A DNA stretch of 62,344 nucleotides, counting the filler, from Choristocarpus tenellus KU-1152 (Eukaryota > Protista > Phaeophyceae), in NCBI GenBank assembly GCA_964200185.2. It is 10 parts of 10 records of this genome, joined end to end, with 100 filler letters (N's around TTAATTAATTAA, not from the genome) between each part and the next. Parts side by side here need not be neighbours in the genome. Positions count along the whole stretch, not along the records: positions 1 to 8,756 come from CAXNAD020004364.1; 9 more parts are not named here. One strand, written 5' to 3'. Position 1 is the stretch's first letter; every line of letters begins with the position of its first letter. Shown here piece by piece: positions 1 through 62,344 of the stretch. The notes under the pieces were generated by a model. The model did no database searches. It was not told where the DNA came from and worked only from the letters and a program-made list of their open reading frames with translations. The translations under genes and the position numbers were made by a program.

Positions 1-399
1 CTGGTGGAGGCCACAGTGGAGGCATTCGATGTGTACCCCCTGGAGACACTAGAGCACGTCTGTCAGAGCATCTTCGCAGTCTACGGTGAAGTACTGGGGT
101 CCAAGGGTGACGTCTTTCAAAATTCCCCATCTTAGCAAGGAAAAGGCTGTGACGGCGGGCAAGCACCCCCGAAAATGCCCTGGTGGATGCAGCAAAATAC
201 CATGCTGGAATAGAGTTTTTAGGGGTCAGGTGGCGGAATTATAGATTGAGGTAGGCTACCCCATTTTGCTTGAGATGTTGGTGGGTAACCTTTTAGTGTC
301 TCCACAATACACCCATAAAATATGAACATGTGAAAGATTGTCTTTCCTGTTCATCGGGGCGGCAAAAGTTCTGTTTCACTTAATTCTAAACGGAGGAAG
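1..399 (+). mobile_element. 3' end of a degenerate DD39D (plant-type) mariner element: transposase C-terminus plus right TIR
   Basis: Frame 1 reads LVEATVEAFDVYPLETLEHVCQSIFAVYGEVLGSKGD, then KIPHLSKEK after a frameshift. This is the typical C-terminus of Soymar-type DD39D transposases. It is homologous to the copy at 31662-31774 (MMEATIEAFNVYSWKTPEGVWQSLFAVYSEVLGS). A Stowaway-like terminus AAACGGAGGAAG ends at 399. Confidence 0.8.
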
Positions 400-1615
400 A
401 ACACATTTACACATAGCTCACTGTGCTCCTAAATGCGCATCTTAATAAGGCCTATCTGTTTCGATATTTGTCTCTACCTCTTCATGGTTGACAAATGACC
501 ATTATAGGAAGATCGACAAGCACTACTTAAACGCATTCCCTAATCATAGCCATAATGAACATTTACTGTATCCACCACTAACGGAAAAAGAGAAAAAAAA
601 TTAAGGGGTCAAAGTTTCTGGGGGGGGGGGTGCCGGCATCCGTTTTTGACCCTAGGAAAAATGACCAAAACATTGCAGCAACAATTTCTCAACATCACTA
701 AGGAGAGACTGCATCATATTTAACACTGTTGAGCTTATATATTATAGGGCTCTACTGACGAAGAACATTCTGAAATGACCATGGGATGTTGATTAACTCA
801 ACTGAAGCCTCACCTGCTTCCACCTCAAATACTCCAACATGCAAGTAGTATCAAATCTCCCCAACCATTTCATACGCCAACCACACTAGTGATGAAGTTA
901 GCAAGAGGGACACAAGTGAAAATTGTTCAATACACATGCACTGCGTTGTTCTACAATTCCGCCTCAGCTACAAGCATACCCAATTGCCCCTTACTTCAAC
1001 CAGATAATGCTAGTTGAAAGTTCAATCTCTAGCCATGATTTCAAGCGGCTCAAAAACTCTTCAGCAGATGTTGCAATGTCCTCGTTCACAATATCCCCAC
1101 CAGAATTCTTGCAGTCATCACAATCTGCCCCCATCTATTGCAGTTGGAGTCAACAGTGGAAACCTCTTAGCAGACCTGCTTTTGCTGGCCGCCATTAGGG
1201 TAGCAGATCGGTCGAGTAATGGTTTGGAGGTCTTGAGGCTTGAAGGTTTGACAATCTAGACGTGGATGGAGGAGAGTAAGCATATGTAACTCATCAGTAT
1301 GCACCTGAGTCATTGCTATCTGTTAGAAGTAGAGGGAAAAGGCGAACATACCCATGGTTGATCAATCAACTGTGCTTCCCCTCTCAATACTTGCTGTCCC
1401 TTCTTACATTGTCCATACTGGATACATAGATGAGAAATTGTTGGCGAAACAGCAGATTCAAGAATGTTCTCATCCTTAGCTTGAGTGAGAATCTTCTCCT
1501 CCTGCTCATCAGCCTTCATGCTCAAAGGAGTCCTCACAAGGTGCAAGAGAAGCAGACAATTTCCCTTCTAGTTTTCTACGAATGTGATCTGTGGATCTTT
1601 CCAGGCTACACCTCT

Positions 1616-1868
1616 GAGCCAAAGTATCTTAGAGGGTAGGACCGCGTCCATTTGGAGGTCAAAATCCATTGTTGCAATTTTGATGAAAAATTTACTATCG
1701 TGTTTGTTAGGAAGTGTCAATGTCCTTGTTTCGGACACACCTTTTCATAACGTACAAATTTTACCTACCCCGAAACACTTTGGAGTAGGAAAATGTCATA
1801 AAAAAACCCATGGAGAGCCAAGCCCCAAATGGACAAACAGGGCAAAACTCGTACCCTCTAAGATACTT
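1616..1868 (+). mobile_element. MITE family A copy (right terminus truncated)
   Basis: Starts GAGCCAAAGTATCTTAGAGGGTA and ends TACCCTCTAAGATACTT. The internal sequence is shared with nine other copies in the window. Confidence 0.9.
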
Positions 1869-2229
1869 AATTATCTCCTAATGTCTTGATGTGCAGACCT
1901 TCCATGCTGCAGGTTAACTTTACTCGTAAGACATGCCAGGACAATCCAACTCTTTGAGTTATTTACTGTAGGTCTGTGAAGTAGGGATTTGCTCAAAGTT
2001 CAACAGGAAAGTGTATACCTTCACCATAAAAAAGACTCACAGAAAACAGGGTATCTCTTCCTCTAACAAGCCCTTGACAAACTCATGAAATGCTGACTTC
2101 AATTTGGCACCACAACAGGCCCGCTTTAACTGGTACCACTTATCCAGTAACAGCCAGTGCTAAATAACATAATACGCAAGTGAATGGGTGTTGCAAGGGT
2201 ATGATCACCTGCCTTAATAACTACTTGGA

Positions 2230-2719
2230 GAGTGAAGAGTATCTTAGAGGGTACGAGTTTTGCCCTGTTTGTCCATTTGCGGCTTGCCTTCAAACATTTC
2301 GGAGTAGGTAAAATGTGTACGTTATGAAAAGGTATGTCCGGAATAAGGATATTGCCGCTTCCTATCAAACATGATAGCCAAAATTACATCAAAATCACAA
2401 CATTGGATTTGGGCTCCCAAACGGACGCGACTCTACTCTCTAAGATAGAGTGAAAGTATCTTAGAGGGTGCAAGTTTTGCCCTGTTTGTCCATTTGGGGC
2501 TTGGCTCCCCTCGAGGTGTTTTATGATATATTACCTACTCCAAAAGATTTCGGAGTTGGTAGAATGTTTTCATTATGAAAAGGTGTGTCCAGAACAAGGA
2601 TATTGACAATTCCTAACAAATACGATTGTCAAAGTTACATCGAAATCGCAATATTGGATTTTATCCCTCAAATGAACGCGGCTCTACCCTCTAAGATACT
2701 TTGGCTCATACTTTGACTC
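2230..2719 (-). mobile_element. MITE family A copy with internal deletion, its terminus split by a nested copy
   Basis: The TSD TGGA lies at 2226-2229 and 2720-2723. The terminal CTCTAAGATA|CTTTGACTC is interrupted by the 2448-2707 copy. Confidence 0.85.
2448..2707 (-). mobile_element. MITE family A full copy nested in the TIR of another copy
   Basis: Runs GAGTGAAAGTATCTTAGAGGG...CCCTCTAAGATACTTTGGCTC, with a 3-bp TSD ATA at 2445-2447 and 2708-2710. Confidence 0.9.
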
Positions 2720-3961
2720 TGGAGTTTCTGCAGCTGCTTGAACAAGGTGCCACACATGAACATTACATTGGTGCAAATCTCTGAAAAAAGCAAATGGGTA
2801 GCGATAACCACTACAATTAAGACACAAGTATTTCACCACAAATAATGCCAAAGATTTGGAACATCCCATAATTCCTTTGTTACAACTTCTATCAAGAATT
2901 CGGAGTTGGAGGTTGTAGTACTTCAATATCAAAAAGATTTATTGCCTGAAGCTCTGAGTCCAATTGTACCGACGACAATTCATTCTGTTTCAAAGCACAA
3001 AAGTGCCAGTCAAGTGGTTCAGCACATTCTTACACCATGCGAACAAGTTCTGCCAGACTTCCAAGCCTCGCAGTGCTACGGTATGTTCAAAATCACTGTT
3101 GTCTAGATGAACTCATCCTGCTGTGGTCTGCAGTGAGAAGAAGAATCCGAGTTCAAGAGTTTGGATACTTAGTGGCTGGGCAAGTTGGTGGTGGCTCCCC
3201 AGGGATGAGGAAAACCAAAAAACGGTCGGAGACCATATCAGACCACCTAAAATGCAGATGGGCCCAGTCAAACATGTAGTCAAAGACATGCTCAATGTCA
3301 TTTTTCAGGATGCTGCTCATGATGAAGGCCACCCTATCAAACAAGAGGTCAGTGTTCAAGATCGTTTGACACCACCCAAACTTTTTTGAGGAGATTTTTG
3401 AAAAAGCAAAAATATGTTACTATAAATTATAAAAGTTGATCAAATTTCACCCGTACAAGAACTCACACATCAATATAGGACAGAAGAAGAGATCATTGTC
3501 TACTGAACAAATAACTAAACTCTCTGCCAATATCTTGACAAAGGCATCAGCACAATAACCATAAATTAGGAGAACCTCAGAAAAAGTGCCTTAGCTCTGC
3601 AAAATAACAGAGGAAAGATCCCATACATGAACACATTACAAGAAACTGGTATCAGACGAAATGCATATTGTAGCAAGGCAACGGCACCAAGAATGTGCAC
3701 CTCAAGGCCTTACAAAATCTATCAGTGCAGAGGATCACAACCTTGACACTCAAACCTGAAAAAAAAATCTACTTTACATGAAGGAGTGAGGGATAAAATA
3801 TGTTACTCAAAAAAACACTTGAAAAACGTCAATAGAAGAACCAAAACAATATCAGTAATTATATAAAGAAAATTGCCAACAAAACAGGTCACCAAAACCT
3901 CACGCAACAAAAAGCTCACAAACGTAGTAACTCCAAAAAACAAAAACTCTGTTGTTCACAC

Positions 3962-6900
3962 CTTAGATTCTCCCATCGCATCCAGCAAGAATCTCATCAT
4001 CTCCACATTTCCACTCTCAGCAGCTACAATCACAACTGACATTCCACAGTTATCCTTCGCAAGCAGCTGTTCAGAAAACTGTTGCGATTTGGCACACACA
4101 CAATCAACAACCATGAGAACCATCACTATTATTGAAATAACTGCAAGGCACAAGACCACATAGCAAGTCATGCGATCAAGCAGGGTCTGTTTGTTTTACT
4201 TCCAACAACACCATACCAAGTGTGCTAAACAGGTGTATGTTTGAGCATAGAAAGGGAGTCACAAACCACCAACAAAACTCACCTGTGTGTAAAATAAGCA
4301 GTGTAGAAAAGAACAATCAAACGCTTACATTCAAATTTTCGTCCTAACACCATGCTTACCTTCAAATGCACAATGGATGGTGGCATACACTGAGTAATGC
4401 AGTGATGCATGTAACAAATCAAGCATATCTCAGTATAGAGGGCTTGACTGCTTATCTCTTATAATTCAATCAAACAAGAGATCAAAATAACACAAAGTCA
4501 AAATCCAAAACTCCAGAGATAAGAAATCAGCTGTCCTCACCTTAGCTTCTCCCATCGCATCCTGCAAAAATCTCATAATCTCCACTTTTCCACTTCTAGC
4601 AGCAAACATCACAACTGGCCTTTCACCGATATCCTTGGCAAGCAGTTCTTCACAAAACTGTTGGGAGGTGGCACACACAACAATCAAAGAGTCAGTGTGG
4701 GGACCATCAACATCATAGGCATATCTTACAAGGCATAAAACCTCATTGCAAGTTATGTGATCAAGCAGGGTCCGCTTGCTCCACTTCCAATATGATATCC
4801 TCTCTGCTCAATACGTCTATGTTTCTCTATAGACAGCAAGTCACACGCCTCCAATAAACCTCATCTGTGTCTTGCTTGCAGAATAAGCACACCCCTGTAA
4901 CATTGCAGAAAAGCACAATTGAGGGTTTGCATCCAAAAGTGATCCTATCACTGTGCTTACCTTCAAAATGCACAATGGATGGTGGCATATACTGAGTACT
5001 GCAGTAATGTACGTTACAAATCAATGCGCATCTCGGCATAGAGATTTGACTGCCTATCTCTTACAACTCAATCTAACAAGAGATCAAAATAACATAAACC
5101 AAAATCCAAAGCTCCACAGGTAATAAATCTTCTGTCCTCACCTTAGCATCTCCCATCACATCCAGAAAAAATCTCATCATCTCCACTTTGCCACTTTCAA
5201 CAGCAAACATCACAACTGACCTTCCAGAGAAATCCTTAGTAGTGAGTTCTTCAGAAACCTGTCAGGAGGTGGCACACACAACAATCAAAGAGTCAGTGTG
5301 GGGAACATCATAGTCAAAGTACCTTAGAGGGTAGAGCCGCGTCCGTTTGGGGGTCAAAATCCAATGTTCCGATTTTGATGTAATTTTGGCTATTGTGCTT
5401 GTTAGGAAGTGTCAATATCCTTGTTCCAGACACACCTTTTCATAACGTATACATTTTACCTACTCCGAAACATTTTGGAGTAGGAAAATGCCATAAAAAA
5501 CCCGTGGGAAGCCAAGCCCAAAACGGACAACAAGTCAAAACTCGTACCCTAACCCTAACATACTTTCACTCTCAACATCATTGACATACCTGCAATGCAC
5601 AAAGGCTCATGGCCAGTTATGTGATCAAGCAAGGTCTGTTTCTTCCACTTTCCACAAAATATCCACCCTGCTCAACAAGCATATGGTTAACTATAGAGAG
5701 CAAGTCACACACCATCAATAAATCTCATCTGTTTCTTGCTTGCAGAATAAGTACAAACCTGTCACATTGCAGAAAAGAACAGTCAAGGGCTTACATCCAA
5801 AAGTGATCCTTTCACCATACTTACCTTTGAAATGCTCAATGCATCGCGTGGCTTGTACTAAAGACAGCAGTGATGCATGTAGCAAACCAATGCACATCTC
5901 AGCATAGAGAGCTTGATCGCCTATCTCTTATTATTCAATCAAACAAGAGACCAAAATAACACAAAGTCAAAATCCAAAACTCCAAAGATAAGAAATCTTC
6001 TGCCCTCACCTTAGCTTCTCCCATCGCAACCTGCAAAATTACCATTATCTCCACACTTCCACTCTGAGCAGCAAACATCACACCTGATGTATCACCGTTA
6101 TCCTTGGCAAGCAGTTCTTCACAAAACTGTTGGGAGGTGGCACACACAACACCAACGAGTCAGTGTGGGGACCATCAATATAATCGGCATATCTTGCAAT
6201 AGACAAAAGCTCATGACAAGTTATGTGATCAAGCACGGTCTATTTGTTTCACTTACAACAACATCATATCTGGCCTGGACATCATGTGTATCTTTGTCTA
6301 TAGAGAGCAAGTCACACACCACCAATATACCTCACCTGTGTCCTGCCTGCAGAACAAGCACAACCCTGTCACATTGCAGAAAAGAACAATCGGTGGTTTA
6401 CATCCAAAATTCATACTCCCATAATGTTAGAACATGAATTTGTTCAATGCATTGTGGCTTGTACAGAACACTGACATTATGTACATACCAATCACTGACA
6501 TTATGTACATACCATATACCAATCACTGACATTATGTACATACCACATACCAATCACTGACATTATGTATATACCACATACCAATCACTGACAGTATGTA
6601 CATACCATATACCAATCACTGACATTATGTATATACCACATACCAATCACTGACATTATGTATATACCACATACCAATCACTGACATTATGTACATACCA
6701 TATACCAATCACTGACATTATGTACATACCACATACCAATCACTGACATTATGTATATACCACATACCAATCACTGACATTATGTACATACCATATACCA
6801 ATCATTGACATTATGTATATACCATATACCAATCACTGACATTATGTACATACCATATACCAATCACTGACATTATGTATATACCAATCCAATGAATATA

Positions 6901-8338
6901 TCTCTTCATAGAGGGCTCGACTACTAGTCACTTTTTATTCTATCAAACAAAGATCAAAACAACACAAACTAAAATCTAAAACTCCAGGAATAAGAAATCT
7001 TCTGTTCTCACCTTAGCATCTCCCATCACATCCAGGAAAAACCTCATCATCTCCACTTTTCCATTTCTAGCAGCATACATTATAACGGATATCCCATAGT
7101 CATTCTTGGTAAGCAGTTCTTCGGAAAACTGTTGGGAGGTGGCACACACAGCAATCAAAGGGTCAGTGTGGAGACCATCAACATCATCAACATATCTTGC
7201 AAGGTACAAAGGCTCATGGCCAGTTAGGCAACCAAGCAGGGTTGCTTAGTCCACTTCCAACAACACCAATACCAAGTTTGCTCAAAACGTGTATGGTTCT
7301 CTACAGAGAGCAAGTCACACATCACAAATAAACTTCATCTGTTTCTTGCTTGCAGAATAAGCACAATCCTGTCACATTGCAGAAAAGAACAGTCAAGGGC
7401 TTACATCCAAAAGTGATCCTTTCACCATACTTACCTTCAAGGTGCTCAATGCATCGTGGCCTGTACTAAAGACAGCAGTGATGCATATAACAAACCAATG
7501 CACATCTCAGCATAGAGAGCTTGATTGCCTATCTCTTATAATTCAATCAAACAAGAGACCAAAATAACACAAAGTCAAAATCCAAAACTCCAGAGATAAG
7601 AAATCTTCTGCGCTCACCTCAGCTTCTCCCATCGCACCCTGCAAAATTACCATTATCTCCACACTTCCACTCTCAGCAGCAAACATCACAACTGACCTTT
7701 TACCGTTATCCTTGGCAAGCAGTTCTTCACAAAACTGTAGCGAGGTGGCACACACAAAAAATTCAAATGTTCAGTGTGGGGACCTTCAACATTATAGGCA
7801 TATCTCACAAGGCACAAAAACTCATTTCAAGTTATGCAATCGAGCAGGGTCTATTTGTTTTACTTCCAATATCATATATACCCTGGACATCATGCGTATG
7901 TTTCTCTATAGAGAGCAAGTCACACACCACCAACAAATCTCATCTGTGTCTTGCTTGCAGAAGAAGGACAGCCCTGTCACATTGCAGAAAGGAACAGGCA
8001 GGGGTTTACATCCAAAAGTGATCCTATCACCATGCTTACCTTCAAAATGCACAATGGATGGTGGCATGTACTGAGTACTGCAGTGATGTACGTTACAAAT
8101 CAATTCCACGTCTTAGCATAGAGATTTGACTGTCAATCTCTTATAATTCAATCAAACAAGAGAGAAAAATAACACAAAACAAAATCTAAAACACCACAGG
8201 AAATAAATCTCCTGCCCTCACCTTGGCATCTCCCATCACATCCAGCAAAAAACTCATCATATCCACTTTGCCACTTCTGGCAGCAAACATTACAACCGTT
8301 ATTCCATCGTTTTCCTTGGCAAGCAGTTCTTCACAAAC
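3962..8338 (-). CDS. Ankyrin-repeat protein (partial): seven 117-nt phase-0 exons, one 39-aa ankyrin-like repeat per exon
   Basis: Exons in transcription order: 8222-8338 VCEELLAKENDGITVVMFAARSGKVDMMSFLLDVMGDAK; 7618-7734 FCEELLAKDNGKRSVVMFAAESGSVEIMVILQGAMGEAE; 7012-7128 FSEELLTKNDYGISVIMYAARNGKVEMMRFFLDVMGDAK; 6010-6126 FCEELLAKDNGDTSGVMFAAQSGSVEIMVILQVAMGEAK; 5142-5258 VSEELTTKDFSGRSVVMFAVESGKVEMMRFFLDVMGDAK; 4541-4657 FCEELLAKDIGERPVVMFAARSGKVEIMRFLQDAMGEAK; 3962-4078 FSEQLLAKDNCGMSVVIVAAESGNVEMMRFLLDAMGESK. All have CAG acceptors and GT donors, no stops and identical length. They match the ankyrin pattern D..G.T.L..AA..G..E....LL. The 5' and 3' exons were not found. Confidence 0.85.
5311..5571 (+). 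mobile_element. MITE family A copy inserted in an ankyrin-array intron
   Basis: The 3-bp TSD TCA lies at 5308-5310 and 5572-5574. Removing the element restores CATCAACATCA, as seen in the paralogous introns (empty-site confirmation). Confidence 0.92.
6469..6890. repeat. 31-bp minisatellite, about 13 copies
   Basis: The unit ACCAATCACTGACATTATGTA(C/T)ATACCA(T/C)AT recurs every 31 bp from 6487 to 6859. Confidence 0.97.
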
Positions 8339-8756
8339 CTGTTGGGGGGTGGCACACACAATAATCAAAGAGCCAGTGTGGAGACCATCAACATCATTGA
8401 GACATACCTGCAAGCCACAAAACCTCATGACAAGTTAGGTGGTCAAGCAAGGTCTGTTTGTTCCACTTCCAATACCATATGCACTCTGCTCAATAGGTGT
8501 ATGTTTCTATATAGGGAGCAAGTCATACACCATCAATACAACCCAACTGCGTCATGCTTGCAGAATAAGCACACCCCTGTCACATTGCAGAAAAGAACAA
8601 TCAAGGGCTTGCATCCAAAAGTGATCATTTCACCATGCTTACCTTTGAAATGACTAAAGATAGCAGTGATGTGGCGCAAAGTATCTCGGGGGGGGGGGGG
8701 GGCTACACTAGGGGGTCTATTTGGGCCTCCCCAGGGAGAAGGGAACTTAAATTATA

Positions 8757-8856
8757 NNNNNNNNNNNNNNNNNNNNNNNNNNNNNNNNNNNNNNNNNNNN
8801 TTAATTAATTAANNNNNNNNNNNNNNNNNNNNNNNNNNNNNNNNNNNNNNNNNNNN
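8757..8856. other. Artificial contig linker (N44-TTAATTAATTAA-N44); also at 11821-11920, 17943-18042, 25363-25462, 40383-40482, 46806-46905, 49654-49753, 53100-53199, 56633-56732
   Basis: An identical 100-nt spacer with stops in all six frames occurs nine times. Confidence 0.99.
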
Positions 8857-9013
8857 TCCTTCTCTCCAACGCCTGGTTTCCCCTGGATGGATCTCTTTTT
8901 CCTTTCCTTTCCCCCCCCCCCCCCATTGCATGTATGGCTTTATTGGTGTCTGCTTGTTTCCCCCTTTTGATGACCTGTTCCCTATATACTTACTCTCTTG
9001 GGGGTTTCTACAG

Positions 9014-10328
9014 TGTGATGGCGTTGTGAATATGGTGATGGATGCATTTGTGCACATCCATGAGGAGAGGTACTACTCGGCCCTCAACACCATGGATGAG
9101 ATCAACCGGAGGCTAGATGCCATGGAGAGCATTAAGTTTGCCCAGCAGCTGAGGTGTTGGATGCCTTCGCTAACGGAGATGATAAACAAGGCCACCAAGG
9201 AGGAGGTGAGCAATCACTTACATTTGAATCGTACAAGAATCATTGAGTGCATTGAGTGTTGTGGGTTGACGCATTGGTTGATAGATTGATCCTGCGCTAG
9301 GAGGTTGTTGATGTTTGTTATGTCATGCGAAGAAGGGCTGCAGCTGCAGGGGCCTACCAAGGATTGGTTTTTGGGAAAGGGGAGAGGGCATTCTCGGGAG
9401 ACACGCCGTCCTTGTTCTTTTGGCTTAATGAGTAAAGTGATTTGAACCCGTTCGTGTTGGTTAGGTTTTCATAAAGACCGTGCGTTCTTTGCTTTGTGAT
9501 GTGACAGGAGTTGTTGTTAGTACAAAGGAGTTCTTCTGGAAAAGCAGTTCCTCAGTAGGTTTTTGTAATTATCACTTTGGATGTACTTTTTTGAAGGAGT
9601 GAAATTAGTCTGCTTTAAAAAAAATTCTACCCGGCTGCCATCTATGGATGATGGATTCTCTAGTTATTGCTGGTAAAACTCTTCAATAAATATACTGAAT
9701 TACTAGCCAATAAAACAAAAAAACTTTTGCGCTCTTCCATTCCTGTATCTTACTTATTTTCCGTTTTAAAGTTGATGATCAGACAAAAAAATATCATACC
9801 TTACTATATTGTAGGGTATATTCTACTCAAGAACGACAGTTAATTGCAATGAATTTGGGAGGATAATTATCTGACTAAACCTTACCCAGTTTAATTGGTC
9901 ATGGATTCTGGTACAGCAATAGCGTTGGTCTTTTTAAACTTGATAAAACAACTTTTATAGATGATATTACACATAGCCATATATTCCCAGAAAAAATTGT
10001 AATTATTAACTCTCTGAGCATCCTCTAAAACTTTGATCCAAGGCGCTTCTACTATCAGACTTTTGTCTCCGAGTACATGTAAACCTACTCTTTGGCTGAA
10101 CGCAAGGCAATAGTTGGCTACTCCAAAGCAAGGCGTAAATGCGAACCAGACCGGAGTAAGTTCACGTAGACTACAACATGTGCTTAGATGAGCAGTCAAT
10201 AGTTCACCAGCCATCTCTGGTCATCTCGCCGCTTGTCGCCCCTGACCCTGGTGAATTCTGTCCTGGAAGATGGAGTAGTGTGCAATGCCTTTATTTCTGA
10301 GGACTAGTCTCCGGTGAAATCCACTGTG

Positions 10329-10396
<68 letters not shown>

Positions 10397-10991
10397 TTTG
10401 ATTGTTGTATTGATAGTGGTCAGAAGAGTCGAACGAGAAGTGTTTCTCATGAGAAGACTTGTGAACAGAAGCGAGGGATGCGGTCGCTGTTCCGGGATTT
10501 TTCCAACACAGTGGAAGCGTATTCGTGGAAAGTTCTAGTGAAAGAGTATGTGAAAGAGTTTTTTAGACTGCCTTGATTTTTATTTGCAATCTGGTCCGGT
10601 TAGGAAACAGTGCACTTTGTTTTTATTTGTTTCAGACCATAAACTGTCGCCGTCAAAGGGCTCCTGAAAACTGCGTATTTCTCCTAGAAAAAAACTACTC
10701 TTGATTGTACCTCAAGATACATTGTGCCTGGTGATGGTTTATTGTCTCTGGTACTTTGCAATGGCGAATAAAGAGATGGTCCAAACTTAGGGTTAAGGAG
10801 CAGAAATCCAGAGCAAGTAAACTGAAACTCGCATAGATTGTTGTTGGTGCTGCTGCAGATGTCAAAGCGCATCGCTCGTCATATTTGTTTTTAACTTTGC
10901 ACATAAAACCCACAAGTCGTACATCTAACCCTCTCCCCATCCTACACAAGCCATGTAATAGTCCCAACCTAACTCCAATTCTCAAACTCCT

Positions 10992-11025
<34 letters not shown>

Positions 11026-11510
11026 ACCCTCTGCTATTGAACCTTCAAAATACGACACATTTGACACATTTGTATCGCCCACCTGATGTCTCAGATGTCT
11101 CAGTGGCTGGTGGACATACGTGAGGTTTCCTACAAGGTCGGAGGAGCTGCCACAAGAAGGTACACTGTGATGCAGGGGGCCCTAACAAGCATCGCAAGCG
11201 ACTTTGAGGAAGAGGAAGGGGGAGGGGGAGGGGGAGGAGGGGGCGATGATACCACTGAAGGTGGGGAGCGGGCAGGGAAGGATGAGGGGGAAGGGGATGG
11301 GAATGGAGAGGGTGCTATCCGACGCAGTCAGGCGCTAACCACTCACAGTGTTCGGTTCCTGTTGAGGATGGGGGAGGCGTTGGGTTGTGGTATGAGGTTG
11401 GATGACCGGGAAATAGAGGAGTGTGTGCCCGAATTGCTAAGGGGACGGACTGAGGACAAGAAGGATGAGGTGGGTTTGGAGGGAGCAGGTGGGAGGGGAA
11501 TGAGGGAACG
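9014..11510 (+). CDS. SEC15: Exocyst complex component Sec15/EXOC6 (two internal exons)
   Basis: Exon 9014-9205 (CAG|...|GTGAG) encodes CDGVVNMVMDAFVHIHEERYYSALNTMDEINRRL...MPSLTEMINKATKEE. It is spliced in phase 0 to an exon from 11095, MSQWLVDIREVSYKVGGAA. This resembles the Sec15 N-terminal YY.AL...IP...W L..IR..S..IG..A region. The donor of the second exon is uncertain (11469 or 11510). Confidence 0.75.
10331..10396. repeat. Compound (AC)n(AT)n microsatellite
   Basis: Seen directly. Other simple repeats are (CT)n at ~10996-11024, (GGGTAGT)n at ~11515-11562, (GA)n at ~52150-52180 and (TG)n at ~61967-61987. Confidence 0.97.
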
Positions 11511-12059
11511 GTGATTGGGTGGGTAGTGGGTAGTGGGTGGTGGGTAGTGGGTAGTGGGTAGTGCAGTCGTGATGTTTGCCTCGTTTCCTGTGGTGATTGT
11601 AGTATTTTTGCCCACGCAGGTTGTTTTTTTGTTAGTGTGGGTATCATGTCATTGGGTGGGTTCAGGTCGCCAGGTAAGGGAGGGTTGGTTGTTTTGAGAA
11701 ACAGTAGGGGGGGTTGAATAGGTTTCTTTTGGGGATTTTGGTTTCTTGAATGGTACTACAGTATGTGGTGTGGCAGCTGACTGGAGGTGGTTCTGTCACT
11801 AGAATGTATGCCCAATGTATNNNNNNNNNNNNNNNNNNNNNNNNNNNNNNNNNNNNNNNNNNNNTTAATTAATTAANNNNNNNNNNNNNNNNNNNNNNNN
11901 NNNNNNNNNNNNNNNNNNNNCCGAAATAGCCAGCTGAGTCCCCAAGCACACTACAGTGTCATGCATACCTCCCCCCCCCCTCAACCCCCTTTGAGGTCTC
12001 TCTAAGTGGTACCACCTGTACCCCCCCAATTCTGAACTGTGCATTTATACCTCCTACAT

Positions 12060-12319
12060 GAGTCAAAAATATCTTAGAGGGTGGGGCCGTGTCCGTTTGG
12101 GGGCCAAAATCCAATGTTGGGATTTTGATGTAGTTTTGGTTATCATGTTAGCTAGGAAGTGTCAATATCTTTGTTCCTGACAAACCTATTCATAATGTAT
12201 ACATTTTACCTACTCCAAAACATTTTGGAGTAGGAAAACGTTATAAAAAACCCCGTGGGAAGCCAAGCCCCAAACGGACAAACATGGCAAAATTCGTACC
12301 CTCTAAGATACCCTTACTC
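12060..12319 (+). mobile_element. MITE family A copy
   Basis: Runs GAGTCAAAAATATCTTAGAGGG...CCCTCTAAGATACCCTTACTC, with a 4-bp TSD ACAT. Confidence 0.92.
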
Positions 12320-14478
12320 ACATATTTTCTCATACATCATTTGCTGAGACCAGAATGATCTGTGTTAGTACCTTGTCGTATCAACCTTGGCAATGTCTTT
12401 AAGTGGAAGCACTTTACGGGGTGATCTGACAGGTTATATCTCCTGGACGGGGTCAGTTAGATAAGATACTTGGCATACCTGTCCCCTAAGCTTGACAGTC
12501 CCACCACAACTAGTCAAGTAGCACTCAGTACTTTACATATGGCATACATGTACTCTTAATAATAGTCTCAAGGCAACAGCGACCAGTGAGTTACCTGGGA
12601 AGTGAAAAAAATCATGATGTAATTTATCTGGGTGGAATCAGTGAGATACACGATGCACTTGACAACTGTGAGACCAACTTAAACATAAACATTCTAACCT
12701 CAACTGGTCGGTTGTCACCTCATGCTTCAAGTTTCCATACACCCTTTACACCAGCACTGCCATTAGTCTTTGTTGGGGGGGGTGACTTGAACATAAATGC
12801 TGTGGCATACTGCCTCTGTGCACTCTTCTTCCCATTCTACACATGGCCATGGCAGCCCCTGATTCATTGAAAAAGAATGGAGAACTTCGTGGCATCAAAT
12901 TGGTACAATGTTAACATTTACAATAGTTGGGTATGGGACAGCATTCCCTCTCTCCCATTTAAAAAAAAAGAGATCAATGGTTGTGATGAGAGTGGCACAA
13001 ATTACTACAGCTCACTTAGCACGACAATGAGCATGCGTATATATATATCCCAATGTACCCACCCTATTATCGCACCGAGTCCCCCCTAATGATGGCTCAT
13101 AAGGATTATCCAACTTGTTAACCATCCTACAATGTGCCACACTCTAGTCAATTCCACCACTGTTGCCATCACCAGTCATGCTTGTGGCAAGAGCAACAAA
13201 ATCTAAACTTGATTCCGTCTACGTCAGGTCTCCACTTACGACTTTCCCAGTTTTCAACCAGATACCACCTTGCAATGTTTCCTGGTGTGACCCAATACAT
13301 TAGTTTCATCACAGATGCCAAGGAATATCCCACTTTGCAACCGATGTGGCATAAGAACTTCGACTGATCGTTTAGGTAGGACGCTAAACAGAAAAACAAG
13401 TGTATCTACGCCTGATACCCATCCTACTATTACTCTAGGTCCCCCAGTCATGACTCTTTCACGAAGTACCATCCTAAGTATAAACCTACAAGGCCCTCAC
13501 CTTACAGTTTCATCACGAATACCTTGGCAATAACAATGTTGGCGTCAGGGACGGCACACACAAGTGTATCTATCTCTAGTTATCACTTTATTATCACTCT
13601 AGTTACTCCAGTTATGATTTCACCACAGAGTATTAGGCTAAGTACCACCCTACGTTGAACTGTAACATATGTTTTCAGCACGTATGCCAAGGAACAACTA
13701 CGTTGGTCAAGGGAATGGTACATTCTACTGGTCACACAGATCCGATACACCCCCCCGAGTATGACTTTCGTGGGTTATTCAATCGTTACCACCCTACTGT
13801 GTGCACTAAACTATCAGTTCTATTGTGGATGTCCAGCAATATCAGCACTGGCGACAAGAAGTCACGAGTTACGACTGTTGGATTAGGTCCGAGTACAAAC
13901 TGATGTACCTATCCCTTTGTACCAACCATAGCACCACACTCGGTCCTCAACGATCGCTTTCACTGCGAATCATACCAGATACCACCCTACGATATGTCCG
14001 ACTCTGTCAATTTCATCACCCATGCCCACATATCACCCTAAACTATTTTGGCGGACAATGAGTTAATTTCCCCATCAATACCTAGGTACCTTGCCTATAA
14101 CATTTCGTCTCCCCAGTATGCATCTCCACTTCTACCTTTGCTGCCTAACACTCCCTCGCTCCTCTGTGGGAGAGGTTGCTCAGAGGTTGCCTTGAGTCTG
14201 CTCCCCTAATCCTTCCTCTAAAAGTTTGACTTCGCCCTTTTTCTTCTACCCTTCCTTAATCTCTGACCACCCAAAGTCACTCATTTCTGTTAGCTTCCGG
14301 GGTACCAACTCTGTAATCAAGCCATCCACTCTTTAACCTTTTGTCCTTCCTTACCTTCTTTTGCTTTGAAAGTCAATTGTTTATCATCACAAATTCTCGC
14401 ACTCAACAAACCTACAATACTATAAATTGGACGATTTTATGATACGATCATTATTGTAGGTGGAACTTACCTCAAGTC

Positions 14479-16167
14479 ATGGCGAGCAGCAATAGCAATT
14501 TCACCCTGTACGAAAGTCTGTCAGGGCATCACGGTGAAGTCCTCTGCGTTGCTGCTTCTCGCCAAGAGGTAATGAGTGGGAGCCCTGCTCTTTCACCACA
14601 GCTATTTTATGTTTATCTATCCTTCGTCTTGGGATGGAAACGGAGTACTAGACTATTTGGTTGTTGGCGTGTTTCATCCACATACTTCTGAACTTCCTCC
14701 TCACAGTCTCCTGTGCCCGCAGACAGGGCGAGGATTAGTGGCCTCAGGTGCGGATGACAGCACGGTTAAGTTATGGGATCTCCGTTCCCCTGACTCTGCT
14801 CGGACAGTGCTATGCATCTGCAAGTGCTTCGACAACCAGCCGGTTACTAGTGTGGCATTCAGCCCTGTAGATGGCGAGCATCTCTTTTGTACGGCTGGCG
14901 GAAAGGTGACAGACGTTGGATGTGTTGAAATGTTTTGTTGTCTTGAGTGTTGTCTCATATTCCCGATGTTGAACCATGGCTCAATGAGTCAATCATCGCC
15001 CTCTACTCGACCTTTCTCCCCAACTCATCTCTGAGGTACGGTAATGTAGGTCGCTGACTCATCCCATCTATTTGAAGCAAATACTTTGCCGTTTTTTTGT
15101 TGTGTTGGCACCAAACATGTTCCAGGTCATGGACTTCGACCTCCGAACTGTTGGTGATAGGCTCTTGGTAACTGAGCCAGTGGGCATCTTCAGCAGTGGA
15201 ATGGCGACGGACAAAGAAGGGGTGAGGACACGACTTGCGATGTCATTCTAAGGTCCATATGTGAGTGGATAACATGGTCCTGTCACCCAACTTCTGATGC
15301 TCATGTCATCACGATATAACATGAAGTGTTCTTCATTCGTGTATTATAGTGTTGGACTGTTATAACCTACTTGACTTAAAGAGATGTCAGCCTTGACACC
15401 GACAAATATCTCTCAAATGAAGGTCATAATAGACTAGAGGTGATTCCTATTCTTTTCTTATATGCGAAGTGGATTATTCAATGCCCACATTTCCACTACC
15501 CTCTGCTGACCCTCATTGCGGCAGGAGGAGGAAGAGGTCAACCAGTTAGCTGTGCATCCCAATTCAGGAGATTACTTGGCGGCCGCAGATGACTCTGGCA
15601 ATATCAAAGTGTACAACACACGCTCCCGGCGATTGTATAAAAGTCTGCGTAATGCGCACGGGGTAAGCAGTACGCGTTGCATTTGTTTGTTTTATTCCTT
15701 CCCTACGTCAGGATATTGCATGCACGTATTGATTCCTTTGAAAAGAGTTGACAAAGATGTGAACAATTACTATGAAGAGGAGGACTTAGGATAACCGACA
15801 TGGGGTTCTTTATTCATCAGAAAACGGAATTGTGTAAATACGGAATGAACCTGCTAATTGGTTATTGAAGTGTCCAACAGGCTTTGCAGGGTTTGTACTA
15901 GTAGACAACAAGCAGTTTGTGTCCCCTTTAACATGCCATCTGTTCTGCCACCAACTTTTCTGGACTTCAACTTCGGAGAGTGCATTAGATGGAGTACATT
16001 GCTGACCAAAATTATTTTCTTACACACAATCGCCCACTCCCTCGCCCTCTCTGCATGCTTGTTTCTTTTTTCCCAAAAATATAGAACATTTGCAACACGG
16101 TTCAGTTCCGACCATCAGCTAGCTGGGATCTAGCATCAGGAGCCCTCGATAGCACGCTCGTCTTCTG
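14479..16167 (+). CDS. WDR53: WD40-repeat protein, WDR53-like (first five exons)
   Basis: Exons 14479-14568, 14723-14905, 15126-15221, 15525-15662 and 16085-16167 are all GT-AG and in frame: MASSNS...GHHGEVLCVA|...VASGADDSTVKLWDLR...|VMDFDLR...|EEEEVNQLAVHPNSGDYLAAADDSGNIKVY...LRNAHG|NICNTVQFRPSASWDLASGALDSTLVFW. The EVN...LAAADDSG...H.NIC..V.FRP...SG.LD pattern is characteristic of WDR53. Confidence 0.85.
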
Positions 16168-17873
16168 GTAAGTGTCATGTTGGAGCTAGTGACTTGCAAA
16201 CAGGTTGATTGTCCTCACCAAGTCCTTAACAAAATCTTCCAGCTTTCGAAATTTGCTAGCTCCTCCAAGGCTAGTCTCATCTTCGACCCCAGGAAGGACT
16301 GTTCGAACTCTTAATTAAATATGGACACATGCGTAGTGGCGGGGCGTAACCAACGGTCCAATATATTATTTTGTTCAAGTATCACCTGCCTCGAGGAGTA
16401 GGAGTAGGACAGATGACACTCGAAAGTTAATTGGTGGGGTAAGCAACCATTAGAGACAAAAGGCGGTGCATGTCAACACCTTGTCACATAAGAAATATTT
16501 TACATTGGTCCTGCCCCATCTTGGAACAGTTCTGGCTTCATTGACCAAGAACAGAGATGTTTCTCCCATACCGTTGGAAGAGTCTCTACGAACATGTACT
16601 TGCTCTGTGATGGACCCCCAACCACTTGGCGTACAATAACGCTGCTCTACCCACACATAAATCACCCAGAGCGACAAATTAACTTCAGTTGTATTGAGTA
16701 ACAGTTCCATACCATATCACGCTCAGAATATATCGTAATACTTGCTGTAGAAAAGTGATGGTAATAGAGATGGGTTGATAGATTAGTATGCGATACAATG
16801 TGGTCAAGATGTCTCATTAAATATGCTTTGCCTATTTTCCAGTGCAAGCGCTATTTGCTCAATATATGTCATTGTTTGGAGTGGCAAAGATCAACACGAA
16901 GGAGCACAGTGCATGTTACTCCTTGTAGGTAGTGATACCATGCCCAGAACCAACATGTAGTGCACATGAATACATCTTTAGTCATGGTGCAAAGTGGAGG
17001 TATTGAGGAGTCTATATAAAGCATAATGGCACACTTTGAAGGCAAAGTGTGGTCCACACCACACTGTATATGGTATTCAGGACTACAGACTTTTGAGGTG
17101 ACATGCCGTCCATGTCACATCTAGGAAGAATTGAATGAATTTCTGTGTGAATATGATGTATATATACTCATGCATTGACTTGCGAAGAATATTGGCAGAA
17201 CGCCATTTTTCAAAGGTGTGTTACACCCACCCTTTCATGTGATGAAGACATGCACTGCCAAGGAGCATCTAAGCTACCAAACCATTAGCACTAATGATTG
17301 TTACATACACAGACCTCCAGAATGGCATCCACTTGTGTCGACATTCCCTTGTTGCCTTGATGATATGCTAACAGGGACTTCAGCTCAGGTCGAATACGAA
17401 ACAGTGTGGATTTCTCCATTTTAGATACACCAAAGCAGGAGACAGCTTCTACAAACACCCCCTCGCAGGTGCCCAAGTTTTAGCTTTATCTCACTACTCC
17501 ATGGTCATTCTTGAAAGCATGGTCTACTGTAAATGCAATCAGTCGCCTAGTTCTTGTTATCACATCCTCCCTAGCTGTCCCTCAAGCTGTTGGTCGAAGT
17601 GTGCAATGGCAAGGTGGATTGTGGTGTTCTATGTGTCCAACAACAGGGTGGCGTATCGTGTAGAGGCGGTGAGGAACCTTAGCAATGGGATCATCTGCCT
17701 ATTATTTGGTGTGGTTTGAAGAATGTATACCCTGCAATGCCTGCAGGTACTTACAGTCTCTACAAACTATATGGCGCTGTGTCAGCAGTCAGAAAGTATC
17801 GAAGAAATTTGCGAGATAACAGTGGTATCTGTAATGCTTGCCATCACGCCATGTCTCCCTGCCCTTCCCCTCC

Positions 17874-17942
<69 letters not shown>

Positions 17943-20900
17943 NNNNNNNNNNNNNNNNNNNNNNNNNNNNNNNNNNNNNNNNNNNNTTAATTAATTAANN
18001 NNNNNNNNNNNNNNNNNNNNNNNNNNNNNNNNNNNNNNNNNNAGTAGGAGGTGTCCATTATCGCTGGTTGATGTGCGTTTTAGGAACAGGGGGGGAGGGG
18101 GGGGGGTTGGAGCAGGGGAGTTGTACAGACCGTACGTAGTACACGGCCCATGTTTTCCAGAGTGGGTATTAGGGAGCACAAGACAAAATAGATGAAAAGG
18201 AGAGATTGCTAGAGCTTGGGGAGAGTAGTGACTGTAGTGCTGGTGAAGAGCAGAAGGTAGAATTGACCCAGATGCGTCATTTTGGAGTTTGAACTGGTTG
18301 GGGTGCCCTCTTGCCAGAGGTTTCATTTTGTTGGATTATTTATGGGAGTTGCAGGGATGGGTAGACCAAGTTGATCGGCCTCAAATATCTCTGAGCCAGT
18401 AAGATTTAAGGACTACTTTTTGTTTTTTACTTGTTGAACTGTGATTTGTTGCACTCTTTGTACAATTTGTCTTCACCCCTGTTGTACCAATCGGCCAGGC
18501 ATCACTCAAGGTGCTTGTGTGTTGTTGAGTATCATGTGGGAGAGTATTGTTGTTTGCTGTGGTGTCCACCAGTGATTGGCTAGTATGTCTTGTTTGTGTG
18601 TGCTTTTGTCTCTGTGGCGTTTTCGTTGTGGTGTGCGATTTGTATCTTTCAATCTATCGCACCTGTGAGTGAGTGAGTGAGTGTTGTTGAACCTTGACAG
18701 ACTTGGCTAATTTCACTTGCTTTTTTCCTTCATGTTGTACGCTTGTAAGTCGCTAGAATAGTTTTGATCTATTGTTCCATGTGTACGCTAATCGGACAGG
18801 GTGACTTTTCCCCCCAATGTGTACACTTTTTTGTATCTTGATTGTGAAACGTTTTTGCTTATTTTTGTCGTAGAACTTTTTGAATCTGTCATTCTTTGCT
18901 GAATTCTGTCCTGTAAAGATACTAATCGTCAAGATTACTTTTGGATTAGGTTAGGCGGCTATACAGCAATAGCCGCAGCCTGCCAAGAGTCATTCACGCA
19001 CGTTTTTTCATACTCTTGTTGTGGCACTCACTGTGTTTTTCTATGCTTAGTTGTAGAGGTGTTTTGGTTGTCGACTCAATAGGTACCTAGGTATGTGGTT
19101 ACCACATACACGATTTATCCTTTCCCAATGGTCCTCCTGTGGATTGGTGTCTGTAGTGCTCTGTGCTTGTTGACTTCAGAATATTGTACTTCGCTTTTCT
19201 AAGCATGTGTAACCCTAAACCTGGTACGAAATGTGTATCCAAAATGGTGGGTTACCGCACACCACACTCCAAAAGTTGTGGTTGGATTTTCCTTTATTGT
19301 TATTTTCTTATTGCAGAATCTGAATAGTTAGTAGGACTTTTGAAGAGAACCGAAATAGTGGTCACTTTTCACCATGCCACAGCCAGTCCCCTGTCCTCTG
19401 AGCGTGAAATAATCCATAAATGGATGAGTCCATGTCTCATCGTTGGTCGGAAATATTTCATTTGGGTCGCTCGATTTTACACCCTCATCCCACATTGAAA
19501 ATGCTCAGGTGACATCATTAGTAGATGTTCTCGTTGTAGTACTATTTCAATACCAAGTAAATGCGGTCAATGTGTCTGGAGGGAGAATCAGGTTCTATCT
19601 TCGTTGGGGGTCATTAGAAGCGACCAAACGATGCATTATTGATGAAAATAGGAAGATACTCCCCCAATAATGGGTGAGTTGGATGTAGTATACATGGAAT
19701 ACTATTGTTTAAAGAATGAAACCAAGGGGGAGTAGGTAGGGATGATGTTGTGCATCAACTGTTCTGTTTGCAACACAGAAAACTCGAGGCAATATCGTCC
19801 AAAGTACTCCTAAGTATCTGTTCCGAATATACGTCATACTAAAGACAACACACTAGTGTTGACCAGCAATACACCTCAGAGAGTTGAATTGTGGACCCCT
19901 CAGTACCTGATCTTCAGGAAGATATGCTTCACTCCCTCCGTATGTTTTCGGTTACTATGGTATACTCAGTATTTACATATTTGCTTAACGTTACGAACAT
20001 TGACGTGTCATAGTACCACCAGCAATAGTCCTGATTTTCACTTTACAACCAATACGGGATACCATTCAAGAGAGGGGTTTCATAGGGCTTCAAGGGCCCC
20101 TCCAACTCCTTATAGGAAACATGTTTTATGCACTGTCATGGAGATCACTCATCACTCAAAACCAACATTTTATTTTACACCTCAGTATTTTTTGTTCTGC
20201 AGTCACACACCACATGGATAGCTGCTGCAATTTAGGGACTAGAATGGTGCAATTTGCACAAAACCAAAAGATATCACTGTCATAGCCACTGCCGAGTGCG
20301 TAGTGGTAAGTAGTAGAGTTAACAATGCCAGGAATAACTTCCTGAGGATGCAAGTGATGAGGCATACCTCACCACCCTTCCTCCAACCAATCTATCTCCC
20401 CAGGAAATGGAAAATCGCCTGGAGAGAGTCCGGAAATGTGACAAGACCAGTGCCATCCACGTCATGGAAACATACACTTCCTCCAACAGAAACATTCAAT
20501 TCAACATCATGTGCACAATTGAATCATCCCCACTCACCGTGCCTACACTGGAGGTTTTGCTTCCTTGTCCAAATAACAAGGAAAATTTTTGGTCATCTCT
20601 GTTTGATCTGATTAAACACCTTCGGTGCTACACTTGTAGCCTGTAGGGGGTTAAGGTGGTAGGGAGAATGTGCCAAGTCAAAATCTTTCTTCTAGCAACC
20701 AACATAGGGTAAGAAAACTCTACGAAACCCTCCACACTAAGCAACTGCACAAAACTGGATCAAGTCATAAATCTAACAGATTGCTGCCAAAAACTGCACT
20801 TTGAAGCATCCAAATCATCCAAGGGAGCAAAGGGTGAAATATTATCTTGTTCATCACCATTGCTCCATCTTGTACAAACTCAGCAAGACAACACATGTCA

Positions 20901-21184
20901 TAGGTCTGTACCATGCTTCATTTGACTCTTAAATACGTTGCCAAAACTTCTTTCATGACATACAGCCAGAACACAGTACTCCCTGTCACTGGTCTATGAT
21001 CCAACGGGCATACAGACCAATATACAGAAGACCGGATTATGATTAAAGAAACAATGCACACAGATGATAGACACAATAATCTGAACCATCAATGCAAACA
21101 GTACATGTGACATGTACAATAACAAAGGCAAACACACAAACACACACACACACACACACACCAAAAATCACCCTAGCAGGATTA

Positions 21185-24100
21185 TCAGAATGTCTTGAAG
21201 GCATCAGAAACCTCCCTCAGGAAATTCTCCCTGTCTGTTTGTGGGCGGGCCTCTACATTGTACAGACCTTTCCACAGCACAGTACACTCAGGGTGGAATA
21301 GAGGTCGCATCCCTTTAGAAACGATTCTCCTCCCAGGATCACCAACATATCGAACATTCCAGAAACCATTTCCAAAGGTGGTCACTACTCCCACCTTTCA
21401 TTAATACATATATATATATATATATTAGCGAATGGGTCAAACATTTTACAAGTAGATCAAAGTGAGTGCATGGACAAGGCAGAACAACACAAAGCATCCA
21501 CACGTCCAACAAAACATTAAAAACAGTCATTAGTGAGGAGGGCATAGAAAGAGAGGACAAGTCGGGAGAGAACAGAGAAGTGAGGGAGGGGGCACAGCAA
21601 GAAATCGTGGATGCTGTCGTGGAGCTCTGCCAAAGTAACTGCGTGTTTGTAGCTAGCTCTATGTCCGTGAACATTTTATCTGCTTTTGGACTCCTAAGTA
21701 CTTTGAAGTACCTTGTAGTGATTTAGAGGGTCAGCATCAAATACATCTTGTAAGGAACACAACATACACGCTAATGAAACAGCCTGTGGGTGACAAATAA
21801 CTGCCCATTATTAGCATTCATTCCACTCTTCCAACCGCAATGAAAAAGTGCACAAGAAAGGAAGGCCAAACCATTCTACATTTGCCACCTTTCCCACAGT
21901 CCTGCCCATCACATCAACACTTCCAACTTGAGGTAGTCAGCAAGTGAAGCATTGTAATACACTGAGGTCCCTACTTTCTGCATGTATCCCAAGAAGGAAG
22001 ATACACTGCTCAAAGAGGATTGTAGCCTTACGAGGACGGTCGCCTGTGCCACGAAGCTACAATGCAGTTCTTATTACAGCCCTTTTGATATGTGAAGGAC
22101 ACTGCTGTACATGACTAGCTAGATTCATTCCACTACTATTATACTGTTATCATGGAAGCACTTGGTTGCTGATTGTGGAGCATGCGAAGCCACTTCTGAA
22201 GTATTAGCAAACACGGTACACTGTAGAGATTGGAATAGTCAATACACAAGTGCATGAACCCGTGCAATCTGAACTTTCTACTGTACAACAATGACAACAT
22301 AACTAAAATGAGCTAGTGCTACTCTTACATGGTTAAAGATAAGACAACCAGAGCTTCAAAATGAGCCCTAGACAAGGGTGAGCATCAGATGTACCTCTAT
22401 GGATGGAACCAATCATATTGCAGTATCAACAAGAGGTTAAACTCCACTGGAGTAACACGGAGTCTACAGTACACCTACCCTTGTAACACACTCGATGCAC
22501 TAACCTTGGTGATATTGGTAAGTCGACTAATAAAGCCAGTGTAGAGGTTTGTTCGTTCCTGACCCTTTGCCAGGTCAAAGGCCACCCCGGGCAAGAATGT
22601 CCTATCACACCAGCCCTGTCAGGAGGTGGGTTCAACAAAATGAGAGTGAAGATGTTGGAATGCTTGGCACGAGAGTTGAGTGCATTTGCTTCAATGAGAG
22701 ACCTGCCTGGGCAAAAATAGCACGGTCAGTTTTGTCTGGGTATATTCTTGGCAAGAGAAAATGCTGCAGTAAGGTTTAATACCGTGGAAATGATCACGTG
22801 GGGCATGTATCATATGGTACAATAGTGTGCCCCTCCTTGCTGTACTACATCATTGTTCCTAAACCAAAACAGTCCAGTATTTTTCATGTACCTCATAGTA
22901 TACAAAAAACACAAACATCTAAGAGGAAGTAGGGACATGCGAACCAATTTGCATGCTGCTGTGCATTGGGAGGCGTATTGTCCCCTACGCCTCACACAAG
23001 TGTGACAGACCATTCTTGGGGTCACAAGTCAAGGCACATGAATATTCCCCTTGCATTGAAGACCGTCACAAAAACACCCATATAGACTGTTCTGTCCATA
23101 CTGTCCATACAGAGGGGGTGGGTGGGGACCACAGTGCTTCTTTCCATGGCAGGACCGCACCACAAACTGTAAATTGACCTCTGACAGTACGGCAAACATC
23201 TGCAGTCTGATACCTGTATGCTATTTCTCAACACCTATTGGGTTCACTCGGTAGTCTACCTTGACCTTGCCGACGGCAAAGACAGACGGTGCAATCAACG
23301 GAGATCCTCTGTTGAAAGTTCAAGCAGTTAGTTGAGGTGAGTGCACCAGCAAGAAACAAAAAGTGTCCTAATATGACAACCCACCACCAGATTAGCGTGA
23401 ACTCCATCACCAACATGATCAACCACACCATCCATCCTGACTGCTGACGTTCAGGATTCTACTTTTGTGTCCTAGGTATGGGTGTGCATGAAATATGCGG
23501 AGTTCTTAGGTTTCTCAAGTCAAGAAAAAAAGGTCTCTTCCGCCTCCATACCTCATCTATCCCACATCGTTTATCACAACAGAGCAAATCGCACCACACC
23601 TTCAATATTGCAGGGAAGGAGTACCACCAGGTTGGATAAACGAGAACTAGTCCCGAGCACCACTGCAAGTCTCGGATGTGATCGGCGATGTCCTTCGACA
23701 GTTTGCTTTCCCTGTAGGCGGACAGGTACCTCCGGAACTCGACCTCCTTAATTACCGGATCAAAGCCCTCATCATACAAGTTTCTAACTCGAACTTCATG
23801 CCCTGATGAGAAAGGATTCGAAGGCATACATTGTCGAGGGTATACGAAAGTGTGGCAAAAGAGGCTGAAGTGCGTAAATGTGGACAGGAGATGGGTTGAG
23901 ATAGTGCTTGTTTTGGGTTAACAGCTTGATCACAAGTTGCAAGCACCACTCTGGAATGAATGAACGAACTAATGTTTTCACCTTCAGGAGGTCTTCCTAC
24001 TTCTCAATGGTGTACACGACTACTTCTGTACCTTAGAGTGGATACCATCAGATTGAGCCTTGGTTCTACTGAGATCGACAACGTCTATGTTTACAATGTG

Positions 24101-24728
24101 ATTTTCTCTCAATGATGTACCAACCAAGTCCAAGTGCTTCTTCATCGACAATTCCGTGCCCTCTCAGCGGAAACAGTACTGCAAGATTGACCTGCTACAC
24201 GAAAAACAAGCCTAACAAGGCTGAGTAACCCTACACCACCTGCCACAAGGACAATAAGCTTGGGCGAGGCGCTCCCTTCCCTCTTGTAAGACACAGTGAC
24301 CATTATTATACCCCTTGTATATGCTTTTTGCAACAAAAAATCTTCTTTCGATGACATCTAAAGTCCGTCAAGGTTGGTACAGAGCATTTCGTTCCCTAGT
24401 TGGTACAATACCTATAGGTGCCTCTACACTCTAGGGAATAACACAACAGACCCAGGGAATTGTCCACGATCGATCATCGGGGAACAAACGTTCCACCAGG
24501 ATACATCACCCCGCACCTGTTCTAAGTACACTCACCTGCTGTCTCCAGGGAATCACAAACAGCGCTACCAAGTGCACTGGTGAAGGACGGACCTTTGCCA
24601 TAAGGATGAACCTGGACAACCAGTACCCGGTCAAGGGTGGAGCTGGGTGGTGGAGGAACAAAGCTGGTCACTCGGTTGAGTGACTTGAAGGCCCATGTCA
24701 TGGCAGGATTCCACGGTCGTCTCGACAT
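21185..24728 (-). CDS. NAD(P)H dehydrogenase (quinone), flavodoxin-2 fold; complete 4-exon gene, about 238 aa
   Basis: Exons are 24536-24728 (ATG...RVLVVQVHPYGKGPSFTSAL), 23600-23802 (GHEVRVRNLYDEGFDPV...LVLVYPTWWYSFPAILK), 22505-22615 (GWCDRTFLPGVAF...LTNITK) and 21185-21394 (VGVVTTFG...FLREVSDAFKTF*). All junctions are GT-AG and in frame. HP..SF, P.WW...PA.LKGW.DR and TT.G are Flavodoxin_2 motifs. Confidence 0.93.
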
Positions 24729-25060
24729 CGAAACTTAAAAACGTTGGGTATGCACTACTACTGGGCCACTCTATGCTCCTCTAGGCTTCTGGAAAGAGCT
24801 CTGGGGCAACGACCACTTTTTCTATCAATAATAACAGTTAGGTCTGGGAATGAGAGCCGTTACATTGCCGTTGTGGACACTTTTTGTAATTACCTCTTTA
24901 CTGAGGTTTTTGTGTATTAATTTGCCAATGAACTGTTTGGAAAACCTCTCTCATCCATATCTCACTTTGGTTTGCTCACGAATTCTGGATTATTATTATT
25001 ATTTTATTCAATGTTTGCATTCCACTCATCCCCCTCCTCCCCATCGTAGCACCACTTGTT

Positions 25061-25362
25061 ACCAACCAGTGCGAACACTTTCGCCACTGATTTCCAGTGA
25101 CCTCCCCCCCCTGAGATGACCAACCAATGCAAACCTCCTTCGACACTGATTTCCACCGCCCACCCCTGATGACCAACCAGTGCGAACCCCCTTCGACACT
25201 GATTTTCCAGTCACCTCCCACATCTGATGACCAACAATGCGACCCCTCCGCCACTGATTTCCAGTCACCCCGCCTTTATAATGACCAACTGGTGCGAACC
25301 CCCTTCAAGACTGATTTCCAGTCACCCCCCCTTTGTAATGACCATCTGGTGGTGCGAACCCC
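25061..25362. repeat. ~55-58-bp minisatellite, over 5 copies, running into the contig end
   Basis: The unit ACCAACCAGTGCGAACCCCCTTCGACACTGATTTCCAGTCACCCCCC...ATG is repeated with variation. Confidence 0.9.
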
Positions 25363-28300
25363 NNNNNNNNNNNNNNNNNNNNNNNNNNNNNNNNNNNNNN
25401 NNNNNNTTAATTAATTAANNNNNNNNNNNNNNNNNNNNNNNNNNNNNNNNNNNNNNNNNNNNAGGGACTGGTAAACAAACGGGCCCCCCCCCCCACTAGA
25501 TTTCCGTATGTTTCCTTTCCTGCGTATGTATCTATCTTTGATACCTCCTCGTGATTCACACCTTGACTTGCAATGGTCAGTCAATAAAGATGTCTGGGTC
25601 AAGGTTGAGGAACTGCTTACCGATCAAGAAGTCACATGACAACATATACACGGTTTGGGCCAGGGTAGTGGAAGTCACCCAACAGGATACAAAAAAATGG
25701 AAACGGTTGTAAAATTTGGCGAATTGATTTCTTCAAGCTGGCAACATGCGTTGGAGTGGGTGATGGGAGAGGTGGCAGCAATGACACACTCCAGAGGCAG
25801 TGAGAACGTTCTTCATCCTTTCCTCAAATGTTCTAATCTTTCTGCTATGTTTTGGCCACTCCTCCTTCTCAGGTAGACTTGGAGCATATGTTATCGCTAT
25901 GAGGGAGCATTGCAACAGTTCAAACATATAAGCTGGACCCCAACAACCTTAAAGTCTTTTGTACTCTTCTGTACTCTTAGTATACAGTGGTCAGTGCTTG
26001 TTAATGGAGGTGCACATTGTCATCTTCCTGCATAGGATAAGACTGAAGGTGGATACACGGCAAGCTGAAAAGTTGAACACTGGAGGAAGCTAGTTGCACA
26101 GCAGCAGTGTGTAGCGGGAGCCATTTTTCCTAGAATTGGGATCTGTAGCGGTAGTAGTCCAGAGTGGAGGTCTGCACCTACGTCATTTCATTCATTTACA
26201 TTATTACCATTATATTACTATTATTATTGTCATTATTGATATTATTTCTATTTTGTCATTAAAAACGCCCGCTATACACTGCTTTTGATTCGCTGCATGT
26301 AATGGATAGGTGCAGGCCTCGCTGTAATGGTGACATTCCTGGGATGGTGACAAAAAATGTACTGTCCATCCAACTACCACTAGAGAGATCATCTATCCTA
26401 CAAATAGTGAACTTCACAAGTGGTTACGTCACGAATCCAATACATTTTTGTGCTGGTGAGTTGTGGTGGCACCATGGATCTCAGTGTTACTGCACAATGA
26501 TGATATGATCAAGACGATGCTGCAACCTTTGTTGATACATTTTGCCAACTCAACATTACATGACATGACATGAAACGTCAAACCACTTTGTGATGACCAA
26601 GTGTCTCGAATATTTGGCTTCTCTCTACTATGTGATACAATGCGTCTGCTGTCATACAGCACTGTACTATGCATTGCTTGAAAGGGAAGTATCATGCCCT
26701 GTGTTTAACATTCTATTCATACATGTTTCATGAAAAGATGAGCAATAAGAGCAAAATGAATTACAAAACTTTTCGTAACGATTGTTTCTTATCTGACCAA
26801 AAGACATGCCAACACGCGAGGGATATGTACTGGTAGTGTCGAATCGATAGCCACATTTACGAAGACTGGAAGATCTTAGAGTGTTCACTACCATAACAGA
26901 ATGCAAACCAGGGTGAGAACTCGCTCATTCTGGGCATTATCACAAGAGCAAAATATAATAGATTGAATGACAATTATATTGTTGTGGTCAAACATGAGGA
27001 GTTTTCCATTAGGTTTTTCTTTTGGGGAGCAACAAGAGGTCGATCAAAATTGGTAAAGAAATTCGTTCACCGCCCCTGTGAATAGTCTATTATGACAACG
27101 ACGTGAAGGGAAATGGTGGGATTGCGCAAAGGGTAGGTGCAGTAGTTTCATCCAAGGTTAAACCCAGCCAAGCAGCCTCACTTGTGTCCTGAAAGAACTT
27201 CAAAACTGATCGTCACGAGGTCAAGGAGGTAACAGTAGGGGTTCTTATCCTCTTGTGCCTCTAGCAGTGCTATTCGCTAGAAGGACTGGCTCTCATTACA
27301 ATCTAGTCTGGACAAAAAACAACTCGAAGCTCGGAAACAAAACACACCTCCAACGGGTGCATGCACAGGTCAGATGTACCCTCCAGGGTGCCCGGCGTGG
27401 ACACTTCTATGGAGCGACACTCCGTCAGCGTTTTGAACTTCTCCGGTAGAGCTAGATTCATAAGCTGGGACAATACACCAAGGAAAATGAAGGGTGTGAA
27501 TGAGGTGGTAATGCAGAAGTAGCATGAAGGAAAAGGACATTGAAACCTGAAGACAAATCAGTTGTGAAAAAGGTTAGTGCAGGTAGCGGAAAATATGCAC
27601 GGCCAAAGGAAGACACCAATATAAGGAAACAGTAAGTACATGCCACTTGAGCTTTAGTTTTAGAAGTCTGCATTAACAGATGATATCCATTCGTGTGTGA
27701 TATTCATGGCCGAGTCTTTGAAACGAAATGCAACCTCAATGTTTCAGGTAGGTGTTAGAGGGGTTGACAATACGATAAAAGACGAAAATCGAAGTCCCAC
27801 TTGATGAAGGATTGTAGTGTGGACTGTCTCGTACCTTGAGAATATTTATCCAAAGTTGCTTCTCACTACATAGAAACTTTACGACGAGCAATTTCCTTAC
27901 CTCATCGGAGCAAGAGGTAAACGATGAGAGCTCAACTTTATCCTTGTCCCCAGTAACAGAGGTCATCGAAGCATAAACTGGGTGAGATATCTACACACAC
28001 ACACATCAAACTTCTTCCTACCTTGGTAGACTGGAAATGTGTACCTCATTTCAAAAGAGCGGGCCGTGTGTCCCAATAGACTACACCAGTGCAAGATATG
28101 CCCAACGTATCTATATCTTTGTTACTACAACAACTATCGTTGAATGCAATGGGTACATCTTGTAAGAACAAAACATCAGCAAATTATCCATCACAAACTA
28201 TTGTCTATTCCAAAAAGAGGGACCCAACTGGGTACAAGCACACACAGACGAGGTACTCACATTCACCATCGTTTTGTCGTGATCGGCCACAGAGGGCAAG

Positions 28301-30129
28301 TTTTTCTTGGCCGATTGAACAACACTTAACACCTCGAAAATATCACCCTTTTATCGAAGCCCAACACTGCGCGTATGCCCCAAATTAATTGTGTCCTCCA
28401 CTCCAGCACACCGCAACGAGCTCTCGACTGCACCGTGCGAGTACCTTAATCGCACACTTCAAGCAGTAGCTCCCTAGCTCATGACGAGCTGCAATCGAGC
28501 AACCCAGCGCCTGTGACAACGTCACCAAATCATTCCTCTAGTCCCCACTATTAAGCCCTTACGAGCAACAGGATTTCCTTACTTAGTCCGTGGAGGATGA
28601 TCCGCTGAGGATACCTACCTAGAAAGCTGATTTGTGTGTATCGCCAAAGATAAATACCCTTAAGCAGCTCTAACAACGACACCTCCACTATGGAACCTTA
28701 GATGTCCTAAGACAATACCCTGTTGCTCTACGTTAGGGTATTACACACACCTCTACTCTCTTTCTCCTTACCAAAATAATAATCCTTTATCAAGAAACGT
28801 CATAAATCAATCTCGTCTATATGAGAAAGGTTTTCCCGGTAGATACATCCTTCGAAATCCTTCCATCCATCCGTTGAGAAAAGACAAAATCTCTGTTTTG
28901 TGGTACGGCATGGGATACTCTACGTGACAACGGAAAGATTTCTCCCCTTACACTAGAATCATAAGTATGGTTTTGATTCTATATTCCATACGATATTCTA
29001 CTCCACTTCATCCTTCATGAATAACGACCACCCTCTATTTTATTGGGAGTTTTCATGGAACCGTGTCGTACAGTTGACCATTTCATTTAATAACTGAAAG
29101 ATCACACAACTAAGGTTGAAGTGGGTAAGATGTTCGAATTATGGAACAGACCGAACCAACCAGGGTTTTGTGACACTAACAAGAGTACATAATGAATAAT
29201 TGGAGAGAGGATGGATGAAGGTAGTGGTGAGGACCCAAATCCAAACAAACCTACACTTCTAGAAGACATCATGTCCCGTGACAAATAAACATTTCCCGTT
29301 TTTGTTTGTAGACATCCTATATATAAATGGTGATGTTGTTCCACTGTATATTGTCTCATTACTACCTCGTTCCTTCATTGGTCGGTCCGATGAGATAAGC
29401 AAGTTCGAAGGATATATACCAATAGCATCGTGTGCGTATGATGTTGTTATGATATAGTTCCTCAGTTCGGAACTAAAGGTAACGTAAACTTTGCAGCCCC
29501 AATAAAGAAAGATTTTTTCACATCTTTGTATTTTATGGTGTAGAAGCTAAAAGCAATGATGGTGCCTGCGTGGCGGCCAGATGTTGGAGATGCAGTCTGC
29601 CGCCAAATATCAACCAAAAAATGAAGCAGCCTAAACCTATCTGTGATTCCACCCCGGGAACCCTCCAAAACTCCATTCCAGCATGGTATTTCACCATATC
29701 CACGAAGGCATTTGGGGGGGCTTGCCCATTTTCTCAGCCTTTTCCTTGATAAGATGGGGATAATAGAAGACGTCACGTTTGGACCTATACACACAACATG
29801 AAGGGTTTTCTTCACACAGCTCAGGCGTTTGCGTTATTTGGTGTTTTGGAGCATACGGTCCCTGACAGGACCTATGGTCACTCCTTAAACAAATAACAGA
29901 GCTGTAAGCCCCAACGTGGGGTGGAGTCCTTACCAGCCATCATAGATCAGTTACTGTGGTTAAACTGACTATTATTCAATTGAATTCTCAAGACCTTATC
30001 ATAGAATTGAGCACAATGCTAGAATTGGCTGGGGGAGCCCAACACGTGATTGCAGGAGCTTGCTGGAGCTTGAAGTGGACACACAACCAGGCAGAAACCA
30101 GCAGAGCGGCTAGATTGAAGGGGTCCAAC

Positions 30130-31660
30130 ATGTCAAGGAACAACATAGATAGACCTGGCGCAGCCTGAGGGGGGGCTTGCGTGGGACCAATTGTCTAAGG
30201 TGGAGATTATGCAGCACGTTCAACCTCCGTGTGTTGAGAGACTGACAGAGAAGGAGGTGAGGTAGTTTCTAACAACAGCTCGGCAGGATTATAAGCTGAG
30301 TGTTAGGGTGCAGCACTCAAAAAGGGGGTGTGCAAATTGTGCTTGTGACACTGGCCGAGTGTTACAGGCGATATGTCTTGATGGCGGTTTCATAAACGCC
30401 ATTATGACATTGAAGTTCTAGATTTGATATATTTGTACTTCTTGACTATTTATTTATTATTTAGTCATTATATGGTCCCCGATTGTGATAAGACGTTGTT
30501 GTTCAGTTCCTTTTTATATGACGATATTTACGATAATCCAAGTGAGAGATCCAGCATACTTAACGACTTATGCATCAGGAGTCCTATACCTACATCAGCA
30601 TCATCTATAAGACCGTGTATTGGAGCTATACATCCTGGGGAAGTAAGCATTGAGGGGCGCCTGTAACACGAGTCCCTTAACGTTGCTCAGAGACAAGCAC
30701 TGGTGAGGGGCGAGCTCAAGACCAATTGGGCTGCAGTAACTGAGGACCTACTCCTGAAAGCACTCAAGAAGGTAGCGTGAGTTGACAACAAAGACCGCGC
30801 CTTCGACATTGGGCAAATCCAACGGAATCTGCAGAGGGTGACCTGGATGAGAAATGAAGGACCTGATTGGGTCATGTGAGTGATCTAGGACATCGAGGGC
30901 TATCTAGAAGATAATAATCTGGACGGCGCCAGACAGCAACCATCAAGTGCAGGGGAGAAACAAGCTGACTGCGTGCAGCTCAAGGCACGAGGAGCCAGCA
31001 GGGGATTGCTCCCCAGCCTGCAACCGAGTTCTGGCAAGGCACTGGTGGTGGAAGTACTAGTGGCAGGGCAATAGGGTCAATGAGATGGTTCCTGATCATG
31101 TGGATCATGGAATGCCTCTGCTGCCGCCAAACCCACAAACCTGCACATTAATCCTTATGTAAGTCATACTGGCATGCGAAAAATCCAGGGCGCTCATGAA
31201 GGTGCATCCCTGGCAATGGAAGGGGTGGATATGGAAAGGTTAAGCTACCATGGTACAGCAGATGTAACACCAGTGGGGGTCAACATGCACGGGAAGTTGC
31301 TTTTCAGTATGAAGGTCCTGATGGACCCAGGATCAGGGCTCAAAGGCATATTTGAGAGCCTGGAGCTGAAAATCCAGAAGCATTTGGTGGAGCAGCGCTG
31401 ATGAAGCCCCTCAACCACCCTTTCCTGGTGAAGGTCGCAAATGGCTTCTCTGAGACCATCAGGAACGTGACATGTCCCTTAAATGTGGCACTCCACTCGG
31501 GCTACTGGACTGTGGTAGTGAGAGATCTTGTCCTGGCATTTATACCGGGCAATTATGGCATGTTCATTGTGGGCAGCAAGACATTGCGGGATATACAGTT
31601 CGAAATGAAGCAATCCTTCAAGGAGGCAGCCAGATTGAAGGCAGAAGTGTCTATAGACCC
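30130..31660 (+). mobile_element. Degenerate Ty3/Gypsy LTR retrotransposon gag-protease relic
   Basis: KVLMDPGSG (aspartic-protease D[ST]G-like motif) is followed by VKVANG and FIVGSKTL (ILG-like motif) at 31174-31660. Upstream lie broken gag-like frames with many stops. Boundaries are approximate. Confidence 0.65.
30360..30668 (+). mobile_element. Solo LTR (309 bp)
   Basis: TG...CA ends carry an 11-bp perfect inverted repeat TGTTACAGGCG/CGCCTGTAACA. The 4-bp TSD CGAG lies at 30356-30359 and 30669-30672. A second copy starts at 49361. Confidence 0.85.
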
Positions 31661-31661
31661 C

Positions 31662-32894
31662 AACACTTCACTGTAGACTGCAAAGAGGCTCTGCCAGACA
31701 CCCTCTGGTGTTTTCCACGAGTACACATTGAACGCCTCTATTGTGGCCTCCATCATCTCCTCTCTGTTGGTCACCCCGACGTCTTCCTTCAGTTGCTAGA
31801 ATGAATGAAAGAATCCCAGGTCATTGACATTGAGGTCGGGTAAGTTGACTGGCTGGGTCTCTATGACAATGTCGTCCCCCACCTCCTCCTCGATTGCCTC
31901 CATGATTTTTGGGTGTGTGGCTTCACCCCTTCCAGGTGCACGAAGACAGCGTCCTTCCGGTCTTGGCATGCGATCGTTGATCACCAGGATGACATCCTCG
32001 ATCATTATGTTCTTATACCTCTCCCCGTCCACCATAACTGGCACAGGCACCTTCGTACCCTTGGGGTGGAGTTTGCTGGAGCGCTGAGCGACCTTAGTGT
32101 ATAAGATTGGTCAGGTTCAGATTTTCCCATCGAACCGTACCCCGTTCGAGAGCTTCCTAGGGCGAGGCACAGCTGCAAGGAACATCGCCTTCATAATGTA
32201 ATGCTTATTCTATGCCCGTGGAGGGTTGGGGGGGTCTTTAGTGGGGTACAGGTACACACCCTGTCCATCTTTGAGGATGAAAAACCACTTGTTGTTCACA
32301 TGCACTTATGTGATACAGATTGTCCAGTAATACCCCACTTCCACCCCTCCTGTGTGTGTGGCTGATGACGAAACCCACCCTGTTGACTTTGTGCTGGTCT
32401 GAGAGGACTGGCATGATCCACCGCTTGACCTTCTTCACCTTCTTGCACTTGCACAGACACCACAACAAGCCAATGGAGGACCCTGGAAGTCTTGGTGGAG
32501 GTCCTACCGTGACTCCCACATTGTAACAGATGTGCCATGTACCGATGAGACACCCCGAATGCCAAGGATACCTATACAGCAGTGACATCGCCCCTTGCGA
32601 CATCGTACAAGGTCTATGCATTCAGCCTATATGATGTAGCTGTCATACTCCTTCAGATGACGGATATGGTGATCTGGGAGATTCATAAGCCCTCTACAAT
32701 GGCCGCAACCTTCCCCAAAAGCATCCAAAACTCACACCCTCTCACCTCCAGGCATCACACCACCACACTGTTCCTTGTCGGCGTGTTTGAGCCTGTACCC
32801 CGGACAGACTTCTGGGTCGAAGAATTAGGACCAACTGGCTATAACGGGATGAGTGAGAACTGTTCGAACAACAGGGGGCCTTTGGCCTAGCCAT
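31662..32894 (-). mobile_element. Degenerate DD39D mariner-like transposase
   Basis: Motifs in order: IMPVLSDQHKVNRVGF, HYMKAMFLAAVPRPR...FDGKI, QPVNLPDLNVNDLGFFHSF (cf. QPPNSPDLNVLDLGFF) and MMEATIEAFNVY. It contains frameshifts and stops and is 3'-truncated against the Gypsy relic. Confidence 0.9.
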
Positions 32895-33315
32895 CCCAAT
32901 AAACACTGCTTTGACAGTTTCACGAGGCTTTTGAACCCTATCAAATATGGTCAACTTTATACTGGTGATCCTCTACAGTCACGATAGCCCGCATCCAGGC
33001 AAGAATAGAGCTTGCAAAAGCTATTTAATTCCGAATATTGGAAATACACATTACTATGCCCTCTAACAATTTTTTGTATATGTGTCAGGGAAAAACAAAC
33101 CTACATCACAGGATTCCTGTAAAAATAACAGTCAGTTGTCGTCAATGCAAGAAATACCTCTCTAATAATAAATTATATCTGAAAACTAGGAATAAAACAA
33201 TGCTCCCTTGAAGGTTGGTAACTTCAATATATCATGTGTATACTACTGCTATACCTCTAACCTAACTTAGCCCTACAGAGGTGGGCGAGGAGCTAGGGAA
33301 GGATCCCGAATATCT

Positions 33316-33571
33316 GAGTGAAAGTATTTTAGAGGGTAGGAGTTTTGCCCTGTTTGTCCGTTCGCGGCTTGGCTTCCCACGGGTTTTTCATTCCTTTTTT
33401 CGGTTTCTGTGTGAACACAGTTACCTAAAATGTACACAACTATGAAAAGTGTGTCCGGAGCAAGGATATTGACACTTGCTAACAAGCATAATAGCCAAAA
33501 TTCATCAAAACCGTAACATTGGATTTATGATCCAGAACGGACGCGGCCTTACCCTGTTAAATGCTTGGGTA
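33316..33571 (-). mobile_element. MITE family A, divergent subfamily copy
   Basis: Starts GAGTGAAAGTATTTTAGAGGGTA, with a 4-bp TSD ATCT. It shares the variant internal block TTCACACAGAAA(A)CCGA with the 52721 copy. Confidence 0.85.
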
Positions 33572-34585
33572 ATCTAGCAGGCCTCTTCTTCCCCATCTAC
33601 CTGGTGTCTCGACCTTGAAATGTATAATGCATCTTGAGAGATCAAGTCACTTCTACAGTGACAAGCGGACAAATCTGTCTCAAATGGGACTTGACAACCC
33701 CTTTCCTACAGTATCCTCCTGCCCCTCTCCCTCCTACTGCATTCGTGGCTAACTCATTCAAGAATCTTCCTGGTATAATTTGAGGGTGGTGACGAAAATA
33801 TAGTTCAAGTGTAGAGGTTTTTATTAAGATACAAAAGTGTTAAGATAATTGTAACCACACTTTGATTATTTTCTACACCGTTGTATTATACCCACACTGA
33901 TATATACTACGTACTTCAAATTGCTATAATAATGATAAATCATCAACCTCTAAACAGCTTCTACGTCCACTACAACCATTTGTTCAAAACTCGGACAAAT
34001 GTTATTTCACTTCCGTAAAGTTCTGTGTCAACAGTTCCCCAGATGTGTTGTATGTAGTATGTATTTCTGTATGATACTTACATAAGGTTCGAAGTACATA
34101 TTGCTTGCTACCGCAGTGTTGTATTTTTCCGTTTGCTGAATGTTATTATCGTGTTACGTACATCTGCGTCATGTACCACAGTTTGGACGAGATGTTGAGA
34201 GCACTACACAACAACATTCCTTTGAGTAGTTGAATACTTTTATTTTGATTGGAGAGTTGCAGGCAATGGATACAGTATTTTTGATGTTTTCGCGTCCATT
34301 GTAACGGCATAATACAGTATTGAGTGTGATGTTGTCCAAGGTGCCATCCAGTCTCAGAACCGCAAGGATAATATCATTTCTTTCTATTATAATTTTCATC
34401 AATTTATTCTGGGTCTTGTGATCAAAGGCACCCCATACCACACTATTTCGGCTCTGTTGTAACAAATTGTTGTAGTGTCTCTGTCCTATGCATTGCTTCT
34501 CGCGGATTGGGTTCAACCATCCCACGGTGACTCCACCTCCTCCCTCCAATATTGTGCTGCACCCGCCTTAGTGTTGCTCAGCAAT

Positions 34586-34844
34586 GAGTGAAAGTATCTT
34601 AGAGGGTACGAATTTTTCCCTGTTTGTCCATTTGGGGCTTGGCTTCCCACGGATTCTTTTATGACATTTTCCTACTCCAAAATGGTTCGGAGTAGGGAAA
34701 GTGTATACGTTATGAAAAGGTGTGATCAAAACATGGATATTGACACTTCCTAACAAACACAATATCCGATATTACATCAAAATCGCAACATTGGATTTTA
34801 GTCCCCAAATGGACGCGACTCTACCCTCTAAGATACTTTGGCTT
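34586..34844 (-). mobile_element. MITE family A copy
   Basis: Both TIRs are present, with an apparent 3-bp TSD AAT. Confidence 0.92.
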
Positions 34845-37800
34845 AATAAAGCCTTGACACCTCATTATTGTTTTGGCATTCTTGAGGCATAGTAGCAACA
34901 GGATAGGAGCGAAGGAGGTGTACAATCCGTATACAGTGCTTGCCACTTGAAGTTTGGATAACCAAGACCAGATTTCCATTTTTAAAAGTATGGCGTCAAT
35001 GGGGTTCAAATACGCAAAGTTCATGCAGCAAACAGTCCACACCACCACTGAGTCACGAGGATGTATGGAATGTGTGCTGAGAAATAGAGCACTGTAGATT
35101 AAAAGTTAGCAGTACAGACCACTCTATAACACTACACAAGCAAACTACAATACATATACCTTTGGGCGAAGGACCACAAAGCTTCATGTCCTATTCATTT
35201 ACAGCGATTCTGGTGCACTCATCGTAGGTAGTTATATTATTCAAGAGCTGATGGATGGTCTTAGCAGGAAGAGACTAAAACAAGGAGGAGAAGAGTATTA
35301 GGCGTGGTGGTACATGATACTTCACCCAACTACTTGCACCTAGTATTATTATTATTATTAGTAGTAATAACTTTAGAGCCCACTGTACTCTGGCGTGTGT
35401 TCACCTTGTCCTGCATTTTATATTTTGATGTCTGGACCGAGGTTAATGTCTGCACTTGCTGTGTCTGCTAATCATCATCTTGGTGCTGTTTAATGTGGAG
35501 GTCATCTGGATGTCTTGGGATGGACTAGAGACAATGGCTACTCTCACAATTCAAGCCAAAAAATTAGCCACAGTCAGCCAGGCAGCTAGGCTATATAATG
35601 GGTAATGAGATAGAGTACAGTAACATTGCCCATCGCAGGTTGGTGCCTAATATATAGTGCCTCCAACTAAGCCGAACCAAATGAGATTTAGGCAGGTTGA
35701 AACCACTTTGCATTCTAAGCCATATTTCTTAACCTGTGCAATACACTATATTTCCATTGCTTTACGTGCACAATAGTGTACGAAAAATATATATTCCCTC
35801 GTTCCCCTACAAGATGATACCACAATGAAGCATATACTCTTTCTGCAATTGTACAAGATGACGTATTTTTGTACTTTCTCAGGATGCAACCCTGCCTACC
35901 TCTCAATTGGTTTGACTCTTCTAGAGACTCTATAAAGTCAGATTCAACTATTTGGGGTGTGTGACATCAATGCATAGACACACGTTATGTCAATTACCCT
36001 GAAAGGTTGCACAAAGATAGAGCGAGAACAATTGATATACTCCAGTAATATACTTGAAGTGATAGTGTTGAGGTTTTCCTTCGACACACCACAACACACA
36101 GTTAAGGCTCAAACTTTTACGATTATACCTACCAGAGAAGCGTTGCAAATCGGTAACGCACGACAAGAAATCTCCATCAACAAAAGCGTTCTTTTTGGCT
36201 ATTTAAAAGCTCCTCCTTTCTTCGCAATGTATTACATTTGAGGCAAGGAGACGGATCTACTGTGCATGGTTGTACCAGCAACAGTCTTGCGATCCAAGAG
36301 AAGTATTGATCGGACCAAAGATCGGTTCAGTTGTTCGAGATCACTCTGCCAAACAGGTGCATTCACGATAAGCAAATAAACACTTTGCTCTGCCAGGAAT
36401 ACTGCAATACACTATGCTCGACAGATCGAGCATCATTCCCAGTTCCTGCAACACTGCACTGGGTTTACGCACAATTTGGCCATTCCATATCATACAGAGA
36501 TAAGTATTGGTGCACAACCGAGTTCGAGAGAATCAAGATGGTGCTGGGAAAAAATAAAGTGGGCAAGTTGTCTAATAATAGCTAGAGTTCAGCGTTTCAC
36601 AGAGAAATATTACTAACATAGAAAGGAGATTGCCTAATGCACAACCTAACATATGCTGAAGAGTTGGTTACAGCCACCAACACATCCTCGCTAGTGCTTT
36701 ACTGAATCTGACATTTAACATTTAGGCATTATCGGCTTAATTTGGAGTGAAGGGTTGTTCAATCCTATCTATACCCCAATTAAACAAATAAAGTGAATAA
36801 CCGAAGTGAGAGATCCAGCATAATTGACGTCATTTCCTTTATGACGCCCTCTATGAGCCTGATCTCCCACATACAGCCTTGTGGATTGGAGTTACATACC
36901 CCTTCATGGTAAGCTTGCGGATTGTTTTGTAACACGTTTTCTCGCTGGATGGATTCCCCCTGTGGACCCTGCTGTAAGGATTGTGGACTGTTGTCGTGCT
37001 CATATGTTCTTGGGTATGTCATCTACCCCACAAAAATATCTGCAAAATATGCGGTATTACAATATAGTTGGACAGGTAGATGGAAAGGAGGTAGTATCAC
37101 GATAGATACAGACATCCAGTGTGTATTTGTGCATATTATATATATAGAAGTACAGTGTATTTGGAAAAGAGTGGTTCCAAAAAACTATTAGAAAGTAGCT
37201 TATCGCTTTAGAATATGGCATGCATACTAAGTTTTACTAATTAGTTCCTACAATTTAATAACTTCTGAAGACGTAATTGAGCCACTCTTCGAAGGCCTCG
37301 AGAAAGGTAGTAAAAGGCGACCATAATCTAACCGAATTTAGCACTGAATGATTTTGTGGAGGGTTGCTACAGATTGAACAACTTCCTTAACCACAGAGTC
37401 GCAGTGGCGTCCTAGTTTTCTAAGGACCACCAAACGAGATTTGAATGGCCCAGGAAGTTCTGTATGGTATTTTCAAGGTTTGATCTCCCCTCCTGTATCC
37501 TCCTTCTCATTGAACATCCACCAAATCTTTGCAACCAATCTTACGTTTATCTCTTCTGTCCCAAGAATTTCCAACCAATCCTCATCTTTGTTCACCTCCT
37601 CAGAACACACCAAGGGTTTCTTCCTTCATGGACACATTCTTGGACAACCTTCAACTGGTGACATCTCGTCCACACAAAACTTCTTTGGGACCGTTCACCT
37701 TATCCCTAGTGAGATCTCCTCCACCAGATAATCTTATTCAGGATGGTTCACCCCATTCCAGCAATTGATGTACGTTTACTCCACAATTTTATTGGGAATA

Positions 37801-39811
37801 ATCCATTACTCATCAATTCCTAAAATTCCGAAAGCGCAACACACACACAATGTGATCTGGGCTTAGTGAGAATTACTCCCTCGAATCATTGGTCACTGGG
37901 AGTGTACCACTACTCACCTCGTTACTTCCGTCCTGCCAAAAGCCTATCCGATTCCTTCTTTTGTCACTGTATAGTATCAAAGTGTGGAGTATACTTTATA
38001 GTTTGGTCGCTGGAAGTGTACCACCACTCACCTCGTAACTTCCATCCAATCAATTGCCTACCCAATTCCTCAATTTATCCACCCAGTGATAACATCATTT
38101 CCCCTTTTGATGGGATTTTTGAAATCAGATTTTTGTCACACCTTTGATCTCATCTAGTATGGTCTAGTCTCTCCCTCTCTCTCCCTCTCCCTCTTGTAAC
38201 GGCATGGATAATTATTTTGCACTCTCCCTCGTTCACAATTCCCGTCCCTTGTTTTTACCGCCCTCTCTTTTTCTGGATATAATAACAAATCGTTCACCAA
38301 TCCGTTTTGTATCCGTCGGTTCATGTTCCTGAAACCACAATACCTCCACTAATTACAATATTGCTGAATTTTCTCCTACTCTCTGTCTTCTCTTCTGTTT
38401 CTATCAACACCTTCACGTGTTTTATTTTGGCTCCTCATTTACGTGTTGTAAGACATTAACATATGTCTTATTTTCCTTTGCTCACAAATTTCTCTAGTGT
38501 ATTGTTCAAACTTTGGTCTCCCTTTCGAGAAAAATATTTCTGCATAACTGGCCTCGATCCCAGTTCTCTTTTACTAGCAGGTTTCTGGACTGTATTGTCG
38601 AGCTTTGGTCTACCTATAAGTAAGACTCCTTCCTACTTGACTTACCTTGGATCCCCAAATGAAAATCACTAACCATATGTTGTTTGCTAATATCATACTT
38701 ACTCTTCTCTGCATCCGATTCCAAATTTCCTAAATTTCTCATCCCTAACTCCATTGTTCCTCTCTTCGATTGCCCAGCAGCCCCCTCTATCCCAACGAAT
38801 ACAAAACAACATTTATCGACTCTTCCCCCAGGTATTTCGAAAATCCATTTAGACTTGTGTCATTAATTGGGCAACAACGTTTTCCCAGAGCCCACAGTGT
38901 ACACATAAACAGGGACAGAAAGTTAGTCTGTATTTTCTAGGAGGTTCCAAAATATCGCAGTTGACATAGATGTGACTCATCTCACATTGTCACTCTACAC
39001 TTGTGACATATCGCAGTTGTAAACTGTGCTATTGGGAGTGCTGATACAAGCATACACACCAAGTGACAACAAATACGTATATGGTTTTGTATAGTTGAAA
39101 CGACAAACGGTGATGACGAGTTAGATAAGCGACAGTGGCGCCATCTGACTCAGTGCACTCATGGATGGTTAGGAGTGCCCCATATTTTTGTGTGGAGAGC
39201 AATATCTGCATCTAACAGTTACATCAGTGTATGAATCTCGTTCTCATCATTCAGTTCTGTGAAGAGCCCCATCCTTTTCGAGCCTTCAACACGGGATTCT
39301 CCTCATTTTCTGCATCTTGAGTGGCAAAAAATGTCTTGAAAGGCTTACAGTACAGATATTAGCGCGAACTTGTAGCAGAGGTGTTGAGGGGTAAAATTGG
39401 GTTGTATTTCTATGCTTCTCTATGCGGGTTCAGTTAGATTCAAACGTATACGTGAACAACTTCATACAGTCGAACCCAAACTAGCCAATTGTTACCAGAA
39501 TGCTTCGCCTGTTCATGCATCATGTACACAAGTGCTTCTGGTGTTCACACGCATCCTTTGGTTACAGTGTTACACATATAGTTCCGAAGGGTCAAAATAG
39601 ACAGAAGGACTGAGCGATAGGGCATACATGTGTACATTACTTCACACAACAGTCACAAACTGACAGCGATCGGTGAGTTGCCACAGAAGTTCTTCCAAAG
39701 TTCAGGACAGCATGATGTTTATTTTTATGTTACTGGTAAAGGGCATCAAGATAAGACAGTATTATTTTATACTCGGACAGCAATGTTTGCAATAAGAGTG
39801 ACCCTATCTAC

Positions 39812-40070
39812 GAGTGAAAGTATCTTAGAGGGTACGAGTTTTGCCTTGTTTGTCCATTTGGGACTTGGCTTCTCATGAGTTCTTTAGTGACATTTTCCTA
39901 CTTTAAAATGTTTAGGAGTAGGTAACGTGTGTATGTTAGGAAAAGGTGTGTCAGGAACATGGATATTGACACTTCCTAACAAAAGCGATAGCCAAAATTA
40001 TACCATAATCGCAACATCCGACTTTGGCCCCCAAATGGACGCTGCTCTACCCTCCAAGATACTTTATCTC
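39812..40070 (-). mobile_element. MITE family A copy
   Basis: Both TIRs are present, with a 4-bp TSD CTAC. Confidence 0.92.
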
Positions 40071-43000
40071 CTACGACTGTTCACTTATCACGACATGAGT
40101 AAATTCATCTGTTCCTCTTTACCAGCTTATATATACTTTCGCGCTTGGTAAATTCCCAATAGTAACTTCAGCTTGCATCACAGTTACCACCCTATGATGT
40201 CTAACCTGTCGTCAATTTCATTGCTAATGCCAAGGGAGTTTTCTCATATGTTTTGTCTCCTCAGCACGTGTCTCCCTCTTGGACTTCAAGATGTCTCCCC
40301 TCTCTTCTCCTACTCGCCCCCCTCCTCTCCTCCCCCTCTCCACCCCCCCCCCTCTAGCATTCTCCGGCCATCACCTACGCCCNNNNNNNNNNNNNNNNNN
40401 NNNNNNNNNNNNNNNNNNNNNNNNNNTTAATTAATTAANNNNNNNNNNNNNNNNNNNNNNNNNNNNNNNNNNNNNNNNNNNNCCCCCGATGATGGGATCA
40501 ATATTATGGAGACAAGACTGACGTTGCACTCAAAAATCGTCCCATTGGGAAGATATAAGTACTTTTCTACTGATGAGAATGTTGCTTCTCATTCCATCCC
40601 ACCCCCCCATTCATAATACTCACTCTGTATACATCTTATCACGACCCTAGAGTTGTTTGTCATAACCCTTACCCTAGACCTAACCCTAGCACTGCTCCCC
40701 GGCCTATGGCATGGAATCCGTTTGCTCTCCCTACCAGAGTTGACCCTAAGCCGCCTGTCACCTTGCTGGAAGTTCTCCTCCAAGAACAGAAGTTGCAGGT
40801 TCGGTATGGGGTTGAGATGCTGGAAAGGCTTGCCCTCTAGCCTCTGAAGTATTTTGCTTGTACTTGACATCTTCACCTCGCCTCACCTCAACATTCACTG
40901 CCGCACCTGGTTCAAAATTGAGGTTTGTATTAGCATTTTCCTTGCCCTCCACAAAGGCCTTCTTAGTCTCGACCTTGTCCTTGCTCTCGAACTCTCTGGC
41001 TTAGTCATCTCCCAGATGTTTCCTCTACCAAAGTCAGTCATTCACTCAGTGGGTACGGCAACGGAATCTTCTTCATTTCCTGGGACACACTTTATTGGCT
41101 CTGTGGGTGTCTTTGTGTGAATTGTGAGATATGGGGTCAGAGCAAATACCTTCTGCTCAAGCTGGCAACAACACAAAGGAGAAATTGGGTGGGATAATTT
41201 CCTAATGTCTTGCAGATCCTTTGAGGGGGGTCCAACCCACCTGATCGACCTGTGCTGGTACCTCTCCTCGTGTTATTAGCATTGGGGTGTGTGCCTATTT
41301 GTGCATTGTGTGATATGGGGTTGATGCCCACAGGTTCTACTGAAGTTGGCGAAAGGATCAAGGAATCTGGCGGGTTAGCTTCCGAGGGTACTGGAAGTCC
41401 TTTGAGGGGGCCCAACCCACCCGATCGACCCCCACTGATAACTCTGATGCTGTCTTCAGGACCAGGAAGTTGACGTGTTTCTTCAGGAGATGTGACCACC
41501 TTAACAATAGATTAGAAAAAGTTAGGAGGTGGGCATAGGTGAGGGGATTAGATCAAAACGTTATAAAGACTCCGCTACTTTCATTCTACCTGAAGTAAGA
41601 TGAGGTTGTCAGTGAATTGCAAGCTATGGATATATATTCTTTTCATTTCTGATAGCCCCATATCCTTGGGTAGAACAGAGGAGGAATGGCTACCACTCAC
41701 ACTCTTCCGCCTCAACAGGGTTACATCAAGCTCTGTGAAATAAACAATACCGAAAAACGAGTTTGAGCATGTTTTCTCACGAATGAGACCATTCAGCACT
41801 GGGAACCTTCAAGGAATATCATGTATATACTTCCCCATAACTGGCTTCCCATACTTGTGCCTTTCTTTTGTACTCGCCAAGATTCGCCTAGTAACACAAA
41901 ATCTCAGGTTGTGTGGAGACTTCACATGCACTCGTTTTTTTGAAGCAGAAAAAAAAGTATGCAGAAAAGAATTGTACCATCAGGGTTTGCCTGCTATATG
42001 TCGATTCATGTCCAGACAGTGCATTTACCTCATCTCCACTACTGACAGCAGTTTCCAACCAGTCTCTAGTGGCAGGGAGGCCTGTTGATTGTTCCTGAAT
42101 GGTATGTTTTGTCTGGGATGAATGTTGACTGAGTGCCCTGCTTACGTACAGTGGGTCCTGGGGGATATCCTTGGGAAGTAGAAGGCCTAGAACGGCATCA
42201 GGGAGGAGGGTGTCTTAGATGTAGTGTGTGGGTAAATTTTACTGGTATTTTGTGTTATTCTGTAGTGCTTAAGATCAAGACTTTAATATAGTGCACACTA
42301 TATAATCGCTTGCTGACTGTCATTGCGCCTTAGTTTGGAAAGTTGAAAAAATGCTTTCATCAGGCAACAATATAGGAAGTTGGACAGGCTACCAGCTGGA
42401 CCTTTAACCTCTTTCTTATACTCTACTTCTGTCGGGTAGAGGTCATATTATCATTGACGAGTGTACTGATTCACATGAACAAGCTAAGGGTAATCCGGTA
42501 TGAGCTTCAACTCAGGTGAGATGGATCTACAAGCATGCCCTATGCTGGCAACATGAAGTCGAAAACCAAATTTGAAGTGTCATGTAAAGTGAAATGAACT
42601 TCACCTATATGATTTTCTGTGATGCTTGATATTGCACACATATTGCTCGATTTTTCCATACATAAATTGACCCGTTTTCATCTAGAAACCATTTTGTACC
42701 CCCTTTGAACCTGAGACAGGGGGGTATACCTCCTTTCGTCAACTCCCCCTATTCTTACGTGTGACAGAGATCCATAATCACAAACACCTCCAAGGACTGT
42801 TGTGCTGACATTATCAACAGCTAGCCAATCTTTCTGTGGGAATCTTGAGGTCAAGAGTAGGAGAGATATTTTTTGCTAGAGATCATTTGGCATTTGAGAT
42901 CTACTCTGAGTAGTTACTATTGCAAAAAAATCGCCATTCTATGTGGAGAGACACCTGCTGCTGTGATGTTATTGCCGATTAGAAGTCCTTGCCTTAGGGC

Positions 43001-46000
43001 ATCAACTGCATGAAACCACTAGCCGGACCCTATTAGTGCTGTAGCAAAACTCATTGAGGGCAAGCATCTAGCAAATAACAATACTTGGCAAACTTCTCAT
43101 TGGAGCTTAGCTTCGGGAGGTCCCGAGTATTACATACTATGAACAACACTGCAGCCTGGGGCGCCCAAATAAGTGAGTTCTCTCCCCCCTGCTCAACCTG
43201 TTTCAGGTACATCAGAACGCCACTCATTTCGTTTGCAAAGTATGTGCGATAAAGAATGAGTGGTTCTTTGATAGAACTGAACCATGCAGAAAATGCCTAC
43301 AACGAGAAACTACTGCAGCTGGAGGTGTAGAAGTGTAGACAAGTGTTTCTCCTCAATCTGTGACATCAAACTTCAGAATGCTAGGAAGTGTATGTACTAG
43401 AAGGAACTCACAAAGGATCCAGATACTCAACGAACCCCCCCTCAAAGATAGGATTTTTCCATCATTACTATATATAATATTGTCTTACTCAACATATATC
43501 CTTCTCTTGAGTCTCAGACAAAAGTCTATGAGAGGATATTTGAAAGAGGTGTTCCCCTCCCCCAGAATAAATCTTTTCACAAAGGGTGACCCCAGTCAAT
43601 TAGAAGTCAACCATTGCTGTCGATATGCCTGCTGTGGTTGACATTTATATTCAGAAGCACCTATGGTCGTATAATGGTGCTATCAAGACAATAAAAATAG
43701 GATTTACGGAAATGGCACCATTCAGGGCAAGGTAGCATGACATTAGCTTCCTACGGTCATTATTTGTTGCCGTCAACACGGTTATAATTAGCTTTGTTGA
43801 GCGGAGCGTTGAAGCGTGGACTATGCTCTCTAAGCTACAGAACCATTGTATTACTATACTAAAACATGACTAGTTCGTAAGAGAGTACTTTAAAACGACG
43901 ATTCTAGCACCTACTCAATACGTTATTGTGTCGATACATCAACAATGAAAGAAGAGTGTTTATTCTGTCTAGTGTTATATAATCAACCTTGAGTGCAACA
44001 ATGTCCTTTCCTCAGCCTATATTCTGATAACTATTCCCCTTGCTTATCCGAATAAAAACGTCACTGACATCAGAGCTAACCTGATCGATAAACTTTGCGA
44101 GCTATGCAGAGTAAAACGAAAGCTGGTGCTCCTACCGCCAGGTACTCGGCAGTCCGTCTGATTCTCGATTTGCGTCCATTATGAATTCGACGGGGGCTGG
44201 GTATATAGTTGGTAGTGTCGTCACCCACTTCCTCGTCGTTCAGATGCCGGGTTTCCTCGGCAATTCTAGTGTGGTTGGGTACGATGAAGGAAGATAAGTA
44301 AGACGGAGTTTTCTCGCACTGGATGGGTGGCAATTAGAGCATTAATTTGAAGGAAATACCCAAATAGCAAAGTACGATTCTTTGTGAAACAGTTTTGGGT
44401 GAACTGCTTACCCCACGCCCGTGACACGGCGTGTAAGTGGCATCGCAGTGTTGAGCCAGTACTTAATAGTTTTTGAGTGACTCGGAATTGTGGTAATTAT
44501 CAATTTTATTGTTATCTTAACACCGATACACATATTTCGACATTTGAAGAACAACAATATTTCTGAAACGTCAAAATACTGGCAACGCCTTCGATACACG
44601 ACGTCACTGGCTCTTTTCTTACCAACGTGACTCACCTCAACACGACTGATAACCTGATATCCCAAAGTTACGCTGCACGAGCAAGGAGTAACCCGCGGAA
44701 AAACTCTAGTGGCACTTCTAGCTTCACTGTAGTATCCGCGTAGACCACCACGGCGCTCTGGAACAAAGGAGAGGGAGTGCCAATAGTTACCAAACATGAC
44801 ACGTGACTCAACATATGGTTTACTATTGGTATTGTACCTGGCAAGCGTTGGGGTGATTTCTTCTTTTCGGGTACCTGGTGAGTAGACCTTCTCCGAAAAG
44901 AATTTGGTTGTTTATCTAGTGGGAGCCCTTCATATTGGCGAGGTCGCAACCAAGCCATGAGCTTGAGTGTGCGGAGTTGGTGCTTCGCTTGTCGTCAACA
45001 TTCAAGGAGCTGATTTGCATATATTTGGATGTGAGAAGGGTAATTACATTGCCCAACATGCCCAGGCAGTGCAGTGTAGTGTATTTTTTAGGTCCAATGC
45101 CATCGTCATCTATTCGTAATTGGAGCTCCTGCACACATCCATTGTAGAGATGTATGCACGTCGTTGACAGTATTCCATTACTAATGTTGAACATCTTCGT
45201 TACTTGCCGATGCCTAGAGTCGAAGATGCGATTTCTAGCATACATTTATGGGGTATTCCAGATGCGAGATACGACAAGCCGAAAAATTCCTATTTCTGTT
45301 AGCATACTGCTTTTCCGCCCGAACTGCCTCGATCATTTGTCGTAGGTGCCTGACTTCATTTTCTCCCTTGTTCAGTGCTTCTATTCTTGAACCCTCTTCC
45401 TAGACGACTCTTGGATAGAGTCCGTTTTGTAATTCATAGCCCCAAGAGCGCCAGTGCCTCATGCTCATAGTTTCCGGTGCAAATACTAAGGCACCCGTAA
45501 TCACGTCTGAGCAGACTAGTTTTTTTCTGATTTTATTGCTTGATGATTCCCACAATCAGCAGTGTAAGCACATGGTCCACGGACTTGGACCTGTAACCGT
45601 GACTTGAGTGGAACTCAGACCCGACATTTCCCCTATACCCTTATTATAGGAGCGGGTGTGGAGGTAGTGCTTAAGGGACTCGCTCTTGGTCTGGAATTGG
45701 TACTGGATCCAGCACCTCTGCAGTGCACGTGTCCTGGTAGTATCTGTGGTTTTTGAGTTATCCTTGTCAAGAACGTTCAACACACCTGGTTCCAACTCAC
45801 AATTATCTTGTACCTTGATTGTTCTATACACTGTACTGGAAAGAAATGTTCTCCCCTACACAATTTGTTGGTTCAATTTGGTTATAATTTGAACGTATGG
45901 ATCTGTGTCTTCCTGAGTAAGTAATATTTCAATCCTTCCCATTTCCCTTCAATATATATATATATTCTGGGTTGTATTGTACAAGGATAGCATTATGCCC

Positions 46001-47329
46001 CCGCACATATTGCAATATGGTGTCTCCCTTGTCATGACAAGAATGCTCTGAACACTAACCCTAACACACTATCAGTAATGTTTATGTGATGGAGGAGGTA
46101 GGGGGCATGGTTGAAATACAAAAATAGCTTCAGGGCAGTAGAAAAGCCTCAATCATTGCATGTAATCCGTGAGATATTTTCTTCTGCAACATACCCAGGC
46201 CCTGCCAATATTGGAAATACTCCACTGAAGATATACTACTTTGTTAAATTTTGAATAGCCCACCTTACCTCTGTATGGTTCTTTCCCTTCCATTGCCCAC
46301 CCCCCCCACCAAAATTGTTACCTTTTGTTGTTACATGTTGCCATCACACTTTACACCCTCCTTCTGGTGGCTTTGTTTGCTGCAGGTTATTGCATGGGGA
46401 CGCCGTCAAGACAAGCACGGATAAGCTCAAGCATGAGCTTAGGTTCCAATGACGTAATTGGTCTCATTGTTTTGTCTTTGTTCTATTTTATGCTGGTGTT
46501 TTTGAAGATAAGCCAATATCAGATTCTCTGATATTGTGTTTGAAGGAGTAAGGGAGTTCAAAGACCATCCTATTGGTGCAATGTAAATAATATGTTTTCT
46601 AGTGCTGTTTCCTCCTTTTTTTCCTATTTGATTTTATTTATTTATCTATTCATGTTTTTGTACTCAATTAGTATGAGAGTATTGCCAAGTGCCGAAGATA
46701 GATGCATGTCCTGAAGAGATATCGATCAAATCGAGATATCTCAATATTGTTTCAATGCTTTTTTTGGTGGTGCTCTGTAGGGCCTCTCCTTTACTTCCCC
46801 CCCCCNNNNNNNNNNNNNNNNNNNNNNNNNNNNNNNNNNNNNNNNNNNNTTAATTAATTAANNNNNNNNNNNNNNNNNNNNNNNNNNNNNNNNNNNNNNN
46901 NNNNNGCCTGGAGCAGAACAAAAAAAAAAAGTTAAGGGTGGTGGTGCAGGACAAGCAAGAGCAGATTCTGACACACATATTCCGATAGAAAAATTGGACA
47001 CAGTATAAGGTGCGAGGTGCTTCTACGTGTGGAAATGATGCCATCCCAACAGTTACCCGTTTGGTTCGAAGTTTATATTTCTCAGAACCTAGGGGTGACT
47101 ACAACTCCAGAGAGATCACTAGACACCACTAAAGGTGGTGAGGATAAGAATCCATGTCACCTTAGGTAGTCACCAATTTCTAGAGATAAAATCATCACGG
47201 TCAAAGAGTCACCAAAACCTATGAGACGAAACCATGGAGAGCCACACAAAAAACGATGCAATGAACAAGCCAGACCTCCCAAGATGTCTGTATTTGGAGA
47301 GCAGATTCCCTCTTTCAGAAGAGAAACAA

Positions 47330-47587
47330 GAGTCAACGTATCTTTGAGAGTAGAGCCCCGTCCGTTTGGGGCCAAAATCCAATGTTGCGATTTTTATGTA
47401 ATTTTGGATATTGTGTTTGTTAGGAAGAGTCAATATCCTTGTTCCGAACACACACACTTTTATGACATACATATTTCACCTACTTCGAAACATTTCGGAG
47501 TAGGAAAACGTCATAATAAACCCGTGTGAAGCCAAGCCTCAAATGGACAAACAGGGAAAATTCGTACCCTCTAAGATACTTTCACTC
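47330..47587 (+). mobile_element. MITE family A copy
   Basis: Both TIRs are present, with a 4-bp TSD ACAA. Confidence 0.92.
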
Positions 47588-48124
47588 ACAAGCGGGAAAG
47601 AGGTCTATCTCTTTGGCCTCCGTCTTCTAGCTCTTTGAGTTTGCTCACCTAGTTAGGATGATATGGTGGCCTCAATGCTCAAGTATAAGCATGGATGATC
47701 AAGCCCAAGGTAATCAAACATATTTCGATTAATGACTTGATTATTGCTTTTGTTAATGTGGTATGGGATATGTAAGACAGATCTCAATCCTCTAAGAGAG
47801 AACCTGAGGAGATGTGAGTCAAATACCTGTAAGTCTCCAATCTGAAAATGGCATGATGGTCGTACAGAGTTGTTGCCTGCAAGGTATCAGATCAAGAATG
47901 AACAGACATCCCTAACAACAAGCAGGTAGGTTCAGTCGATGCCCAGAAAAGCTGAATCAGTAAAGAGAGACTCTCTGGAAATCTCAATCAGAGATATCCC
48001 ACCAGAGGTGTTGCATTCACAAACCAGAAAAGGCGATATCATCTATTAATGGTTGGTTGACCTGAGGGTTTGACACATTCAGGATTTGTACAGTAAATGA
48101 CAAAAATTCATCAAGAAAAATATA

Positions 48125-48197
48125 TACTCACGCCGAGGCTCGAACTCGGGACCTCGGCTTTATCAGAGCCGCGCTCTACCAACGGAGCTCCGCAAGC
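48125..48197 (-). tRNA. tRNA-Ile(GAT)-like gene, possibly a pseudogene
   Basis: A 73-nt cloverleaf: GCTTGCG GA GCTC CGTTGGTA GAGC G CGGCT CTGATAA AGCCG AGGTC CCGAG TTCGAGC CTCGG CGTGAGT A. The D, anticodon and T stems pair perfectly, the B box is intact, and a TTTTT Pol III terminator follows at 48116-48120. However, it has G8, C14 and three G-U pairs in the acceptor stem. Confidence 0.8.
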
Positions 48198-49360
48198 ACC
48201 ACAACAACTGTCAAATAGTATCAAACATTACACATATAAAATATCACAACATATATATTGATTATACATTTGGTCTCCCAGAAGAGACAACAGCAAGCAC
48301 AGAAAATGTCTGTGTCCTAGACCTGTAAGTCAGGCGTCTCAAGAGTAAAAAAGGAGTTTTTTCCTAGAATGATACACTTGCCAGTAGTGGTTTCAAATTA
48401 CTGGTAATTCAAGACCAAGTCCTCTTGACTTCTTGTGTCCTTGCTTGTAGAAGTATCTACAAGTGGACATAATGCACACACTGCATCTTGTGTGCACTCC
48501 CATAGACCAACAGCCCCACAAGCAGACACGCTTACTCTTTTTACTTGTGGCAGGATATATTAATTCACCTTCACAGAGTAAGTAACCTTGAGCACATTTT
48601 CAAGGATCACCAATATTTCGATTCTATGCCAAATCAGTGTATTGCCTTCTTACTTGCCAATAACGAAGTCCCATTCAAACTTTCTCCCATTATAGACACT
48701 TTTTGTTGTGCCAAGAACCCCCTTGATGATATACCCTCGAGCAGGCGGCTGGAAGGGTAGAGGTGTTCGGAAATGGATTGGACTGTGGGAGAGAAGATGA
48801 TGTCCTTCTTGGAGTCCAATACGAAGAGCATCGATTTCTCGACCTACTCGATTTATTCATACTATTGTGGTTCAACCGAAGCTCGATAAGGTGTAGAACA
48901 ATGTCCCTGAACCTGTAGGTGGACTGTCCGTTCGCCCAAACTCCTCTCATGATTGCCCAATAGCGCCTGATGACTGCCCACATCTCTTTCTCGCTCCCCA
49001 TGATTGAACAGAGCATTGTATTCTACAACACGATATTCTTGATTGACCCAACGTAAAGAAGAGGTACCCAAAGTTTGACTGACTAGGTATTTTAAGTCAA
49101 GCTCTTAATCTTTTATATTTCATCCTTCTTTATAAGGATGAAGTGCTAAGATTGACTTGAGAGCATTGATTTCTCTATTGTTTGAAATTTTTTGATAGAA
49201 TCCAGAAACTTTCTACATGCATCTGTGTAAATAGCCTAATTTTGTACATACTTGCTAGCATCCTCAAAATGCAATGTTGGATACTTTTCCTTTACTTTTG
49301 ACTCGTTCAGCACGTGGTTTCCAATACTAGTCTGGTTAAATTTTTAACCAGTGGGTCACA

Positions 49361-49653
49361 TGTCACAGGCGATATGTCTTGATGGCGGTTTCATAAATAC
49401 CATTATGACATTGAAGTTCTAGATTTGATATATTTGTGCTTTATTTATTTATTATTTGGTCATTATGGTCTCCGATTGTGATAAGACATCGTTGATCAGT
49501 TCCTTTCTTATAATATGATGATATTGATGATAATTCAAGTGAGAGATCCAGCATACCTGACGACTTGTGCATCAGGAGTCCTATACGTACATCAGTATCA
49601 TCTATAAGCCCGTAGATTGGAGCTATATATCCTGTGGAGGTAAACTTTCGGGG
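49361..49653 (+). mobile_element. Second copy of the 309-bp LTR, truncated by the contig end
   Basis: Begins TGTCACAGGCGATATGTCTTGATGGCGGTTTCATAAA and is collinear with 30360-30668. Confidence 0.9.
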
Positions 49654-49821
49654 NNNNNNNNNNNNNNNNNNNNNNNNNNNNNNNNNNNNNNNNNNNNTTA
49701 ATTAATTAANNNNNNNNNNNNNNNNNNNNNNNNNNNNNNNNNNNNNNNNNNNNGAGAGGACAACAGCGCCGCCCACCCAGCCGCGGAGGGAACAGGGGAA
49801 GGCACAAGCGCGCAAGCCGGA

Positions 49822-49878
<57 letters not shown>

Positions 49879-49976
49879 ATAAGGTTAAGAGACAGAGACA
49901 CAAGAGTCAGAATTAGGTCAGGTGAAGAACCATCAGCAAATAAATCTGTAACCATGACAACAGCACCTCGACTCAC

Positions 49977-51364
49977 CAGTCCCCATAGATCAGCACACTC
50001 CTTCTCATTCAGGTTCAACTCATCCGAGAGCTTCAGCAGCTCTGAGATGTGTGTTGATGTCAGCTGTCCACGGCAGTGGAGCAGAACCAATTTGTTAATG
50101 AGTACGAAGGATGGATGGGCAAGACAGTTCGTGGGGGTAGGGTAGATGATACAGGTACAAATAACTTTGTGGTCTACCTTGCTGGCAGGAGTAGGGGCAA
50201 CCTCCATACATCGCCAAGGGCTTCTATTATCCTACCAAGGCAGTAGTATTTGGGTATTGTTGAGAGAGTGACAATACAATTCTTGCCCCAAGAAACAGGA
50301 ACTCGAAAAACAAAAAAATGCCCAACTAGGTGTGACACTACATACTCCACAGTGTGTGGATGTATCTTCATTAGAGTCCGTTAAATAAAGCCTACAGAGA
50401 TGTTCTCTCCCTCTATCCCCCCTGCCTCCAACAGGAAGTATATATACTTTGAACTACAGTGCAAGCCTTAGCTTGGGCTCGCATGCTGGGTGAGAATTGC
50501 ATGGTCGCTGCGGTCAACAATGCTACGGTAATCAAGGAAACAGCACTTTTTCCCCTCCACCCCTTCAATTATCGAGCACAGATACCAGGTATCCACTTGC
50601 CCAGCATTTCATTTACCCACACACTCCTTGCCTTCCAAATAAGCATTTCTGTGTACTGAATTTGACACAACACTGCATGTTCCAAATTCTCCCACCAGGG
50701 GTATCGAATACCCCCTTTCTGAACTCTCCCCTCTCCTGTCGTAGGATATTTTTCATGCCATCGTCCTTACCCCGACTTTCTTTGACCTTTTTTCGTCTCC
50801 TCACATCCCCACCGAAACCCCCATATGTACTACACCGACTCTAACATATACCCCACATTGTTGGCAGCTGAGTATCAGCTCACATTTACGTTGTAGCCCA
50901 GGATGCGAACCTTGCCGGATTCTATTGCCTTTCTGTCCTCAGCAGATCGCGGGGATCGTTGGGAGGGGTCAAGACGGAGAATATCGTGGCGAAGTGTGGC
51001 GAGACCCTCGTGCAGGGCCCCTATGTTTGTGCCATCCTCCTTGTGCCTCATAAAGGAGTCGATCGTGGCCTGGCGCATCGAGTGAGGGTGAGGGTAAGGT
51101 GAGCATTATGTGAACCCAAATCTGCGCCACTTGTCCTACATCTAGAGATCCGAAAAAAATGTAAGGAACATGTAGCAACCCCTCCTGAAGCGTGACAACT
51201 ACCAAGGTTTACTGAGTTCTCACCAACCCAATTGTACACGTCGAGATAGGCAAACTAATGGAAGTATTCAAGTTCATGCAGGCTCGCGGGATCGCATCTC
51301 TTTTACATACCTGCAGGCCTGTGAACCGAACGGCACCTTTAGATCCTCCATCTCCCCAATTCAT
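49977..51364 (-). CDS. NUP205: Nucleoporin Nup205/Nup192 (first three exons)
   Basis: Exons are 51311-51364 (MNWGDGGSKGAVRFTGLQ), 50884-51069 (ATIDSF...PRSAEDRKAIESGKVRILGYNVN) and 49977-50063 (LTSTHISELLKLSDELNLNEKECADLWGL), all GT-AG and phase 0. DR..I.SG.V...LKLSDEL.LNE is the Nup205/Nup192 N-terminal signature. Confidence 0.8.
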
Positions 51365-52148
51365 GGCTTCCTCCTCCCCGTTTTAAAAATTGCAATCCTA
51401 GTCCAGGTTGGTTGGGACATTGCGATTATGGTGAGGCCAACTCTCAAAAACACAGCCTTGAGGCTGCAATTGCATCAAGATTTGAGTGCAGAACAAAGCA
51501 ACGTCCATTTCGTTTTCTACATATTAAGGTGGGAAGGACGGATTCGCGTAATCGCCTTGTATATCATGGTACACACACAAAGCAACCTTGGATTTACAAA
51601 AGCCTTGCTGGTTTGCAACCGCTTTGCGTCAGATCTCCCCACTTGTGAGGTAACACAGAAGAGGTAACAAGCTGAAGCTCCCTGTCCAGTCTCACGAGAG
51701 CATCGGGCTCCCTTCGACTCTTGTCTAGGTGCTCAATGTCGTCAATTTTCTGGTGTGAGGATGTGTCGCCTATTAACGGATGGGTGGATGGACGGTCAGA
51801 TAGTCAGATGGAGGGGTATAGTTTTCATTGAGCGAACGATTTAACTTCCCACTAATTCACTACCTTTTTACAAATAAACATCGAACCACCACACTAACTC
51901 GTTCCGTAGATAGAGGCCATAGTATAGATTTCTAGTTTGTGGCACACAACTTGTACTATTTGTTTCAGCTGCTTGTTGAACAATAGTTGACCAACAACAG
52001 GGAAACTGCAATCAGTGAAGTTGATGAGGTCGTATTATTCAAAATACCAGTAGGTGGTTTTTGAATAAAGCTCGTATGTAGGACGTAGACTTAGGTGACA
52101 ATGTCAGAAAGAAGAATGCTGTAACAACAAGCACACCACATACATATT

Positions 52149-52182
<34 letters not shown>

Positions 52183-52720
52183 TTACCATGAAGAGATAGT
52201 TTTGAACTGTATCCTATTATTGTTGGTGGATGACGACACCTTTTTCATAAGAAACACATCAAGACTGTTGTTGTATTCGTTGTTGTGTTCTCCGCCTTGC
52301 ACGTACTCCGCTTCTTTTCCCCCTCATGGTAGCACCTGCAAAATGTCAGTGGGGTAAAGAGCCAAACCAATTGAGGGGTAAGCAGGTTTGAACCCTTTTG
52401 AATTTTAAGCCGTCTTCGATACCCCGCGCAACACACTCATGTTCATTGCATTATATACACAATAAATAGTGTACGCAAAATTGACATTCCCCCTTTCCAC
52501 ACAAAAAGTGACACCACAAGTCAGCAAAAAGCTCATTCTGCAGTTGTACTAAAGATATAGCTTTACCCTTTCTTGGGATCTCTAAAATGCAATCCTGCCT
52601 ACCTCCGAGTTGTTTTGGCTCGATAGAATATCTTCCAACAGCGAGAGTATCGTAGCAAAAGAGCAAGAAGGCTGTTGAGCGCTTCCTTACTTCAGAAAGT
52701 TTGTGCCCGACATCAGAGAA

Positions 52721-52986
52721 GAATCAAATAATTTAAGAGGGTAGGACTGCGTCCGTTCAAAGACATGAATAAAATGTTGCGATTTATATTAATTTTGGTT
52801 ATCGTGTTTGTTAGCTAGAGTCAATATCTTTGCTCCAGGCACACCTTTCATAGTTCTATACATCTTACCTACACTCTGAAATCCGAAATGTTCACACAGA
52901 AAACCGATAAGGGGCATAAAAATCCCGTGGGAATCCAAGCGCTGAATGCACAAACAGGGCAAAACCCTTACCTTCTTAAATGCTTT
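52721..52986 (+). mobile_element. MITE family A, divergent subfamily copy, right end abutting a G-run element
   Basis: Collinear with the 33316 copy. The terminus breaks after TGCTTT into GGCTCAAAGTATCT(G)n. Confidence 0.8.
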
Positions 52987-54332
52987 GGCTCAAAGTATCT
53001 GGGGGGGGGGGGGGGGGGGGGCCCCCCCGGGGAACCCAAAAAAAACAAAAAAAAAAAAAACGAAAACAAATACAAACCGCCACCCCCCCCACACAAACCN
53101 NNNNNNNNNNNNNNNNNNNNNNNNNNNNNNNNNNNNNNNNNNNTTAATTAATTAANNNNNNNNNNNNNNNNNNNNNNNNNNNNNNNNNNNNNNNNNNNNT
53201 GACCCAAAATTGACTGGGATAAAGTGTCGATATGTATTTTTTTTAATTTATACCCAGTCAATTTTGGGTCAAGCTCATCCTCAATGAAAAGCTCCATCCT
53301 CAATTTTTGAAATCTGCTGTTCAGTGTAAATCCAAAAATCGGTAGCAAGAGAAAGCCCCACTGAATATTTCGTGGATCGAAATTGCTGAATAATATACTC
53401 AAAATATATAATATAAATAATATATAGATATATACGCCAGTAAATAATGGGCAACCGAAACTTTTTACGTGAGCAAACGATGGGATAATCTTGTCCCATC
53501 AAATAGTGTATGCAGCTAGGTGATATGCTCAGATAGTAGAAGCCAGGAAAGAAGGGGAGGATACTACTTCAAAGCACACAATAACACCTCTTCTACTAAT
53601 GTTACAGGAGATCCGGATTATCTTCAATTAATTATTTTTTGTTGTAGGGGAAAACAGGAAGACCTCTCCCCCCTCCCTGTTGCTACTGTAAATGTACCTC
53701 TTCCAACGACAGCCCTTCTTCCTTGCGCCCTTTCACCAGCTTGTTCTTTCTCCTTCCTCTTTCACTGGTTGGTTGGACATTTTTTCAATTTTCTGAAACC
53801 GTCGATTCTTAAACAATGAAGTTTTCTAATGTTATTAACTAATAATTGATATACAGTAAATTATTTGTACTCTCAACACTACTACTACTACTACTATTGA
53901 TAATACTATTATTATCAACTCTCTTCTAAGAAATACTCGATTATTAAATAGCAAAATTTATTACATATGTTTTACGACTAGACATGTGGAAGTGGTCCCC
54001 TATGGTGGAGTGTTAACCATTGTGATGTCGAGATAATTATCAACTATTTGTTGGTATAAATCAACCCTCACAATGTACAGTCTTGTAGATAGAGTGGAGT
54101 ACATCTCTATTTAATATTACCTTAAAGTTAAATATAGAACTTTCTGTAACTGTCTCTCGTCACATGCCCTTGACTGTGAGAGGAGAGGTATGTTTTTTCG
54201 TAACGGGCAGTCAGTCACCTCGCTCAAAACCCATAATCTGGAGCCTCGAGTGTGCTGGCTATACATTTAGCTCCTAGGTACTCAAGCAACAAAGTCGGTG
54301 ACGGAGTAGTGCAGATAGTTGGAAAAGGAGTC

Positions 54333-55760
54333 ATGGCTCCACTCCTGGCGGTGGTAACCGTCGTGTCTGCGTTTATGCTTGGGGCAATCGTGCCCTCAGC
54401 TGAGGCAGGCTGTTGCCCGAACGCTTGTTCGGGACACGGCACCTGCACAGTCGATGATGCTTGCGTGTGTTATAGCAACTGGCAGGTACATACGGGACTG
54501 TGAAGAGTAGTCCATCGGGACAGGTTCCGAGGAGATGTACGAAGGGTGTACGCGGCAGGGGTCAGGATCATATAGTTGGCGTCGATATTCCAAGGAAAAG
54601 GAGAGTCGTTAAGAGAGCCCATACAGACTCTTGCGCCTCTTTCATGATCGACCCTACCACATATACAAAAAAAAACGTTTTTTTACTATCATTCTCACTC
54701 GTCGACTATTTGCCTCAAGTACTATGTCATTGTGAGAGAACTTCTCATCGGCAATGGTATGGAAAGACTCGCACTAGTTCAGCTCACATATTTCTATCTA
54801 TAATGCTGCCAGAATGGCGAGGAAAACGCTGAAACTGGTGACTGCGCTGACCGCACTTGCCCTTATGAGTTTGCCTGGACGGATACGCCTGACTCTACAG
54901 GGGCGCACCATACCTACGCTGAGTGCTCCAACAAAGGCATATGCGACCGCACCCTGGGCGAGGTGAGACAAGGAGTACTATCTTCACACATAAAAACTTC
55001 AGGTCGACTAAGGACTACCAGTAGAGGTGGACACGATCAGCGTTTTTCACATCGTGTATTTTTTGCGCATAGAGATGCAATTTTAATATTAATTTCAGAA
55101 CCGGCCAATATGGATGTGCCTGTCTAACTGCGTGACGGGGGACCAAAATCCAATGATCAAAAGAAGAAGCACATTTCTGGACCCTGTGATGTCCGATGCA
55201 TGATGTTTTTCAGTGTTTTATACTGCCCACATTATTTTGCCCTCCTTGTTTAGTTGCTGACTGCACGAGGTTGCTTCCCTTGGACAAAGTTTGGTGGATG
55301 AAATCAGCCAATAAACAATGTATCAATTCCTTGCATTCTTAGCTCCTACACCCTGGACGCAACCCAGAACCCCCTTGACACCACCACACACACCCTACCC
55401 TCTCAGTGTATCTGCTTCGAGGGCTATGAGGGCAAGGCCTGCGCACGGATGACATGTCCGAGCGATTGCTCAGGGAACGGGCGATGCATGTACTCTGATG
55501 AGACTCCCTACGGTGTGACCCTGGGGTCCTTCTACGACTCTCAGAGTAATACCACTAACCGCTTTGGGACACTTGGTGAGACCAATGGCAATGATGCTGT
55601 CAAGTTCGACTACTACAACTGGGATGAGGGCAAGTCCCGGGTCTGTGTTTGTGATCCTGGCTTCGAAGGCGTTGACTGTTCTTACCGCTCCTGCCCTGCG
55701 GGAAATGACGTGATGGTTGAACGCCTAAACCGAGTGGCTTCTGTCCTGTACCAGAAACAG
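54333..55760 (+). CDS. Tubular mastigoneme protein, Sig1/Ocm1 family (signal peptide plus EGF-like repeats; first three exons)
   Basis: Exons are 54333-54485 (MAPLLAVV...AEAGCCPNACSGHGTC...CVCYSNWQ), 54813-54962 (GDCADRTCPYEFAWTDTP...HTYAECSNKGICDRTLGE) and 55407-55760 (CICFEGYEGKACARMTCPSDCSGNGRC...WDEGKSRVCVCDPGFEGVDCSYRSCPAGNDVM). CP...AW.D.P...H...ECSNKG.CDR..GEC.CF.GY.G.AC is the stramenopile mastigoneme motif. Confidence 0.88.
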
Positions 55761-56421
55761 GTGAGAGAGCACGATGGACGGGGCTAAATAAAGTATAGTC
55801 TGTAAATAACTTGAAGGCATAAGTGTACGTACATTTTCTTGAATTTTATTTGCCTTCAAAAAAAGCCAAGAGGGCAGAGTTGAGCTTCCGAAGGCCCTTT
55901 GTATGCAAATTGCATCAATGGGGTTGATTACATTTGGATGCCTGATTTGATACTCTCTAAATGAATAAACTCGCTTTGGCTTGACAGCTATTGTGGCAAG
56001 CGAATATATATATTTTGTGAGGCTCAGAACACAATGCAGCACCAACCATCACCTACCTCGAAGTATGTTCTGTAGTCCATGCTGTTTTCCCTGTGCTATT
56101 ACCTACTGCAAGTCCCCCTCCCTCATTCCTGCGATGTCTTGCCTTCTTCTCCAGTTATCCACCTTGCCCATCAACCCCTCCTGAATTCCCCTGCCATAGA
56201 GAGTCACCGTCCCTTCTCCCCCTTGATCTAATGTTATCTCAGAACCTGCCTTGATCTAATGTTCCCCGTTGTCCATACTCCCTCATCCTTCATCCACCTC
56301 ATTCCTTGCACTCTACTACCCAATGCCCTCCCATCTCCTAGTGCTTCCCTCTGCCCACCCATATTCTTCCTCAAACCGTCCATCGATTTGCATAGATTAG
56401 TCTTCATCACCTGTCTAAATT

Positions 56422-56482
<61 letters not shown>

Positions 56483-58267
56483 ATATTCTTCCCCAACCCG
56501 TCCACCCGTTTGCATAGATTCGTCTTCATCCCCTGTCTAAATTCCCCCCCCCCCCCCCCGCCCCCGCCCCCGTCCCCGTCCCCGTCCCCGTCCCAACCCA
56601 ACTGGAACCTGAACCTGAACCCGAAACCGAACNNNNNNNNNNNNNNNNNNNNNNNNNNNNNNNNNNNNNNNNNNNNTTAATTAATTAANNNNNNNNNNNN
56701 NNNNNNNNNNNNNNNNNNNNNNNNNNNNNNNNAAAAAATTATCATTGTGATCGTGGTGTTGTCCCCCCCCCCCCCCCCCAGATACTTTGAGCCTTTGTAA
56801 AAACTGTAGTATGCACTGTCGAAAACATTTTTCTTCTTAGGTTGTGCATTTTTTTTGTAATGTTTTGTGGTACCTTTAAATTCTGCATTTTGGGGGAGTT
56901 TTCTTCTTAGTTCCTGTTTGTGGTAAATGTGTGTGGTTCTACGTCTACATGTGTGAGCCCCCCCTTTCCCCCCTTCCCAATAGCCATGTGCAGAGTATAA
57001 CAGAAGAAAATCTGTTCGCATTTTTTTTTTAGTCTACTTGTGCTCGCAAGTGCTATAGAAAGTGCAATGTTTTCCTAGTTGTTTTTAATGTCATCCTTGC
57101 ATCACCACCATTTCTGACTTGGATTGTATAGGTCGCAGAGCTCAGAGGTATGCTCTACAAAGGCATGAATTGCTTTCGATTTTGTCATGTATGTGTATGT
57201 CCATATTTGTATCACCATTTTTTAATATTGCAATTACCCCTAGCCCCTAACCTTTTGAAACTTTTTGAAACTGTGGATAACAAGTGGGTATTGTAGTACA
57301 AGAGGTCAACATATATTTTTTTTACTTCTTTTGAGCACTTGCTCAAAATTCTCACCCGTTGATAGAAAAAGAAAAACTTTGTTTACGATTTTTAAGATGT
57401 GTCCAGTGCTCAGCCGTTCAAGTACAGATGTTGATCTTTTGTTGGTGCTCTCTGCTTTTTTGTACTTTGAAGCCTTGGTATAGGCTGTGTTTATGTTCAT
57501 GGCACTGCATAGAGTATACTCTGGAGCAGTATCGTATACAGTATACATGCACCAATGGGCACTTTCAGGAGAACAGCCTCTTGAAAAGAGATAAATTGTG
57601 AGTGTATCTTATATCGCATGAGTGAAAGCATTCTATGTGATACTTCTAGCCAATGCTGGTGATTGGACAGATAACGTTGAAGTACTGTTGTGTTGTATAA
57701 CTTTCTTTGTAAGATGAAAACAAAAATATGTAGTTAGTGTAATAGAGGGCTTAGTATATATTGTTTTTGTGAGGTGACAGGTTGCACCCGACCAAGATTA
57801 TTGTGGCACGACCATATTGTATACCAAGTATTGTTGAGTTGATATGAATTGAAGATATGAATTGAAGAACCCCCACTTCCAAGGAAACACTTTTGAGTGA
57901 AATACCTTTGTCGTGTTCACAGTATTCCAGTATGAGAGTTTTTTCTGCCGCTGATCTATTTGTTGCCCTCGAGTAGAGTACGCAAAAATTATGCATTTTT
58001 GTTAGGGTAGTTCTACACACATACTATCGACACTGTAGCACAATATTTGAAGTTATTATTATTATTATTATTTGTTTTCATTTTTCCACCTCTCTAACAG
58101 TAGTCACTGGCTGGGTCGTGAGGGAGTATACACTATTCAAGAAATAATATTTTCTTGTTTTTTTTATTAACGTATATACAGCTGGTGTGCGATCTTGTTG
58201 TTCTGTTACATGGGCCTTTCCTATCCTGTATCATGCTACACTGCTGAACGTCGGTTGTTATGACAAG

Positions 58268-61200
58268 GTGGATGAAGCAGTGGGAGAGGTGTTGGCCAGG
58301 CGTGTAGTGGAGATGGTCAACGAGCTGCGGCAGGAGGAAGCCCTGGATCCCCCTGAGCCGCCAGAGGGACAAGAGGTACGTGAGGTACAAACTTTGTACC
58401 AATACACCCTTGTGTTTGTCATTATGTACAGTGGAGCTGGCTCGATAGTTGGTGGATTGAAAAGAAAAGTGGTCGTTATTGTACATTGGAGTAGTACATA
58501 TTAATCGTGCCGTGAGAGTTTAGGGTTAGGATTAGGGTCAACATTTTTTTGCTATGGATTCGATTTAGTTGGTGGTGGTACTGTGTGATGAAGAAATAAC
58601 TGCCAACGGTTTGTGGGGGGGTTTGTTGTACCATTGGAGGTAAACAAACGAGTCGTGCCACACCGCTCTGCTGAGCTTTATGCACTCTGTTTTAAATGTT
58701 AGTCAGGGTTGATACAAGGTGATAGAGGGATGGATAGAGGTCTCAGCCTAATCGCTAGTTGTTGTGTTGGCGTCAGGCAGATCGCCTCGTTTTGCCTTTC
58801 CTACTATTGTGTGTGGAAATGTAGAATAGCTATCAGTTCGTTGCTGTGCTCGTTCAGGCTCTATGTTGTATGCCACCCACACTTTCCCTCTCTCTGCCTG
58901 CAGACTTGTGGTTCCCTTTGGACTATACCTTGCCCTGCAATCTCTACGTTGCAAGCTTCTGATCTTTACCCATCAAGCCTCATCCTTATCTCAGTGACTG
59001 GTGTGTTCCCCACCCCCCACCCACCCACCCATATGTTGCAATATTGTGTGAATTAATGTGATGGGATGTGGAAAAAGTACCTGGTGGCCAAACGTGATCA
59101 GGTGTTGGTACGGCTCAGGGTGGAGCACTCCGACTTTCCTACCCTGAATAACCAGAGATTTGGCAGTCAGTTCATGGGCAAGGTGAGCTGTGATGGTTGA
59201 CTTTACCTTTGAAAGTTGTTTGAAAGTTGCCCTAATAAATAACCTTAAGCAAAAGTTATTGTTAGTCTGGCGTAAGTAAACGTATACTGTTTGGAGCAGG
59301 TACCTACTGTTTTATTGCTATTATTTTCGATATGCCATCTTGAAAAGAAATGATGCACCTCACACCTCAGATCATATACCTCCCTGTCAACCACTGTACC
59401 TTCACTTGAACCCCCACACGTACCCCTCCTCCTGTCACGGGGACAAGCTTCACTATGCGTAAGTAACCTTTTTTGGTGTAATGATTCTAACTGCGGTGAT
59501 GGGTGGAAAGGTTGCCAATCCATCTGATCTACTCCTTTTTTACCGGAGGAGGGCATCAGGAGGGGCAGGAGGAGACGGGCTATGCTCCGGCCTAAAGGGA
59601 AAGGGGGGAGGTGGGGGTTTGTGGGACCCAGTTCGGCCAGATAGCTTGGATGAAGTTAGAGTGGAGGTATGTACAAGTGCTTACAACTGTTGTGGTCATT
59701 TTGTTGAGTGGTAGATGGTAGGTACTATGAATTGTTCATTATCTGTGGCTTTATGCCTAGGGTTTTGTTCCTCATGGCGCTACACATTGCTCGTTTGCAT
59801 GGTTGGGTTGTGATTAGGACCACCTGTGAAGAGAACTAGAACTAGTGGGATATTTTACATAGGTACTGTCGGATTCTGTCCCCTCGTCCACCCCCCTCCC
59901 ACTGATGTATTCGAATTGAAACCTCCACCCTTAAGATTCCTTTGCTGAAGTTCTGCCGTCAGCCACTACCACTGGACTTCATCATTTTTCGCAATCACCT
60001 GTTTGCCCATCTCAATCCTTGACAAAATGTGCCCTGATGTGTTTTACAGACACCCCCAATCACTGGTTTGTGCCCGCTCTTGATTGGTGTTTAGTTGTCT
60101 AAGGTTTGTTCCAACGCACTGCACTGTGCTGCTGTGATATTAACCTTTTTGATTTCTAGTCTTCAAGAATACAACTATTAATAACTTTGTGTTGGTAATG
60201 GTGTAACAATGCGCAAATGTCCGAAAGCATTTAGAGTAACATGCCATCTAAGAGGGGGGTGTTGTTGGGTTTTGAGGGCTCCTATGTCTGACCGCCTTGT
60301 GGTAAATGTGCTTTGAGCACTGTAGAAGGTGCTTTCAGTTGAAAATAATCTCGGCCAATCTTCTTCCACAGCCTCACCCCTCCAAAGGGGGTTAACTGCA
60401 TTTCAGGCATGGGAATGTTAATAGTGTATATTGCACAAGGTTCTAGAAGGTCTAAACTCATCTTGAACGTTTTCACTCTAAGCCGTTTTTTATTCAGAAA
60501 TGTTTCATTTAGGTTGTGTTGCTTTTGTATTTTTTTTATTGTCAACTTTATGAGAGTGTAACTATTAGGATATATACGACATGCGGAAAAAAGAAAAAAC
60601 TAAAAATTAACCCTAGTTCTTGACCCTTGAGCAGTTACAATGTAAATACCTCCACATGTGTGAGATATTTCCCGTACAGCAAAGGCCTGAACTGAACCGT
60701 CTTTCTTGTGATATGTCGACTAGAAAAAACTCTTGGAATATGATGACCTTACGGAAATGTTTTGTCCTGCCCTTCACTTTTTGATTGTTTGGCCATTTTC
60801 TCACTACAAAAAAAAAAGGATCTGGTGATGCACAATCTGGAGACATCAGACAAGAAGCTCTCCTTGTTGGTGGAACCACGGTTGAAGTTGGCCCTTGAAG
60901 ACTACGTCTACAAAGGGGATGCACAAGTACGCAGTGTATGATTCTTAGAATACTGGGTGTAGGCAGTATTACATTGTGTGGTTCTATTTATGTAGTGTGT
61001 GATTTGAGTGCCATGGAAAAAAATTCTTGGAAAAATCTCAGATGGAATGAAAGGAGGATTTGCTTGAGTTGAGGGATTGGAAGTAGTGTTTGTAAGGGTT
61101 GATGAGTGGGGTAGAGTGAACATTGTACCTGAGTCACAAGAAGGATGTGCAACGACTTGTGTTGCAAAGAGGTGGGAGGAGGGGGGGTGCTTCTTACACA

Positions 61201-62124
61201 ATTGGACTACAACACTTCTGCTTGAGATTCTAATGAATGCAATGGCTTTACTTCTAAAGCTGTGGACATTTGTCATGTGGCCCCTGCCTAAACTGATATT
61301 TTCCGCGTGTTGATATGCCTCTTCCCTTCTCCTCCAAACCAACATAGAATCCATAGTTCTAATCTTGTACCCCACCATCCCTATCCTTAACACCAGCCTC
61401 ACTTGTTAACCTTTTGTTATCTCATGCTTTGATCTACTTTATAGGCGGTCATTGTCTAGATTAATGGGGGAGGCAACTATTTCTCATGCTAATGAAGCAA
61501 GCCTGAAGGGAAGATTTGAGTAGGGTTGTGCCATTTTCAAGTTTGACTGATTTTTCTCCCCAAGCAGGAGGGCCGTGGCTTGTTGTGCACGTGAATACAT
61601 TTGATTGATTTTGCCATCTAACATTTGTTGGGGCTGCAGTATTTGACTAAAGTAGGCTGTCTAAGTCGCACAATAGTTTCTAACGGAATGCGTGTTTCTG
61701 TAGACAGCAAGAAGTGAAAGAGTATGGCATGTATTGAGGTACCATTTTCTCAATGAACTTTGTATCAAACCAGGGTGTGGATTGTTGTGTATTTTGCGCA
61801 TGCAGTAACATGCTCAAGAGTACAAATTTCGCAAGTATAACCAGTGAAAAAGAACCTACCAGTGACTGCTTTTTTTCCTTCCTTGTTGGTTGAGAAGACC
61901 ATAACCCCCAAGTACCTATCACACAGTATTAATAGCAGCAGTAACGAATTGAATTTGTCACCTACCTGTGTGTGTGTGTGTGTGTGTATTCTCAGGCAGT
62001 GAACGACCTTGTAAAGGAGACTCTGGAGGGCGCACAACGGTTGCTAAAGAGGGAGAAGGCAGCGGGTAATGCTGCTATGATCGATGATGCTGTGGCTAAG
62101 ATGAGCGAAAAGGAACGTGCCAAG
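58268..62124 (+). CDS. MRE11: Double-strand break repair nuclease MRE11 (five internal exons, capping/DNA-binding region)
   Basis: Exons are 58268-58375, 59078-59182 (VLVRLRVEHSDFPTLNNQRFGSQFMGK), 59511-59666 (VANPSDLLLFYRRR), 60819-60926 (DLVMHNL...LSLLVEPRLKLALEDYVYKGDAQ) and 61996-62124 (AVNDLVKETLE), all phase 0. RLRV....F...N.QRFG..F.GKVANP.D...F is diagnostic of MRE11. Confidence 0.93.
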
Positions 62125-62246
62125 GTTTGTGTCTGTGCTTTCTGTTCGTTGTGTTGGTTTTGTGGTTGTTTGTTTTGTCTTATGTGTTGTCAGACTGCGG
62201 AGATTTCTATGTACTGCATTGGGAGATAACAGTGGGGATTTTGGAT

Positions 62247-62278
<32 letters not shown>

Positions 62279-62344
62279 GTTTGTTGGGGGGGGGTGGTTT
62301 TTTTTTTTTTTGTGGGGGGGGGGGGGGGGTGTTGGTGGGTGGAG

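What the first reader, a model, noticed from the sequence alone, without database searches (positions are those of the whole stretch)
3962..8338. One-repeat-per-exon ankyrin cassette array: candidate exon-shuffling or combinatorial-splicing receptor
Seen: seven exons of exactly 117 nt, all phase 0-0 and open, each encode one 39-aa ankyrin-like repeat inside a ~600-bp unit whose intron is duplicated with it. Any exon can therefore be skipped, duplicated or swapped without breaking the frame. A further intron unit runs into the contig end, so the array is probably longer. Established: Ectocarpus ROCO-LRR and NB-ARC-TPR candidate immune receptors have the same one-repeat-per-exon architecture with conserved flanking introns (Zambounis et al. 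2012). Inference: this is an ankyrin-based equivalent that diversifies a binding surface by unequal recombination and/or alternative splicing. I do not know of such a system described for brown-algal ankyrins.
Basis: partly seen in the sequence, partly recalled or inferred. Interest (0 to 1): 0.88.

Follow-up and report, generated by a model that had tools for sequence, protein, structure and literature searches.

The report
One-ankyrin-repeat-per-exon gene array
A brown-alga gene (Choristocarpus tenellus) encodes each 39-residue ankyrin repeat on its own 117-base exon; the exon-plus-intron unit has been copied in tandem and consecutive exons are spliced in order, but nothing found so far shows that it is a receptor or that its exons are spliced in varying combinations.

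Summary
The minus strand carries seven 117-nt exons, each bounded by AG and GT, in phase 0 and open. They sit in ~600-bp units whose introns were duplicated along with them.

The contig belongs to the brown alga Choristocarpus tenellus.

The exons are used:
- A 264-nt contig in run X3 joins e6, e5 and e4 exactly at the predicted borders. The two DNA-like runs do not show these joints.
- NCBI's partial model CAM9489680.1 equals e3-e2-e1.

The repeat is an ankyrin relative, a 33-residue core plus a 6-residue linker. Its profile hits designed ankyrin proteins at E 5.8e-15.

Exons diverge as fast as introns (identity 0.80 for both; dN/dS about 0.9). Yet no exon has a stop, an indel or a lost splice site, which is unlikely under neutrality.

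Identity between units is mosaic and two exon types (A and B) alternate. Both point to unequal crossing-over or gene conversion.

Paralogous arrays exist. C518 has 14 exon candidates of 117 nt, and C8926 probably continues this gene upstream.

I found no NB-ARC, COR or other domain in the flanks, no orphan or inverted exons, no skipped-exon junction and no robust sign of positive selection.

Verdict: this is a real ankyrin gene built from one-repeat cassette exons. The receptor and combinatorial-splicing reading is unsupported.

The parts
8668..8756 (.). Start of a MITE with a poly-G tract and a terminal AAAGTATCT motif. It interrupts the intron upstream of e7, and the contig ends inside it.
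   Evidence: Read from the sequence. An 88% match to C8926:12-80. Both contigs break at the same intron position.
8339..8667 (-). Partial intron I8: the acceptor-side two thirds of a repeat-unit intron upstream of e7.
   Evidence: Aligns with the other introns at 64-73% identity.
8222..8338 (-). Exon e7 (type B), 117 nt, one 39-aa ankyrin-like repeat.
7735..8221 (-). Intron I7 (487 nt).
7618..7734 (-). Exon e6 (type A). Its 3' 56 nt are joined to e5 in X3 contig record 17.
7129..7617 (-). Intron I6 (489 nt), 89% identical to I4.
7012..7128 (-). Exon e5 (type B). It is present whole in X3 contig record 17, between e6 and e4.
6127..7011 (-). Intron I5 (885 nt). It contains a 31-bp minisatellite of 13.3 copies at 6483-6893.
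6010..6126 (-). Exon e4 (type A). Its 5' 91 nt are in X3 contig record 17, and the joint lies exactly at 6126.
5259..6009 (-). Intron I4 (751 nt), with a ~250-bp MITE inserted at about 5316-5566.
   Evidence: (extreme summed depth over the MITE).
5142..5258 (-). Exon e3 (type B). Its C-terminal 23 codons begin the NCBI model CAM9489680.1.
4658..5141 (-). Intron I3 (484 nt).
4541..4657 (-). Exon e2 (A-like). It is present whole in the NCBI model.
4079..4540 (-). Intron I2 (462 nt).
3962..4078 (-). Exon e1, the most divergent and the last repeat exon. Reading through its donor gives Val and then a stop.
3956..3958 (-). In-frame TGA one codon after e1. It is the likely end of the coding sequence if the e1 donor is not used.
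   Evidence: The sequence downstream is not homologous to the unit introns.

Best explanation
This is the 3' two thirds of a transcribed, ankyrin-repeat-only gene of the brown alga Choristocarpus tenellus.

Each 39-residue module is a 33-residue ankyrin core plus a 6-residue linker. It is encoded by one symmetric phase-0 exon of 117 nt. The exon and its ~485-nt intron have been multiplied as a unit by tandem duplication, partly as two-unit A/B blocks, and later reshuffled by unequal crossing-over or gene conversion with breakpoints in the introns.

The exons are spliced consecutively into one long ankyrin solenoid. The most likely role is a cytosolic protein-protein interaction scaffold whose variable hairpin and helix-1 face binds partners.

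Shown: the exon structure, homology of the introns, use of the splice borders for e6-e5-e4, the ankyrin relationship, the paralogous arrays, and the absence of other domains in the flanks.

Inferred: the recombination mechanism, the adjacency of contig C8926, the C-terminal end just after e1, and the scaffold function.
For: - Structure.
- Organism and public model (e3-e2-e1).
- Spliced e6-e5-e4 contig. It is 264 nt = 56 + 117 + 91, its joints lie at 6126 and at the 3' border of an exon, the 8 mismatches and the T>C at 5172 are exactly those of e5, and X1/X2 do not show these joints.
- Ankyrin relationship. The profile of the seven exons hits the designed ankyrin 1N0R at E 5.8e-15, DARPins, and 1008 proteins at E<1e-10. 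Five of seven exons give sub-threshold Ank Pfam hits.
- Constraint on frame. Under intron-like neutral change, P(no stop in 7 exons) is about 0.013, about 6.7 indel events are expected against 0 seen, and P(all 28 splice-site bases kept) is about 0.02.
- Variation is concentrated at repeat positions 10-13 and 21. These align with the positions that differ between the repeats of a DARPin: (permutation p 0.0008).
- Recombination. U6 and U4 are 93-97% identical over the exon plus the first ~250 nt of intron, then ~83%. U7 and U3 are 90% identical in mid-intron but 79% in the exon.
- Family. C518 has 14 exon candidates of exactly 117 nt; exons also occur on C8926, C21917, C5584 and C15943; C16318 holds a decayed array.
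- Ankyrin-like N-terminal exon(s) on C8926 and C518.
- No NB-ARC or COR on these contigs and no Pfam domain in the flanking ORFs.
Against: - Exon divergence equals intron divergence (0.80 and 0.80), dN/dS is about 0.9 and codon positions differ little. Constraint on the protein sequence is therefore weak, and neutral drift of a young array cannot be fully excluded.
- The neutral simulations assume a star phylogeny, so they overstate significance.
- Run X3 is not on record as RNA. Its RNA nature is inferred from exon-only coverage and the spliced contig.
- The NCBI model is an annotation, not an experiment.
- Neither end of the gene is shown. The adjacency of C8926 rests on a shared MITE breakpoint with only 88% identity in the overlap.
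- The AlphaFold2 model of the 81-aa fragment has low confidence (pLDDT 51), so the fold is not confirmed.
- The ~70-75% conserved blocks downstream of e1 that are shared with C5584 and C15943 are unexplained.
Confidence: 0.72

Rival explanations
1. One reading: the array is a diversity-generating recognition module, an ankyrin counterpart of the brown-algal LRR-ROCO and NB-ARC-TPR candidate immune receptors. Exon number and order would vary through unequal recombination between strains and/or through alternative inclusion of cassette exons, producing many binding surfaces.
For: - Every exon is symmetric and of equal length, so skipping or duplication keeps the frame.
- Exons change at least as fast as introns. 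The youngest A-type trio (e4, e6, e8) differs almost only by replacement changes: 7:1, 5:0 and 9:1 non-synonymous to synonymous.
- Variability sits on the canonical ankyrin binding face.
- Mosaic identity shows ongoing exchange between units.
- Run X2 carries an e4 variant with two replacement changes that match e8.
- The exon design, a 33-residue repeat plus a 6-residue linker, parallels the 34 + 8 TPR exons.
- LRR cassette exons in Ectocarpus ROCO genes are alternatively spliced.
Against: - No signalling domain (NB-ARC, COR or any Pfam family) lies on the array contigs or their flanks.
- Both available junction sets are strictly consecutive.
- There are no inactivated, intronic or reverse-strand exons, which were the hallmark used by Zambounis et al..
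- No docking/selector-type complementarity was found.
- The rate at the most variable codons is not above that of the most variable triplets in intron windows: 29.5% of the windows reach it.
- The N:S excess in the A-type trio is not significant.
- The family is small, about 30 exons on 8-9 contigs.
Confidence: 0.13
2. The array is a decaying or functionless tandem duplication. The units would drift neutrally, and the transcripts would be background or annotation artefacts without a protein role.
For: - Exon identity equals intron identity (0.80 and 0.80).
- dN/dS is about 0.9 and third-codon positions are barely more variable than the first and second.
- Transposon and minisatellite insertions sit in the introns.
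- At least one paralogous array (C16318) is clearly decayed, with stops and a frameshift.
- Some C518 exons lack AG or GT at the extrapolated borders.
- No run on record as RNA holds the locus.
Against: - All seven exons, and e8, keep their frame, their exact length and both splice dinucleotides, against neutral expectations of about 0.013, 0.001-0.1 and 0.02.
- The exon shows more site-to-site heterogeneity than 99.6% of intron windows. Nine invariant codons fall on ankyrin scaffold positions.
- A precisely spliced e6-e5-e4 contig exists.
- The 117-nt module is preserved in the much older paralog C518, at about 30-45% aa identity.
Confidence: 0.1
3. The 600-bp unit holds a second, unrecognised exon. 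The conserved intron stretch that ends in ...TTGAAG|GTAAG and is followed by a ...GTGACAG acceptor-like site would then be coding, making the true module bipartite.
For: Minus-strand open frames of 44-70 aa recur at the same intron position in several units, and donor- and acceptor-like motifs are conserved there.
Against: - The X3 contig joins e6, e5 and e4 directly, with a length of exactly 56 + 117 + 91 nt and no intervening exon.
- The NCBI model also joins e3, e2 and e1 directly.
- This stretch is no better conserved than the rest of the intron.
Confidence: 0.03

Closest known systems
Ectocarpus LRR-ROCO and NB-ARC-TPR cassette-exon genes (Zambounis et al. 2012, PMC3341825; Teng et al. 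2024, PMC11378527)
   Same: It occurs in a brown alga. One structural repeat is encoded per exon of fixed length that is a multiple of three (LRR 72 nt; TPR 42 aa = 34 + linker; here 39 aa = 33 + linker). The exons are multiplied in tandem and paralogous arrays and decayed copies exist.
   Different: The repeat class is ankyrin. [quoted passage not shown] Further differences: no ROC-COR or NB-ARC partner domain was found, there are no intronic or reverse-strand orphan exons, no alternative splicing was seen, and positive selection is not shown.
Animal ankyrin genes with single-repeat exons (for example the 99-bp repeat exons of the human ANK1 membrane-binding domain; from my own knowledge, not checked here)
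   Same: One ankyrin repeat per symmetric exon, giving a long solenoid built from constitutively spliced cassette-like exons.
   Different: In the animal genes the introns are unrelated and the repeats are old. Here the introns are still about 80% identical, so the array is young or is being homogenised. The module here is 39 residues, not 33.
Designed consensus ankyrin repeats and DARPins (PDB 1N0R, 7P3I and others)
   Same: The profile aligns over the hairpin, helix 1 and helix 2 (query positions 7-34) at E 5.8e-15. The variable positions 10, 11, 13 and 21 coincide with the positions that differ between DARPin repeats.
   Different: The TPLH motif is replaced by S-V-V-M. Six extra residues lie between helix 2 and the next hairpin. 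The fold itself is not confirmed (pLDDT 51).
Fungal NLR genes with highly similar ANK, TPR or WD repeats that evolve by unequal crossing-over (Dyrka et al. 2014, PMC4986451; listed, not read)
   Same: Internally similar repeats, recombination between repeats, and variation on the binding face.
   Different: From my own knowledge, the fungal repeats lie within one exon and are attached to NACHT or NB-ARC domains. Here each repeat has its own exon and no nucleotide-binding domain was found.
Dscam-type clusters of mutually exclusive exons
   Same: Tandem arrays of homologous, frame-preserving exons.
   Different: Here consecutive exons are all included. No docking/selector complementarity was found.

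Membership tests
Ankyrin repeat (Pfam clan Ank) | Significant sequence match to ankyrin-repeat profiles or proteins | tested here: met
   The profile of the seven exons hits 1N0R '4 ankyrin repeats' at E 5.8e-15, DARPins, ankyrin-1/2 and RNase L. It also hits 1008 library proteins at E<1e-10 with multiple stretches.
Ankyrin repeat (Pfam clan Ank) | Score above Pfam's gathering threshold | tested here: not met
   Single exons score 13-22 bits against cut-offs of 21-27. The 81-aa model P0008 scores 21.6 against 27.3 for Ank_2 and 22.0 against 22.3 for Ank_3.
Ankyrin repeat (Pfam clan Ank) | 33-residue period with a TPLH motif at the start of helix 1 | tested here: not met
   The period is 39 residues in all 20 aligned exons of the family. 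The motif position reads S-V-V/L-M.
Ankyrin repeat (Pfam clan Ank) | Hairpin plus helix-turn-helix fold stacking into a solenoid | tested here: inconclusive
   AlphaFold2 on P0008 with a 21-row alignment gives helices at 38-45 and 48-58 plus an extra helix at 60-68. Mean pLDDT is 51 and pTM 0.32, so no fold search was run.
Brown-algal exon-shuffling candidate receptors (Zambounis type) | One repeat per exon, with adjacent phase-0 exons of identical length | tested here: met
   There are seven exons of 117 nt here, an eighth on C8926 and 14 on C518.
Brown-algal exon-shuffling candidate receptors (Zambounis type) | Repeat array fused to a signalling core (ROC-COR or NB-ARC) | tested here: not met
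   NB-ARC matches lie on other contigs (C301, C11065, C1147, C10630) and COR-A has no match. Flanking ORFs of C4364, C8926 and C518 have no Pfam hit. Caveat: the contigs are short and only ORFs of about 45 aa or more were scanned.
Brown-algal exon-shuffling candidate receptors (Zambounis type) | Inactivated or reverse-strand repeat exons inside the introns | tested here: not met
   nhmmer with the exon DNA profile finds only the seven exons on C4364, all on the coding strand. The six-frame protein profile agrees. A decayed array exists at another locus, C16318.
Brown-algal exon-shuffling candidate receptors (Zambounis type) | Positive selection on exposed repeat residues | tested here: inconclusive
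   Overall dN/dS is 0.87-0.91. At the hypervariable codons pN is 0.44 against an intron distance of 0.20, but 29.5% of intron windows have equally fast top triplets.
Brown-algal exon-shuffling candidate receptors (Zambounis type) | Alternative inclusion of cassette exons | tested here: inconclusive
   Only consecutive junctions were seen, e6-e5-e4 and e3-e2-e1. Coverage is too thin, and contig-based, to exclude isoforms.
Dscam-like mutually exclusive exon cluster | A docking site complementary to a selector in each intron, with one exon chosen per transcript | tested here: not met
   Neighbouring exons are co-included. The only inverted repeats are two 20-nt pairs at 80% complementarity, which is chance level.

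The most novel reading that the evidence does not exclude
The 117-nt ankyrin cassettes are a third repeat class used by brown algae as a recombining recognition repertoire. On this reading exon number and sequence differ between individuals through unequal crossing-over and gene conversion, and possibly between transcripts through cassette skipping. The ankyrin-only proteins would act as decoys or adaptors that feed into separate signalling partners, not as receptors with a built-in signalling domain.
Probability: 0.12. Interest if true: 0.8.

Novelty: new variant of a known kind. Interest (0 to 1): 0.45.

Why it matters
Cassette-exon repeat arrays are the basis of the proposal that brown algae generate receptor diversity by exon shuffling. 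For Ectocarpus that architecture was reported as essentially confined to LRR and TPR genes. This locus shows that an early-diverging brown alga also builds ankyrin proteins this way. The intron identity is still readable, two alternating exon types are visible, the recombination tracts can be traced, and at least some junctions are spliced as predicted. It therefore gives a clean, small system (about 30 exons in the genome) in which to measure how fast such arrays gain, lose and exchange exons, and whether the process is adaptive or only structural. It also shows that the public annotation of this gene, an 81-aa partial model, misses most of it.

Tried and rejected
- The look-up of sequencing runs gave no run on record as RNA, only three coded runs of one study.
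- The look-up of encoding contigs found no record for P0008.
- The search for homologous proteins found only P0008 itself when queried with P0008, and nothing when queried with the C8926 N-terminal ORF. The length filter excludes full-length relatives, so these blanks say nothing about other brown algae.
- None of the 150 best library proteins has a 39-residue period.
- The AlphaFold2 model was too poor to use for fold search.
- Blocks downstream of e1 that are shared with C5584 and C15943 were tested for coding signal in all six frames. No frame is consistently open. An in-frame 21-nt indel is suggestive but unresolved.
- A second exon inside the intron was considered and rejected on the direct exon-exon joints.
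- Dscam-like docking/selector pairing was considered and rejected.
- An X1/X2 joint 2727>5314 and many joints inside 5336-5542 are MITE-to-MITE assembly paths, not variants of the gene.
All searches were made exon by exon or with the public model P0008.
Full report
**1. What is in the sequence**

The window is the whole of contig C4364 (8756 bp) of a 164-Mb assembly in 27,310 contigs.

The feature lies on the minus strand. Seven stretches of exactly 117 nt are each preceded by a pyrimidine-rich tract ending in ACAG and followed by GTG(A/T)G. All are open in the same phase. Each encodes 39 residues that align without gaps:
- e7: 8222-8338
- e6: 7618-7734
- e5: 7012-7128
- e4: 6010-6126
- e3: 5142-5258
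- e2: 4541-4657
- e1: 3962-4078

The six introns between them are 462-489 nt. Two are longer: I4 carries a ~250-bp MITE, and I5 carries a 31-bp minisatellite of 13 copies. The introns are homologous from donor to acceptor at 64-89% identity.

Upstream of e7 lies a further two thirds of an intron unit (8339-8667). It is cut by a poly-G MITE, and the contig ends inside that MITE.

A protein profile and a DNA profile of the exons find nothing else on either strand of the contig.

**2. Organism and public annotation**

A profile search of 1.8 billion proteins returned an 81-aa protein, P0008. It is exactly the last 23 codons of e3, all of e2 and the first 19 codons of e1. It is NCBI CAM9489680.1, 'unnamed protein product, partial [Choristocarpus tenellus]', and it lies on a contig of 8756 bp, which is this contig.

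The organism is thus a brown alga of an early-diverging lineage. The deposited annotation captures only three of the exons.

**3. Are the exons used?**

No run on record as RNA holds the locus. The three coded runs of one study were nevertheless laid on 2700-6460.

X1 and X2 cover introns and exons alike and so behave like DNA. Outside the MITE, X3 covers only exon sequence and one piece below e1.

X3 contains a 264-nt contig whose pieces lie on the minus strand as follows:
- 6126 down to 6036, with no mismatches. The joint is exactly at the first base of e4.
- Before that, 69 nt that end exactly at the 3' border of an exon, with 8 mismatches to e3.
- Before that, 53 nt matching the e4/e6 type.

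A register-by-register comparison identifies the pieces. The 69 nt are e5: it has 8 mismatches to e3 and carries the reported C at the position equivalent to 5172. The 53 nt are e6, with 1 mismatch to e4. And 56 + 117 + 91 = 264.

The contig is therefore e6-e5-e4 joined at the predicted borders. These joints are absent from the X1 and X2 contigs.

Together with the NCBI model, this gives two sets of consecutive junctions and no skipped one. That X3 is RNA is my inference from this pattern. Contigs cannot show the absence of minor isoforms.

**4. What the module is**

Single exons give sub-threshold Pfam ankyrin hits in five of seven cases.

The seven-exon profile matches designed consensus ankyrin proteins (1N0R at E 5.8e-15), DARPins, ankyrin-1/2 and RNase L. 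It also matches over a thousand library proteins at E<1e-10. The match covers positions 7-34: the hairpin, helix 1 and helix 2.

Two things differ from the canonical repeat. The TPLH motif reads S-V-V-M, and six extra residues separate helix 2 from the next hairpin. The module is thus 33 + 6 = 39 residues. This is a close formal parallel to the Ectocarpus TPR exons of 34 + 8 = 42 residues.

An AlphaFold2 model of P0008 shows the two helices and an extra helix over the linker. Its mean pLDDT is only 51, so I treat the fold as unconfirmed.

**5. The rest of the gene**

Reading through the e1 donor gives Val and then TGA. The sequence below e1 is unrelated to the unit introns. The ORFs there have no Pfam hit. 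The end of the coding sequence just after e1 is likely but inferred.

Upstream, contig C8926 starts with the same poly-G MITE in the same orientation. This is followed by the donor-side third of a unit intron, and then by a 117-nt A-type exon (311-427) that differs from e4 at five bases.

The intron on C8926 is interrupted at the same consensus position (within about 10 nt) at which the C4364 intron resumes. The A-type exon also continues the A/B alternation. I therefore take C8926 to be the upstream continuation, with probability about 0.6. The overlap inside the MITE is only 88% identical.

Further up C8926 lie:
- a 105-nt ankyrin-like exon (917-1021);
- a weaker ankyrin-like exon (within 2343-2510);
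- an exon (within 2901-3248) whose product resembles an ankyrin N-terminal cap and is homologous to the corresponding exon of the paralog on C518.

No other domain was found in 2.6 kb (C8926) and 5.8 kb (C518) upstream, nor downstream of the C518 array. NB-ARC matches lie on other contigs, and COR-A has no match in the assembly. The product looks like an ankyrin-only protein.

**6. Family**

C518 carries 14 exon candidates of exactly 117 nt at ~600-bp spacing on one strand. Most have AG/GT borders, and they are about 30-45% identical in protein to the exons here.

Exons of the same kind lie on C21917, C5584 and C15943. C16318 holds a decayed array with stops and a frameshift. A profile of 20 exons finds 30 matches on 8-9 contigs.

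The 117-nt module is therefore old and has been maintained, and arrays are born and die.

**7. How it evolves**

Mean pairwise identity is 0.80 for exons and 0.80 for introns. Codon positions 1, 2 and 3 give 0.84, 0.79 and 0.77. Mean dN/dS is about 0.9. It exceeds 1 among the youngest A-type exons, but the counts are small and the excess is not significant.

Nevertheless no exon has a stop, an indel or a lost splice dinucleotide. Under intron-like neutral change the expectations are:
- about 1.3% for no stop in seven exons;
- 6.7 indel events expected against none seen, or roughly 2-5 expected when alignment artefacts and shared ancestry are allowed for;
- about 2% for keeping all 28 splice-site bases.

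These figures assume independent lineages and are therefore optimistic, but they all point the same way.

Replacement changes cluster at repeat positions 10-13 and 21. These align with the positions that differ between the repeats of a DARPin (permutation p 0.0008 for the array and 7e-5 for the family). Scaffold positions are invariant: L5, A19, G23, V25, M28 and G36.

The exon is more heterogeneous from site to site than 99.6% of intron windows. The rate of its six fastest codons, however, is matched by 29.5% of intron windows. So there is constraint on the scaffold and freedom on the binding face. Positive selection is not shown.

Identity between units is mosaic:
- U6 and U4 share 93-97% over the exon and the first ~250 nt of intron, then fall to ~83%.
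- U7 and U3 share 90% in mid-intron but only 79% in the exon.

Together with the A/B alternation, this indicates duplication of two-unit blocks and later exchange with breakpoints in the introns.

**8. Comparison with what is known**

Zambounis et al. described 72-nt LRR exons in ROCO genes and 42-aa TPR exons in NB-ARC genes. They found inactivated and reverse-strand exons in the introns, and their genome-wide screen of Ectocarpus concluded that exon shuffling is overwhelmingly restricted to those two classes. Teng et al. added alternative splicing of LRR exons.

The present locus shares the cassette design and the tandem growth. It lacks the partner domain, the orphan exons and, as far as the thin data go, the alternative splicing.

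Single-repeat exons in animal ankyrin genes are a second precedent (from my own knowledge), but their introns are unrelated to one another.

I found no description of such an ankyrin array in brown algae in the papers searched. The search was limited, and orthologues in other brown algae could not be looked for with the tools at hand.

**9. Verdict**

The best reading is a transcribed ankyrin-only scaffold gene built from young cassette exons (confidence about 0.7). The diversity-generator reading remains possible (about 0.13) and is directly testable by long-read cDNA and by comparing isolates.

Only single exons by reference and the public model P0008 were used.

Noticed in passing
window 1616-1868, 2230-2447, 2448-2707 and about 5316-5566; also C21917, C15943, C518:6436-6698, C16318: A ~250-bp MITE family with termini AAAGTA(T/C)CTTAGAGGGTA... 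has four copies on this contig, two of them back to back. One copy sits inside intron I4. Summed contig depth over it in runs X1-X3 is four to five orders of magnitude above the flanks, so it is extremely abundant in this genome.
   Followed up: partly
window 8668-8756 and C8926 (L039) 1-175: A second MITE type shares the AAAGTATCT terminus but has long poly-G/poly-C tracts just inside both ends. Both contigs break in it, which suggests that the homopolymers caused the assembly gap.
   Followed up: partly
window 6483-6893: A 31-bp minisatellite of 13.3 copies with 94% matches lies inside intron I5. Degenerate copies extend to about 6390-6947.
   Followed up: no
window 6083 and 6096 (exon e4): The run X2 contig over e4 differs from the assembly at two bases. 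Both are replacement changes (Gly to Val, Gly to Ser), and both match the residues of exon e8 on C8926. X1 agrees with the assembly. This could be gene conversion between repeats, a strain difference or an unassembled extra unit.
   Followed up: partly
window 6128-6337 (acceptor side of intron I5): The only X1 contig here differs from the assembly at 8 bases and one inserted T, while neighbouring X1 contigs are identical to it. This points to a local assembly error, a collapsed unit or a second allele.
   Followed up: no
window 1366-1613, 1908-2222, 2806-2997, 3004-3352: Blocks below e1 are 68-76% identical to sequence downstream of the ankyrin exons on C5584 and to C15943, which carries a partial exon at its high-coordinate end. 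One alignment gap is 21 nt and another 3 nt (in frame), but no reading frame is consistently open in all three copies. This could be a conserved 3' region, a decayed neighbouring gene or a transposon.
   Followed up: partly
window 1-135, plus strand: An open frame runs in from the contig start and ends in a stop. By eye its product resembles the C-terminal end of a Tc1/mariner-type transposase. Pfam gave no hit, so this is unverified.
   Followed up: partly
C16318 (L042) 1359-1475, 2142-2257, 2847-2913: A decayed paralogous array: its exon-like units carry in-frame stops, a frameshift and a truncation.
   Followed up: partly
C518 (L038) 8174-8428, plus strand: An open frame on the strand opposite to the C518 array looks by eye like more canonical ankyrin repeats. 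It may be the start of a neighbouring ankyrin gene.
   Followed up: no
window 6048-6067 with 7155-7174 and 8365-8384: A 20-nt stretch of A-type exon e4 is 80% complementary to a conserved element about 25-45 nt upstream of the acceptors of e5 and e7. It is probably a chance match, but it is the only intron-exon pairing found.
   Followed up: no
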